NCBI GenBank assembly: GCA_963823665.1
Contig: CAWGMQ010000003.1
Location: 800,001 to 864,000, forward strand
Length of the DNA stretch: 64,000 nt
Source: an uncultured Planctomycetota bacterium
Lineage (GTDB): Bacteria > Planctomycetota > Planctomycetia > Isosphaerales > Isosphaeraceae
Direction: 5' to 3'
Made by a program: the position numbers and the translations under genes. Below, one piece after another: positions 1 to 64,000 of this stretch (position 1 is the first letter of the stretch; each line of letters opens with the position of its first letter). Below the pieces are notes generated by a model. It did no database searches. It had not been told where the DNA came from and saw only the letters and a list, made by a program, of their open reading frames with translations.

Positions 1-3000
1 CCGGCCGCTTGATCTCGGCATTCTCGGACCTGCGCGAGGGCGACCAGTTGGTCCATATCGCGACCGACGGTGAATCCTACGGCCACCACCACGCGCACGG
101 CGATATGGCCCTGGCCTCCGCCCTCGAACTTCTCGCCGCTACCCCGGAAATAACTCTGACGAACTACGGCCAGTTTCTCGAAAACCACCCGCCACAGTCT
201 GAAGTCGAGATCTTCGAGAATTCCTCCTGGAGCTGCGCCCATGGCGTCGAGCGCTGGCGGTCGAATTGCGGGTGCAACTCGGGCCGGGCCGGCTGGCATC
301 AAGATTGGCGCAGCCCCTTCGAGCCGCCCTCGATGCTCTCCGCGACAGTGGACGCACCTTGTACGAGCAGCATGCAAGGGAGCTGCTCAAAGATCCTTGG
401 GCCGCCCGCAACGAATACATCGAGATCATCCTCGACCGGTCTCCCGAAACAATCGACGCCTGGTTCGCGCGACACGCGCGACGAGCGCTCTCCGGCGCCG
501 AGCGCGTGCAGGCGATCAAGCTGCTCGAGATGCAGCGCCATTCATTGTTGATGTATACCAGTTGCGGATGGTTCTTCGACGAGATCTCCGGACTTGAGAC
601 AGTCCAGATTCTCCAGTACGCCGCCAGGATGATCCAGCTTGCCGAGGAGACGTGCGGCGCGAGCCTGGAGCCCTCGTTTCTCGAGCAATTGTCCCTCGCT
701 CCCAGCAATCTCCCTGACCTTCACCCCACCGGGCGCGAAGTCTACGAGAAATTCGTGAGCACCTTCCGGCTCGGCTGGCAGAATGTCGCCGCCCACTTCG
801 CCGTCGCCTCGCTCTTCCGGTCCGTCGAGGAATCATCTCAGATCTCCTGCTACGACGTCGTCCAGAACGCAGCACAAGTCCGCGAGGCCGGAAGCGTCAA
901 GCTGTTGGTCGGCCAGGCGCGTCTCGAATCCCGCATCACCCTGGAGTCCTGGCACTTCGCCTATTCCGCCCTGCACCTCGGCGATCACAACGTGAACGCC
1001 GGCGTGATCGCCTACCCCGGCGACCAGCCCTACGAGGAGATCGCCGCTCAACTGGCTGAAGCCTTCGCAACCGTCGAAACGCCCCAGATCATTCGCCTCA
1101 TGGATCGCTTCTTTGGTGAGGCTGGCTACTCGATCGCCTCTCTCTTCCGCGACCTCCAGCGCCAGGTGCTCAAGAGTCTCTTCCGCGAGCGCCTCACCAT
1201 GATCACCGAGATGTATCAGCGCGTCTTCGATTCCAACCTGCCGCTGATGCGGTTCCTCCAGCACCTCTCGGCACCCATTCCGATGCCCCTCCACGCGACC
1301 GCCGAGGTCCTCTTCAACTCCGACTTGCGATGGGCGCTCAAGGACGACGCCCCGGACTTCGATCAGATAAGGCGCCTCTTTCATGAGGCGCAGACATGGA
1401 GCCTCCCGCTGGACGGCAACGGACTCAGCTACCAGCTCACCAAGACGCTCGACCGCGCCGCCCAGCGCTGGCTGGCTGAGCCGGATCAGCTCGAACCCCT
1501 GAACGTCCTGGCGTCCGGCATCGACCTGGCGCGCGAGCTCCCGTTCGAGCCCAATATCTGGACGCCGCAGAACGTCTACTTCGAGGTGCGCGGTCGCGTC
1601 TTCGAACAAATGGCCGAACAGGCGGCCCAGAGCGAGGCCGCTGCAAATTGGGTCAATGAATTCTTGAGCCTCGGCGAAAAGCTGGGAATTGTCGTCGAAG
1701 CCGAAAAAAAAAAGAGCCTCCAGTTGGGGGCCCGCCCCAGGATCGAGCTCTTGATCGATGAGTGCTTGGGCTCCCGTCACGTCCCGAGCGCAACCTATCG
1801 CCTCCAGTTGAACAGCGACTTCTCCTTCGAGGCCGCGCAAGCCCTCGTTCCCTACCTGCACGCCCTGGGCGCGAGCGACGTCTACGTCTCACCTATCCTC
1901 CAGGCGCGGCCCGGCAGTCGCCACGGCTACGACGTCTGCGATCACTCCCGGATCAGCGAAGATCTGGGCGGCGAGCCCGCGCTGCTCGACCTGGCCGCGG
2001 CCCTCGAAGCCCGGAACATGGGCCTGGTGCTCGACGTCGTCCCCAACCATATGGCTGTGGGAAACGCGGCCAATGCCTGGTGGGCAGATGTGCTCGAGCA
2101 CGGCGCCAGCTCGCATTACGCGGAGTTCTTCGACATCGACTGGCACCCGACCAACCCCGATCTGAAAGACAAGGTCCTCCTCCCTATCCTGGGCGATCAG
2201 TATGGCAAGACCCTCGAGGCCAGGCAGCTCCAGCTCTCGTACGGCGCCGGCGGCTTCCTCATCCACTATTACGACTCAACCCTCCCGGTCTCGCCGCGAT
2301 CCTATCTCCGGATTCTCTCGCCCCAGATCGAAGAGTTGACCCGCCGCTTGGGCGATGACCATGACCAGTTGCTGGAATACCGCAGCATTCTCACCGCCCT
2401 CAAACACCTTCCGCCGCCCACCGGCCTTCAAGAAGAACGCCAGGCCGAGCGGTATCGCGAAGTCGCAATCATCAAGAGGCGCCTCGCGGCCCTCGCGGAA
2501 GCAAGCCCCGACGTGCTCACGATGGTCACCGCCGCGGTCGATCGCTTCAACGGGCGGATCGGCAGCTCGGAAAGCTTCGACGAGCTCGACGCCCTGATCG
2601 CCGATCAGTCCTACCGGCCGGCTTTCTGGCGCGTCGCGATGGACGAGATCAATTACCGCCGCTTCTTCGACATCAATGAGCTGGCCGCGATCCGCATCGA
2701 AAACCCTCGCGTATTCGACGCCACACACGACGTGATCTTCCGCATCCTCGCCGGTGTCCCTCGTTGTGGTCTTCGGATCGATCATCCCGACGGGCTGTAC
2801 AACCCCGCACGCTACTTCCAGAACCTTCAAGAACGCTATCTGCTCGACCAGCTCCAGGCACGACTCGAGGGCGCCCCCTTGACCTCCCCGATCAGGCGCG
2901 AGGCTCTTTCTGCCCTGTCGGCACACCTGGCCAACGGAAAGCCCGCCCCCCTCTACGTCGTCGTCGAGAAAATCCTGGGCGAAGACGAGCCCTTGCCCCA

Positions 3001-4747
3001 TGACTGGCGCGTCGATGGTACCAGCGGATACGACTTCTTGAACGCCTGCAACCGCCTTTTCGTCCAGGAGCAGAGTGTCGCCGCTCTCGAACGCCTCTAC
3101 CACGAGCTCACCGCCGAAACCCGCAGCCTGGGCACACTCGTTCGCGATTGCAAACAAATCATAATGCAAACATCAATGGCAAGCGAGATCATCACCTTGA
3201 GTCACCAGCTCGACCGGATCACCGAGCGGAACAGGCGCTACCGTGACTTCACTTTCAGCAACTTGAGGCACGCAATCCGCGAGTTCATCGCCAGTCTGGC
3301 CATCTATCGCAGCTACACAACGCCCGACGCCAGGGTCTCCGACCGCGACCGCCATTTCATCGAGCTCGCTTGTGAACAAGCCAAGCTGGTCAATCAGCGC
3401 GTCTCCGAGGGCATCTTCGACTTCATCCGCGACACCGTCCTGCTGAGCAGTTTGGATCAGTTTCCCCCCGGCGACCGCCCGCGCATCCTCGACTGGGTCC
3501 TCCGCTTCCAGCAGGTCACGGGCCCGATCATGGCCAAGGGCATCGAAGACACAGCCTTTTACGTCTATAACAAGCTGATTTCGCTCAACGAAGTCGGAGG
3601 GCACCCGGATCGCTGCGAATCGACCCTTGAGGCTTTCCACAACCTCAATGCCGAACACGCAGAGCACTGGCCGTGCACCATGCTCTGCTCGTCCACCCAC
3701 GACACGAAACGCAGCGAGGACGTCCGCGCTCGGTTGAGCGTCCTCTCCGAGCTCGTCGACGACTGGGCCCAATCGATCGCCCAGTGGTTCGAGCTCACCA
3801 GGAATCACCTCGCACAAGTCGACGGAAAACCCGCTCCCACCGCCAACGACCGGTACCTCCTCTTTCAGACCCTGCTGGGCACCTGGCCCGACCCCACCCC
3901 GGCTTCTTCGCAAGAGCTTGCGGTCTATCGCGATCGCATCCTTGCCTATATGGAGAAGGCCATAAAGGAAGCGAAGCAGAACAGCAACTGGGTCAACCCG
4001 AACGTGCAGTACGACGAGGCCGTCCGCTCCTTCGTCGCCACCTTGCTCTCGGACCGCCCGGACAATCCCTTCCGCAAATCGTTCGCCCCATTCGCGCGGC
4101 GCGTAGCCCGTCTGGGCCGCTTCAATTCCCTCGCCCAGGTGGTGCTGAAACTTACCGCCCCGGGTGTTCCTGACATCTACCAGGGTAACGAAATCTGGGA
4201 TTTCAGCCTGGTCGATCCCGACAATCGACGCCCCGTCTGCTTTGAGAGCCGCGCCAGGATCCTCGACTCCCTCCGCCCATTGCTCGACCAACCCACCGAA
4301 AACCTCGACCGGCAAGTCGCGGACTTGTTGGCCCACGCGATCGACGGACGTATCAAGATGTACGTCACGTCTCGCTTGCTTCGTCACCGCCAGTCAAATC
4401 CCGAGCTGTTCAAGTTTGGGAGCTACCTGCCAGTCAAGCCCGTCGGCTCGAAGGCAGAATGTCTCTGTGCATTCCAGCGCCAGCACAACGACCGCGCCCT
4501 GATCGTCGCGACTTGCATTCGACCGGCAAGCGTCGCGCCAGAGGAAACTGCCCCTCCAGTCGGAAATGCCGCGTGGGCGGAGACATTCCTACCTTTGCAC
4601 AACTTGCCTTCCGACATGAGACTGACTGAGATCCTGACAGGCCGTGAGCTCCGATCCACGATGGGCCAGGAAGGCGAGGCGCGCCTGGCCCTGAGCCAGG
4701 TTTTCGCGACCCTCCCCGTCGCCGCGATCGCGGCCAGCCCGGCCTAG
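1..4747 (+). CDS. treY: Fusion: GH57/DUF3536 glycoside hydrolase (5'-truncated by window edge) + malto-oligosyltrehalose synthase (GH13); one probable sequencing frameshift near 318
   Basis: ORF 9..551 carries ATDGESYGHH and SWSCAHGVERW. The 266..4747 frame continues with MYTSCGWFFDEISGLE (DUF3536-type), then TreY motifs ATYRLQ, SRHGYDV, DVVPNHM, GLRIDHPDGL, VVEKIL, STHDTKRSED and PGVPDIYQG. Confidence 0.88.
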
Positions 4748-4756
4748 CTTCGAACA

Positions 4757-4937
4757 AAGGTGCCAGGAACCGAAAAAACCTGGTTCCCGCTCCCAGCGAG
4801 GAAAAGGACGTGCTCGACTGAGGACAACGAATCAAGCTTCGGCTCCAGGACGTTGCGGAAATCTCCGCCGTCGCCGCCGGCATCATCCATGGCACCAACG
4901 GGGCCCCTGTCAATAGCCACGGGCTTCAGCCCTTGGC
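4757..4937. repeat. Intergenic REP-like palindromes between convergent treY and oleD
   Basis: GGAACC...GGTTCC inverted pair at ~4767-4788; hairpin GCCACGGGC-TTCA-GCCCTTGGC at 4916-4937. Confidence 0.5.
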
Positions 4938-4996
4938 ACCATGAACTACGGCCACATCGCGCTTTCACCCGGATCGCCACCACCGCTCGCCCATCG

Positions 4997-6007
4997 TCAC
5001 TTCACGCCCCCCAAGTGCTCCTCCAGCAGTCGCATCCCCTGCTCAATACTGATCCTTGGCTCATACCCCAAATCGCGCCGCGCCGCGTCGATCTTGAACC
5101 AGTGCGTCGTCGAAAGCTGGCGAACCAGAAATCGTGTGAGCGGCGGCTCGGCCGTTTGACCCGACAGCAAGTAGCCCAGCTCGAGCAGCCCGGCCGTAGC
5201 AATCGCCACCGGCCGCTTGATCGATCGCCTCACCGGCGCCATGCCCGCGGCGGCCAGCAGCCGGTCGATCATTGTCCACAGGGGAATGATCTCGCCCTGT
5301 GTGACAAAATAAACCTTGCCCGCGATCGGACTGCCCGGCTCAAGCATGTCGGCGGCCAGGAAGTGGGCCTGGGCCGCATTGTCGATGTAAATCGGGTCAA
5401 TCTTCGGCTCACCGTCGCCGATGCGACGCAACCGCCCACTTTGCGCCCGTGAAATGATCCTGGGCAAGAGGTTGTTGTCTCCCGGCCCCCAGATCAAATG
5501 CGGGCGAATCGACACCGCTGCGAGGTCCTTGCCGTTCGCCGCGATGATGAGCTGCTCGGCGCAGCGCTTTTGTCTTGGGATAGCTGGCATCAAACCGGCT
5601 CGGGTAAGGCGCCGTCTCGTCGGCTCCCTCCATCGCGCGGCCGTTGAACACCACGCTCGGCGAGCTCGTGAAGATGATCCGTCGCGCCCCCAGCCGCCGG
5701 CAGGCGTCGATCACATTCGTCGTTCCCTGCACGTTCACGCGCTCATACTCACGCTCCGGTCCCCACAGGCCGGCCTTCGCCGCCGTGTGGAAGACCGTCC
5801 GGCAACCCTCGACGGCGCGATCGACCGCAGCCGCGTCGGAGACATCGCCTTGGATCTGCTCGACTTCGAGTTTGGCGAGGTGCGAATAATACCGCCGCGA
5901 AAGGCTGCGCACAGGCAATCCACGTCGCGCGCAAACGCGACCAGCGCGCTGCCCAGGAACCCGCCGCCGCCGGTCACCAGAACCTTGCCCAGCCCGGAAT
6001 CGCTCAT
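4997..6007 (-). CDS. oleD: 2-alkyl-3-oxoalkanoate reductase OleD (extended SDR, 3-beta-HSD family); two frameshifts (~5935, ~5563)
   Basis: Pieces in three frames: KVLVTGGGGFLG; FHTAAKAG...TSSPSVVF...YPKTKA; IRPHLIWGPGD. The ATG overlaps the oleC stop (ATGA). Confidence 0.85.
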
Positions 6008-7710
6008 GACAGCTTTCTCGTCGCCCACTCGGCCAGCTTTTCGCGGAAGATCTTGGCGTTGTGCCGCGCATCCACCGGAAAGCTAGGGTGAAATAAGATC
6101 GTTCGAATGTTCATGGTGTGCGCGAATAAAGCCCCGCGCTCGAGAAGCTCTCGCGCAACCCGTTGCCGCTCGACACGAGTTAATCGCCGTACAGGCTCGA
6201 CGCAGATCACCGGCGTCACCTCGCCCTTGACGAGTGCTCCCACAAGCGCCGTCCTCGCCACTTCCGGATGCGCGTTGAAGATTGCCTCGCACGGAATCGT
6301 GAAATACGTCTGCCCGCGAGCGATCACCCGGTGCAACTTGCGGCCGCAGAACCAGAGCCTTCCCTTCTCGTCTCGATAGCCGACGTCGCCCATGCGATGC
6401 AAGACAGCGTCGCCTTGGGCACTCTTGATCTTGGCGAGTGCCGTTGCTTCCGGTCGATCGAAATACGCACGCGTCACAACCGGCCCCGACACCACAAACT
6501 CACCGATCTCCCCGTTCGAGACCAGCAAGTCTCCAGACCAGGTCGCGATCGGTCGATCATGGATCGAGATCACCTCGACCTCCATCCCATTCGCCGGCGT
6601 GCCCACGCAGACGCCCATCCCGCGCTCGGTCGCCGCCCGCGTCTCGCTCAGGATTTCGTCGCTGCCGATCGATGCGACGGGAAGTGACTCGGTCGCCCCG
6701 TACGGCGTGTAAATCTGCGCGGGTGGATCGATCAGCCGCGCCAGTCGCTCGATCAGCGCCGCCGAGACCGGGGCCCCCGCGGAGATGATCCGCTTGAGCG
6801 TCGGCAATCGGATCGCGGAAGCCTCGGCTCCCTCGGCCAGCCGCCGCAGCAAGGCCGGCGACCCGAACAGGTTGGTAATGCCGAAGTCTTCAACCGCCTC
6901 GAAAAGCTTGAACGGGTCGACCCGCGCGGGCCGAGTCGGATCCATGTCGGGAACCACCGCCGTCATCCCGAGTGCCGGTGCGAACAAGGCAAACAGCGGG
7001 AACGTGCACAGATCAATCTCGCCCGGCTCGATCTTGTAGAGCGCACGGAACGCATTCACCTGCGCAAGGAAGATCGCGTGCGAATAGACCGCCCCTTTGG
7101 GCGGGCCCGTGCTGCCGCTGGTAAAGAGGATCGCGGCCGTTTCATCGGTCGCTCCCGGAGTGACCAGAGGCGCACTGCCGGGCTGCTTGGCGAGCTCGTA
7201 GTTTCCCGCGAAACGCAGGTATTCAAGTGTCTTGATTTTTTCCCCGAACGACGGCACGCCGGGGCCGACCCACACCCGCTGCTTCACGGTCCGGCCGCCC
7301 CAGGCAAGGATCCGCTGCGCCGCGATCGCCTTCGGTATGCCGATGAACGCGTCGGGTGCCGCTTGTGCGCAGCAATGGGCAAGACCCTTCATACCGATGC
7401 CCGGATCGATCACGACCGGAACAATGCCCGCCTTGAAGAGCGCAAACACCAGGGAAAAGAAGTCGAGGCCGGGGCGAACCATCAGCACGGCCCGAGCTCC
7501 GCGCTCGATCCCCGCGGCGTAGAGGCCAAGGGCAATCGCATCGCTGTCGCGGTCGAGCCCACGGTACGTGAGATGCGTGTAACACGCGCGTCCGGCGTGG
7601 TCTCTTCCCGCCGGCGCGATCACCGCCGGCTTGTACGGCTCGCTCGCCGCCATCGCGACCAGGTGGCCCGCGATGTTCACAGGCTCGCTGAGAACAAGTT
7701 TCTGGCTCAA
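6004..7710 (-). CDS. oleC: Olefin beta-lactone synthetase OleC (AMP-dependent ligase)
   Basis: AAILFTSGSTGPPKG, PYGATESLPV, HRMGDVGY, LWFCGRK and FPVDARHNAKIFR; lies between oleB and oleD. Confidence 0.9.
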   Translation of the reverse strand: MSQKLVLSEPVNIAGHLVAMAASEPYKPAVIAPAGRDHAGRACYTHLTYRGLDRDSDAIALGLYAAGIERGARAVLMVRPGLDFFSLVFALFKAGIVPVVIDPGIGMKGLAHCCAQAAPDAFIGIPKAIAAQRILAWGGRTVKQRVWVGPGVPSFGEKIKTLEYLRFAGNYELAKQPGSAPLVTPGATDETAAILFTSGSTGPPKGAVYSHAIFLAQVNAFRALYKIEPGEIDLCTFPLFALFAPALGMTAVVPDMDPTRPARVDPFKLFEAVEDFGITNLFGSPALLRRLAEGAEASAIRLPTLKRIISAGAPVSAALIERLARLIDPPAQIYTPYGATESLPVASIGSDEILSETRAATERGMGVCVGTPANGMEVEVISIHDRPIATWSGDLLVSNGEIGEFVVSGPVVTRAYFDRPEATALAKIKSAQGDAVLHRMGDVGYRDEKGRLWFCGRKLHRVIARGQTYFTIPCEAIFNAHPEVARTALVGALVKGEVTPVICVEPVRRLTRVERQRVARELLERGALFAHTMNIRTILFHPSFPVDARHNAKIFREKLAEWATRKLS

Positions 7711-8633
7711 CCGACAGGCTCCTCCATGGCAGGCTGCTTCGCGAGGAACTGCTGCACGAGCCCGCTGATCGAATCGGCTTCATCCTCGAACAGATAATGC
7801 CCGGCGTGCGGAAAGCGATGCACCCGTGCCGCGGGAAACTTGCCCTCCCACTCCTCGAGAAAACGGTGATCGAAGACAAAGTCTTTCATGCCCCAAAGGA
7901 TGAGCATGGGAACCGATTGAAGCCGGTGCAGCCGCTCCTGCACCCACGACACCAGCTCGTAGCTGCGATCACCCGGCGCGAGCGGAATGTCCTGGACGAA
8001 TCGATGAACAGCGATCCGATTGCTCCATGAGTCATAGGGGTACACGTACGCCCGCCACAAATCGCGTGGCATCATTCGCCGCTTGCATCCGATCAGCGCC
8101 GTTCCGTGGCAGAATGCGTTGCCGCCCCTGACCATCACCGCCGCCAGCGGCGATCGTCGACAGAAGGCCAGCACGCGCGGCAGCCGTTTCGACTGCGGCA
8201 AATGAAACGCCGCGGTATTCGTCACGACCAGCCGGGCGATCCGTTCTGGATGCCTGGCCGCATAAGCCATGCCGATCATGCCGCCCCAATCGTGCACGAT
8301 CAGCGTGAGCTCGCGATCGAGGCCGAGGTATTCCAGGAGCGCCTCCAGATCATCGACCCGGCTCTCGAGCGTGTAAGCATACCGCGAATCATCGGGCTTT
8401 TCGGAAAGGCCACAGCCGATATGGTCGGGCACGATCACTCGATGCGAGCCGCGCAGCGACTCGATCAAGCGCCGGTAAAGGAACGACCAGGTGGGGTTGC
8501 CGTGAAGCATCACCACCGGATCGCCCGCGCCTTCGTCGATGTAATGAAGCCGCAGCCCGCGGCAGTCGAAATCGCGCCCGGGGTGGTTCGACAGGAACGC
8601 CTCGAGCACTTGCCGTACTTTCTTGATCGTCAT
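7707..8633 (-). CDS. oleB: Beta-lactone decarboxylase OleB (haloalkane-dehalogenase-like alpha/beta hydrolase)
   Basis: HGNPTWSFLYR, PDHIGCGLS, VHDWGG nucleophile elbow, WGMKDFVF and AGHYLFED; overlaps the oleC start. Confidence 0.9.
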   Translation of the reverse strand: MTIKKVRQVLEAFLSNHPGRDFDCRGLRLHYIDEGAGDPVVMLHGNPTWSFLYRRLIESLRGSHRVIVPDHIGCGLSEKPDDSRYAYTLESRVDDLEALLEYLGLDRELTLIVHDWGGMIGMAYAARHPERIARLVVTNTAAFHLPQSKRLPRVLAFCRRSPLAAVMVRGGNAFCHGTALIGCKRRMMPRDLWRAYVYPYDSWSNRIAVHRFVQDIPLAPGDRSYELVSWVQERLHRLQSVPMLILWGMKDFVFDHRFLEEWEGKFPAARVHRFPHAGHYLFEDEADSISGLVQQFLAKQPAMEEPVG

Positions 8634-8646
8634 AGCTCCGCGAGTT

Positions 8647-10122
8647 TCAGGCGATAATCGGGGTGATCACCTTGCCGGCCACGTCCGTCAGGCGAAATCG
8701 TCTGCCGTTGTACTTGAACGTGAGTCGTTCGTGATCGAGACCGAGCAGCCGCAGGATCGTCGCGTGGAGGTCGTTGATGGGCACGCGGTCGACCACGGAA
8801 TGATACCCGATCTCGTCGGTTGCGCCGTAGGAGACGCCCCCCTTCACTCCCCCGCCAGCAAGCCAACAAGTGAACGCGTGCGGATTGTGGTCGCGGCCCG
8901 GTTTCTGGGCCTTCTGGGCAATCGGCAACCTGCCAAACTCGCCGCCCCAGATCACCAGTGTTTCGTCGAGAAGCCCGCGCTGTTCCAGATCCGCCAGCAG
9001 CCCGGCCACGGGCTTTTCAGTCTCGCCAGCGAACTGCTCGTGATTTCCCTTGATATCGATGTGTCCATCCCACGACCGCTCGTTCTCCATTCCGCCCGAA
9101 TAGATCTGGACGAACCGGACGCCGCGCTCGATCAATCGCCGGGCCACCAGGCACTGCCTGGCAACGTGGTCGCACCGCGGGTCATCGAGACCGTACAGCT
9201 TCTGTATGTGAGCAGGCTCGCGATCGATCTCGATCGCCTCCGGCGCCGCGCTTTGCATGCGATAGGCAAGCTCGAAGCTCTCGATCCTCGCAGTCAGCTC
9301 TGATTCGGCGGCAAGCCGCTCGTGATGAAGCTCATTCAAGTTGCGCAAGTAGTCGAGCTGCGCCCGCTGCTCGCCGTCGCTCATCGCCGCGGCCCGTTCG
9401 AGGTTGTCGATCGGCGCCCCCTTGGGGTGCAGATGCGTGCCCTGAAACACTCCCGGCAGAAACGCCGCACCCCAGTTCGCCGCGTGCCCCTTGGGCAGCC
9501 CCCGGCCCCGCGGGTCGCTCATGACCACGAAGCCCGGGAGATCCTGCGACTCGCTCCCCAGTCCGTAAGTCACCCACGAGCCCACGCACGGATAACCCAT
9601 GCGCGGAAAGCCCGTGTTCATCATGAAGAGCGCGGGCGAGTGGTTGTTCGACTCGGTGAACCCGGAGTGGATGAACGCCATCTTGTCGACGTGCTCACCC
9701 AGATTGGGGAAGATCTCCGAGACCATCTTGCCGCATTCGCCCCGCGCGCTGAATTTGAACGGCGACTTCATCAGACCGCCGACCGCGTCCTTGAAGAACC
9801 CCGTGGTGTTCTTGAAGCCCGGGTCAAACTCCTTGATCGATTTGCCGTCCCACTTCGCCAGCCCCGGCTTAAAATCCCAGGTATCAACATGGCTGGGCCC
9901 GCCGTTCACAAAGAACCAGATCACTCGCTTTGCCTTGCCGGGCAAATGCCCGGGCCGTATCGCCATCGGGTTTTGAGAAAGCTTGGCCGCCACGTCGTTC
10001 GGGCCCGCGCCCGAGTCGGCGCGCGCCTGTTCGAGCATTCCCTCCGACTGCAACAAGCTCGCAAGACCCAGCAGCCCGAAGCCGCCCCCAGCCCGCCCGA
10101 GAAGTTGCCGGCGCGTCAACAT
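8647..10122 (-). CDS. DUF1501 family protein with Tat-like signal
   Basis: TRRQLL N-terminus; GGPSHVDTWD, SFELAYRMQ, ERGVRFVQIY, WGGEFGR and GRDHNP motifs; GGAG upstream of ATG 10122. Confidence 0.9.
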   Translation of the reverse strand: MLTRRQLLGRAGGGFGLLGLASLLQSEGMLEQARADSGAGPNDVAAKLSQNPMAIRPGHLPGKAKRVIWFFVNGGPSHVDTWDFKPGLAKWDGKSIKEFDPGFKNTTGFFKDAVGGLMKSPFKFSARGECGKMVSEIFPNLGEHVDKMAFIHSGFTESNNHSPALFMMNTGFPRMGYPCVGSWVTYGLGSESQDLPGFVVMSDPRGRGLPKGHAANWGAAFLPGVFQGTHLHPKGAPIDNLERAAAMSDGEQRAQLDYLRNLNELHHERLAAESELTARIESFELAYRMQSAAPEAIEIDREPAHIQKLYGLDDPRCDHVARQCLVARRLIERGVRFVQIYSGGMENERSWDGHIDIKGNHEQFAGETEKPVAGLLADLEQRGLLDETLVIWGGEFGRLPIAQKAQKPGRDHNPHAFTCWLAGGGVKGGVSYGATDEIGYHSVVDRVPINDLHATILRLLGLDHERLTFKYNGRRFRLTDVAGKVITPIIA

Positions 10123-10161
10123 GAAAAGCTCCGTGGAAAGCACCGCAAAAGCACCAGTGTG

Positions 10162-12452
10162 TCAATTAATATAAATGGTTTCGCTCATGCTCAAAAGCGC
10201 CTGACATAGATCGACCAAAGCTCGCCGCCCGGCATCGCTCTTGTTGTCCGCGGCATAGGTCGAGTGCTGGCGCGCCATGAAATCAAGCCCGAGGCGTATC
10301 TCTTGCGGGCTGGGCTCGCGGCCGAAACACAACTTGTACGCGTGCCGCAGCGGGCCGTCCGTGCCCGGCTCGCCGATCACCCGCGCTGCCAGGCCTTCAG
10401 CCGACGTTCGTCCGAGCGGGCTATTCATGAACAGAAGCGCCTGCGGAGCGGTGGTCGTCGACGCCCGCTGTCCGATGCTGACCAGGTGCTCCGGCCAGTC
10501 GAACAGCATCATTGACGGAATGAGCTGGCTCCGCTTGATGAAGAAGTAGACGCTGCGGCGCCGCATGTTCGGATCAAGCGTTCCCGCGCCGAACATCCTC
10601 GAATCGAGCTGCCCGGATAGTGCCAGCAAGTTATCGCGGATCGGCTCGGCCTCCAACCGCCGAGGCGTGTGCCGCCACAAGAGGACATTCTCGCGATCGA
10701 TCTTCGAGCGAGCTTCATCGGATCGGCAATCCTGCACATACACAGCGCTCGTCACGATCAGCCTGTGAACGCGCTTGAGGTTCCAGCCGTGCTGGACCAG
10801 GTCGGCCGCCAGCCATTCGAGCAATTCGGGATGCGAGGGGGCGTCACCCTGCTGGCCGAAATCGCCGGGCGTGGCGACGATTCCGCGACCGAAGTGATGC
10901 TGCCAGAGCCGGTTCACGATCACCCGCGCTGCCAGTGCCCCGGCCCCATCCGCGGTGTCGGTCATCCAGCGTGCCAGCGCGGCACGGCGCATGCTCGTGC
11001 GCGTCCATCCCGAGGGCGGAGTGACGTTCCAGTCTCTATCGGTATGCCCCGTGCGTTCGAGAACATGCAGGTAGCCCGGAACGGCCTCTCGTTGCTTTTG
11101 ATTGGCGTCCCCGCGAGCAAGGACGTACGTCTTGGGATAGAAGTGGGGAAACCCGCGTTCATCGGCGTGGTGTTTGGTGGGTGGAAGCCCCTCGCTCGTC
11201 ACCTGCACTTTCGTCGGCTTTGCGCCCGGTTGCATCACCAGATCGACCTCGTTACGAATGGCCGTCGTGAACACCGAGGCAAGCCGGTAATAATCGTCGG
11301 CGAGGATCGGATCGTATTTGTGGTCATGGCACCGCGCGCAGCCGATCGTCAGCCCGAGCATGGCGGTTCCGGTGGTGGCGACCATATCATCCAGCTCGTT
11401 GTACCGGGCCGATTCGAATTCGGCCTCCGTGAGCTGCGTCGGAAACGCGCCCGCACCCAGATATCCAGTGGCGGCCATTGCCAGCGGATCATCCGGCGCC
11501 AGTTCGTCGCCGGCGAGCTGCCAGCGCAAGAACTGGTCAAACGGCATGTCGTTGTTAAGGGCCTCGATCAGAAAATCACGGTAGTGAAAAGCGTACGGGC
11601 GATCGTAATCTTGCTCGTACCCGTGCGACTCCGCAAACCGCGCAACATCCATCCAGTGCCGCGCCCAGCGTTCGCCGTACTGTGGCGATGAAAGAAGCCG
11701 GTCGACCAGGCGATCGTAAGCGTCAGGCCGGTTGTCGGCCACAAAGGCGTCGACTTCTTCAGGCGTCGGGGGCAGCCCGATCAGATCGAATGAGACCCGG
11801 CGGATGAGCGTTCGACGCTCGGCCGGTGGGTTCGGCGAGATCCCTTTCGACTCGAGCTTTGCCAGGATGAACCGATCGATCGGCGTGCGCAACCACGACG
11901 CAAGTTTTGCCGAGACCGCCGGTGGCGAAGGCGCTCGAGACCGTGGAATGCCCAGTAATTGCGTGCCTCCTCGATTTCCTTGGCAGTTCTTGGAGCGGCG
12001 GTTTTTGCCGCTGTCGTGGAAGCGCTGAGCGGTTTGTCGTACGGGGCTCCCAGATCAATCCATCGCGCGATGTTCTCGATATCCGCATCGGCAAGCTTCG
12101 GCTTCTTCGACGGCATGTGGGGTTCTTCGGCGTGAGTAATCAATTTGTAGAGCTGGCACGCCTTGCCACCCCCCTCGATCACACCGCTGTCGACGAGTGG
12201 TTTGCGGTCCGAGAGATCAAAATCTGCCTTCTTGGCCTTCCCGCCGTGACACTCCAGGCATTGCGAAATCAAAACCGGCCGCACCCGCTCCTTGAAAAGG
12301 GCCAGCCCCTGAGCCATCTTCGCCGCATGATCCGGCGGCACGGACGTGGGTTTTTGCTGCGCCTGCGCGAAGGCGAACGAGGCATAAACCAGGCCAATCA
12401 CAAGAGCAACGACACTCGTTCCGAGGCGGTTCTTCGTCAGGACGGATTTCAC
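10162..12452 (-). CDS. Planctomycete cytochrome c + DUF1549 (PSCyt2) + DUF1553 (PSD1) protein; frameshift near 11945
   Basis: Signal peptide, CLECH, WIDLGA, YWAF, then PIDRFI, YGERWARHWMDVAR, CARCHDHK, NRLWQHHFGRG and QALLFMN. Confidence 0.88.
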
Positions 12453-12705
12453 TGGCGAGATTTCCTGATCATCATGTTCGGCAATAACGCGCGGGCGGTT
12501 GATTGCCACATTCGAGCAAACGAGAGCGCGGCACAACACAGAGAGATCGCCGGAGGTTTCCCGGTTTGGTCGAGACAGCTTCCACCTTATCGCGAGAAAG
12601 CTTTCTTCATGGCGGGGTACCCGTGGAGGACTCTATAATAACATAACCACGACCGGGCGTCGTCGGAACGCCAGCGAGGAGGGTCACATCGCGGATAATG
12701 ATCGA

Positions 12706-12948
12706 ATGTCGAGTAACCGCGAAGACCAACTGGTCGAGCCGGATGTTTTGACAGTCGCTTCGAACGCCCCGGTATCGGCTTATGATGAGTCCGACGTGAT
12801 GCTCGACCCGTGGATTGACCTGCCGCGGCCGACTCCGCTGTTGACGGTAGTGGGCGAATTCGGCCCCGTGCCGCTGCCGGATCCTCCCGAGATTCCCGAT
12901 GACGGTGACACTCGACGACGCTCCGCCGAGTTTGTCGAAGTGGGATGA
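12706..12948 (+). CDS. Small acidic/proline-rich hypothetical protein
   Basis: 80-codon ORF in an otherwise intergenic gap; no recognised motif. Confidence 0.35.
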   Translation: MSSNREDQLVEPDVLTVASNAPVSAYDESDVMLDPWIDLPRPTPLLTVVGEFGPVPLPDPPEIPDDGDTRRRSAEFVEVG

Positions 12949-13015
12949 GACCAACTGGAAATGGGAATAGCCAGCTTCCACGACCTTCGGGTCTAGCCGC
13001 CGGAGTCAACCGAAC

Positions 13016-13630
13016 ATGAATCTCGACGACTTTGATGAGGCTCTTGGCCGATGGGAGGCGAAATATGAGCAATGGGTAAAGCCCATTGATCAATTTCTCC
13101 AGGTCGCTTTCTTTAAGATCAACAAGGACGGATATTCTTTGACTGACTTCGAGCGGGAACACAAGGCGATAGCGGCTCGCCAGCGCAGCAAGTATGATCC
13201 CCAACCTGAAATCGCGGCAATCCTCGATCGGATGTGCTCAGAATACCTCAGTGCGACCCCGCAGGAACGTGAGCAATGCCGGTCGCTCGTTCGCGATCGG
13301 AAAGGCATTCTGGGCGCTCTCATGGGGCATGTGCATTCGGCAACCGAGCGGCTCGGCGCTACGAAGGACATCGATCATCTCCGTCTGGGCTTGGCCGCCG
13401 CCTCGATCGGGAATTGCGCCACGGATTATCGGGACGACCTCGTGGCTCTGGCTGACATCTGGTTGGCGGCGGAACGGGCAGGCTTTGACCCATCGCCACA
13501 CTTTCGGGATGTGGCGAAACTGTCCAGCGACGAAGTGCCTCAAGGAGGAACGACACCGGTTTCCGAGATGATGAACGACTTTCAGGATTACGCCATCTTG
13601 AGTGAGCGTCGAGCCGCAAAACGTGAGTAG
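13016..13630 (+). CDS. Hypothetical alpha-helical protein (204 aa)
   Basis: GGAG RBS before ATG, globular composition, fills the gap upstream of the oleA stop. Confidence 0.7.
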   Translation: MNLDDFDEALGRWEAKYEQWVKPIDQFLQVAFFKINKDGYSLTDFEREHKAIAARQRSKYDPQPEIAAILDRMCSEYLSATPQEREQCRSLVRDRKGILGALMGHVHSATERLGATKDIDHLRLGLAAASIGNCATDYRDDLVALADIWLAAERAGFDPSPHFRDVAKLSSDEVPQGGTTPVSEMMNDFQDYAILSERRAAKRE

Positions 13631-13736
13631 CCGCCAACAATTTCGGGCACAGTGAGGGACTCATCAATGCAGGTTCGCGCGGCCTTCAGTGGGTAAGGCG
13701 GCCGATCGCTGCTTCTTGCTGTCCCTTGCCTTCGCG

Positions 13737-14789
13737 TCACCACTCCAACCCCAACATCAAACAATTCAGCCCACTCCCAATCCCCAAAAACCCAACCCGG
13801 TCACCACGCTCCAGAAAGTCTCGCCCATCTGCCAGCGCAGCGGTTATCGGCAGCGCCACCGTCCCCGTGTTCCCCAGAAACGGATAGGTCGCGAAATCCT
13901 TTGACTCGGGGATCTCAAGCGCCTTCAGAATCGTCTCCCGATGCGCCGCACCCACCTGGTGGCAGATCACCTTGTCAACCTGCGACGCAGTCCAACTCAT
14001 GCGCTCCAGAAATGCATTCCACGTTTGAACGCCCAGCTCGATACCATTGGTCAACACAGCCGATGCATCCGTCGAAGTAAACTGCTGGAACTGATAACGA
14101 CCCGGCGGGCCTGTCTCCTCGATGCCCCAGCGGCACAGCCCGTGAAACGCCGACGCATTCCGCGTGACACCGCCCAGAAGCCGATGGCCTCTCTCCTGCG
14201 AGAATGAGCCATCCGTGAGCACGAGTGCGACCGCGCCCGAACCACCCGTTAACGTGGCCAGCGATAGCTTGAAAAAATCCATGCTGCGATCGGCCAGCAA
14301 CTGAGCGATCACGATTTCGTTGATCTCTCGCGCTGTCTCGCAGGCAACGACCATCCCCGCGCGGATCTGACCGACCTCGATCCGGTTCGCAATATCCACC
14401 AGGCCGTTCAAAACCCCAAGGCATGCGTTGCTCACATCATAGACCGCGGCTTCCGGACTGACCCCGACGAGCGACGCGACCCGGCACGCCGTCGCCGGCT
14501 CAAAATACTCGCGGCACACGCCGCCGTAGATCAACACCTCGAGCTGCCTCGCCTCGACGCTCGACGCCTCGAGCGCCCGCCGTGCCGCCGCAACCGCACC
14601 GTCTGAGATGCGGTAACCTTCCTCCCACCACCGCCGCTCGTTGATGCCCGTCAAGGCCTCGAGCTGGCCCTCACCCAGATGCAGCGCCGAATAAAGTCCC
14701 TCGAGCCGCCGCTCTAGCTCGAGCGACGACACCACGACCGGAGCAATCTCATAACCAATCGCGTCGATAAATACATTCGTATACTTCAT
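13737..14789 (-). CDS. oleA: Acyl-CoA:acyl-CoA alkyltransferase OleA (KAS III/thiolase family)
   Basis: LTGINERRWW, EPATA (catalytic Glu), NACLG (Cys), TLTGGSGA, CHQV, GNTG and GIGSGLNC. Confidence 0.93.
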   Translation of the reverse strand: MKYTNVFIDAIGYEIAPVVVSSLELERRLEGLYSALHLGEGQLEALTGINERRWWEEGYRISDGAVAAARRALEASSVEARQLEVLIYGGVCREYFEPATACRVASLVGVSPEAAVYDVSNACLGVLNGLVDIANRIEVGQIRAGMVVACETAREINEIVIAQLLADRSMDFFKLSLATLTGGSGAVALVLTDGSFSQERGHRLLGGVTRNASAFHGLCRWGIEETGPPGRYQFQQFTSTDASAVLTNGIELGVQTWNAFLERMSWTASQVDKVICHQVGAAHRETILKALEIPESKDFATYPFLGNTGTVALPITAALADGRDFLERGDRVGFLGIGSGLNCLMLGLEW

Positions 14790-14839
14790 GGACTCGCTTT
14801 TAACAAGTGAGGCGTTGCGGGACCTACGTGATTCCCGGA

Positions 14840-14871
14840 ACCCCCCCTACCCCCCCTTCGTAAGGGGGGGA
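14840..14871. repeat. C/G-rich REP-like hairpin, copy 1 (copy 2 at 50895-50927)
   Basis: ACCCCCCCTA-CCCCCCCTT-CGT-AAGGGGGGG-A, a 9-bp stem between pfaB/C and oleA. Confidence 0.6.
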
Positions 14872-14927
14872 GTTTGGGGTGGAATTCTGGCCCGGGTGCC
14901 GACACGTCGATATCGTATGGTGAAAGT

Positions 14928-17900
14928 CTAACCGGGCGAGAGCCCGATTGCGAAGTCGTGCATCTGATAGATGACCTTTCCGTCGACTTCGAGGTGGCCG
15001 TCGGCGAGGAGCCGCTTGAGACCGTCATCGCGCGCCTTGACCACAGCGTGCACCGTCACGCGATGATCCGTTGGCACAATCTGGCCCCGGTAAGTCCAGC
15101 GATGCGTCGCTCCAATCACAGGCGATTCAAATGCAGAGCCCTCGCTCACCCCCCAGCGCGAGGCCGCGATCAATTTCAAGAGCTGCATCATCGACTCAAG
15201 ACCCAGCGAGCCCGGCCAGACGGGGTCGTTCATGAAGTGCGCCGCGAAGAACCACGCCGCGGGATCCACCTCGCTGCTGCCGCGAATCAATCCCAGTCCG
15301 TGCGGCCCGCCGTCCGCGAGCATCTCCTCGACCTGATCAACCATCCGCCATCGTGAATCCGGAAACGGCCGCCGATCCGGAAAAACCGGCGATTCGGCTC
15401 GTGAGCGTTCCGCCTCGGTCATTCGATACAGCGCAGCGTCACGGATGCCCGCCTGGTCCTGCATCGCGCGAGGAGGAAAAAAGCCGAACTCCGCAGACCC
15501 GTCGTAGACCAGTCCCTCGGCTGACGCGATCGAGAAATCATACGATTGCAAGATCATGCCGGCTGCACTCGTAATCTTGGTGGCCTTCACCCGCGTGGTC
15601 AGCGTGCCGCTACGGCGAGTGACACTTCGGTGCAGCCGCGCCGTTCCGCCCAGGTTGCGGAACTGGAGGTCCTCCGGGCTGTTGAGCGCAGAGCCCATAT
15701 ACGCAGCCAGCCAGCCGCAGGGCTGAAGCGCGATTTCCAGTAGAATGGCCAGCGGCACCGCGTCTTGTCGATCGGCTTCGAAGAACCAGGCGTCCGGGTC
15801 AACGTCGTACTCGGCCACCGCGCTCGTGCCGGCTTCCATCATCCAAGGCCGTGCATCCGTGCTCATGATCCGGTGCACACACGCAAACGGAGGGGCCGGC
15901 AATCGAGCGAGAAAACGGCCGTTCTCGAACGGACGATAACGTTCTCCGAACGCTTCGACCGGCCTGCCGAGTGCAAACGCAAGAATCCGGTCGTGATCGA
16001 AGAACGCTGGTGTGCGCGCAACAGCGCGAACATCGACTCTCGCCGAACTACCCCAGAGCGCCTCCAGCTCCTCCCAGCTCGATCCGCTCAGTTGCAGCGA
16101 AATGCCGATCAACTCGACGATCGGCTTGCCTTCGACGACGACAAGCGCATCCGCGATCGCATAAGGCTCGGGACGATATCCTCGTTCCTTGACCGTTACC
16201 TCATAACTGACCTGCTTCGTCGATTCGACCACCTGCCCGCGGCACTTCAGCCGGATGGCCCCTCCTTTGACCGGCTCGTAGACGACACGATCGCGCCGGC
16301 CAACCCATCCCACCCCCATCATCAAAACCCGCAGCGCATCCAGGCAGCTCTGGTACATCAGTGTGCCGGGCATCACACGATCGTCCACGAAGTGGCAGAC
16401 AAGGAACCAATCGTCGGGATGAATGTCGGTCTCGGCACGGATGAACCCCAGTTCAAATGAGCCGCCCGCGGTCTCGAGGCTTGTCACGCGATGCAGAAGC
16501 CCCAGCCGGCCGCCGGCCAGCGGCAACAGATCATCGACGGCAAGGCGATCAAACGGTGGTCCGAACGCGCCGGCAAGATCGCCGCGGCGAAGCGATTCAA
16601 CCGCGTTCGCATCCAGCGCGGTTGTGATCGGTGGAACCAGGTCGGGCGCTTGTTCCTTCGTTCGTCCAGCTCGGGATTCGAAATCAATCGCATGCGGAAT
16701 GATCCCGCGGCCGGCCGCCAGCTCCTCCGCCGTGAAAAAGCCAGCGCAGCCGTCACGCATGGAAAGGAACGGTTCGCCGGCAACCGTCGCGTCGAGCCGG
16801 AACCGGAATAGAATCGTCTGCCCCTGACGGAAGAACTCATCAATGCGGATGTCGTACCGGATGACGTCGCCTTCGCGGGGCAACGCGCGATGAAACGTGA
16901 CGGTCGCATCAAGCAACCGGTAGACCGCCAGGCCCCGTGTCGCTAAATCGACGCCGAGGTATCCGCAGAGCAAGAGATCAGCCTGCCCCGCCTCGATCGC
17001 AATGCTGGGCACAATCCGTCCCGCGTCACAATACCACCCTTGCGGTCGCACGAGGTGCTCGGTGACGATCCGGCCCCCCTGCATCGATCGCGGAACACCC
17101 TCGATCGACAGAACCCGGTCAACGAGCATGAGCGGTTCGTCGGGCAGCCGCACCCGCGTTGGATATCCATCAACGGGCGCATATTCCTGCCCGAGCGCCG
17201 CCGCGATCCGTCCCACGGCAAACTCCAGGCAGGCGGGCCGTTCAAGCACGGGGCGTGGAGAGGAATGGTCCTCAGGCACCGCGCGCAGACGCTCGGCTCC
17301 CGCACAGTGCTCGATCAGCTCGAGCTCGAATGCAACTTGCTTCGCGATGAGCGCCGTCGACTCCGCTGAAACACTCAAGAACGCGCGATGCGCCTCGGCA
17401 GTCGCCCGCTCGGCGTCGAACATCGCCCGCGCGACTCCTGATCGCTCCAGCCGCTCCGGTGCGACGATGAATCGCTCGCCTCGATCAACCGACCGACCAG
17501 TCGCAGCCGCCGATTCGACCTGAGCCGGCATCGCCGGCACATCGAACCCCGAGCCTCGGACCTTGACGCAAACCTTGGAACGACTCGAACGCTCGGGCGG
17601 CGAAGATGACTCTGCGCGCGACTCCTTCCCATAAATCCCTGCCAGGCTCACCGGAACTCCCTCGGCAATCAGCCGGGCCGCGACGTCCATGATCGCCAGA
17701 ATCGGGTCACCCTCGGACCTGCAAGCCGAGCAAGCCAGATGCGGCCGGGAGCACAGAATCTGGCCGATCAACCTCGTGCATGAGCTGCCAGGGCCCGCTT
17801 CCACGAACACCCGAACACCGTCTTCGTAGGCCCGTTCGATGAGCGCGGGGAAATCGATCATGCCGGATGCTTGTGCGGCAATGGCTTCCGCAGCAGAACG

Positions 17901-20900
17901 GCGATCGACGGCATAACGGCGGGCGGAGACTCCGCTATAGAACGCAATTCCTTCCGGCGCCGCCGTCTCGACATCGTGAAGCGCCAGATACTCTCGCTCG
18001 ACCGATTTGCCGATCGAGCAGTGCACCGTGCTGACGGTCGACAATTCAAAGAACGAACAATTGAGTTTTCCTACAACATCTTCGACGGCGCGCCGCGAAC
18101 CGCCGATCACGGTTTCATCCGCCGTGTTCTTGATCAGAATCTCAACGCGCCTCTTGCCACTGATCGCCGCGCGCACGCGCTCGACCGAACACGGAACAAT
18201 GCCGGCGACCCAGTCCACACGCGCGTCAGCGGGTATCCCCCAGACGCGCCGAGCCGCGTTGCACGGGCCAGCCAGCTCGGTCTGAAACAACGGCGACGAC
18301 CGGAGCCGATGCAACATGTCGTCACGCAAGTTCCAGGCGCGCAACGCAAGCAGTGCGGTCGTCTCACCCAAGCTGTAGCCGATCGCGGCCTGCGGCAGCA
18401 CACCCAGAGCACGGAGCACATCCGTGACGAAACAACCGAGGGAAACGCTGCCGAGAATCGGTACGAGGTGGCTGTCAAACGCATGCGGCGCATCATCGGC
18501 CCACCACACCCGCGGGTCGAGCTGATCGCGGAGAAACGCGTTCTCGACGTCCAGCGTACGAAGCACCTCCGGCCACACCAGCGACAGGCCGCGACCCATG
18601 CCCGGAAACTGGTTTCCCAGGCCGGGGTAAACGAAGGCCAGCCGTTTCGGACCGGAAGGAATCGCCCGTCGTAAGTAAATCCGGTTCGATTCGCCCGAGG
18701 CCTGCGGGCGCGTGTGCGATTGGCCGCCGCGGGCGCGTTCGAGAGCCTCATCGAGCAGGCTCCGGAGCGTTTCCACCCCATCGGCAATGACTGCCAATCC
18801 GTGAGCAAGCGTGTTGTCGTCGCGATTGGCTCGCCACCACGCTCGTGCGAGTTGATCGATGCCGCCCGGCCATTCACCGCTCGCGAGAGCCGCCAGCCTC
18901 TTGATCTGCACAAAGAGCGCTGACCGATCCCCAGCTTGAATCGCGAAGAGACCCGGCCGCCGGCCCGCCGGATCGAATCGTCGGACCGCGAGCGAATCCG
19001 CGGCCGGATCGGCGTCAAGTTCCTCGAGAACGACACGCTGGCAGTTTCCGCCGAGGCTCGAGGCAACCACCGCCGCTCGCCGTGCCCCTTCCGAGCGGTT
19101 TCTCATCCAGAATTGTGATCCCTCTGGTAGAAAGACGGAACTCTTGATCGCGCCCGAATTGCCAAGCCAGTCGGGGCAAGCCCTGAGGCCGGGAATGATC
19201 TGTTCGCTCAGGCAAATCGCGGCCTTCGCCACCGCCGCCAGGCCCGACGCCGCTCCGGCTGCCCCGAGATCGCCTTCAATCGAACCCAGCGCGAATGTAT
19301 CTGCCGTCCCCGAACGCGTGCACTTCTTGATCGCCGCGCGGATGCCGCGCTCTTGCCCCGGTGCAAGCGCACCAGCCGACTGCAAATCGACATATCCGCT
19401 CGGCCCTTGCTCGCGAAGCTGTTCACACAGGTCCCAGCCGCCGTCTGTGCTTGTCAACACGGCATAGACACGATCGCCGTGACGGCGGGCATCCTCGAGC
19501 CTCTTCAGCAGGAGCGCCACGGCGCCGTCACACGGCGATCCCGTGCTCTCGCTCATCCAGCCCGATCGAGCCGCGAGCTCTCGCCTGGCCAGGACCGCAC
19601 GCAGATCGCCCGCCAGATCGACTGCACCGACGATCGCCGCATCCAGCTCGCGGCGCCTTAGCCACGACGCCGCGATCGCCAGGGCCTGCATGCCCGATGT
19701 TTCGTCGCAAGACACCGTGAAGCTCGGCCCGCCGATCCGAAGCTCGCGTGCGATCCGGCTGGCGACCATGCCTCCGAGTGAGCCGATCGTCCGGTTGGCC
19801 GAGAGAGCGGGGCCAGCCGCGCTCTTCAGCTCGGCGATCCAGTGTTCCAGCTCATCGCGCGAAAGCCCAAGCGCGAGCCTGTCATTCCATTGCCGCGCCT
19901 GCGCAGCGAGCGACCACCGCAAGTGATAGTTGGTCGTGCTCGAGGTCCAGCCCGATCCCGATCAAAACGCACGTTGAAAGCGCGAGCCGCTCGTCCCATC
20001 GCGCGTCCCCCGCCGCCTCGGCCGCAACCTTCAGCATGAGCGACTGCTGAGGAAGCATCTCGCCGAGCTCCCTGGGCGGAATGCGAAACTGATCGACCGG
20101 GAACTCGAGCTCGTCGATGAACAGGCCGTCGAATCGCCGTTTGCTCGCGGCATGAGCGCGATACCACGGCGTGTCAGGAATTCCCCACCAGCCGGATGGA
20201 GGCGTCGATACGGTCTCTCGATCGCCGCTCAACACGTGCTGCCGGAACTGCGATAATCCGTCGATCGACCCGAACCGCGCACCAATGCCCACGATCGCGA
20301 TGGGTGCGTCGACTGGCGCAGCACGTGTCTTCGCAGTGCGGGGTCGTTCTCGCGAGCTGGTCCATTCTTCAATCAGCACATGCGCATTGATGCCGCCGAA
20401 ACCGAAGCCGCTGACAGCCGCACGGCGCGGCTCCCCTGCCCTACGCTCCGGCCACGGCTCTGCCCGGGAGAGCACGCGAAACGGGCTTTCTTCCAGGCCG
20501 AGCTTGGGCGCGGGGCTCTCGAAGTTTGCCGTGGGCGGCAATACCCGGTGCTCCAGAGCCAGCAAGACCTTGAGCAATCCAGCCGCACCGGCAGCCGTCG
20601 AGCGCATGCCCGATGTTGGATTTGACCGAGCCAATCGCACACTGGCCCGCGCGCCGGGGCCCTCCCCCCAGAGCGCTCTGAGGCTCTCGACTTCCACCGC
20701 ATCGCCGACTGCTGCGCCGGTGGCGTGGCATTCGACCAGATCAACTTCGCGAGGGCTCCAGCCCGCCTTCTCATAGGCTTGCCGCATCGCGCGAAGCTGG
20801 CCTTCGCTGCTCGGTGCCAGCAAGTCGCCCCGGCAGTCGTTCGAGAGCCCGGCAGCCACGACAAGAGCGTAGATCCGGTCGCCGTGATCGAGAGCATCCG

Positions 20901-21714
20901 CGAGCCGCTTGAGCACGAACATCCCCGCCCCCTCACCGGCGACCAGCCCGTCGGCGCTCCGGTCAAATGGAGCCGGCCGGCCCCGCGCCGAAAGCGCGCG
21001 GAGCTGCGAGAAACCCATCTGGATGTAAAGTGCATCCGGCCGCGACACGCCACCGCAAAGGATGGCGTCTGCTCTTCCGGAGCGCAGCTCATCCATCGCC
21101 AGCGCGATCGAATAAAGCGACGTTGCACACGCCGCGTCCAGGGTGTATGCCGGCCCACTCAATCCCAGTGCGCGGGCAACAAACGCCGCGGGCAATCCCG
21201 CGGGAAACACGTTCGCGGGCTCAATCTCACCGGGCATCTGTGACGGCAGCCCGAGCTTCTCTTCGAATGCGGTGGCAAGCACGTCGCGCGACCAGGCGGA
21301 GAGCGTCTGGACGGGGAGCACAATGTTTCCGAGGATCACGCCCGCTCGATGGCCGTCGATGCGATCGGTTACCGCATCAGCCCACGCGGCGCGCGCCACG
21401 TGGAGCGCAAGCTGAAACACGGGGTCCAGCGTGGATACCGCGATGCCGTCGATCTTCAGATCGCCCGGATCGAAGCGTTCCGACGGTACAAACCCACCGC
21501 GCGTCGAATACACCCGATCGGCCTGAGCGATCCGGGAATCAAATGCCTCGGCGGGGTCGATCTGCCAGCGGCCGGCGGGCACTTCACTCGTCGAATCCAC
21601 GCCATTGCGGATGTTGTCCCAGAATTCCTCGAGTGTCGCACTCCCGGGAAAGAGCCCGGCGAAGCCCACTATGGCGATCGCCGCGTCGCTTGGCACGGAT
21701 GACTCAGGCGGCAT
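14928..21714 (-). CDS. pfaC: PUFA synthase PfaB/C-type subunit: KS - CLF - AT - FabA-like DH domains; frameshift at ~19941 plus a compensating pair at ~20600-20650
   Basis: KS DAACATS and ECHATG, with GSVKSNIGH in a shifted frame; CLF lacks the Cys (SCDETSG); AT YPGLGNQ and GYSLG; DH motifs WFLVCHFVDDRVMPG and WFFAAHFMNDPVWPGSLG. Confidence 0.88.
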
Positions 21715-21717
21715 AAC

Positions 21718-24700
21718 TCATCTCGAGACGACGGAGAATTGGGACGAAAGCCGGTTCCGCCGAAACGCCTGGTTCAGTGACGCGTCGATCACGCACTCGA
21801 AGCCGTCTAGCCGGGCGATCAGCCGGCCGCTCTGGTCGATCAGCTCGATCACGGCCACCGCGCGCGCCGCACTTGACTGGCCGATCTCGACGATCACCCG
21901 CACACCTTGCTCCGGAAACTCGCGGGCGAACAGCCGCAAGCCCCCGATGCCGGTCGGCAGCGAATTGGAGCCGATTTTCGTTCGGGTCCAGAGCCCGACA
22001 AGCTGGAAGGCCGAATCGATCGCCAGCGGATCGATCAGCCACTTGCCGCGCGAAGGCCGGTCGATCCACTCCGAGGTACCGGGTGCGGACGATACCCACC
22101 CCGCGATCCCGCGGTCACCGCAGCCCTCGACCGATTCGATTCCTTGCATCTGCGGACCGTGGAAGAGCACCGTCTGATAGATTTCCTCGCGTGCCATCAA
22201 GTGACGCGAAAGTGACGGCTCGGCCAGCCGCGGGCTCGATGGCTCAAGTCGATCGCCCAGCACAATGACCGCGCGAGCATGCGCGACGGCCTTGCCCGTT
22301 GCGAGCGTGCCCGAAAGCTCGACCGGCACAGTGAACTGCCCCGCTCGTCGGACGGGCTTACCCGCGAGAAGCTCAACCGTTGCCGGCCTCTGGTGGCCGA
22401 GGATCACACCTTTGAACAGCCGGAAATCGTCGACACCAACAACGGAAAGACCGGGGTTGCGATCGAGGGCAGCTTCGGCCATCCACTCGAGAATGAGCGC
22501 CACGGGCAAGACGGGGTGCGAGTCGATCACGTGTGACGTCAGCACGGGAACCGACTCGAGATCGACATCGCGCCGGAAGACGGTCGCAAGCGATTCGCGA
22601 TCAGCGGCGGAAGCCGTTGTCGCCGGCTTCGATCGCGCAGACGTCTGGCCCGCTGCGCGCCCTGCCGCGACAACCAGTTCGACGCCGCGGCTCGTCTCTC
22701 GCCGAGCTTCTTCGACGACCAGCTTCGCGCCGGCGTCGAGCGGAATCAGTGCCAGCCCTTCTTGCTCGAACATTGGCTTGAGTGCGTCTGTTACCATGCC
22801 GCCGGCCCACGGGCCCCAGTTGAACGAGACGACCCGGCACTGCGGCAACCGCAGGGACTGCTGCTGTGCCCACTTGTTGAGATACTCGTTCGCCGCCGCG
22901 TAGGCAACCTGTCCCGCGCGGCCGAAGCGCGCCGTCGAGGACGAGAACAGAACCAGCAGCTTGAGCGACTCGGGATCGAGCGCGCTGAACAGATTGTGCA
23001 GGCCATCGACCTTGGTCTGGTAGACCAGGTCGAATTGAGCGTCTGTCTGATCGACGATTCTGCGGTCTGCGAGGACGCCGGCGCCATGAATGAGCCCACG
23101 CACCGGACCGAGCTCCCGATGAATGCGGGCCATCGCCGCGTGAACCGCCGCGCGATCACGCACGTCGACCGAGTGATAGGTCACCGGCGAGCCGGCCGAC
23201 TTGATCCGCTCGAGATTACGGCGTATCTCTCGCTCCGCCAGAATTCGGCGCGATTCCTGGCCCAACTCATGAGGCGAAAGGCGCCGAGGGGATCGCGCGG
23301 CCAGCGCACGCTTCAGCTCGGCCTCGTCCGTGATACCGGGAGCCCAGTCCTCCTCGCGCGAAGGCACCGGCGACCGGCCGAGCAGAACCAGACGCGGCTG
23401 GAACGCCGAGGCCAGCGCCGCCGCTACCTCGGCCGTGATTCCCCGGCCGCCGCCTGTGATCACCAGAACGTCTCCCGGTGCAAGCGGCCGTGCCGGTCGC
23501 TGCTGGGCCTCTTCGATGGTTTGGGTCGCCAGCTCGACCACCATGCGGCCCTGCCGCGACAGACCGACCTCGAGCGGACCGCGTTTCAAGAATTCCTCGA
23601 CGATCACGCGAGCGGCGCCCTCGGGCACGTCGAACGCCGCGTCCACGTCCATCGCCTTGCAGTTGACCGACGGCCACTCGCATGCGGCCGTTTTTGCGAG
23701 CCCCGCCAGTGCGCCGGAAACCGGGCTTGCCCCCGTGCCAAGCCCTGAGAGGCCGAACGACCCGTCTAGCCGCGAGACAGTCAGAATCGACGCGCCTCCT
23801 CTGGCCGCCGAGTCCTCGAGCGCCGGGCCGGCGGCTCGCATCAGTCGAAAGGCGTTCATGACGAGAGCATGATCCGACCCGCCTCGAGGAGCCAGAACGA
23901 TCAACCCACAGAGCCGCTCGCCGGGCGAAGGTGGTCGTGCCTCGGCTGGACCGAGCACCCTGGCCGTGTATCCGCGCTCGGAAAGCCGGCGCTCGACTGC
24001 ACGGGCCAGCGGTGATCCGTCGTCGCTGATCCACACCGTGCCACCGCCGCGCAGCGAGATCTCGTCTCGGCCATCCGGCAGCTCGAGCGGGCGAGCGAGT
24101 GGATAGAGCGTTCGCAGCAGGGAAATGCCCGTCCTCTCAAACCCGTTCACAGACCTGGAGCCCGCGTGCTTCTCGTTGCCGTTTGACAAGGCCGAGCCGT
24201 TGCGATGTGTTTCAATCAGTCCAGGTCCGCCGGCCGGCGGCCCGGTCTTCGCCGCGTTCGAGCGCGCTGGCTCCGCGACTGCAGAGCTTTCGGTCGCGGG
24301 CGTGCCCGACAGAAACTCGGCGATCTGCCGCAACGTTCGCAGCGTGCCGACCTGCTCCGGGCCGAGCGCACGCGCAGCGGGCAACCGCTCCTGAACGGCC
24401 GAGAGGATCTCGACCCGCTTGATCGAGTCGATGCCAAGATCAACGTCGAGTTGCATGTCGAGCTCGAGCATATCAATCGGGAAGCCCGTCTTGTCGGCCA
24501 CCGATTCGAGCAAGATCTGCTCGATCGTCGTCGTGGCCGGCAGATCCGGTCCAGTTGCGGCCGCCGGCCTACCCTGCGCTGCGACGACCGCGGGCACGCT
24601 TCCTTCAAGAAACGTGACGATGTCTTGAAGCGTGCCGAGCGTACCGATTTCTTCAGGGCCGGCGGCGCGGATGCCCGGCAGCCGGTCTTGAATGGCCGAG

Positions 24701-27700
24701 AAGATCTCGACCCGCTTGATCGAATCGATGCCCAGGTCGGCATCCAGCCGCATTTCCAGCTCGAGCATCTCCGCGGGATAGCCGGTCTTCTCGGCAACCG
24801 TCTCGACCAGCACACGGGCGATCTCCGCGGGCGGGCCGAAAACCGGGTCTTCTTGCTGCAAGGCGCCGGCGGCCGCAGCCGGCTCGTTGTTCGAAGCCAG
24901 AGGCTCGCTGATCGCGTCGACGATCGATCGCAGGCTCCGCAGCTTGCCGAGCACCTCCGGGGAAATCGCCGGCAGTGACGGCACGCGCTCTTGCAGGGCC
25001 GATAATATCTCGACCCGTTTGATCGAATCGATCCCCAGGTCCGCGTCAAGCTGCATGTCGAGCTCGAGCACCTCCCCCGGATAGCCGGTCTTCTCGGAAA
25101 CAACATCGATCACGATGGCAGCAATCGAGCCATTCGCGAGCGGAACCGGCAACGGAGTGCTCGCGGCGGGTAAGACTGCCGCCGAAATCGTGGCATCCGA
25201 GCGCGAAACGATATGGGAGGGTGCGAACCCATTCGTCGAGGGCCGCGCCGATGATTCCGTTTCCACTCCAGAGCGGCCGCCCGCGAAATCGGGAGGGCGA
25301 GGCTCCCGCCGAGCCGCGCCCGCGTCGCCGGCGGCGGAAAGACGCGTTGTCTCACCCTGCTGACCGAACAAAGCCCACGACAACCGCTGCTCGTGCTCCA
25401 GCAGCTTCAGGAAGGATTGCTGGGTCTTCGCCTGGCCCTCGAGGAACTGGCGATGAAGCTCGGCCGTTTGTTCCGCCAGCTTCTCGAGCGCGACCAGGCT
25501 CTGCCGCGCATTCTCGAGCGCGACCACGATGCCCTCCGGCGGCGCACTCGCCCGCGCCAGTACAGACTCGTTCACGGACGGCGCCGCGGAAGGAACCTGC
25601 TGAGCGGCCGCCGCGGCGACCGGCAGCGGCGGGGCCCCGACCGGCGACGGCACCGCCCGTTGCGGCGGGCTAGCCTGCGGCCGCGCATTGGCGCCGCAGA
25701 CCTTCACGGTGAGCGCGGGCCGTTTCGAAGGCGCCGGTGCGAACGAATCATCCCAACCAGTGAGATCGACGGCATACCCCTGCGCCGCCAGCGACGCGAG
25801 CGTGCAGGCAAGATCATCGACGTTCCCCGACGCCCCACGCGACGCGTCCACGGCGATCGCCTCGTGGTCCCGTCCCTCCAGGATCGCTCGAACCAGCGCG
25901 GTGAGCTTCGCGTCCGGACCGACCTCCACGAATGTCCGAGCCCCCATCTGGGACATCGCTTCAATCTGGGCCACGAACTCCACCGGCCTGGCGAGCTGAC
26001 CGGCCAGCAAGGCACGCACCGAACCGGGATCAACGGGATAAGGAAGCCCCGTGGAATTTGCGAAAACCGGGACCGGCGAAGAAGGGAAGTCGACGGATTC
26101 AAGGACCAAACGGAATGAGTCGACTGCGCCGGCGACCAGCCGGCTGTGAAAGGCCCGCGACACGCCAAGTGCGTGGGTTGCGATCTGCCGTGCCGCGAAA
26201 AGGCCCCTGCTCCGCTCAATCTCGACGGCCGGCCCGGAGAGCACGCACTGCCGCGGCGCGTTCTTGTTGGCGATGACCAGGTCAAGAGCGTGTTCCCGGA
26301 GCACGTCGGAGGCGTCGTCAACCGCGGCGAAGACCGCCAGCATCGCGCCCTGCTCCTCACCCGCTGACGATGCCGCCATCAGCTCGCCGCGCTTCGCAGC
26401 CAGCAGCGAGAGCGACGCGTCATCAAGGCGGCCCGCAGCGCGAAGCGCCACCAGCTCACCGAAGCTGTGGCCTCCCACAAGCTCGGGGCGTAATCCGAAA
26501 TCCTCGAGGATCGCCAGCAGCCCCAGACTGACGGCCCCGATCGCAGCCTGTGCGTTTCGCGTCTCGCGAAGCGCCTGCTCCTGCTCGCGCCTCTCGTGAT
26601 CGCTATAGCCCGGTCTCGGATAGATCCGGCTCGAGATCGGCACTTCCCCCTGATTGCACAGTGCGTTCGCCAGCGCGATCGACTGCTGCATTCGCGGGAA
26701 CCGGCAAGCCAGGTCGCGGAGCATGCCCGTGTACTGTGATCCCTGGCCGGGAAACAGGAATGCGAGCCGTCCTGAAGGCTGGCCCGTTCCGCAAAAGACA
26801 GACTCCTTGCCGCGGGCCGGGGCGAGCTGTCCGTTCTTTCCGGGCGCACCCTTTGAATCGCCACCAGAGGCGCTCACTCGTGACCGTGCAGTGGCGAGCA
26901 ATGCGGGCCAGCTCGCCTGATCGCGCCGCGTCACGATCAACACGCGGCGGCTCTGGTCGTGCCGGAACGCCTGCCGGCTGCGCGACGCTGCTGCCCGTAT
27001 ATCGGTCCAGTCGGCGAGCCCTTCGAGGGCACCGAGCTGCTCGAGCAACTGAAGCGGCTCCTCGCCCGAGAGAGCAAGGATCTGCACGTCGCCGTCCCAG
27101 TCAACTTCGCTCTTGGCCGGGCCGGCTTCCTCGAGCACGCAGTGAAAATTGCTGCCGCCGAAGCCAAATGCGCTCACGGCCGCGCGGCGGGGCCCGCCGG
27201 CCAGCGAAAACCAGGGCCGGGCCTCTGTGTTCAGGTAGAACGGCGAACGGCCGTTCGCCAGCGGCTCAACGGGCGTCTGCACCTTGGTGGTCGGGGGAAG
27301 CACCTTGTGATGGAGCGCCAGCGCCGCCTTGATCAGCCCCGCTGCCCCCGCGGCCGCCTTGGTATGCCCGATCTGCGACTTCACCGACCCCAGCGCACAC
27401 CACGGGCCGTCCTGGGCCGCCGTGCCGTAAACCTCTTCGAGGGCTTGCAGCTCGGTCGAGTCGCCGACGCGCGTGCCGGTACCGTGGGCTTCGACCAGCT
27501 CGACCGTGCGCGGCGCGATTCCCGCGTGGTTGTAGGCCCGCGAAAGTGCGAGCACCTGCCCCGCCGCGCTCGGCGCGTAAACCGCCTGCCCCATGCCGTC
27601 GCTCGAGCTGCCGATGGAGCGGATCACGGCGTAGATGCGATCGCCGTCGCGGCGGGCATCGTCCAGCCGCTTGAGCACCAGCATTCCCAGACCCTCGCCC

Positions 27701-28521
27701 AGAATCGTGCCGTCGGCTCCCGCATCAAAGGGCCGGGCCTCACCGCTCGGCGAAAGCGCCGGCGTCTTGCTGAAGCACATGTAGACAAAGATGTCGTTGA
27801 ATGTATCGATACCGCCGGTGACGGCCAGATCGCACCGCCCCACGGCGAGCTCGAGCAACGCGAGCTCCAAGGCCCCCAACGAGCTGGCACAGGCTGCGTC
27901 GACCACGCAGTTGGTGCCGCGCAGGTCCAGCCGGTTGGCGATGCGGCCGGCGGCGACGTTTCCCAGCAAGCCGGGGAACGAGTTTTCCTGCCAGCCGACG
28001 TAGGATGAGGCGATCCGATCGACCACCGCATCGGCCGAAGCTCCCGAGATGCCCTCTTCGGCCAGGGCCCGCCTCCAGATCGGCTCACCCAGCCGCGCGC
28101 TCAGAGGAATGACCAGCTCGAGGGTGCCGCTGATGCCCAGGACCACGCTCACCCGCTCGCGATTGAAATCACGGTCCCCACCATAGCCCGCGTCGGCAAG
28201 CGCCTGCCTGGCGATCAACAGGCCGAGGAGCTGCGTCGTGTCGGTCGCCTCGATCGAATGCGGGGCGATCCCGAATTCCAGCGGCGGAAAATCAACCGGC
28301 GAGAGAAAGCCGCCTCGCCGGCAGTAGGTGCGGTCGCGTGCCTTCGGGTCCGGATCGTGATAGTCGCCGGCTCGCCAGTGGGTATCGGGCACTTCGGTGA
28401 TGGCATCGACGCGATCGAGGATATTGGCCCAGTACCGCTTGAGGTCCTCTGCTCGAGGAAACAAGCAGCCCATCCCGATGATGGCCACCGGAACCGGGGC
28501 CGAAGGAGCGAACGAATTCAA
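21718..28521 (-). CDS. pfaA: PUFA synthase PfaA-type subunit: KS - MAT - 3xACP - KR - DH
   Basis: DAACASS, EAHGTGT, GHTKAAAG, FPGQGSQ, GHSFG, three LGIDSIKRVEI motifs, TGGGRGIT, HGAGVLAD and HVIDSHPVLP. Confidence 0.93.
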   Translation of the reverse strand: MNSFAPSAPVPVAIIGMGCLFPRAEDLKRYWANILDRVDAITEVPDTHWRAGDYHDPDPKARDRTYCRRGGFLSPVDFPPLEFGIAPHSIEATDTTQLLGLLIARQALADAGYGGDRDFNRERVSVVLGISGTLELVIPLSARLGEPIWRRALAEEGISGASADAVVDRIASSYVGWQENSFPGLLGNVAAGRIANRLDLRGTNCVVDAACASSLGALELALLELAVGRCDLAVTGGIDTFNDIFVYMCFSKTPALSPSGEARPFDAGADGTILGEGLGMLVLKRLDDARRDGDRIYAVIRSIGSSSDGMGQAVYAPSAAGQVLALSRAYNHAGIAPRTVELVEAHGTGTRVGDSTELQALEEVYGTAAQDGPWCALGSVKSQIGHTKAAAGAAGLIKAALALHHKVLPPTTKVQTPVEPLANGRSPFYLNTEARPWFSLAGGPRRAAVSAFGFGGSNFHCVLEEAGPAKSEVDWDGDVQILALSGEEPLQLLEQLGALEGLADWTDIRAAASRSRQAFRHDQSRRVLIVTRRDQASWPALLATARSRVSASGGDSKGAPGKNGQLAPARGKESVFCGTGQPSGRLAFLFPGQGSQYTGMLRDLACRFPRMQQSIALANALCNQGEVPISSRIYPRPGYSDHERREQEQALRETRNAQAAIGAVSLGLLAILEDFGLRPELVGGHSFGELVALRAAGRLDDASLSLLAAKRGELMAASSAGEEQGAMLAVFAAVDDASDVLREHALDLVIANKNAPRQCVLSGPAVEIERSRGLFAARQIATHALGVSRAFHSRLVAGAVDSFRLVLESVDFPSSPVPVFANSTGLPYPVDPGSVRALLAGQLARPVEFVAQIEAMSQMGARTFVEVGPDAKLTALVRAILEGRDHEAIAVDASRGASGNVDDLACTLASLAAQGYAVDLTGWDDSFAPAPSKRPALTVKVCGANARPQASPPQRAVPSPVGAPPLPVAAAAAQQVPSAAPSVNESVLARASAPPEGIVVALENARQSLVALEKLAEQTAELHRQFLEGQAKTQQSFLKLLEHEQRLSWALFGQQGETTRLSAAGDAGAARREPRPPDFAGGRSGVETESSARPSTNGFAPSHIVSRSDATISAAVLPAASTPLPVPLANGSIAAIVIDVVSEKTGYPGEVLELDMQLDADLGIDSIKRVEILSALQERVPSLPAISPEVLGKLRSLRSIVDAISEPLASNNEPAAAAGALQQEDPVFGPPAEIARVLVETVAEKTGYPAEMLELEMRLDADLGIDSIKRVEIFSAIQDRLPGIRAAGPEEIGTLGTLQDIVTFLEGSVPAVVAAQGRPAAATGPDLPATTTIEQILLESVADKTGFPIDMLELDMQLDVDLGIDSIKRVEILSAVQERLPAARALGPEQVGTLRTLRQIAEFLSGTPATESSAVAEPARSNAAKTGPPAGGPGLIETHRNGSALSNGNEKHAGSRSVNGFERTGISLLRTLYPLARPLELPDGRDEISLRGGGTVWISDDGSPLARAVERRLSERGYTARVLGPAEARPPSPGERLCGLIVLAPRGGSDHALVMNAFRLMRAAGPALEDSAARGGASILTVSRLDGSFGLSGLGTGASPVSGALAGLAKTAACEWPSVNCKAMDVDAAFDVPEGAARVIVEEFLKRGPLEVGLSRQGRMVVELATQTIEEAQQRPARPLAPGDVLVITGGGRGITAEVAAALASAFQPRLVLLGRSPVPSREEDWAPGITDEAELKRALAARSPRRLSPHELGQESRRILAEREIRRNLERIKSAGSPVTYHSVDVRDRAAVHAAMARIHRELGPVRGLIHGAGVLADRRIVDQTDAQFDLVYQTKVDGLHNLFSALDPESLKLLVLFSSSTARFGRAGQVAYAAANEYLNKWAQQQSLRLPQCRVVSFNWGPWAGGMVTDALKPMFEQEGLALIPLDAGAKLVVEEARRETSRGVELVVAAGRAAGQTSARSKPATTASAADRESLATVFRRDVDLESVPVLTSHVIDSHPVLPVALILEWMAEAALDRNPGLSVVGVDDFRLFKGVILGHQRPATVELLAGKPVRRAGQFTVPVELSGTLATGKAVAHARAVIVLGDRLEPSSPRLAEPSLSRHLMAREEIYQTVLFHGPQMQGIESVEGCGDRGIAGWVSSAPGTSEWIDRPSRGKWLIDPLAIDSAFQLVGLWTRTKIGSNSLPTGIGGLRLFAREFPEQGVRVIVEIGQSSAARAVAVIELIDQSGRLIARLDGFECVIDASLNQAFRRNRLSSQFSVVSR
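24308..25125 (-). repeat. Three tandem ACP-domain repeats inside pfaA
   Basis: Three similar KTG(Y/F)P..(L)EL.M.LD.DLGIDSIKRVEI units. Confidence 0.85.
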
Positions 28522-28598
28522 GTCTTTACCCTTTCGAGCGTCGCGATGGTGACCGGCATGATCCTGACTGGCCCGGTCGCGTCGATGAAGGTGCTATG

Positions 28599-30202
28599 TT
28601 AGGAGAAGATCAGCCGGTTCTCAATCTCATCGACCTCCAGAGGCGCCAGCCGCGGCACCCCAGCCGGCAACACGACGCCCTGCATGCTCGCGATCCGCGC
28701 GCGAGTGAGGACCGCCGCGCCGTAGAGAATGTTCAAGGCGACCGTCGCCACGTGTCGATTGTCGGGATCCTCGAGAAACGTGCCGCGCACCCAGTCGTTA
28801 AATGCCGCCATGGCCGGTCCGCACCAGATCTGGTAGTCGACCGTCCGCGCCGGATCGCCCTGATTGGCCCACTGCGACGACATCCCGAGGTACCAGCGGA
28901 AAACCAGGGCCATCTTCTGCTTGGGATCGCGGAGTGCCCGCTCGATTCGCGACGGATCGCGTTCGGCAAAAAAGTCCTGGGTCTGCTGCCAGATCTCCGC
29001 GATCGGAGCGCGGAAGATCGTCTTTTCCAGGTTCGCGCGGTCGGCGTCGCTGAGCTTGTCCAGGCTGTCGTGGCTGCGGTAGAGCTCGTAAAGCTTTGTA
29101 GCGCGCATTGCAAAGAGCGTGCCCCGCTTCAGCACCTGCACCTTTACGCCCATCTCGAACATGTCGGCCGCCGGCGCCATGGCGATATCAGCCTGCTGCG
29201 CCTGGGCGAGCATTCGCCGCACCGCAGGCGAGGTTCCGGCTTCCGACGCATGACTGGTTGACCGACCCGGTCACGATGTAGGCCGCCCCCATCGCCAGTG
29301 CGGCGGCCGCCGACCAGGGCGTCGAGATTCCTCCGGCGGCGCCGATCCGGGGCGGAGTCTCGTAGGCATGCCGCGCCTGCATCTGCTCGAGCAGCGTGAG
29401 CATCGTCGGCAGAAGCACGATGGCCGGCTGGTTGTCGGTGTGCCCGCCGGAATCGGCCTCGGCGGTGATGTCCTCGGCCATCGGAATCGGTCGACGCCAG
29501 CTCGGCCTCTTCGGCACTCAACTGCCGCGATGCGACGAGCTCGCGCAAGAACTGCGGCGGTGGCGGCGCCAGGAACTTGGAGGCAACCTCGACCCGCGAA
29601 ACCTTGGCAATGATGCGATTGGGCGCGACCACCCGCCCGGAGCTGTCGCGAGTGATCCCCGCCACGCGATAATGGACCACCGGCAGCGTCAGATTGAGGA
29701 ACGCCGACGCTTCGACCAGCCTCACTCCTCGTTTGAGATACAGATCGACCACGGCCCTTTCGTGGTCGGGCTCGCCGGGGCTATGGATCAAGTTCATCCC
29801 GAACGGAAGCCGGTCTCCCAGGCTTCGTTCGATCCGATCGAGCGCACGCTCGATCGCCGCGATCGACAGACCGGCCGAGCCAAAGACCCCCAGGAAGCCG
29901 GCACGGGCCATCGCCTCGACGATCTCGACCGAGCCGATGCCGTTGGCCATCGCGCCCGACATGCAGGCATACCGCAGCCGGTGCCGCGCACGGAAATGAG
30001 GGTCTCCAAGCTGCTCCAGGGGGCATGCCGGAATCGTCGCCAGCACACCGTCGCCCGCGCCTGAGCGGCCTGAACCGATCCGCTGGGCCACGACCTCGAC
30101 CTCCGGGCGGTCAGAGCCCGAGGCGTCGATCAATCGAACCGACTCGGCGACGCGCGAAAGCGCGCGCTCGAGGGTCAGGGCGTCGGTGGGGGCCAGTACC
30201 AC
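28599..30202 (-). CDS. pfaD: PUFA synthase enoyl reductase PfaD; two frameshifts (~29490, ~29243)
   Basis: GAMANGI, NLIHSPGEP, VEASAFL, AKVSRVEVA, AEADSGGHTDN, MAPAADMFEMGVKVQVLKRG and DYQIWCGPAM. Confidence 0.92.
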
Positions 30203-30332
30203 TAGTGGTGCTCCGCTCGGTGTCAGTTCATTCCGCGTGGCAGATTGAGATTGCTCTGTTCGTTCAGGATTGATCTTTCTGCGAGTGCTTTCGAGGCCGG
30301 CTTCATCCCGGCCCGTCGACTAACACGCTAGC

Positions 30333-31032
30333 CTAGCTGTCGCGACGCTCGGAGAATCGAAAATGGGGGGCCGGAATCACCGGAATGGGCTCCGCGGCCA
30401 CGGCTTCCGTGATCAGGAACGGGGCCGGACCGTGGTACACTCGCTGAGCCACCGCCTGCAGACCCGCTTGTGCGTACAACTCGCGAAACCGCTTGGCCGA
30501 TGCATGGTGCACATCACCCTCGACGCCCGCGACGCACACGTCGTAGATGAACCAGCCCCAGGGACCGTCGCGGTAGCCGTCGATGATCATCACCCGCCCG
30601 CCGCTGCGCAATACGCGGCGCATTTCCGCGACGGCACGATCCTGCCGTGGGTAGTGGTGGAAGCTGTTGGCGCAGGTCACGACGTCGAATACCCCCGACT
30701 CAAACGGCAGCCGCTCGCTGTCTCCGCGCACCGGAAGCACGTGCGCGCCGTCCAGCCGCCAGCGCTGCTTGCCTTTCTTCAGCATCTCGGACACCAGGTC
30801 GACCCCGCAGACTTCCACCTGCGGCAAGGCCTCGCGCACCCGCGATGCAAACACGCCGGTGCCGCAGCCCACATCCAGCATCTTCAGCGGCCGGTCACCC
30901 GCCACGTCGCGAATCCGTCGAATCAAGACCCGGTGGGATGGTCCGAACAACAGCCACTGAAGAATGCTTCGGTCGTAACTGTTGCTCCACCGCGTGAACT
31001 CCTGGTCGACCTGATCCCTTATCGTACGCCAT
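30333..31032 (-). CDS. Class I SAM-dependent methyltransferase (UbiE/Methyltransf_11-like); frameshift at ~31016
   Basis: LDVGCGTG, LPFESGVFDVV and NSFHHY. AAGGAGG RBS precedes ATG 31032, which joins the main frame if one base is removed. Confidence 0.85.
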
Positions 31033-31192
31033 CCGGGGGCCTCCTTGCCGCCGAAAAACCGCGACAGAAAAAACCTTGCGTCCGCGGCTCGCCCGTTTTT
31101 TCGACCTTCTGTCTTTACCGTAAGTCGCGTCGTCCCGCAACCCGGAATTGACCGAGACCTTGGCGGACACCTATCTTAAAGAGGGGCTCCGA

Positions 31193-32359
31193 ATGGTTCA
31201 CAAGCCGGTTTACCTCGATCATCACGCCACCACGTGCACCGACCCGCGCGTGCTCGAGGCAATGTTGCCGTATTTCACCGAGAAGTACGGAAACGCGGCC
31301 AGCACCTCACATCGCTTCGGTTGGGAGGCCGCCGAGGCCGTCGACCACGCCCGCGAACAGATCGCCGCCGCCCTGGGAGCAAACGCACGCGAGATCATCT
31401 TCACTTCCGGTGCCACCGAATCAAATAATCTTGCTATCAAAGGAGTTGCGCTCGCTGCTCAGCGGCGCGGCAAACATCTCGTCACCGCCGTGTCCGAGCA
31501 TAAGGCTGTCCTCGACCCCATCAAACGGCTGGCTCGCGAAGGATGGGACGTCACCATCGTACCCTGCGACCGGCACGGACAGGTTCAGCCGCAGGCCGTC
31601 GAACGTGCCGTCACGGATCACACGGTGCTCGTTTCGGTGATGGCGGCCAATAACGAGGTGGGTGCGCTCAACCCGATCGAGGAGATCGGCCGTCTCTGCC
31701 ACGAGCGTGGCGTGATCTTCCACACCGACGCAGCCCAGGCCGTCGGCAAGGTCCCGCTCGCCGTGGAATCCGGGGCGATCGACCTACTGAGTATTTCTGG
31801 ACACAAGGTCTATGCCCCCAAGGGGATCGGTGTATTGTACGTCCGTCGAAGTGAGCCGCCAATTCGCCTGGCACCCCTGCTCGAAGGCGGCGGCCATGAG
31901 CGCGGCTTGCGCAGCGGCACGCTACCGGTGCCCTTGATCGTGGGGCTGGGGCTGGCGCTCGAAATTGCCGTGCGAGAGCAGGCGGAGGAGGCCGCCAGGC
32001 TGATCGTGCTGCGTGATCGGCTCCTCGAGGGAATCCGCAGCCGGCTGTCTGACATTCGCTTGAACGGGCATCCCGTCGATCGACTGCCTGGCAATCTCAA
32101 TCTCAGTTTCGAGGGCGTCGATGGCGAGGCGCTCATGATGGCGATGCGCGACGTGGCGGTCAGCTCGGGTTCGGCATGCTCCTCGACCAACCCCGAGCCC
32201 AGCCATGTCCTCCTGGCGATGGGCCTCACCGACGATCTGGCGCGCGCCAGCCTCCGATTCGGCCTGGGGCGCTTCACAACCTCCGAAGAAGTCGATTTTG
32301 CCGCGCAGGAGGTCGGAGGGGCCGTCGAGCGTCTCCGCGAGTTGGGTGTTGCCTGGTGA
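31193..32359 (+). CDS. iscS: Cysteine desulfurase (IscS/NifS group I)
   Basis: YLDHHATT, FTSGATESNN, HTDAAQ, SGHK (PLP Lys), RSGT and SSGSACSS. Confidence 0.93.
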   Translation: MVHKPVYLDHHATTCTDPRVLEAMLPYFTEKYGNAASTSHRFGWEAAEAVDHAREQIAAALGANAREIIFTSGATESNNLAIKGVALAAQRRGKHLVTAVSEHKAVLDPIKRLAREGWDVTIVPCDRHGQVQPQAVERAVTDHTVLVSVMAANNEVGALNPIEEIGRLCHERGVIFHTDAAQAVGKVPLAVESGAIDLLSISGHKVYAPKGIGVLYVRRSEPPIRLAPLLEGGGHERGLRSGTLPVPLIVGLGLALEIAVREQAEEAARLIVLRDRLLEGIRSRLSDIRLNGHPVDRLPGNLNLSFEGVDGEALMMAMRDVAVSSGSACSSTNPEPSHVLLAMGLTDDLARASLRFGLGRFTTSEEVDFAAQEVGGAVERLRELGVAW

Positions 32360-32463
32360 ACCCCGAATAGCGCATGATTTGACAACCTGGTATGATTGTT
32401 TAACGAGATCGAAGGCGCCGGATCCGGCGGCCGAATGATTCCAATTCAAAAGGAGATGCTGCG

Positions 32464-32793
32464 ATGGGTGTAATCCTGACCGAAAAAGCTGCGACCGAAG
32501 TCAAGAAAATCATCACCGAACAGAACTTGCCGGAAGGCACCGTCCTCCGCGTCGGCGTGCAGGGCGGCGGATGCAGCGGCTTTTCGTACAGCCTCGGGTT
32601 CGATACGAGCACCTCTGAGAAAGATCGAGTCCAGGACGTCCATGGCGTGAAGCTGGCCGTCGAGAAGAAATTCGATCCCTATCTCGAGGGAACGGTCGTC
32701 GACTACTACGACGGGCTGGAGAAGCGCGGGTTCGTCTTCAACAACCCGAATGTCGTCAAGTCGTGCGGCTGCGGCAGCTCGTTCCAGGTTTGA
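32464..32793 (+). CDS. iscA: A-type Fe-S cluster carrier (IscA/ErpA/HesB)
   Basis: GGGCSGFSY and NPN...CGCGSSF; AAGGAG RBS. Confidence 0.93.
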
Positions 32794-32871
32794 ACGGACA
32801 GTGAGCGAGGCCGTTCGGGCGTTGTCCGCCCGGGGCCAGCTCGTTCGCCACTCGACCGATCCCCGGCTCAT

Positions 32872-32900
32872 CCCTTCCAGGCTCGCCCTGGAAGGGTTCT
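32872..32900 (+). terminator. Hairpin downstream of iscA (possible intrinsic terminator)
   Basis: Perfect 10-bp stem CCCTTCCAGG-CTCGC-CCTGGAAGGG followed by TTCT; the U-tail is weak. Confidence 0.45.
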
Positions 32901-33110
32901 GATCGGGGTGCGTAGACCGGTCGTATCGCCATCCGCAAGCGGACCGGGATCGGCCGTCGCCAGACCCCGTTCGCGTAAGATCCCGAGCGTTCCTTATGAC
33001 GCGCACGATCGATTCAACCACCACCCAAAAATGGGCTCGGCTCCGTCGCTCTTCTGACGATCAACTCGACTGGTACTATAGAATGTCCATCAGAGGAGCC
33101 CGAGACTTTC

Positions 33111-36100
33111 ATGCCTTCACACCGCGCCACGCACAAGCCGCGCGGCGATCGACGTCGCCGGCAGCTTCTTCCCACCCTCGTGCAGCTCGAAGTACGACTG
33201 GTGCCAACGCTCACGCTGCCGGGTATCGAGGGTGTCGCCTACGACTCTTCGGGTGACATCTTCGTCAGCTACGACAGCTCCACGGCGTACTCGGGCCAGC
33301 AGCAATCCGTGGCCGAGATCAACGCGAGCGGCTTCCTGGCAAGCTATAGCGTATTCGGTACGACCGGCGCGTCTGCATTTCCCGGCACGTTGACCGCGGT
33401 CAACTCATCAGCTTCGCTCCCAGGCGTCGAAAGCGGAGCCGACATCCTCGAGCTCCAGCCCAACGGTCAGCTTTTCGACTTCAACCCCGAAAGCGGTGCG
33501 TCTTCGCAGCTCGACAACCTGGCAAGCTACACCGCGACTGCGTCGAACGTTTATGACGTGCAGACAGGCGCCTCCGTCAATCTGAGCAGCCAGATCAATC
33601 TCGCGAACGCCACATTCGGCGATTTCGGCGTCTACGACAGCTCGCTCGTCGTCTCGGCCGAGTCCAACAATTGGGACTTCGTGATGCGGGTGACCTACGG
33701 CTCAGCCGTGCCGGGGACAGCCGCCGTGCTCGTTGCTGGTCCGGCCAGCGACGGTCTCTCTACCTCACCCGAGGGTGTTGCGGTGGACTCAGCGGGCACC
33801 GTGCTTACCACGCTTCCCTACACCGAGCCCGGGTCAGGCACGGTGATTCACGTGCCGGTGGGATTCAGCCTGTTCTACGACTCGGGTGGCACCCCCACGC
33901 CGTTCGTGCCCAAACTGGGGCTCACGACGACACCGGATTTCGACGCCGGGGCGATCACCGTTGATTCACAGAACAATTTCATCCTCGGCCTGACCGATTC
34001 GTCGCTCATTGGCGGCGGCGGCGGGGTCGCCCACATCAACTCGGCGCTCAATGCCTTCCTCGCCGATCCCCTCCCTTACTCCGCAGAAATTCCGGCCGGA
34101 ATCGCTTTCAGCGACGCGGGAGGAACAAATTCGCTGGCGTTTACCGATTCGAATTCAGATCAGTTCCAGGATCCTGATGCCGACACACTCACGACGGCTG
34201 GCGAGCTGCCGCTCTTCAGCGGTCAGGCCAGCCCTTCGCAGCTTCGCGCTGCCTACGGCATCAACCAGATCAACTTCATTGGACCCGGCGGCACCACCGT
34301 CGCGGGCACGGGCGCCGGCCAGACGATCGCCATCGTCGAAGAGGGCGTCGATCCTTCGCTCGAAGCCGATCTGACCACCTTCGACCAGTACTTCGACATC
34401 CCCGCGCCACCCAGCTTCCAGATCGTGGACCAGAATAATTCCAGCACCCAGAATCCGGATATCATCGCCGAGGCTTCGCTCGACGTCGAGTGGGCGCATG
34501 CGATCGCCCCCGGTGCGTCGATCGTCGTCTACAATTCACAATGGCTGCCTACGAATGGGACCCAGTCACTCGAGAACCTGCTCGAAGCCATGCACCAGGC
34601 CTCGAATCTTCCAGGGGTTTCGGTGGTCACCCTGAGCTACGGTGAGGACGAGTATTCGATCCAGGATTCCGGGCTGTCGGAGACGTCGTTCGACTCGTAT
34701 TTCACCACCCCGAACGTGACTTTCCTGGCCGCGTCGGGTGATACGGGCATCTACGGCAGCGGCAGTCCTCGCCAGGTCGTGGCCGATTATCCGTCCGCCT
34801 CGCCGAATGTCGTCTCCGTCGGCGGTACATCGATCGTCATCGATTCGGCCGGCGCCTATCCGGGCACCGGCCCCTCCGGCGAGGTCGCCTGGGGCGCGGG
34901 GACCCAAAGCTGGAGCGCATCCGCAGGCGGAGGAGGCGGCGGCGGCCTGAGCGCCTACGAGGCGGAGCCCGCTTGGCAGACGGGCGTTGTCTCCAGCGCC
35001 CAGGATCCAAACGACGCCCGCGCCCTACCCGACGTCTCCATGGACTCGGGCGCTGCCCAGGAGTATGACGTCTTCACGAGCACGCTCGGCGCTTCCTCAG
35101 ACTCGCCTGCCGCCGTCGGCTGGCTCGGCGACGCGGGCACGAGCGCGGCGTCACCCATCTGGGCCGGCTTGATTGCCATCGCCGACCAGGGCCGGGCCCT
35201 CGCCGGCGGCACACCCCTGACCGGCTACACCCAAACCCTGCCCGCGCTTTACTCGCTCCCGGCAGCCGATTTCCACGATATCGTCTATGGCAGCAATGGC
35301 GACTCCGCCGGGCCCGGCTACGACCTGACCAGCGGGCGCGGCACGCCGGTCGCCAACCTGCTCGTTCCCGCGCTCGCCGATTACGGGCTCGCCAGCCAGA
35401 TGTCGATCAAGACCGAGCCACCGTCAAGCATCACCGCCAACACGGGCTTCGGACTGACCGTCCAGGTTGAAGACAGCTCGGGAAACCTGGCGAGCGGCAG
35501 CTATGTGACCGTCGCCCTCGGCTCGGACCCGACGGACATTACCTTGGGCGGCACCCTCACGGCGCCGGTCGTGAACGGCCTGGCCACCTTCTCGAACCTG
35601 ACGATCAGCCAACCAGATTCCGGCTATACGCTGACGGTCACCGACAACAGCTTCGCCGGCTCGCTGACAACGACAGCCATTGACGTAACACCCCCCGCGT
35701 CCACCCAGTCACCGGCAACGCTCACTCTCACCAACCTGAACTTCACCTACAACGGCTCACCCCAATTCGCGGCCGTCACGACGGACCCGGCGGGACTTTC
35801 GGGCGTCACCATCTCCTACGCCCAGAACGGCGTGGCGGTCGCCGATCCGACGCACGCGGGCGACTACACGGTCACCGCCACGCTCAATAACGCGAATTAC
35901 GTGGCGACGCCCGAGAGCGGAACCCTGGTCATCAACCAGGCGACGCCCACGATCAACTGGGCCGCTCCCGCGAACATCACCGTGGGCACACGGCTGAGCT
36001 CGGCCCAGCTCGATGCGACTGCGACCTTTAACGGAACGTCGCTGCCGGGCGGGTTTGACTACACGCCCGCCGTCGGCGCGTTGCTGCCCGTGGGCGACAC

Positions 36101-36602
36101 TCAAACCTTGAAGGTCGTCTTCACGCCGGGCGACACGACGGATTTCACGACCGCGATGGGCTCTGTGGCGATCAACGTACTGCCGCCGCCACCGCCGCCG
36201 CCTCCCAAAGTTCAGATCATCGGCGAGCGGCCCGTCTTCCGGCGCAAGCTGAACAAACATGGCAAACCCGTCGGCGCGGAAATCCTGACAGGTTTCACGC
36301 TCGACTTCAACATGCCCCTTTCCGTCCCGGCCGTCACGGATACGGCCAATTACCAATTCGACACCAACACGACCAAGACGGTGAAGCACAGAGTCGAACG
36401 CGTGCTGAAGCCGATCGTGAACTTCACCGTCAGCTACACGCCCGCGACCGACTCTGTGACGCTCGAGCTTGGCGGCACTGCGACGTTCCCACTGGGAGGA
36501 CAGCTCACCGTGCTCTCCGGCGTGACGGGCGGCTCGGGCGACGTGCTCAGCGGAACGAGCATATTCAAGATCACGGCCGGTGGGAAAAAGGTCGAGCCCT
36601 GA
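33111..36602 (+). CDS. Secreted S53 (sedolisin) peptidase with planctomycete extracellular N-terminus, Ig/MBG-like repeats and a basic C-terminal domain
   Basis: RRRR...QLEVRLVP N-terminus; EASLDVEWAHAIAPGA (E-x3-D), AASGDTG, VVSVGGT, GTSAASPIWAG and GYDLTSGRGTP. Confidence 0.88.
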   Translation: MPSHRATHKPRGDRRRRQLLPTLVQLEVRLVPTLTLPGIEGVAYDSSGDIFVSYDSSTAYSGQQQSVAEINASGFLASYSVFGTTGASAFPGTLTAVNSSASLPGVESGADILELQPNGQLFDFNPESGASSQLDNLASYTATASNVYDVQTGASVNLSSQINLANATFGDFGVYDSSLVVSAESNNWDFVMRVTYGSAVPGTAAVLVAGPASDGLSTSPEGVAVDSAGTVLTTLPYTEPGSGTVIHVPVGFSLFYDSGGTPTPFVPKLGLTTTPDFDAGAITVDSQNNFILGLTDSSLIGGGGGVAHINSALNAFLADPLPYSAEIPAGIAFSDAGGTNSLAFTDSNSDQFQDPDADTLTTAGELPLFSGQASPSQLRAAYGINQINFIGPGGTTVAGTGAGQTIAIVEEGVDPSLEADLTTFDQYFDIPAPPSFQIVDQNNSSTQNPDIIAEASLDVEWAHAIAPGASIVVYNSQWLPTNGTQSLENLLEAMHQASNLPGVSVVTLSYGEDEYSIQDSGLSETSFDSYFTTPNVTFLAASGDTGIYGSGSPRQVVADYPSASPNVVSVGGTSIVIDSAGAYPGTGPSGEVAWGAGTQSWSASAGGGGGGGLSAYEAEPAWQTGVVSSAQDPNDARALPDVSMDSGAAQEYDVFTSTLGASSDSPAAVGWLGDAGTSAASPIWAGLIAIADQGRALAGGTPLTGYTQTLPALYSLPAADFHDIVYGSNGDSAGPGYDLTSGRGTPVANLLVPALADYGLASQMSIKTEPPSSITANTGFGLTVQVEDSSGNLASGSYVTVALGSDPTDITLGGTLTAPVVNGLATFSNLTISQPDSGYTLTVTDNSFAGSLTTTAIDVTPPASTQSPATLTLTNLNFTYNGSPQFAAVTTDPAGLSGVTISYAQNGVAVADPTHAGDYTVTATLNNANYVATPESGTLVINQATPTINWAAPANITVGTRLSSAQLDATATFNGTSLPGGFDYTPAVGALLPVGDTQTLKVVFTPGDTTDFTTAMGSVAINVLPPPPPPPPKVQIIGERPVFRRKLNKHGKPVGAEILTGFTLDFNMPLSVPAVTDTANYQFDTNTTKTVKHRVERVLKPIVNFTVSYTPATDSVTLELGGTATFPLGGQLTVLSGVTGGSGDVLSGTSIFKITAGGKKVEP

Positions 36603-36652
36603 TCTCCGGCGCGCACTTCCGACGTTGAAGTTCGATCACTGAGCTGCGCTGG

Positions 36653-36744
36653 GATCAGATGCGGCAAGCCGGGGGCAACGATACGTGCTAGTCGAGCCAT
36701 TGCCGAAGAACACCAAGCACACTGCTGGCGGTCAACAATTCGGT
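36653..36744 (-). mobile_element. 5' remnant of a RAYT-like Y1 (IS200-related) transposase, copy 1
   Basis: ATG 36700 encodes MARLARIVAPGLPH. Segment 36658-36744 matches 39725-39812 with ~8 differences in 88 nt. Confidence 0.7.
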
Positions 36745-37082
36745 TTTGCTGGCCTGTCCACTCAGGCCAGCGGTCATGCGCCAGGAGGGGCGAAGCGAGT
36801 CACGGAAGCTGGGGTTGGCTCTGCCCGGGAGCGAATTGGCCTTGTGCGTTTTCGGAGCTTCGATGATAAAAAAACTGCCAAGACCCTACTTTCGTGCGTC
36901 TTTCTGCGATTCAGACGGGTTGCCTTCCCTCGCACAACACCCCTGGCACGGAGCGGCAATATCGGACTCCTCCCCGAAGTCGAACCGTTTCCCCTCGGTG
37001 CGCCTGCGAGGCCTAACTCAAACTTGATCTCTGGCCAGGTTATCTCGCCTGCACCCTAGGCTCGCTCAAGCATGGAGGCGCG

Positions 37083-38252
37083 ATGATGGGATGGTTCTTC
37101 TCCGCAATGAAGTCGCTCCGGCGTCCATCACGGGAATTGCCGCGGGCGCCGAAACGCAACCGGTCGTGGAACGTCGAAGACCTCGAGGGGCGCCGGCTGC
37201 TGTCGCAGGCGTTTCAGTCGGTCGCGACCTTGCCCGTCAATGGCTTCGTGACGACCAACATGGTCTCGGGCCCAGGTGGGGACTTGTGGGTTGCCGCCAA
37301 CTCGAGCTCGGGCGCCTCGACGATGGAACGGATCGGCCTCAACGGCTCGGTCACGTCGTTCGCCGTGCCCGGCAATCTGATCATCAGCGCGCTGGCCGTG
37401 GGGCCGGACGGCAACGTGTGGTTCGTCGGCACCAGCAACCTCGACAGCGGGAACGCCAAAACCAGCAGACAGCTCGTTGTCGGCGAGGTGACTCCGAACG
37501 GTCAGTTCACCGAGTACCCGCCGATACCCGTGGCCAGTGGACAAGGCGGTGCGGCCGACGCGACGCTCACCACGGGGCCCGACGGCGACCTGTGGTTCAT
37601 TTACACGGTCGTCGGCAACACGCCCTCAAGCGGGAACGTCCTCACCCAGAACTTCATCGGACGGGTGACGGCCGCCGGGTCGGTCACACTGTTCCCCGTC
37701 TCCTCGTATAGCACCGATACGGGAGAGATGTATTCGCTCGCGGCAGGATCCGACGGTAATCTCTGGTTCACCGAGCAACTCAGTCAAGAGTGGGTGCTTG
37801 GCCGGATGACCCCGAATGGCGTCATGACTCAGTTTCCGCTCGGTCTGAATTCAGCGCACTGGGCGGCCGACGTGGCGGACGGGTCGAACGGGAGCCTCGT
37901 TCTGGTCGATCAAAGCCTTCTCCACCTGCGCGAGCTCGACGTCATCCGAGTGTCCACAGCCGGCGTCATGACGCCGTACAAGATCCCGGCGGCCAGCGCC
38001 GATGCATTCGCGGAGTACCTGGGTACGGACGACAGATCGGTCTGGTTCTCGAACATCCTCAGAGGGGGAACCACGATCGGCCGGATCACTCCGAGCGGCG
38101 TGGCCAAGGTTTATAGCGTGTCCGACGTCGTTCTCGGCCCGAACAGCCAACTCCAGTCGATGGTCCTTGGACCCAACGGCAAGCTGTACGTGCTGGTGCA
38201 GGGTGAGACCAAGACGTGGCTGTATCGCCTATCGCCGGGTGAGCTCCATTGA
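37083..38252 (+). CDS. Secreted Vgb-lyase-like beta-propeller with planctomycete extracellular N-terminus
   Basis: VEDLEGRRLLS; repeated GPDGNVWF/GPDGDLWF/GSDGNLWFT...IGRITPSG blades; GGAGG RBS. Confidence 0.85.
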   Translation: MMGWFFSAMKSLRRPSRELPRAPKRNRSWNVEDLEGRRLLSQAFQSVATLPVNGFVTTNMVSGPGGDLWVAANSSSGASTMERIGLNGSVTSFAVPGNLIISALAVGPDGNVWFVGTSNLDSGNAKTSRQLVVGEVTPNGQFTEYPPIPVASGQGGAADATLTTGPDGDLWFIYTVVGNTPSSGNVLTQNFIGRVTAAGSVTLFPVSSYSTDTGEMYSLAAGSDGNLWFTEQLSQEWVLGRMTPNGVMTQFPLGLNSAHWAADVADGSNGSLVLVDQSLLHLRELDVIRVSTAGVMTPYKIPAASADAFAEYLGTDDRSVWFSNILRGGTTIGRITPSGVAKVYSVSDVVLGPNSQLQSMVLGPNGKLYVLVQGETKTWLYRLSPGELH

Positions 38253-38367
38253 GGACAACTGCGCGGTGGCGGCGCGTCGGAGCGGAGGGAACTGGTTACC
38301 GGCTGACCGGAATGGCCTTTCCCCGTGACCGCAGTGCCACGCGAGTTCTGAAACGGCTCGGAATAGC

Positions 38368-38395
38368 TTGCGATCGGCGGCTCTGGAGATAGAAT
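38368..38395 (+). promoter_or_regulatory. Possible sigma70 promoter
   Basis: TTGCGA-16 nt-TAGAAT, 40 nt upstream of ATG 38436. Confidence 0.3.
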
Positions 38396-38435
38396 CAATG
38401 AAGTGTCAATCGCTCAGGTTCGTTGGGGTCATTTC

Positions 38436-38696
38436 ATGACCCTCCCGATCACCATCACGATCACCGCGACGGCGCACGATCACTTCCGTGCCGAGACGCC
38501 GGGCGGGCCCGTCGAAGCCAGTTCCCTGCGTGAGCTGGGTGATCGCTTGAGGGATTTCCTCGCAAGTCTTGAGGAGGAATCTGCGTCCGACCTCGTGGAT
38601 CTGGCCAGACTTTCCAGTTCGGCGACCGACCAAACCACCTTACTTGAACTGGCCCGGACATCCCCGCCCCCAGACGCCTGGTTCGGCGCCGACTGA
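38436..38696 (+). CDS. Small acidic hypothetical protein (antitoxin-like)
   Basis: 86 aa ending PPPDAWF; followed by a MazF-like tail fragment. Confidence 0.55.
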   Translation: MTLPITITITATAHDHFRAETPGGPVEASSLRELGDRLRDFLASLEEESASDLVDLARLSSSATDQTTLLELARTSPPPDAWFGAD

Positions 38697-38737
38697 GGGA
38701 GGCTGCGCTGACAGGAAGTGCGCGGGCAATGTCGAAG

Positions 38738-38835
38738 GGGTTTTTATATGGGATGCCATCGGGCACGTCCCACCCGACGGCATGCGGAGGATCGACGAGG
38801 CCATCCGGCGCCATCGGGGCGACTCAGAACACTAG
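38738..38835 (+). pseudogene. C-terminal remnant resembling PemK/MazF toxins
   Basis: IGHVPPDGMRRIDEAIRRH resembles the IG.L....M..ID.AL helix of MazF; no N-terminal part is present. Confidence 0.35.
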
Positions 38836-39560
38836 CCTGCGCCCCCGGCCATTTTCCGGAGGCGATCATTCGCGAAATACTGAGCCTGACCTTCTTCGAT
38901 GGCTTGCAGAACAAGACCGGCGACGAATTCGGGCTTGTCACCATCGGCGTAACTGGCCGCCGGCCCGCCGCCGCCTGGATTCCCCATCCTGTTCTTGCCG
39001 AAGTTTGTGGCGGTGATGAACGGATAGATTTCACTGACGACGATGCGGTCCTTTTCCAGCTCGGCGCGTGCCGTGAGGCTGAAACCCAAGAGCGCCCGCT
39101 TCGAAGCCGAGTACACGCTGTACTCCGGAATCGTCATGAACGCGGTCCCCGAATTGATGTTTACAATGCTTCCACCACCCTGGGCCCGCATCACCGGAAT
39201 CACGGTCTGCATCGCGACAATCGGTCCCAGCACATTGAGATGGAAGATTTCGTCAAACAGGGCGGGATCGATCTCCTCTATTGCGGCCGCATAGCTGCGC
39301 CCTGCGTTATTTACGAGCCCATCGACGCGGCCGAAATGCTGGTGCACGGCGCGTACGGCTTCCCGCACGCGATCAAACTTCGTCATGTCCACCGTGACAG
39401 GCACGCTTCCCGGAAGCTGCTGCGCCAATTTTTCTAACGCGTCACTGCTGCGAGCGAGCAGGGCCACTTTCGCGCCGCGATCAGACAGAGCAATCGCCGT
39501 TGACAGCCCGATCCCCGACGAAGCGCCGGTAACAATAAATACGTGATCCTTGATTTGCAT
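38832..39560 (-). CDS. Short-chain dehydrogenase/reductase
   Basis: TGASSGIG, NNAG and YSASK; GGGAGA RBS before ATG 39560. The longer ORF to 39734 is a chimera of fragments. Confidence 0.9.
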   Translation of the reverse strand: MQIKDHVFIVTGASSGIGLSTAIALSDRGAKVALLARSSDALEKLAQQLPGSVPVTVDMTKFDRVREAVRAVHQHFGRVDGLVNNAGRSYAAAIEEIDPALFDEIFHLNVLGPIVAMQTVIPVMRAQGGGSIVNINSGTAFMTIPEYSVYSASKRALLGFSLTARAELEKDRIVVSEIYPFITATNFGKNRMGNPGGGGPAASYADGDKPEFVAGLVLQAIEEGQAQYFANDRLRKMAGGAG

Positions 39561-39579
39561 CGTTTGGTCTCCCTGACTT

Positions 39580-39688
39580 GATGTAAAGACCGGGTTGACG
39601 CCGCGCTTGGCGGGGCTCAGTACGGTGTTGCGGCCGATACTGCGACTGCCACCTATGATAATCGCGATCTTATTTTGTGAAAGTACGT
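39580..39688 (-). pseudogene. N-terminal fragment of a second SDR
   Basis: KIAIIIGGSRSIGRNTVL.. is a degenerate TGGSRGIG Rossmann start with no continuation. Confidence 0.55.
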
Positions 39689-39828
39689 CAGTTTGCTGCC
39701 GACGGCTTCCCCTCTGAGTCATATGATGCGACAAGCCGCGGGCGACGATACGTGCTCATCGAGCCATTGCCGAAGAGCACCAATGCACACTGCTGGCGGT
39801 CAAGAATTCGGTATGGTGTCCCCGGAAC
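39689..39828 (-). mobile_element. Left end (25-bp inverted end) and 5' remnant of RAYT-like transposase, copy 2
   Basis: ATG 39767 reads MAR*ARIVARGLSHHMTQRGSRRQQT (typical HHVTQRGNRRQ). End sequence GAATTCGGTATGGTGTCCCCGGAAC at 39804-39828. Confidence 0.75.
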
Positions 39829-40795
39829 TCTGGCGAGCAGCGGCCAGTGGCTTTGACACCAACTCGACCAGTTCTTTTCGTAGCTCGAGTTCCTCGGCCT
39901 CATTGTCCTGTGGCCAGAATTATTCCGGGTGGACGAAGAGCGACCCCTTTGCGGGCGGCTTGGCGTTTTTGAGAAGCGCCTCGAGGCCAGGGTAACGTTT
40001 TGGGGCGGTTACGTAACGCTTCCAGGCCGTTTTCCAAACCGTCTTGGGCTGGAGCCCCAGTTTCTCGGCTGCGGCGAGCTCGCCGTCGCGAGCGGGGTCG
40101 AAATCATAGTCGGCGATACACCGGCTGCGCAACGCTTCCCATCGGGCTGGCTCCCATTTGTTGCGAGCCTCCTGCGGCTGCGACATCCACGAGAGCAGGT
40201 CATCCACCACGTCGACGCTCACGATCGAGTCGAAGTAGATGCTGTTCAACTCCCCGGCTGCGGACTTGGCTTGCAGGTCGGCGACGGGCACGTCGGCCAG
40301 TTTTTCGACGGCCCGGCGCAGGGAGGCTGCCGTCGTCTGGTCTCGGGCAACCTTTAGATTGAGCCCGCCTTTCTCGGTCTGGAGGTAGGCGGCGACAGTC
40401 CAGTCTTTTGAGTTGGCCTGCGACCAGACCACGCCCCGATACTGCAATTCGGCCAGGGGCTTCAATTCGTGCGGACAGTCCTCGGTCGCGCGCAAGGTCG
40501 CCCGGCTCACGGCAGGCAGGTAGATGATCGGCACAGTGCCGGGTGGCAGCGTCACATCGGCGATCTTTCCGGCTAGAACGCAGCGCAGCCAGATCGCCGG
40601 GCCGGACCGGTGAGCGGGATGGTAGGGTCCGAACATCAGGAACTGAGGGAGGGCTGCGCGTAAGCGCGAGGCGAGCGTCTCCCACTCCTTCTTTTCATCG
40701 GGCCAGAGGACGGCGGCGGGCTGGTTGGTGTCGTCGCGGTTGTAGTCGGCGGCCTTCTGGAGTGAGGTCAGCAGGCTGTCTAGCACAGTCAGCAT
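39829..40795 (-). pseudogene. pglZ: N-terminal part of BREX-type PglZ (type B-like) phosphatase; nonsense codon at 39920-39922, truncated at the RAYT-like end
   Basis: AAVLWPD..EW, GPAIWLRC, PIIYLPAVSR and LKPLAELQYRGVVWSQ.N.KDWT. The frame continues FWPQDNE past the TAA and runs into the inverted end. A pglX remnant lies upstream. Confidence 0.72.
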
Positions 40796-40823
40796 CGTTC
40801 ACTTTTTCCTTGTGTTCCAAGGA

Positions 40824-40884
40824 TCAGAAGAAGGCCCCTTCTTCCATCAGCTCCGACCGAGTGATTCACCAGCGTCCGATTCAT
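40824..40884 (-). pseudogene. Internally deleted partner gene (probable HNH endonuclease toxin); only first and last codons left
   Basis: The ATG overlaps the upstream stop (ATGA) giving MNRTLV, directly followed out of frame by ITRSELMEEGAFF*. Confidence 0.4.
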
Positions 40885-41180
40885 TCGTCACCGGATTCAA
40901 GATCGCGGGCCGCCTTCAATGAACGGCGCGCTTTCGACTGAAAAATCCCGAGCGTCTGGCCGACGCGAATGTAGTTGTCGAGCTCGACTTCTTCCTCGAG
41001 ATTGAGCTTTCCCTGACGGTTCTTGGCCGCGAGCCGGTTCATCCGCGCGCGGTCTGAAGCGCTGAAGCGCATGCGCAGGATCGCTTTTGCCGCGTCGACG
41101 GAGCGGAACGGTTGCTCGGGGTCAACCACTCGACGTAGGATCGCCATCTCACTGGTCGTGACGGTCGCTGTTTTGGGCAT
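40881..41180 (-). CDS. Small antitoxin-like protein of a planctomycete family recalled as lying upstream of HNH nucleases
   Basis: SEMAILRRVVDP...RMNRLAAKNRQGKL..EE..ELDNY..VG..L...SKARRSL; CAGGAG RBS. Confidence 0.65.
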   Translation of the reverse strand: MPKTATVTTSEMAILRRVVDPEQPFRSVDAAKAILRMRFSASDRARMNRLAAKNRQGKLNLEEEVELDNYIRVGQTLGIFQSKARRSLKAARDLESGDE

Positions 41181-41217
41181 GGCGCGCTCCTGTGTTCGCT
41201 GCATCATACGAAATTAG

Positions 41218-42456
41218 CTAGGTAGCCAGTAATTTGAACTGTGAAATGTGTTCGATTCGGTGAATGCGCCGTTCCCGGAGCAGGATCCCGCTGAGAGCTA
41301 CGTAATGGGCGGATCCGTGGGCCTGCCACGCAATTTGATAATCGTTCGCATCGAGAGTTACCCTCGCTCGGATCGTGCCTTCGACGTCGAAAAGCATCAG
41401 GATGACGTCACCTTGAACCCGGCCCTCGGGGTCGGGATCGCCCATCAGGGAATCCACAAGCCCGATGAAATTGGAGATCTTGGGTTCCGTGGTTGGCCTG
41501 AGCGCTCGTGCGACCTTCTCGATCTCACCGAAAACATCGCTCCGAAGCACGACGTGCGACGGCGTTTCGGCCTCTGTTGGCGGTGCGAAAGCATTCGACC
41601 AGCTTGTGTGGACAGCTAATCGGGACCGTTCACCGATCGGCTGCATCGCTAGTACCGCTTCGCAGAGATTTGCGCTCAGGGCTGGCTGGCCGTTTTCCGC
41701 GACCAGCAACGAGGCTGTTTTATCTGCATCAATCGCCCTGGTTATGCGACGGAGCGACCCCATCAGCAGACGCGTCACTTGCCGCGTGAAGGGCTCGTTG
41801 GGCCCGCCGCTCGCGGAATCCGAATCCGGTTCACGGATCTTATCGAATAACGGCGTCGGTGCGATGGTGGCTGAGTCCGGGTCGAACGCGTCGAGCGGAC
41901 AGGCGACCTTGAGGGTGAAGCTTCCTCGCTCTGTCTGACCCATCCGGCATGCTTTGACCAGTTGCTCGGCTTCACTCCGGCTCAGGCGAGGGTGAAATGG
42001 CTGGGGCTGGATGACGCTGCACGCGGCAGATCGCAGAGCTCGTTCGGCGGCACCCAGGAGGCCGATGCCTTGTGAAAGTGGAATGGAACCGCGCTGCGAA
42101 TCAGGCTCGTCCAGTCGGAACCGGACGAGGTCGCAAGCGAAGTCGAGCAAGTCTTCGAGAACCTGAATTGGCGACAGGCGCGATCGTGCGGCTAGACGAG
42201 CAATCACGTCGGCCAAGTTTCTGCCGTAATCGTCCGTCGATCGATCCAGAGGGACGATCAGTTGATCCAGATCCGATTCGGGGTGTTGGTACAGCGCGAT
42301 TGCGCCGTTGACGCCCTCTGCTCGCCGCCAACCCTGCGAGATCGCGTAGCGGCGGACCTCAAGGGGGCTCACCTGGAGAATCAAGTCTTCCGGGAGGTCA
42401 AGGTGCCGCATACGGGAAGGTTGTTCTGCCGGACTGCCGTTCACGCTCAAGAGCAC
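41218..42456 (-). CDS. Conserved hypothetical protein (412 aa), defence-island type
   Basis: AGGAGG RBS before GTG 42456; Y...GW, GQTERGSF and SANLCEA motifs; intact ORF between BREX remnants. Confidence 0.75.
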   Translation of the reverse strand: MLLSVNGSPAEQPSRMRHLDLPEDLILQVSPLEVRRYAISQGWRRAEGVNGAIALYQHPESDLDQLIVPLDRSTDDYGRNLADVIARLAARSRLSPIQVLEDLLDFACDLVRFRLDEPDSQRGSIPLSQGIGLLGAAERALRSAACSVIQPQPFHPRLSRSEAEQLVKACRMGQTERGSFTLKVACPLDAFDPDSATIAPTPLFDKIREPDSDSASGGPNEPFTRQVTRLLMGSLRRITRAIDADKTASLLVAENGQPALSANLCEAVLAMQPIGERSRLAVHTSWSNAFAPPTEAETPSHVVLRSDVFGEIEKVARALRPTTEPKISNFIGLVDSLMGDPDPEGRVQGDVILMLFDVEGTIRARVTLDANDYQIAWQAHGSAHYVALSGILLRERRIHRIEHISQFKLLAT

Positions 42457-42547
42457 GCTAGTGCCTCCTGGACGCTATGACTTGGACCTCAGCAAAACCT
42501 CAATGGCTTTTCGCGATTCCGGGACGGCGATTCGTTCGAGCAGGGAG

Positions 42548-42645
42548 CACTCTGGCAAAGGCGGTGACACCCATCCGGAACTTTCAGCGGGCGGCACACG
42601 GAGTGTGCCTGCTACACCAGAGCACTGGCAAAGCCAGTACTACCC
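42548..42645. repeat. Cluster of REP-like palindromes
   Basis: GGCACAC-GGA-GTGTGCC(TGCTAC) at 42593-42615, flanked by ACTGGC-AAA-GCCAGT (42624-42638) and a degenerate copy (42548-42572). Confidence 0.7.
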
Positions 42646-42814
42646 ACCGCAGTCGCATGATTGTGCAATACTATTCAGTGTGACGTGCCCGCGCGGCGGT
42701 CGCAAGCAATTGAATCGGCTCCTGGTGCTCTTGGATAGCCTTGGCCAAACCGCTCCGGTGAATATAATTGAAAAGTACGTAGGTGGGACACTAGCTGGCG
42801 GTATGGGGTTGAAT

Positions 42815-43160
42815 ATGCCTTTGGTATTCCGCTTGATGAGGAAGGATGCCGACGGATTCCCAACCCTTAGCCCAACGAGCCTCGGAGTCCGCCCCTCAGG
42901 TGTCGGTGTCGACGCAGCGAAGAGTGTGCAGGGACTTGACCATGCGGTCGCAACTCCCAGAAATGAACCCTAACTACCTCGCGGTGGAGCGCGGAGTTCG
43001 TGAGTTGCACGCGCTGATAGCGGAGGGCAAGGAAGACTCGCCGGAAGCCGACGCCATCCGAGACGCAACCGATGGACCTTGGGAGTCACTTTCGGAAGCC
43101 GAGCGCCAACGCATTCGAAATCTGTCCGAGGCTCTTTACTCGCGGCACGAAAATGCGTGA
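42815..43160 (+). pseudogene. Two overlapping short ORFs/fragments of a possible toxin-partner pair
   Basis: 42815-42973 MPLVFRLMRKDADGFP...LGVRP and 42963-43160 NPNY...LHALIAEGKEDSPEADAIRD..W..LS..E..RIRNLSEALY; both look truncated. Confidence 0.4.
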
Positions 43161-43232
43161 GGCTCTGCGAGCAGTTTCTGGTGACGCCAAGCTCCGCCGC
43201 GATAATGAGCGAGTTTTCCGTAGTCTCCCGGT

Positions 43233-43967
43233 TCACGAGACGTGTCCGATAAGACCGGCGAGTTTTTTTATTTCGTCGAGGAATGTCACCATTCCATTCT
43301 GGGCGCCACGCTCGCGTAGGGTCGCCAACGACGTTTCGAGCCAGCAGCGGCGCTCACGGTCGGGGTCTCCGGCGCAGAGAACACGAAGAACCCGCTTCGG
43401 ACTGCGCTTCGCCTGGTCGTTTTTGCCGGCGGTCAACTCATGCGACCGCGCGCGCGGATCGAAACCCAAGTTCTGACGTTCGTCCTCGAGCCTCTGTTAC
43501 TCATCGTCGTTGGCCGGGTCGAACCCACTGATAACCCAGCATTCCCGTTCGGGGATGGCCAGGCCGACGACGATTACAGCCGCCGCCGCGAAGCGATTTC
43601 TCGCTTGTTCCAGTCCTGATTGCCGCTCGACTTGATCGTCCCTGTCGCGGATCAGCAGAATCGCATCAACCGCGTCAAAACTGGCGAGCACGTAAGCAAT
43701 CGCGCGGGAAGCCGCTTTCGCGTCCGGCAGTGCGGGACCGCCGTCAAAATGGCCACGCACCCGGATCCCGAGTTTTCGTGCACCGATTGAGATTGATTGC
43801 CACGTCAGCCGCGCTCCCGACTGATTGCCGCCGATCCATTGTCGCTGTGAGTCGAGCAGCGTTTCATCGAGCCAGGTAATTTCATCTGTCAATACGCGAT
43901 CGGCGAGTTCCGTCGCCGTAGTGAAGTCTGCCTGGGCCTCGTAAACGACAATGAAACTCGCGGTCAC
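43233..43967 (-). pseudogene. TOPRIM-like partner of the ABC ATPase; in-frame TAA at 43497-43499
   Basis: IVVYE...D, LLIRDRDD and PERECW; the frame continues after the stop (QRLEDERQNLGFDP...SPKRVL). Confidence 0.6.
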
Positions 43968-43971
43968 GACG

Positions 43972-45174
43972 CTAAACCCCCCTCGCCGGGACAGTCCCCG
44001 CGAGTGCCTCGGCCCCGTGTCGGTAATCAGGATCCTTGGAGTTCGCTGCGCCTCCGCTGGCGAGCCACTTCTCACCGAATAAACTCCACATCTCTCCGGG
44101 AGCCATCTCGTCCTTCCACTTCTCGAATTGAGGATGATCGATTAACCGGCCGCAGAGGGAATAACCATCAGGCCCAATCGTCAGCAGGCGAACTTGCTCT
44201 GGTTGCAAGCTGTCGAGCAAGTATGGCGAATGGGCGCTGGCCAAGACTTGAAGTTCAGGAAACCGTTTCATCACTCTACTGAGCACATCCAATAGTGACT
44301 TCTGAGCGAGCGGGTGCAAGCCGTGCTCAATATCGTCCAACAGGAGGATCGATGGTTTGCTTGGACCGAGGAGCACCGTGAGGAGACCCAACAGCATCAA
44401 CGTGCCTTCACTGGCGGTATGGGCTGAAACGTTATTGGCGTTCACGAAATCGAAAAGGATAGCGTCTCCCTGGAACTCTCGGCTGGACCGATGCTCGAAT
44501 GCTTCGTTTCCAAACCGAACGAATTCCTATTCAAGACGTTGAACAGGAATCTTGGTGAAGCGGATACGTTTCAAATGCGGAACGAGCCCACGCATCTCTT
44601 CCACAAGCGCTTCGAATCCGTCCGGGTCATTGAGGGCCATGAACGCCAGTACGGAAGCTAATCCGTCGCCGTCGTATTCTATTTCAGGAGGAGATCGATC
44701 TGAGTACGTGGCCTTCGCTAGTTTCGTCTCACTGAGGTGGAGAAACACGATAGACCGAGCAGGGCGCAGCGCATCCTCTAAGAGTGCTGCCTCCGCTGGG
44801 GACGTCTGGAAGTGCCAAACTCCTTGACCGTAGAGCTCCGTTTGCAGGGGCGGAAATTCAGGTGGCGGGGTGGCCGAAACCGAGAATGTTCCGCCCGAAG
44901 TCGTGCAAGAGATCCTCATGTCGCCGGAGCCGCCGCGAGTGTAAAGCCAATCGCAGTGCCGCTCCGAGCCGAAGACTCTGTCCGGTCTCGGCTTCCAAAC
45001 CTTGGGCCGTTTCTTCGACGTCTGAGGCGTAGCCGCACGCACCGCAAGATAAATCGCGTCGAGCACACTCGTCTTGCCGCTTGCGTTAGCGCCAACAAAG
45101 ACCGTGAGCCGTTCTAGATCGATCTTCTGGAGGCGAATGTTCTTGAAGTTGCTAAGTTCGATCGAGTTTATCAT
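43972..45174 (-). pseudogene. ABC/SMC-like ATPase (AAA_21/AAA_15 type); in-frame TAG at 44527-44529
   Basis: NFKNI, Walker A GANASGKT, signature SEGT, Walker B LLLDDIEHGLHP and H-loop SAHSPY; both halves are in the same frame; GGAGG RBS. Confidence 0.8.
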
Positions 45175-45265
45175 GCCTCCTCATCTCCTTGTCTTGAGCG
45201 CCGCCCCTTAATGCACGCTTTTCCGTTGCATACGTCGGCCTTCGTGCTGATCCTGTCTTGCCATT

Positions 45266-46156
45266 TCATGGTGTTGCTCCCTTGGCCCTACGTGACGCCA
45301 TCTTGACCGCGTTCGTCAAGTGAATATCGTTGACGCGATCTCCAGTGAAAGCTCCGTCCTTCCAGAACCAAGGGTAATCGTTTATGTCTCGTTCCGGCTC
45401 TTTGCCGCGGTCTTTGGTCCACTTAATGTTGGGGTTCTTGCGGAGGATGCCTGCTGTCATGAAGGGGCGGATGTTTATGCGCACGCCGTCGTTGAGGTTT
45501 GGGCTCCCGCCGATCGGCTGCTCATGCAGGGGCTTCCAGCGGACGAAGATGTCGTGGGGCGGCTCGCCGGCCAAGATGAGCTTGAGCTTTTGTTGCAATT
45601 CCTGGGCGGCGTTCAGACGGAGATCGGCCCCGACCTTGTCGGACTTGCTCTGGGCAGTGATCCAGTCACCGAGATACGAGTAGATGAGGTTTCCCAGCGC
45701 TTTGTGGTCGAGCTTGTGGTAGTTCACCAGGGCCGAGAAACGATCCTTGCGACCGTCCCAGATGTGCCAGATGAACGGGCGGTTGTGGAAGCGCTTGCAG
45801 TGCTGGTCGAAGAACTGGTTTCGGAGCCAGTCGTCGAGCGTGGTCCCCGCGGTGCATCCGGCGCCAGTGAGCAGATTGTGCAGTACTGAATCGGTCGAGG
45901 CGGGGGAGACGTCGAATCGCTCTCGCGGTGCAACACCGAACTTACGAAGGATGAACCCGCACTTGAAACACGTGAGGTAGGCAGCCTCCTGAGCGAAGTT
46001 CGGATGGATGCGGATTCGATGCAAGCGCACGGGGCCGCGAGCAACGTCCAAGACAGCCATGTTCTTGACGGACGAATCCTGGACGACCTGAACGGGACAG
46101 CCCGTCAGGGATTCGACTTCATCGACGGTTCGCTTGACGGCGGTCTGTGGGTCCAT
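45266..46156 (-). pseudogene. pglX: Chimeric ORF: ~90 aa unrelated N-terminus fused to the C-terminal part of BREX methyltransferase PglX
   Basis: WLRNQFFDQHCKRFHNRPFIWHIWDG, FSALVNYHKL, YLGDW, DIFVRWKPL.EQPIG and NDGVRINIRPF; no SAM-binding or NPPY motifs present. Confidence 0.72.
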
Positions 46157-46312
46157 CTTGCTATTATCCTCGGAGCACAGGGTTTTTCCCAGACTGGGCT
46201 GTGAGCGGGGCAGGCTTACGCCGCTTTCACTGGGATTGTGCTATGTCGTCTCGGCGGGTCGTGCTCGCAGCCGTCGTCGGCCCAGAAGCTGTGCGGTCTT
46301 TCCTGCGCGCCA

Positions 46313-46361
46313 ACCCCCCTCCGCCGCCTGCGGCGGCACCTTCCCCACAAGGGCGGAAGGA
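46313..46361. repeat. REP-like double hairpin next to the IS
   Basis: CCGCCGC-CT-GCGGCGG followed by CCTTCCCC-ACAA-GGGCGGAAGG. Confidence 0.6.
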
Positions 46362-46383
46362 ATGCCTGATGCCCCTTCGCGGA

Positions 46384-48035
46384 GAGGCTGTCATCTTTTG
46401 GCCGCGTTGCGGTAACTCGGCCGTTGGGCCTAGTCGGCTGTGATTCACCGCTTGGTCGCTCGGTTAGTGCCGCCGATTCACGCCAGTTCTCCAATAGCCC
46501 AGCCGTTGACGCAAACGCGCTTTCCTATTTTGTCCCTTTTTTGCAAAGTACCGCTCATTCCGCCAGTTTGCCCATCGCTGGGCGCAGTCTCCCTGCGACA
46601 ACCAGGTTGTGAGCAATTGCAAACAACAATGCGACGGCGCGGCAACGCGGTTGGCCACGCACGGGCATAAACCAGAATCCTCGATTGCGAGCCTGGGCGT
46701 TGACCCACTCGGCTGTTTGGCCTCGCAGCCGGTAGATCAGCTTCGCGGCCTCGGTCCCCATTCGGATCCGCCAAGCGGCAACCGCTTCGCTGTCGCCCTT
46801 CTTTGCGGTGTAGGGATCTTCTCCATTTGCCTGTTTCTTTTTCTCGTCTCTGATCGGCCCGTATACGATGCAGCCGCGTTGGGCCGCCTGATCGATCGAG
46901 TCCTTGGTCGTGAAGCCACCGTCAACCAATGCCTCATCCGGAATTCGTTCGTAACGCTCCTCCAACTGGTCGAGCATGGGCGGAAGTTCTTCGCCATCGT
47001 TCCCTGCGTTGGTCACCTCCACACCCACAATCACACCGCTTTCGGTGTCTGTTGTGAATTGAACGTTATATCCCGGCCGGAATCCTCCGTCTGGAAACTT
47101 CATGATCCTCGCGTCGGGGTCGGTGGTCGAAGCACGCGCTTCCCGCCCCTTGCGGCCGTAGGACTCGTCACGTTCGCGTTGCAGCTCCTCGCACTGCCGC
47201 ATCGCTTCTTCGATCCGTTGCTGTCGCTTGTTGGCGGCACGCTCCCGCGCCGCTCGCTGCCGTCGAGTCAGCTCTGCTGTGTCCTCCTCGGCCAGTTTCT
47301 TCAGCGCCTCAACCTGCTCCTTCGCCGCTTTCAGGCACTCCTCCAGGCTACCGCGACGACGAAACGAGCTCTTGCCCGCGCTGGCACGCACTCTCATTCC
47401 GTCCTGAGCGACCCGGTCCATTTTCACCAACCCGGCATGGAGCAGGGTGCCCACGATCTGCGTGAGCAGTTCGTTCAACTTCTCGCCCCCACAAGCGAGG
47501 AAGTGGGACAACATGCTGTGGTTGACGGTTACGCCGCCGCACAGCCACTGGTACGGCAGACTCCCTTGGTTCTTTTCGCACAGCCGTTCGATTTCACGGG
47601 CGCTGCCGACTCCCTTCAATGTGGCGAAAACCCGCAATCCGACCAGCAAGCGCGGGTCGGTGGCATCTCGGCCGACATGTCGCTCGACGGCCTTGATCTC
47701 GCCGAGCCAGGCTTTCAGATCGAGCTTGCAGACCGCCGCCCAGACGACCCGGGCCGGATGGTCGGCCTCGAGCAATTCATCGAGCGATGCCCAGCGCATC
47801 TCGATCTGGTCGCGTACGGGACACCGCAGCCGCGGCTTGCCAGTTGGCATCGACTGGGCAGCCTGGGCGGGAGAGGGCTGATCGGGCAAGTCTTCTGGGC
47901 TAAAGAGAGGAAGTGTCATGACGCTCGTCCTGCAACACCGGGGCTGCGTGGGGCTCATGCGGCGGACTACATGCATGGTATTAGAACGTGAACACTATAC
48001 AAAATCAACCCCAACGCCGAAAAAATCACAGCCTC
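46384..48035 (-). mobile_element. IS1182-family insertion sequence with imperfect terminal inverted repeats and GGA target duplication
   Basis: Left end GAGGCTGTCATCTTTT; reverse complement of right end GAGGCTGTGATTTTTT; GGA at 46381-46383 and 48036-48038. Confidence 0.85.
46555..47919 (-). CDS. IS1182-family DDE transposase
   Basis: DHPARVVW, SAREIERLC, YQWLCGG, AQDGMRVRASA, STTDPDARIM, GYNVQ, LVDGGF and YRLR..TAEWVN. Confidence 0.88.
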   Translation of the reverse strand: MTLPLFSPEDLPDQPSPAQAAQSMPTGKPRLRCPVRDQIEMRWASLDELLEADHPARVVWAAVCKLDLKAWLGEIKAVERHVGRDATDPRLLVGLRVFATLKGVGSAREIERLCEKNQGSLPYQWLCGGVTVNHSMLSHFLACGGEKLNELLTQIVGTLLHAGLVKMDRVAQDGMRVRASAGKSSFRRRGSLEECLKAAKEQVEALKKLAEEDTAELTRRQRAARERAANKRQQRIEEAMRQCEELQRERDESYGRKGREARASTTDPDARIMKFPDGGFRPGYNVQFTTDTESGVIVGVEVTNAGNDGEELPPMLDQLEERYERIPDEALVDGGFTTKDSIDQAAQRGCIVYGPIRDEKKKQANGEDPYTAKKGDSEAVAAWRIRMGTEAAKLIYRLRGQTAEWVNAQARNRGFWFMPVRGQPRCRAVALLFAIAHNLVVAGRLRPAMGKLAE

Positions 48036-48596
48036 GGAGCGAAGGGCGACATTGGGCAGCCGGCGAGGTGGCCCCATCAATCCTGTTCGCGGGACAGCTA
48101 CCGACTGTAGAACCGTATGCGGGAAAACCGCCCGCCGACACGGATCGGAGGACGGAGAGAAATCGAAACCCATCGATCGTTCCGACCCCTACCGAGCGTG
48201 TTCCGGTTGGCCGGATTATGCCGGATAAGCACAGCGCGGCGAGTCTTGCCTTGTGCGGCAATGCCTTGAGATCGCGGAGCTGGCGCATCTGATCGTTGTT
48301 CGATCGTCAAAATCGATGCAGGTTCCCTGGGAACCGCAGTTTTGGGAACCGGAAATTTTTGTTCATAGGGGAATCATGACCTATATTGTGGCGTCGTGAT
48401 GGATGATCCGGGATGGCGCATTTTGCGGCGCGGGTGTTCGTGCCGGAGCGCCAGGCTGATCGGGTCGTCGTCCCAGCGCGGTCGGAATGGTTGGGATTTC
48501 ACGCGACAGAGTTCAGGGAAATCGTCGGCTTGAAGCGTGAGCTATGTTGCGGGAATTGGTGGGCTTTCGAGCCACATATAGGGTTATGGTGATGCG

Positions 48597-50774
48597 ATGG
48601 GTGTGCTGCAAGGTGCCGCGGTTGTCGGGATGCGTGATCAGCGGTCTTCGACCGGCAATGGGTCGCGGTTCAACGCGGTCAAGCATGGGCTGACGGCGAA
48701 GACGCCGGTTTTGCCGGGGGAGGATCCGGCGGAGCTTCAGGCGAAGATTGATGCGTACAAAGCCAAGTATCAGACGCGAGACCAGGTCGAGCACGACCTG
48801 GCCGAGATGGCGGCGATGGCTTGCTGGCAGGCCAAGCGGGCCAACCGATTGGAGACCGTCCGGCTGACGTGCGGTATTGTGGCTCGGCCGGATGCCGATG
48901 CGCTTTGCGCGGGGAATGAAGTCGACGGCCTCGGTCGTCGCTTGTTGTTTGACCGCCGCGGGCCCTGGCAGCTTTATCCGTCGCCAGAGTATATGCATAA
49001 GCAGCCGCGGACCTCGGATTCGGGCGAACCTATTGACCCCGATCAGCCTGCGGTGATCAAACGCGGGCTTGAAGCGACCCCCGAGGGCTGCGGCTGGCTG
49101 CTGGACCGGTGGTTCGAGCTGAGGAAGCCGCTCGAGAACGAGAGCGAGGATGGCTCGGGCTGGATTTCGTGTCAGAAATTCACGGCCATCCGTCTGCTGG
49201 GTAAGCAGCCGCTCGACGCCATCCACGATCCCGAAGTGGCCATGGTGTTTCTCGCAAGCCATGCCATCAGTCCGAATTTTGCAACGGCTTTTCACGAGCT
49301 TCGGTGCGAGATCCGCGACGATCAGGTTGAGATGTATGAGGGCGAGCTTTGTCGAGAGGAGTGGCAGGCAATCACTCCGGCGGATACCGCGGCCGGACGG
49401 GCGGCGTTGTTCGAAATCGTTGACCGGGAGATTGAGCGGCTGAGGATACTCGAAGCCAAGCGGGCGGAAGTCGCCGACTTCCTCGATCAGGTTCAGACGG
49501 ATGTCCCCAGCGAAGCTCAGTGTAAGGCCGTCGAGCAGATTCGGCGTCATCTTCAGAGTGCCAACCGACTGATGCTGCGGAACATTGACGCGATTGAGAG
49601 GGCGCGACGGAAGGAGGCGGAAGGGTGGTACAAGGTCCGGCGGGAACGAGAACGGCTGAAAGCAGAAGCACGACGCGGGCATATGTCCGATCTGCGATTT
49701 GTGATCGATGAGCGTGGGAGCGTTCGCGATGCCCAAGGCTATGACGGCGACCTCGAGGCTGGGCTGGCTCGCTGGAAGGCGACGCACGGACCGCAGCCTT
49801 GTGAGAAGCCGTATTACAGTGCGCCTGGTGCTGGCGGCGAGAGCTACACATGTGGCACGCCGAATGACGTGAGCGCGAAGCCCGCACACTCGCAGATCCA
49901 GGGCCAAACGGAAGCGATCACCGATCGGGCGTGCGAGACGGCCGCGGGGAATAGTGATGCTCGGGAAGCGCCCGTGGCGATGCGGGCGGATGGGGTGACG
50001 GATGATCGTGCGATGGATCAGGGCGCTGCGGCCGGGGCGGAAATGCGGGATGGGGCCGCGGATTTGGGTCAAGCTGGGCTGAGCGATTTCGTTTCCGTAA
50101 CCCTTACGGGACAAGGGCCCGCGACGAATATACAAAACGAAATCGACGGGGGGAGCAGCGAGGGCGGAGGACGGAGAGCGGAGGAGGGAGGAGGGGCGGC
50201 GGAGGACGGAGGGCGGAGAGCGGAGGAGGGAGGAGGGGCGGCGGACTGGGGCGAGCCTTCGCGTGCAGGAGACCCGCGCCGAACTGGTGGCCACACAGAG
50301 GCGGAAATCGAGGACGCGGCCACCGGTTCCGGACAAGTTGGGCTGAGCGATTTCGTTTCCTTAACCCTTACGGAGAAAGTGCCCGCGACGAATATACAAA
50401 ACGAAATGGTGGAGGACGGACCAAGCGAGGCTGCGGGCGACGCGCCGATCGAAGCTGTGGCGGCCGGGCAAGACGAAGGGGGCGAGACCGGCTGCCAGGA
50501 GGACGGTGGCGGTGATGATTTGCCGGCGACTTTGGGCGAAGAGGGTTGCGTGGTGGCGCCTCGGGTGCCGGAGCCGCTTTCCAAGAGGGAGAGACGGCGG
50601 CGGGGACGTGAAAGGGCGCGGCGACGTGAAATGGCGAGGAAGGAGTTTGAGCGCCGGCGCGGGGTGATCGCGAGTCAACCCGATGTTTCGGTGGGCGAGA
50701 TACTCGACAGCGTTGAGTCGATCTTGCCGAACGCGGTCGCGTTTCTCCGGAAATACGGGCCGCGGTCGCCGTGA
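48597..50774 (+). CDS. Hypothetical protein of the 'NA.KHGLTA' family with a low-complexity, repeat-containing C-terminus
   Basis: SRFNAVKHGLTAKTPVLPGED...W...RA.R.ET N-terminus, helical middle region, acidic Gly-rich tail. Confidence 0.7.
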   Translation: MGVLQGAAVVGMRDQRSSTGNGSRFNAVKHGLTAKTPVLPGEDPAELQAKIDAYKAKYQTRDQVEHDLAEMAAMACWQAKRANRLETVRLTCGIVARPDADALCAGNEVDGLGRRLLFDRRGPWQLYPSPEYMHKQPRTSDSGEPIDPDQPAVIKRGLEATPEGCGWLLDRWFELRKPLENESEDGSGWISCQKFTAIRLLGKQPLDAIHDPEVAMVFLASHAISPNFATAFHELRCEIRDDQVEMYEGELCREEWQAITPADTAAGRAALFEIVDREIERLRILEAKRAEVADFLDQVQTDVPSEAQCKAVEQIRRHLQSANRLMLRNIDAIERARRKEAEGWYKVRRERERLKAEARRGHMSDLRFVIDERGSVRDAQGYDGDLEAGLARWKATHGPQPCEKPYYSAPGAGGESYTCGTPNDVSAKPAHSQIQGQTEAITDRACETAAGNSDAREAPVAMRADGVTDDRAMDQGAAAGAEMRDGAADLGQAGLSDFVSVTLTGQGPATNIQNEIDGGSSEGGGRRAEEGGGAAEDGGRRAEEGGGAADWGEPSRAGDPRRTGGHTEAEIEDAATGSGQVGLSDFVSLTLTEKVPATNIQNEMVEDGPSEAAGDAPIEAVAAGQDEGGETGCQEDGGGDDLPATLGEEGCVVAPRVPEPLSKRERRRRGRERARRREMARKEFERRRGVIASQPDVSVGEILDSVESILPNAVAFLRKYGPRSP
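50070..50407 (+). repeat. 74-bp direct repeat (50070-50143, 50334-50407) enclosing a GGA-rich tandem duplication
   Basis: Both copies encode Q(A/V)GLSDFVS(V/L)TLT..(G/V)PATNIQNE with ~6 mismatches; GGRRAEEGGGAA occurs twice at ~50165-50245. Confidence 0.85.
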
Positions 50775-50894
50775 CGTGCTTGGGGGGCCGTGAGCCGGGA
50801 CTGATGAAAAGCGGGACGTATTGGCGAATTTCGAGCTCGAAGGTTCGGCGTTTTCTGTTGCGAGACGGCTTTGTGATGGCGGCCGCCGGGACAG

Positions 50895-50927
50895 ACCCCC
50901 CTGGCCCCCCTTTTTGCAAGGGGGGGA
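50895..50927. repeat. C/G-rich REP-like hairpin, copy 2
   Basis: ACCCCCCTGG-CCCCCCTT-TTTGC-AAGGGGGG-GA, similar to 14840-14871. Confidence 0.6.
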
Positions 50928-50955
50928 AGGGAGCGGGCCGGTTACGCTTGCTTAC

Positions 50956-51170
50956 GTTCCGGGGACACCATGCCTAATTCTTCGAACGTCCCTCCGGGGC
51001 AGGTTTTTACTTTCTCGGTATTCGCCCGTGTTTTTTTGGAGCGACGGTCGAAACGCTCCCTCTCCCAGCGGTCGGCCGGCATCTTCTTTCGATCGAAAGA
51101 GCTTTATGTCCTCCTCTCGAATCACACCTGCAAGAAAGCTGCGCCAGTTTGGGGGCCAGCTCAAGGGGAA
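50956..51170 (-). mobile_element. 3' remnant and right inverted end of RAYT-like transposase
   Basis: WRSFLAGVIREEDIKLFRSKEDAGRPLGEGAF (typical R...TGRPLG..F tail). Segment 50956-50980 is the reverse complement of 39804-39828 at 23/25. Confidence 0.7.
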
Positions 51171-51329
51171 AAGTCATTCTCGATCCGTGATATCTAGGAA
51201 ATTTCTCGCCTCGCATGTAGCAGCGGGTGTATCCTGTTGTCGTTGCCGATTTCAAGAGGCCTCGTCAGCAAGGTGCCGCACCTGGTCCGTGGCCTCTTCG
51301 TCCAACGACCCGACAACCGGAGACACGAC

Positions 51330-51911
51330 ATGATGAAGAAACTCGGATTCGCAGCCGCTCTCGCCGTCGCGGCGACGCTCGTCATCGGAGCGCCGGCGAT
51401 GGCCCAGACCGCCAAGAAGAAGCAGCAGCGCATCAGCCCGCACGAGACGATCACGGAGACGATTGACGGTAACGAGGTGAAGCTCGTCTACGGGCGCCCA
51501 TACACCAAGAAACCTGGGACCGACGAGGTCCGCAAAATTTGGGGCGGCCTGGTCCCGTACGGCAAGGTCTGGCGGACTGGCGCTGACGAAGCGACCCTGC
51601 TCACGACCAAGGAGCCGATCGAGATCGGCGGCTACTCACTCGCCGCCGGCACGTATTCACTGTTCACCGTCCCTAACGAGGACGGCACCGCCAAGCTCAT
51701 CATCAACAAGAAGACCGGGCAGTGGGGCGTCCCCTATAAAGAAGAGTCCGAGAAGGCCAACGAGCTGGCGCGGGTGGACCTCAAGAAGTCGGACCTCGAT
51801 AAGGACGTTGACCAGTTCACGATGGCGATCGAGAAGGAGGACGGCGGGGGTAAGCTCAAAATGTGTTGGGAGAAAACGGAGTACTCGATCAAGTTCACCG
51901 TGAAGAAATGA
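51330..51911 (+). CDS. DUF2911 family secreted protein
   Basis: Signal peptide (..PAMAQ); SP, YGRP, GLVPYGKVWRTGADEAT, GTYSLFTVP and QWG; GGAGA RBS. Confidence 0.88.
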   Translation: MMKKLGFAAALAVAATLVIGAPAMAQTAKKKQQRISPHETITETIDGNEVKLVYGRPYTKKPGTDEVRKIWGGLVPYGKVWRTGADEATLLTTKEPIEIGGYSLAAGTYSLFTVPNEDGTAKLIINKKTGQWGVPYKEESEKANELARVDLKKSDLDKDVDQFTMAIEKEDGGGKLKMCWEKTEYSIKFTVKK

Positions 51912-51992
51912 GGCCGAAAGGCCGCGTGCTCACACTGATTTCCATCGCGGCCCATGCGGTCGCGATGGATTCTTCAACTCCGGGGCTCGCCC

Positions 51993-54491
51993 ATGCTTGC
52001 ACCACGACTCTCCGGCGGCTCGAAACGGCTCGTTCCGCTCGTCCTGGCCGGAGCCTTGCTGGCCGGCCCGATTTCCAGCGGCCGCGGCGCGGAGCCGATG
52101 ACCGCCCAGGAAACGCTACGCGAGCTGCGCGGGTTTCGCGAGCTGGGGAGCGTCTTGTACGTGGCCGCACACCCCGACGATGAGAACACCCAGCTCATCG
52201 CTTACCTGGCGCACGGGCGCTCCTACCGCACAGCCTACCTCTCGCTCACGCGGGGCGACGGCGGCCAGAACGTGATCGGCCCCGAGTTTTTCGAGGAGCT
52301 GGGAGTGATCCGCACCCAGGAACTGCTCGCCGCGCACCGCCTGGACGGCGGCCGGCAGTTCTTTACCCGCGCTGTCGACTTCGGCTTCTCGAAGAATTCC
52401 GCCGAGACGCTTCGAATCTGGGACCGGAAGGCGGTGGTCTCCGACATCGTGCGGGTGATCCGGACTTTTCGGCCCGACCTGATCATCACGCGCTTCTCAC
52501 CCCAGGGGGGCGGGCATGGACACCACACAGCGTCCGCGATCCTGGCGGTCGAGGCATTCAAGCTCGCGGGCGACCCCACGGCGTTCCCCGATCAGATCGG
52601 CGAGCTCGCCGCGTGGCAGCCCAAGCGAATTCTTCAGGACGGCGGCGGACCCGGCGGCCGGGGCGGCGGCGGGTCGGGATCGCTCCGCGTCGAGATCGGC
52701 GGGGATGACCCGGTTTCCGGCGAGCCGCTCGGGACGATTGCCGGGCGCAGCCGGGCCATGCACAAGAGCCAGGGCTTCGGCGACTTCGCCGGCCGCGGCG
52801 GGGGTGGCGGTCCCCGCACCGGCTCGTTCACGCTCCTGGCCGGCGAGCCCGCGACCAACGGCATCATGGACGGCGTCGACACGACCTGGGCCCGTGTGCC
52901 AGGCGGGGCGCCTGTCGCAAAGCTGGCCGACGAGGCGGTCGCGCAGTTCGACTTGAAAGACCCTGCCGCTAGCGTGCCGCGTCTGGTGGCGATCCGCGCG
53001 CGGCTGGCTTCGCTCCCCGTCGACCCCGTCGTGGCCGAGAAGCGGCGCCAGCTCGACCGGGCGATCCAGGGCTGCCTCGGACTCGTGGTCGAAACGACCG
53101 TCCCCCGAGCCGAAGCCGTGCCGGGCGAGAAGCTGCACCTTCAGCATCGGGCGACGGTCGCGGCGAGTGTCCCCGTCCGCTGGTTGTCGGTGTCTTATCC
53201 GCTCACGGGCCGATCAATCGACGTGCCGATCGAGCTGACAGCCGGCCGCCCCGCCACCCGCGACGTGGACCAGACGCTGCCGGCCGACTCGCCGCTTGGC
53301 CAGCCGTACTGGCTGCGCGCGGAGCACACTGTCGGCCTCTTCAAGGTCGACCCCGCCACGTTGATCGGACGCCCCGAGAACCCGCCGGCATTCCCGATCG
53401 AACACCGATTCCAGGTCGGCGATCAGACTCTTGAGATCGCCGACGTCGCTGCTGGAGCCGCAGAGCAGGGACAGCCGGCCCGGCGGCTCGAAGTCATCGC
53501 GCCCGTAGCGCTGCGGTTCGTCTCGGAGGTGCGACTCTTCGCCCCGGGGTCGGAGCGTCGCGTCGACGTCGAGGTGACGGCCGCGCGCGACGGCGCGGCG
53601 GGCCGGCTCGACCTCCAGGCGCCCAGTGGTTGGACGGTCACGCCCGCGTCACAGCCGTTCCGGCTCGCGTCGGCCGGCGACCACGCGCTCTTGGCGTTCA
53701 CCGTCAAAGCCCCGTCCGAAACGGGTACGGCCACACTCGCGGCCGAGGCTCGCGTGGGCGATCGGACCTGGAACACCGGCAAGGTCGTGATCCGGCACCA
53801 GCACATCCCCGTCCAGTTACTCCAGCCGGCCGCGCGACTGAAGGCCGTCGCCCTCGACCTCTCGATCAAGGGCCGCCGCGTCGGGTATGTCTCCGGCGCC
53901 GGCGACCGGGTGGCCGAGAGCCTCGCGGAAATGGGCTACCAGGTCACGCCGCTGGCCGGAGCGGATCTCACCCCCGATAAGCTCGGCAATCTCGACGCCG
54001 TCGTGATCGGCGTCCGCGCCTACAACGTGCGCACGGACCTCGACGCCGCCCTGCCGGCGCTGTTCGCCTACGTCGAGGGGGGCGGGACGGTGGTCGCCCA
54101 GTACAACCGGCCGAACGAGCTCAAGACGAACCGGCTCGCCCCCTACGACCTGCGGCTATCTGGCGCCCGCGTTACCGACGAAACGGCGCCGGTTGCCTTT
54201 CTCGCACCCGACCACCCCGTGCTCACGACGCCCAACAAGGTCAGCCAGACCGACATGGAAGGCTGGGTGCAGGAGCGTGGTATTTACTTCCCGGCGCAAT
54301 GGGACTCGCACTTCACTCCGATCCTCGCATCGGGCGACCCGGGCGAGACGCCGCTCAAGGGAGGCCTGCTCGTGGCGAAGCATGGCCGGGGCCACTTCGT
54401 CTATACCGGGCTCGTCTTCTTCCGGCAATTGCCCGCCGGAGTCCCCGGGGCCTACCGGCTCTTCGCCAATCTGGTCTCGCTCGGCAAATGA
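51993..54491 (+). CDS. Exported PIG-L/LmbE-family deacetylase with Ig-like (NEW3-type) and C-terminal class I glutamine-amidotransferase-like domains
   Basis: Hydrophobic N-terminus; AAHPDDE, TRGDGGQN, RAVDFGFSK, HGHH, SRAMHKSQGFG, WVQERG.YF and RQLPAGVPGAYRLFANL. Confidence 0.88.
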   Translation: MLAPRLSGGSKRLVPLVLAGALLAGPISSGRGAEPMTAQETLRELRGFRELGSVLYVAAHPDDENTQLIAYLAHGRSYRTAYLSLTRGDGGQNVIGPEFFEELGVIRTQELLAAHRLDGGRQFFTRAVDFGFSKNSAETLRIWDRKAVVSDIVRVIRTFRPDLIITRFSPQGGGHGHHTASAILAVEAFKLAGDPTAFPDQIGELAAWQPKRILQDGGGPGGRGGGGSGSLRVEIGGDDPVSGEPLGTIAGRSRAMHKSQGFGDFAGRGGGGGPRTGSFTLLAGEPATNGIMDGVDTTWARVPGGAPVAKLADEAVAQFDLKDPAASVPRLVAIRARLASLPVDPVVAEKRRQLDRAIQGCLGLVVETTVPRAEAVPGEKLHLQHRATVAASVPVRWLSVSYPLTGRSIDVPIELTAGRPATRDVDQTLPADSPLGQPYWLRAEHTVGLFKVDPATLIGRPENPPAFPIEHRFQVGDQTLEIADVAAGAAEQGQPARRLEVIAPVALRFVSEVRLFAPGSERRVDVEVTAARDGAAGRLDLQAPSGWTVTPASQPFRLASAGDHALLAFTVKAPSETGTATLAAEARVGDRTWNTGKVVIRHQHIPVQLLQPAARLKAVALDLSIKGRRVGYVSGAGDRVAESLAEMGYQVTPLAGADLTPDKLGNLDAVVIGVRAYNVRTDLDAALPALFAYVEGGGTVVAQYNRPNELKTNRLAPYDLRLSGARVTDETAPVAFLAPDHPVLTTPNKVSQTDMEGWVQERGIYFPAQWDSHFTPILASGDPGETPLKGGLLVAKHGRGHFVYTGLVFFRQLPAGVPGAYRLFANLVSLGK

Positions 54492-54670
54492 CCATCCGGG
54501 ACGACGATCGAGCCGGTCCGCCGCACCCGAGCGGCTGCGCGGAGGAACCGCCGGACGGGGCGACTGGCCTGCCCTGGCCGAGGACGTGGCCGGGCGTTTA
54601 CGCGCTGGTGCTCATCTGCTTCGTCGCATGGGTGGTCTTGCTCGTCGTGCTAGAGCGGAGCTATCCATGA
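54488..54670 (+). CDS. Small single-TM protein upstream of the symporter
   Basis: ATGA overlaps at both ends; TW..VY.LVL..FVAWVVLLVVL transmembrane segment. Confidence 0.75.
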   Translation: MTIRDDDRAGPPHPSGCAEEPPDGATGLPWPRTWPGVYALVLICFVAWVVLLVVLERSYP

Positions 54671-56382
54671 CTCTGCTCGACTTCGTGGTGCTCGCCGGTA
54701 GCATGGTCGGGATCGCGGCCCTCGGCGTCTGGCAGACACGCGGGCGGCAGGAGCTGAGCTATTACCTGAAGGGCGACCGGCGCACCGGCTGGGCCGCCAT
54801 CGGCATCTCGGTCATGGCGACGCAGGCAAGCGCAGTGACGTTCCTCTCGATGCCCGGCCAGGGGTACCAGGACGGCCTGGGATTCGTTCAAAACTACTTT
54901 GGCGCCCCGCTCGCCCTGATCATCATCGCGGCGGTGTTCTTACCGATGTATCGCCGGCTGAAGGTGTACACGGCGTACGAGTACCTCGGGCGCCGGTTCG
55001 ACGCCAAGACCCGGCTTCTGGGCGCAGGCCTTTTTCTCCTCCAGCGCGGCTTGCAAGCGGGGATCACGGTGTACGCCCCCGCGATCATCCTCTCGACGGT
55101 GCTGCACTGGCGCACCGACGCCACGATCCTGCTCTCCGGGCTGGTCGTGATCGCCTACACGGCGGCGGGCGGCAGCCAGGCAGTGAACGTGACGCAGAAG
55201 TACCAGCTCGGCGTGATTTTCTGCGGGATGCTGGCAGCCTTCATCGTCCTGCTGCGCCGGTTGCCACCCGGCGTCGGGTTCGACGACGCCTTGGCCTTGG
55301 CCGGCGGCTTCGGTAAGTTAAACGGGGTCGATTTCTCGGTCGACGCGAGCCGGCGTTACACGTTCTGGTCGGGGCTGCTGGGAGGTCTTTTTCTGGCGCT
55401 GTCGTACTTCGGCACCGATCAGTCTCAGGTCCAGCGCTATCTGTCCGGAACATCGCTCCGCGAGAGCCGGCTCGGCCTGATGTTCAACGCCGTGCTAAAG
55501 ATTCCCATGCAGTTTTTTATCCTGCTCCTGGGGACGATGGTGTTCGTCTTCTACCAGTTCGAGCCGTCGCCGATTTACTTCAACCGCGTGGCCTGGGAGC
55601 GCGGGCTAAAGCGCGATCCGGACGGCCGGCTCCGGTCGCTCGAGCAGCACTTTGGAGAGCTTCACACCGAGAAGCGGCGCGCCGTCCTGGACTGGCTCCA
55701 TGCCCGCGAGAGCGGCGACCGCTCGGCCGAGGCTGCGGCGCGAATTCGGGCCCTGTCCGCGCACGATCGAAGTCAGGCCGCGCGGGCCGAGGCCAGGGCG
55801 GCCCTGGAATCGTTCACCTCGAGCGGCAAAGCTCCGGATACCGATTACGTGTTCATCAGCTTCATCCTCGGCCATCTCCCACATGGGATGATCGGTCTCT
55901 TGATCGCCGCGTTCTTCGGCGCCACGCTCTCGTCGAAGGCCGCCGAGCTGAACGCGCTGGCGTCGACAACGACGGTCGATTTCTACCGGCACATCGTCGT
56001 GCGCCAGGCGAGCGACGCACATTACGTAGGCGCCACGCGCTGGTTCACCGTGATGTGGGGGGCGATCGCGGTCGGCTTCGCGCTCTTCGCCAGCCTGGCG
56101 GAGAACCTGATCCAGGCGGTGAACATCGTGGCCTCGATCTTCTACGGCGTGGTCCTCGGCCTGTTCATCGTCGCGTTTTTCCTGCGGCAGGTGCACGGGA
56201 CCGCCGTCTTCTGGGCGGCGATCGCGGCGCAGCTCCTGGTGTTCGTGCTCTTCGCCACCCTGGAGATCAGCTACCTGTGGTATAACCTGATCGGCTGTGC
56301 GGCCTGCATGGGGTTCAGCCTCGCGCTGCAGGCGGCGATCGGCCCCGGCCCGTCCGCCGCGGAGGCGCCCGAGAACCCATGA
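54667..56382 (+). CDS. Sodium:solute symporter (SSS family)
   Basis: SVMATQASAVTFL, YTAYEYL..RF, YFGTDQSQVQRYL and LNALASTT.VD; many transmembrane segments. Confidence 0.92.
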   Translation: MTLLDFVVLAGSMVGIAALGVWQTRGRQELSYYLKGDRRTGWAAIGISVMATQASAVTFLSMPGQGYQDGLGFVQNYFGAPLALIIIAAVFLPMYRRLKVYTAYEYLGRRFDAKTRLLGAGLFLLQRGLQAGITVYAPAIILSTVLHWRTDATILLSGLVVIAYTAAGGSQAVNVTQKYQLGVIFCGMLAAFIVLLRRLPPGVGFDDALALAGGFGKLNGVDFSVDASRRYTFWSGLLGGLFLALSYFGTDQSQVQRYLSGTSLRESRLGLMFNAVLKIPMQFFILLLGTMVFVFYQFEPSPIYFNRVAWERGLKRDPDGRLRSLEQHFGELHTEKRRAVLDWLHARESGDRSAEAAARIRALSAHDRSQAARAEARAALESFTSSGKAPDTDYVFISFILGHLPHGMIGLLIAAFFGATLSSKAAELNALASTTTVDFYRHIVVRQASDAHYVGATRWFTVMWGAIAVGFALFASLAENLIQAVNIVASIFYGVVLGLFIVAFFLRQVHGTAVFWAAIAAQLLVFVLFATLEISYLWYNLIGCAACMGFSLALQAAIGPGPSAAEAPENP

Positions 56383-57167
56383 ACGCACAAGTGACGACCA
56401 CTCCCGTCATCTGCTTCGGCCAGCAGCCATGCGGCTTCTTCCCGCGGCGCTATCTCTACGCCAAGATCGCCACGGCACGGCGGCTTCAGGCGGAGCTCGG
56501 CGGCGAGGTCGTCTTCTTCTGCCATGACAGCGACCACGACTTCCGCGAGACCCGCACCACTTTGCGCCACCGCAAGACGGGCGAGCCGCTCCAGCTCAAT
56601 TTCGCCTTCGACAACCAGGTGCAGCGGAAGTTCTCGCCGCTGTACTTGAAGCGGGTGCGCGCCGACTGGCACGCCCGCACCGCTCTGCAGATTCGACCCT
56701 ACGTCGACCCCCGGTGCGAAGACGCATTCCGCGCCGTCGAATCTCGATTTGTCGCCGATTTCTGCATCGAGATGTACCGAAGGATGGGCCTGCTCGAGGG
56801 CATTCGCGTCGCGCGCTCGTGCGAAGCGTCCTTTCGCAGCGCGGCGTGCGAGGTGGAAGACTTCTACGTCGACGTGCCGTACGAAGGCGAGGTCGTGCGG
56901 GCCCGGCCCGTCGATGGCCGGCTCAGGCTTTACAAGGGGGGTGATCAGTATGTGGACCTTCCGGACGTGAAGTTTACACGTGAGCAGATCAGCCCGACGC
57001 GCGACACCCGGCTGCGCTGGATGCAGTCGGTGATCCGGTGCACCCACTACGTAGCAGGAGCCAGCGAGCAGAGTTATCTTCGCAAGGAGGACGCGCCGGA
57101 GATCACTTACGTCGTTCGCGACACCATCGATCGGCCCGAGGAAGCCTATGTCGAAGTCTCATCCTGA
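56379..57167 (+). CDS. bshC: Short BshC-like protein (putative cysteine-adding enzyme), 262 aa
   Basis: VICFGQQ...K...A..L...VVFF..DSDHDFRE and HYVAGASEQSY align by eye with BshC V.TGQQ...K...VFW...EDHDF.E and YIGGPGE..Y; adjacent to bshB1 and bshA. Confidence 0.65.
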   Translation: MNAQVTTTPVICFGQQPCGFFPRRYLYAKIATARRLQAELGGEVVFFCHDSDHDFRETRTTLRHRKTGEPLQLNFAFDNQVQRKFSPLYLKRVRADWHARTALQIRPYVDPRCEDAFRAVESRFVADFCIEMYRRMGLLEGIRVARSCEASFRSAACEVEDFYVDVPYEGEVVRARPVDGRLRLYKGGDQYVDLPDVKFTREQISPTRDTRLRWMQSVIRCTHYVAGASEQSYLRKEDAPEITYVVRDTIDRPEEAYVEVSS

Positions 57168-57876
57168 GCTGGGACCCCTCGTGGCCTTTGGCGCCCATCC
57201 CGACGACGTCGAGCTCGGCTGCGGCGCGGTGGTGGCTCTGGAGGCCCGCGCCGGGCGGCCCGCCCATGTGATTGTCTGCTCGCGTGGCGAGTCAGCCACC
57301 CACGGCACGCCCGATGAGCGCATCCGCGAGTGCCAGACCGCGGCGAAGCTGCTGGGGGCATCGCTCGAGCTGATCGAGCTCGACGGCGACGCCCACCTCG
57401 AACTCAAGGCCGCCCACGCGATCCGGCTCGCCGGGGTGATCCGGCGGTTGCGGCCGGCGGTGGTCCTGGCGCCCTCTCTCGTCGAGAACCAGCATCCGGA
57501 CCACTCCCGGCTGGGGCGCCTGGTGCGCGACGCCGCCCGCATCGCCCGCTACGGCGGAGTTGCCGAACTGCGCGACCTGGCCCCGCACTCGATCGAGCTG
57601 CTCTTCTATTATGCACTGGCGCCGGGCGCCGAGCCTCTCGATGTGACCCCGGTCTTGGTCGACGTCTCGGCGCCCGAGGTCCTGGCTGCGTGGAGCGCCG
57701 CGATGAAGGCGCACACGACGCAGGTGAAGGCCCGACCCTACGTCGAAATGCAACAGACGCGAGCCCGCGTGAATGGGCTGCGGGCCGGCACCGGCCACGC
57801 GATCGCCCTCTACCCCAACGACCCTCCCGTCGTCGACTCGCTGGCGCGGCTGGGCCGCAGCACGAACCGGTTCTGA
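57148..57876 (+). CDS. bshB1: N-acetyl-alpha-D-glucosaminyl L-malate deacetylase (PIG-L family)
   Basis: AFGAHPDDVELGCG, SRGE.ATHGT...R..E and HPDH; directly upstream of bshA. Confidence 0.82.
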   Translation: MSKSHPELGPLVAFGAHPDDVELGCGAVVALEARAGRPAHVIVCSRGESATHGTPDERIRECQTAAKLLGASLELIELDGDAHLELKAAHAIRLAGVIRRLRPAVVLAPSLVENQHPDHSRLGRLVRDAARIARYGGVAELRDLAPHSIELLFYYALAPGAEPLDVTPVLVDVSAPEVLAAWSAAMKAHTTQVKARPYVEMQQTRARVNGLRAGTGHAIALYPNDPPVVDSLARLGRSTNRF

Positions 57877-57877
57877 C

Positions 57878-59014
57878 ATGCCCGCTTCTCGCCCTCTGCG
57901 CATCGGCATCACGTGTTACCCGTCGGTGGGCGGAAGCGGCATCCTCGCGACCTCGATGGGCATCGACCTTGCGCGGCGCGGCCACGATGTGCATTTCATC
58001 TGCTACGAGCGCCCGTTTCGCCTCCCGAGCGATCTACCCCGCGTCCACTTCCATCCGGTCGCCATCAACGACTACGGCCTGTTCAAGTACCCGGACTACA
58101 CGCTGCCGCTCTCGGTGAAGATGGCCGAGGTCAGTCGCGAATTCCGGCTTGACGTGCTCCACGTCCATTACGCCGTGCCGCACGCCACGGCCGCGTTCCT
58201 CGCGCGGTCAATGCTGCCGCCCAGGCTGCGCCCGAAGGTCGTCACGACGCTCCACGGCACCGACACCACGTTACTCGGCCGCGATCCGGGCTACGCGCCG
58301 GCCTTGCGATACGCACTGACGCGTTCCGACGCCGTGACCGCCGTGTCCGAGTTCCTTCACGCCGAAACTCGCCGTGTTCTCGGCGTCAAGCGGCCGATCG
58401 AGGTTGTGCACAACTTCTTCGATCCGCGCCCACCGCGCAGGACGCGCGAGGCGGTGCGGCATGAGCTCGGCGTGACCGATGAGCTGGTCATCCTGCACAG
58501 CTCGAACCTGCGCCCGGTGAAGCGGATCGACCTGTTGCTCGAAGCGGCCGCGCGGGTGCGCCCGCAAGAATCGTTCCGCCTGGTGATCCTTGCGGGGGAC
58601 GACTTCGCGCCATTCGCCGGCGAGATCCGCCGTCTTGGCCTCGAACGCCGGGTGAGCGTGCTCGAGCGCGTGCTCGACATCGAGGACTACCTCCAGGCCG
58701 CCGACGTCGGGCTGTTCACATCGGATTCCGAGAGCTTCTGCCTGAGCATCCTCGAAGCGATGTGGTTTGGCTGTCCGAGCGTGGCGACGCGAGTGGGAGG
58801 CATCCCCGAGGTGGTGGAAGACGGCGTCTCGGGCCTCCTCGTCACCGCTGGTGACGCGGACGAGCTCGCCCGCGCTCTGGAAAGCCTATTGTCGAACCCG
58901 CCGCGCCGCCTCGCCATGGGCGAAGAAGCCCGCCGCCGAGCGCACGAGCGATTCTCCGCCGACGTCATCGTGCCGCTCTACGAGGCGCTCTACCGACGGG
59001 TCTGCCACATCTGA
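57878..59014 (+). CDS. bshA: N-acetyl-alpha-D-glucosaminyl L-malate synthase (GT4)
   Basis: IGITCYPSVGGSG, F.YP.Y.L.L, LHVHYAVPHA, TTLHGTD, SNLRPVKR and ESF.LSILEAM. Confidence 0.92.
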   Translation: MPASRPLRIGITCYPSVGGSGILATSMGIDLARRGHDVHFICYERPFRLPSDLPRVHFHPVAINDYGLFKYPDYTLPLSVKMAEVSREFRLDVLHVHYAVPHATAAFLARSMLPPRLRPKVVTTLHGTDTTLLGRDPGYAPALRYALTRSDAVTAVSEFLHAETRRVLGVKRPIEVVHNFFDPRPPRRTREAVRHELGVTDELVILHSSNLRPVKRIDLLLEAAARVRPQESFRLVILAGDDFAPFAGEIRRLGLERRVSVLERVLDIEDYLQAADVGLFTSDSESFCLSILEAMWFGCPSVATRVGGIPEVVEDGVSGLLVTAGDADELARALESLLSNPPRRLAMGEEARRRAHERFSADVIVPLYEALYRRVCHI

Positions 59015-59120
59015 CCCGTTTCCTGAGTCACACGTAAGTCCAAGCGCTGCAAGGCTGTGACGCTGTGACGCAGAAATGCGGGCACCCCAAATTGCAAATG
59101 CCACGTTCTGTGGAGGCTGA

Positions 59121-60110
59121 TCACCATTTCCACGCCGCTTGCAGCTCCGAATTGACAACGCACTCCGCCGGCCAGCGATCGCGCGAGAGCTCGACGATCG
59201 TCGACGCCGCCAGGTCGGCCATGTCGCTCATCGATCGAAGGTCGGTCCCGGCGATGTGCGGGCACAGGATGATATTCGGAACGCCGAGCAGCGGATTGTC
59301 CGGATCAGGCGGTTCCTTGCTCATGACGTCCAGGCCCGCGCCGGCAAGGTGGCCGGAGAGCACGGCTTCACGCAGGTCGCGTTCCACCACCAGGCCGCCG
59401 CGAGCGGTGTTGATCAGGTAAGAACCCGGCTTCATCTTCGCCAGGAACTCGCGGTTGACCATCCCACGGGTCGCATCGTTTAACGGCACGTGCAGGCTCA
59501 CGACGTCGGAGCAGGCGAGCAGGTCGTCGAGCGACATCCGCTTGATGCCATGCCGCTGGTCGAAGTCGGCGTCGACAATCGTATCGAAGGCAACCACGCG
59601 CACCTGGAATCCCGGCGCTCGCATCGCGACGGCGCGGCCGATGCGGCCCATTCCCACGAGGCCGAGCGTCATCCCACGCACCGGGCGAACCAGGGCGCGG
59701 TCCCAGCCTCCCGCGTGAATCACCCGGTCGTTGTGCACGATCCGGCGCGGCAGTGCCAGGAGCAATGCCCAGGTTTGCTCGGCGACGCTGTCCTGATTGG
59801 TGCCCGGAGTGATCGTCACCGCCACCTTGTGCGCCGAGGCGGCCTCGACGTCGATCAGGTCGTAGCCCACGCCGGTGCGGGCGATCACTCGCAACTTGGG
59901 GGCGAGCGGAAAGAGATCAGCCGACATGCGCTCTCCACCGGCGATCAAGGCATCAATCGTCCCCAGAAAGGGGTCAAGCTGCTCGCGCGTCAACGAGAAG
60001 TCGCCCTCGGGATCGACCACCTCGAACCCGGCGTCCGCCAGGATCTGGCGAAAGCGGCCTGGCTGTGATCGCAACAGATAAGGACCGATCAAAACTCTTG
60101 GCATGGTCAT
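59121..60110 (-). CDS. D-isomer-specific 2-hydroxyacid dehydrogenase (phosphoglycerate dehydrogenase-like)
   Basis: ARTGVGYD, GLVGMGRIG, SLHVPL, INTARGGLV, AGLDV...EP and PHIAG. Confidence 0.9.
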   Translation of the reverse strand: MTMPRVLIGPYLLRSQPGRFRQILADAGFEVVDPEGDFSLTREQLDPFLGTIDALIAGGERMSADLFPLAPKLRVIARTGVGYDLIDVEAASAHKVAVTITPGTNQDSVAEQTWALLLALPRRIVHNDRVIHAGGWDRALVRPVRGMTLGLVGMGRIGRAVAMRAPGFQVRVVAFDTIVDADFDQRHGIKRMSLDDLLACSDVVSLHVPLNDATRGMVNREFLAKMKPGSYLINTARGGLVVERDLREAVLSGHLAGAGLDVMSKEPPDPDNPLLGVPNIILCPHIAGTDLRSMSDMADLAASTIVELSRDRWPAECVVNSELQAAWKW

Positions 60111-60546
60111 CTCGGTAGGAAGGAGGGTATGATCGGCCCAAATGGATGCTTCTCGACGAACGAGGGCGCCGATTTCTTGGCTCAAGGGCCGTCTTCGCCT
60201 TGCGTCGGGCCATTGCCCAACTTATTCTCATCGAAGCCGAAGGGCAACCTCGTTTCGCCGCCACCCTTCTTGTTGAGGCCTTCACGAGCCGTCCGATTTG
60301 AGCAGCGCGGCTTCCGTGATGAGACCGGGGGCGATCATGGCCGGGCAACGCCGCTCTTGACTGGTCCGAAATCCTGGCGACTATGGATTTAGGGGGGCAT
60401 CGTACGATCGAGACGAATTGGAGATTTCCGGGGCCCGTTCCGGCTGCGGGGTGTGGTAGACTTGTCCGAGGGAGCGCTGATAGCTTGCCGGCATTCGGTC
60501 AACCATCCTCGTTGGCAGATCCCGCCCTTGACGCAGAAAGCGCACT

Positions 60547-62037
60547 ATGGGGGTAATGAAGTTCCGCCTCCCTCCGAACGAGTCGCTAGGTGGCGTACCC
60601 GATTTTCGCAAGGCGTACATCACCGGCCTGGATCGGACTCCGGGCAGACTTGCCGTTGAGCTTCGCAACGGGGTGATGACCTGCGCTCGAGACTCGACGG
60701 AGAGCGGCCGTCTCTTTGTGCCCTGGCCGATCGCGGGGTTCGGCATGCCGCTTGTGGGCACGGCCACGCTGGCCGAGCGTGTGGCGCCTTACACGCTGGC
60801 CGTCGAGCTTGCCCGGGGTAAGCTCAACGATATCCGGAACCAGCTCGCCGACTGGCTGCAACTCGGGCTGCGATCGACTCCCGAGCTGGACCGTGCGATG
60901 GGCGCGGCGCAAAGAGCGTTCGTCGTGGCCGCAACCACGTCAGACCGGCCTGAAGAATGCGTGCGGGCGGCTCAGGCTTCGCTGGATGCTTCGTCTGCCG
61001 CGGGCGATTTGCTGATGAACGCCTACACGTCGCAAATCCTGCAAAGCCGTCTGTCGGCGACCTCCCGTCTGCCCACTCATTTCGGCTGCGTCATCGAGGA
61101 GACTCCGCAGAAAGGCCCGGGGTCGCTCGACTGGACGGGCTGCTTCAACATGGCTCAGGTAAGGATCTCCTGGAAGGACATCGCTCCCTCCGAAGGGCAA
61201 TATCGCTGGGATGCTCTGGACTCGGTCCTCTCCTGGTCGCGGAAGTCCGGGCTCGCCGTCGAGGTGGGCCCGCTCGTTGAATTCCGCTACGGCGCGTTAC
61301 CGGACTGGCTCTCGCTCTGGGACGGAGACTGCGAGACGATCAGCGGCATTCTCAGCGACTTCATCCAGCAGGCGGTGACCCGATACCGGGGCCGGGTGCC
61401 GCTCTGGCACCTGGTTCACCGTCCCGCCAGCTCCGACATCCTCGGCTTGACGGAGGAAGAGCAGATCCGGATCACCGCCCGTGCCATTCAGGTCGCTCGC
61501 CAGGCAGACCCCGGGGCGCAGCTTTCAATCGGCATCGACCGCCCCTGGGCCGACTGGATGGGCTCGAGCCACTTCCAGCTCGGCCCCTTGCACCTCTGCG
61601 ACTATCTGCTCCGGGCGGATCTTGGGCTTTCCGCCGTCGCAGTCGAGGTCGCGCCGGGATATTCCTCGCCGGGAAGCCACATGCGCGACCTCTTCGAATT
61701 CTCCAAGCTGCTCGATCTCTATTCGCTCTTGAACGTTCCCCTCTGTATCTGGATGGCACTCCCTTCGGCCACAGGACCGGACCCGTTGGCCGATCCCGCA
61801 GTGCACGTGGAGAAAGAGCAATGGCCAGGCTCGCTCGACGAAAACCTGCAAGCGGCGTGGGGAGCCAAGTGGCTTGCGCTCGCGGTCTCCAAGCCGTTCG
61901 TTCGCACCGCAACCTGGCTCGAGCGCAGCGACGCCATCCCGCATCTCTACCCCCATGCCGGATTGCTGCGACCCGACCGCACTCCCAAGCCGCTGCTCTC
62001 GTGGATGCGCATGATGCGCGAGCAGACGCTGGCATGA
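60547..62037 (+). CDS. Conserved planctomycete protein with GH10-like TIM-barrel C-terminus
   Basis: LFVPWP, L.VELARGKL, W..I.P.EG.Y.W, LPDWL, V.RYRG.V..W and GLLR.D.TPKP. Confidence 0.7.
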   Translation: MGVMKFRLPPNESLGGVPDFRKAYITGLDRTPGRLAVELRNGVMTCARDSTESGRLFVPWPIAGFGMPLVGTATLAERVAPYTLAVELARGKLNDIRNQLADWLQLGLRSTPELDRAMGAAQRAFVVAATTSDRPEECVRAAQASLDASSAAGDLLMNAYTSQILQSRLSATSRLPTHFGCVIEETPQKGPGSLDWTGCFNMAQVRISWKDIAPSEGQYRWDALDSVLSWSRKSGLAVEVGPLVEFRYGALPDWLSLWDGDCETISGILSDFIQQAVTRYRGRVPLWHLVHRPASSDILGLTEEEQIRITARAIQVARQADPGAQLSIGIDRPWADWMGSSHFQLGPLHLCDYLLRADLGLSAVAVEVAPGYSSPGSHMRDLFEFSKLLDLYSLLNVPLCIWMALPSATGPDPLADPAVHVEKEQWPGSLDENLQAAWGAKWLALAVSKPFVRTATWLERSDAIPHLYPHAGLLRPDRTPKPLLSWMRMMREQTLA

Positions 62038-62102
62038 AACCCCGGCCCGATCGAACTGCCCGAGCCGGGGGATGATCAAAAGCTGCGAGCCAGCGCGCTC
62101 CC

Positions 62103-62980
62103 TCACGTCGCCGGTGTGTTTCCGCGTGCGATTCGCCCGACCACTCGCTCGATCAGCTTCGCGAGCTCCGGCGCGGCTCGTTTGCCGGCTTCGAGCACCT
62201 CCTCGTGGGTGATTGGAGCATCCGACAACCCCGCAGCCACGTTCGATACCAGAGCAATTGCCAGCACTTCCATGCCAGAGTGACGCGCCACGATCGCTTC
62301 GGGCACCGTTGACATTCCCACCACGTCCGCCCCCAGCACCCGGAGCATCTTGATCTCGGCGGGCGTCTCGTAGCTGGGCCCGGACATGCAGGCGTACACG
62401 CCAGTCGCAAGATCGAGCCCGATGGCCTTTCCTTCCTCAAGCGCAATGGCACGCAGCCTGCTTTGAGTAAACCTCGCCCATATCCGGAAAATGCGTCCCG
62501 AGTCGTTCGTCGTTCGGGCCCCGAAGGGGGTTGGCACCGAGAAGGTTCAAGTGGTCGGCAAGCACCAAGAGACCTCCCGGGCGCAGACCCAGGCCGATGC
62601 CGCCGGTGGCCGCCGTCAAGATCAGCACCTTCACGCCGAGCTGCTGGACCACCCGAACCGGAAAGGTGACAGTTTCCAGGTCGTGACCCTCGTAGTAGTG
62701 GAACCGCCCCTGGAAGACGATCACGTCCTGCCCTGCAAGTTTGCCGCAGAGGACCTGCCCGGTGTGCCCGGCAACCCGGGTCACGGGGAAATGAGGAACT
62801 CCTCCGTACGGGACGACCCGGGCGTGCTCGACGCGGCCGGCGAGCTCGTTCAATCCCGACCCGAGCACGATCGCGGCCGCGGGGGTCTCTTCCAGAGAAG
62901 ATTGAATCACTAGCGCCGCCTCTTGTGCCCGAGAAAAGACGTCGAGCGGGGCGTTCGAACCAGGGGCGTCTGCGTGTCAT
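62103..62980 (-). CDS. punA: Purine nucleoside phosphorylase (PNP I); frameshift at ~62462 and probably another near the start
   Basis: [45 protein letters not shown] and H.EVL. Confidence 0.88.
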
Positions 62981-64000
62981 AAGAGGATTCCCGCGATGCA
63001 GGCGGAAAGGTAGTTCGCCATCGTTCCGGCGAAGAGGGCCCGCACGCCCAGCCGCGCCAGGTCGTGCCGCCGCTCGGGGGCCAGCGCGCCGATGCCGCCG
63101 AGCTGGATGCCGATCGAGCTGATATTGGCGAAGCCGCAAAGCGCGAAGCTGGCGATCACCGCCGAGCGATCGATCAGCATGCCGGTTCCCTTTGAGCGCA
63201 CCCAGGTCTTTGTAGGCAATCAGCTCGTTGAGCACCGTGCGCGTGCCCGAGCAGCTCGCCTACGGCCCGGCAGTCCTCCCAGGCCACGCCCAGCATGTAG
63301 GCGATCGGGGCCATCAGCGAGCCGATGATGTTCTGGAGCGAGAGCCCGAAATAGCTCAGCCCAAGGTTGACGAGCGCGACCAGCGCGAGGAACGAGATCA
63401 GCATCGCGGCGATGTTGAGCGCCAGGTGAAGCCCGTCGCGTGTGCCGCGTGCCGCGGCGTCGAGCATGTTCGCGTCGGTGCTGCTCTCCGCTTTAGGCGG
63501 CCGTTCCGTAAGTCTCGGGCGTTTCCGTCTCCGGCACCAGGATCTTCGAGAGCAAGATCGATCCCGGGGCCGTCATGATCACCGCCGTCAGGATATGCTT
63601 CGCCTCGATTCCGTAGCCGATATAGGCGGCCATCACACCGCCGGAAACATGGGCCATTCCCGACGTCATCACCGTGAGCAGCTCGGATCGGGTCAGCCGC
63701 GCCAGATACGGACGAATCGTCAGCGGCGCCTCGGTCTGCCCCAGGAAGAGCGAGGCCCCGACGTTCAGGGATTCAGCACCGCTTGTGCCCATCAGCTTCG
63801 CCATCACGATGGCGAAGCCGCGCACCACCCACTGCATCACGCCCAGGTGGTACAACACGGCGAAAAGCGCCGCGACGAAAATCACCGTCGGCAAAACGCG
63901 GAACGCGAAGACGAAGCCGAGCGGTCCATCGGGTTTGACCGCTTGATCGCCGAACACGAACGCCGCCCCCGTCACCGCGCAGTCGAGGATTCATTGTGAC
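62977..64000 (-). CDS. nupC: NupC/NupG-type concentrative nucleoside transporter (5'-truncated by window edge; several frameshifts)
   Basis: [54 protein letters not shown] and ACIAG. Confidence 0.88.

Follow-up and report, generated by a model that had tools for sequence, protein, structure and literature searches.

A half-size relative of BshC is encoded beside bshA and bshB1 in Planctomycetota and Verrucomicrobiota

The window analysed here is a stretch of 64,000 nucleotides from an uncultured bacterium of the Isosphaeraceae (Planctomycetota; GenBank assembly GCA_963823665.1, contig CAWGMQ010000003.1, positions 800,001 to 864,000). Its plus strand carries an operon in which genes for a DUF2911 protein, a large PIG-L hydrolase, a small peptide, a Na+-symporter, a short BshC-like protein, BshB1 and BshA follow one another. 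The DUF2911 gene (51237..51911, PF11138) probably starts at the ATG at 51330, and by eye its product looks exported. The 845-residue PIG-L hydrolase (51954..54491) matches PF02585 above the cut-off and has a NEW3-like domain (PF10633, below the cut-off); its N-terminus resembles a signal peptide when inspected by eye. Next comes a 60-residue peptide with a single hydrophobic stretch and no Pfam match (54488..54670), which shares an ATGA overlap with each neighbour, and then a 571-residue sodium:solute symporter of the SSF type (54667..56382; PF00474 and TIGR00813, above cut-off). The short gene occupies 56379..57167, and we assigned its product from the reading frame, a structural model, and fold and profile comparisons. 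It is followed by a 242-residue BshB1-like PIG-L deacetylase (57148..57876), which matches PF02585 and has TIGR04001 as its best match at 123 bits without reaching the cut-off of 182.5, and by the GlcNAc-malate synthase BshA (57878..59014; TIGR03999, 404 bits against a cut-off of 273.7), whose ATG lies one base past the bshB1 stop codon.

The original prediction described the short gene as a 262-residue ORF free of internal frameshifts and tightly coupled on both sides, and both statements agree with the sequence. The frame runs unbroken from its ATG through 262 codons, its start shares four bases (ATGA, 56379-56382) with the TGA of the symporter gene, and the bshB1 start at 57148 overlaps its last 20 bases. 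The gene has a GC3 of 0.82 and is under purifying selection, with dN/dS values of 0.12-0.27 against all seven close orthologues tested. A scan of the window for promoters and terminators found nothing beyond what shuffled sequences gave (no promoters; 6 terminators versus 4.4 expected). Upstream of the operon lie an intact-looking DDE transposase gene (46555-47976, minus strand; PF01609, DUF772), an adjoining 296-residue ORF (45266-46156, minus strand) whose second half we take to resemble the final part of a methyltransferase of the restriction-modification or BREX type, and a 725-residue ORF (48597-50774, plus strand) that matches nothing in Pfam and has a short repeat near residues 540-570.

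The motifs named in the original prediction are all present in the short protein, as G14-Q15-Q16, K29, D52-H53-D54-F55-x-E57 and Y224-V-A-G227-A-S229-E230-x-x-Y233, and the chain stops 29 residues past Y233. Two of the named residues are nevertheless not conserved in the family: in a 66-row alignment, position 55 is P in 48 sequences and F in six, and position 229 is G in 43 and S in 19, so that F55 and S229 are minority residues. The conserved family forms are GQQP, K29, DHDxxE and GxxExxY.

Sequence searches alone gave little indication of function. The short protein had no match in Pfam or NCBIfam at E ≤ 1, and among its relatives the BshC models were detected only below their cut-offs (PF10079 matched 2 of 66, at best with E 0.053; TIGR03998 matched 1 of 11, E 0.14). 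A phmmer search of solved structures returned cytochrome P450 reductase as its sole match (E 0.04), and the family profile found nothing in the same structures under E 0.3. The AlphaFold2 model of the protein has a mean pLDDT of 94.9. Foldseek placed Bacillus subtilis BshC (4WBD) at the top of its matches with an E of 1.1e-10, followed by class I LysRS at 3.3e-4. VIA-align against 48,161 chains likewise ranked 4WBD first (Z 20.0, rmsd 3.0, 242 residues aligned, with model residues 4-262 on chain residues 80-518), ahead of LysRS (Z 14.4), other class I synthetases (at most 9.1) and MshC (7.6). In the ESM Atlas, 13 of the 30 matches listed were PF10079 clusters, the best scoring 0.91 behind two unnamed verrucomicrobial clusters. 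For profile-profile comparison, we aligned 20 full-length BshC proteins encoded in Planctomycetota genomes; this alignment itself finds 4WBD at E 1e-123. The alignment, A3, was built from 25 loci, of which two had no ORF and three more were excluded. With hhalign, residues 8-235 of the short protein paired with residues 84-360 of the long form at a probability of 94.4 (E 8.8e-8), and at 93.0 when 192 short-family sequences were used. Together, these comparisons answer the structural check against BshC proposed with the original prediction, and point to a Rossmann core with the connecting-peptide subdomains CP1 and CP2. The suggestion that the protein is a minimal Rossmann core holds as far as its likeness to BshC is concerned, but it is not a bare core: the 242 superposed residues include shortened connecting-peptide subdomains. 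A homodimer prediction scored 0.00, a "no answer" that weighs neither way.

The conserved core residues of BshC are largely retained. Of the 41 positions conserved at 90% or more in the 20 full-length proteins, 28 have an aligned column in the short family and 15 are identical, 13 of these at a posterior of at least 0.56. The identical positions include, in BshC numbering, G90, Q91, Q92, K105, D134, D136, E139, R336, G352, E355 and Y358, whereas the G98-P99-L100 loop, W129, Q340 and P345 differ as aligned. In the loop after GQQ, BshC G98-P99-L100 pairs with P22-R23-R24 of the short protein at low posterior. By our own reading rather than the aligner's, R247 matches BshC R379. Relative to BshC, the N-terminus is shorter by ~80 residues and the connecting peptide by about 36, one helix of the latter being predicted to be gone; nothing from the coiled coil onward is kept, the QER motif included, and BshC P498, Q503, E504, R505, G517 and H535 have no counterpart. 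The short protein reaches neither curated cut-off for BshC (PF10079, TIGR03998) and has neither the C-terminal coiled coil (PF24850) nor QER. Because the structural match ends at BshC residue 518, the model suggests that the short tail may lie where the segment after the coiled coil lies in BshC. A tail motif picked out by eye, I250-D/E-R252, was considered as a stand-in for QER and rejected, R252 being lost in divergent members.

The short protein belongs to a large family of uniform length. Among 7,121 candidate proteins of 144-459 residues, 6,550 matched it at E ≤ 0.001, and all but four of the best 120 of these were 256-262 residues long. Of 79 copies with a stop codon in view among the best 80 of at least 565 genome loci, 77 encoded 253-262 residues; the two longer ones (327 and 344 residues) are probably frameshifts. 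In metagenomes, 79 copies measured from GQQ to their stop codon gave a median of 249 residues (range 169-266). Homologues are thus typically about 258 residues long and not about 530, which supports the proposed half-size BshC-like family and removes the objection that the gene is a truncated remnant. When 8,000 longer proteins were scored, five matched and none of these bore a BshC annotation, which is weak evidence; three of the five carry a symporter domain and one glycosyltransferase domains, and these are fusions or read-throughs with neighbouring genes.

By phylum, the best 80 of the at least 565 genome loci comprise 59 from Verrucomicrobiota, 16 from Planctomycetota and 5 others, and the nearest relatives of the window's gene are from Isosphaeraceae. 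A few deep members fall to ~30% identity at lowest with length unchanged. In 192 sequences, 61 positions are conserved at 97% or more, and the invariant residues specific to the family include P87, K91, C129, Y133, S147, R153, W214 and H223. A quick tree grouped members by phylum with 4 changes each, which does not in itself prove transfer. None of 65 pattern matches on viral contigs was confirmed as a relative, and 72,556 plasmids contained no relative of the gene. Riboflavin genes and a gene for a 256-residue BshB2/MshB/Mca-like hydrolase adjoin one deep branch (L114-L116, ~40% identity; L116:6266-7833), and the 14 kb examined contain neither bshA nor a symporter gene. The frameshifted metagenome proteins P0122, P0187 and P0221, together with P0118, were removed between alignments A1 and A2. 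Genome G334 (L016), flagged as unpublished, is a row of the alignments and is among the sets of 50 and 40 carriers used below; no conclusion hangs on it.

The operon is conserved around the short gene. At the best 80 of the at least 565 genome loci, the symporter gene adjoins it in all 80, bshB1 is present at 76 and bshA at 74, all six bshA misses being contig ends; the large PIG-L gene is found at 65, the DUF2911 gene at 60 and a tblastn homologue of the 60-residue peptide at 19. At 80 metagenome loci, many on short contigs, the corresponding counts were 62 for bshA, 60 for the symporter, 38 for PIG-L and 32 for bshB1. In several metagenome loci (L119, L121 and L145), the short gene comes first, then bshB1 and bshA, and the symporter module follows them. 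In a further group, including L128, L133, L141, L147 and L079, the symporter gene is followed by the short gene and then by bshA, and no bshB1 intervenes; here the deacetylase must be encoded elsewhere or replaced. Beyond the operon genes, the most widespread cluster covered 8 of the 160 genome and metagenome loci, and the 22 largest clusters brought to light no additional conserved redox gene such as a DCC oxidoreductase. That cluster is a DinB_2 gene located after bshA (for example L135:8947-9483); its product, which we take to be thiol-transferase-like, begins with what resembles a signal peptide.

The short form replaces full-length bshC, and the two are mutually exclusive across genomes. 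The window's own genome (91.9% complete) carries the short gene once, and neither PF10079 nor PF24850 exceeds its cut-off there, the best PF24850 match reaching 11.3 bits against 27. PF10079 was likewise found in none of 50 carrier genomes drawn from the best 80 of the at least 565 loci. These counts and those that follow come from metagenome-assembled genomes and kin and are read as patterns, not statistics. Among 201 evenly sampled Verrucomicrobiota genomes (one of them the sample's centre, G339, itself a carrier), bshA occurs in 11, ten with the short form and one with the long form, none with both and none with neither; all ten short-form genomes thus have bshA, and the short form co-occurs with bshA and bshB. 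Under the same reading, in 201 Planctomycetota genomes the long form is present in 102 and the short form only in G000, and in the window's order the short form is found in 14 of 121 genomes, all 14 with bshA (G210 by tblastn). PMC6282198 lists Verrucomicrobia and Planctomycetes as phyla in which no small thiol has been documented or predicted. The large PIG-L gene also tracks full-length bshC, 16 of its 17 other Planctomycetota carriers being among the 102, which ties the cassette to the same glucosamine-malate backbone. Full-length bshC, common as it is in the phylum, was found in none of 10 genomes of the window's own class. Two Isosphaerales genomes, G217 and G250 (99% and 96% complete; L111:8094-11473 and L112:8087-11313), have bshA and bshB1 and neither form of BshC; in both, a gene for a PaaK-like AMP-forming ligase adjoins bshA and is possibly a third way to acylate glucosamine-malate.

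Carriers of the short form differ from most long-form carriers in their redox proteins. In sets of 40 genomes each, which differ in lineage and contain kin that are not independent, BrxA/B was found in no short-form and 30 long-form carriers and BrxC in none and 18 (with G000 in place of G334); 34 of the 40 long-form carriers had at least one bacilliredoxin. YpdA was detected at E ≤ 1e-50 in 2 short-form and 7 long-form carriers, and over the cut-off in 0 and 4; one of the two weak short-form matches is in G334. The window's own genome has no match to BrxA/B, BrxC or YpdA. The single long-form verrucomicrobial genome has BrxA/B, and none of four short-form genomes tested from the same sample does. 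Bacilliredoxins and YpdA, usual but not universal companions of bacillithiol, are thus not a feature of the carriers, and models of the BstA type and for glutathione synthetase gave only matches below the cut-off, in five carriers. Thermus thermophilus, described in PMC6282198 as a bacillithiol maker, served as a control and matched neither the BrxA/B nor the BrxC model; bacilliredoxins are therefore not required for bacillithiol. Their absence from the carriers is compatible with bacillithiol, yet lends some support to a different acyl group.

We conclude that the short protein is an intact half-size relative of BshC that probably completes bacillithiol synthesis by attaching cysteine to glucosamine-malate; we put the probability of this reading at about 0.6. 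It likely works like BshC, yet fails membership in that family on score, length and coiled coil. BshA would form GlcNAc-malate, BshB1 would strip the acetyl group, and the short protein would form the amide between cysteine and the freed amine. The cysteine may arrive already activated, as Cys-tRNA or as Cys-AMP from another enzyme, rather than being activated by the protein itself. A pre-activated donor is likelier because the short family lacks a HIGH or KMSKS signature: neither is in the family consensus, and at the helix starts, where they would be expected, the sequence reads P-R/K-R-F/Y. By analogy with synthetase-derived transferases, we would guess at a dependence on tRNA. A pre-activated cysteine donor is assumed for BshC as well in PMC5790435. 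In such a scheme, the coiled coil would be dispensable for catalysis, and the exported hydrolase and symporter encoded upstream would salvage the sugar-malate core.

The alternative that best survives is a different cargo, in which another aminoacyl or acyl group is placed on glucosamine-malate to give a bacillithiol analogue, perhaps not a redox-cycling thiol. Specificity cannot be read from the sequence, because the cysteine-binding residues of BshC itself are not known, and several findings speak against cysteine: the protein shares 15-19% identity with BshC, has a remodelled GQQ loop and no QER, and belongs to a family with invariant residues of its own; the BshB1 neighbour falls below its equivalog cut-off, and the deep branch has no bshA in view; and BrxA/B, BrxC and YpdA are scarce in carriers, bacilliredoxins being absent from every one tested. 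On the other side, the genome sets being compared differ by lineage, the cassette is patchy within the order and may spread independently of accessory genes, Thermus, which has no bacilliredoxins in our controls, makes bacillithiol, most core residues are retained, and a DinB_2 gene follows bshA at some loci. Cysteine, and hence bacillithiol, is the more likely product, and we regard a different cargo as possible on this evidence, if doubtful. A specific form of this alternative, in which tRNA-dependent transfer of some other aminoacyl or acyl group gives a new glucosamine-malate amide as the product of the half-size family, would explain why carriers in Verrucomicrobiota and Planctomycetia have dropped bacilliredoxins while keeping the exported hydrolase and symporter, and is somewhat more speculative.

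It is improbable that the short protein is one half of a split BshC that needs a separately encoded partner bearing the coiled coil and QER. The invariant QER segment is indeed missing, and PMC4360819 and PMC5790435 describe the coiled coil as needed for dimerisation. No such partner came to light, however: PF24850 stays below its cut-off in the window's genome, the 160 loci hold no further conserved gene (the largest other cluster spans 8 loci), and the structural match reaches BshC residue 518, where the short tail may replace the missing segment. A place in a salvage arm, where it would hydrolyse or transacylate imported amides of glucosamine-malate rather than serve as a biosynthetic ligase, is very unlikely. 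The invariable coupling to the symporter gene and the deep branch beside a BshB2/MshB/Mca-like hydrolase only would suit it, but carriers have bshA and no other BshC, which would leave the pathway with no last step; several loci place the short gene ahead of bshB1 and bshA and the symporter module after them; and the predicted fold is that of a ligase family. That the gene is a truncated, decaying remnant of bshC, as half the length of BshC and the lack of Pfam and NCBIfam matches might suggest, is refuted by the narrow length distribution (77 of the 79 complete copies) and the dN/dS values; the 61 conserved positions and the search of longer proteins, in which four of the five matches carry a neighbouring gene's Pfam domain, also speak against it.

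A compact variant of BshC that forms a large unannotated family appears to be new. Among the papers listed by full-text searches of openly available literature, none describes a short BshC or a reconstituted BshC reaction. Where PMC5790435, PMC4360819 and PMC6178380 discuss the enzyme, its reaction is given as unreconstituted and the activated cysteine donor as unknown. The filters of a 2025 survey (PMC12719100) selected proteins of similar length with >80% coverage of and >25% identity to BshC, which the half-size family cannot pass. That a 30-kDa form occurs in nature with neither the N-terminal extension nor the coiled coil reveals which half evolution kept, and a smaller second enzyme with a brief list of shared residues offers test material for the BshC reaction. 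The short form also fills a gap in phyla that PMC6282198 lists with no known or predicted small thiol. If the product is not bacillithiol, it would be a new class of metabolite in common soil and freshwater bacteria.

Among known systems, the closest to the short form is BshC (4WBD; PF10079 plus PF24850; TIGR03998). The two share a predicted fold over 242 residues (Z 20.0), the residues GQQ, Lys, DHDxxE, Arg and GxxE..Y, and a position next to bshA and bshB1 in the pathway, which they take up in different genomes. They differ in size (~540 residues versus ~258), in the N-terminal ~80 residues, coiled coil and QER that only BshC has, in the loop after GQQ, and in the bacilliredoxins that accompany most of the full-length BshC carriers sampled. 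The catalytic domain of class I LysRS (1IRX) is the second-best fold match, with 211 residues aligned to its residues 17-301, and TyrRS, GluRS, CysRS and ArgRS follow at Z 8-9; identity to LysRS is nevertheless 12%, and the short protein has no anticodon-binding domain and is encoded in a thiol-synthesis operon. MshC (3C8Z) performs the analogous step in attaching cysteine to a glucosamine glycoside and has a Rossmann-type core, which aligns over 170 residues. This enzyme is paralogous to CysRS and has both a zinc site and ATP signatures, neither of which is seen in the short protein. It is a far weaker structural match than BshC, and the neighbours of the short gene are bshA and bshB1 rather than msh genes.
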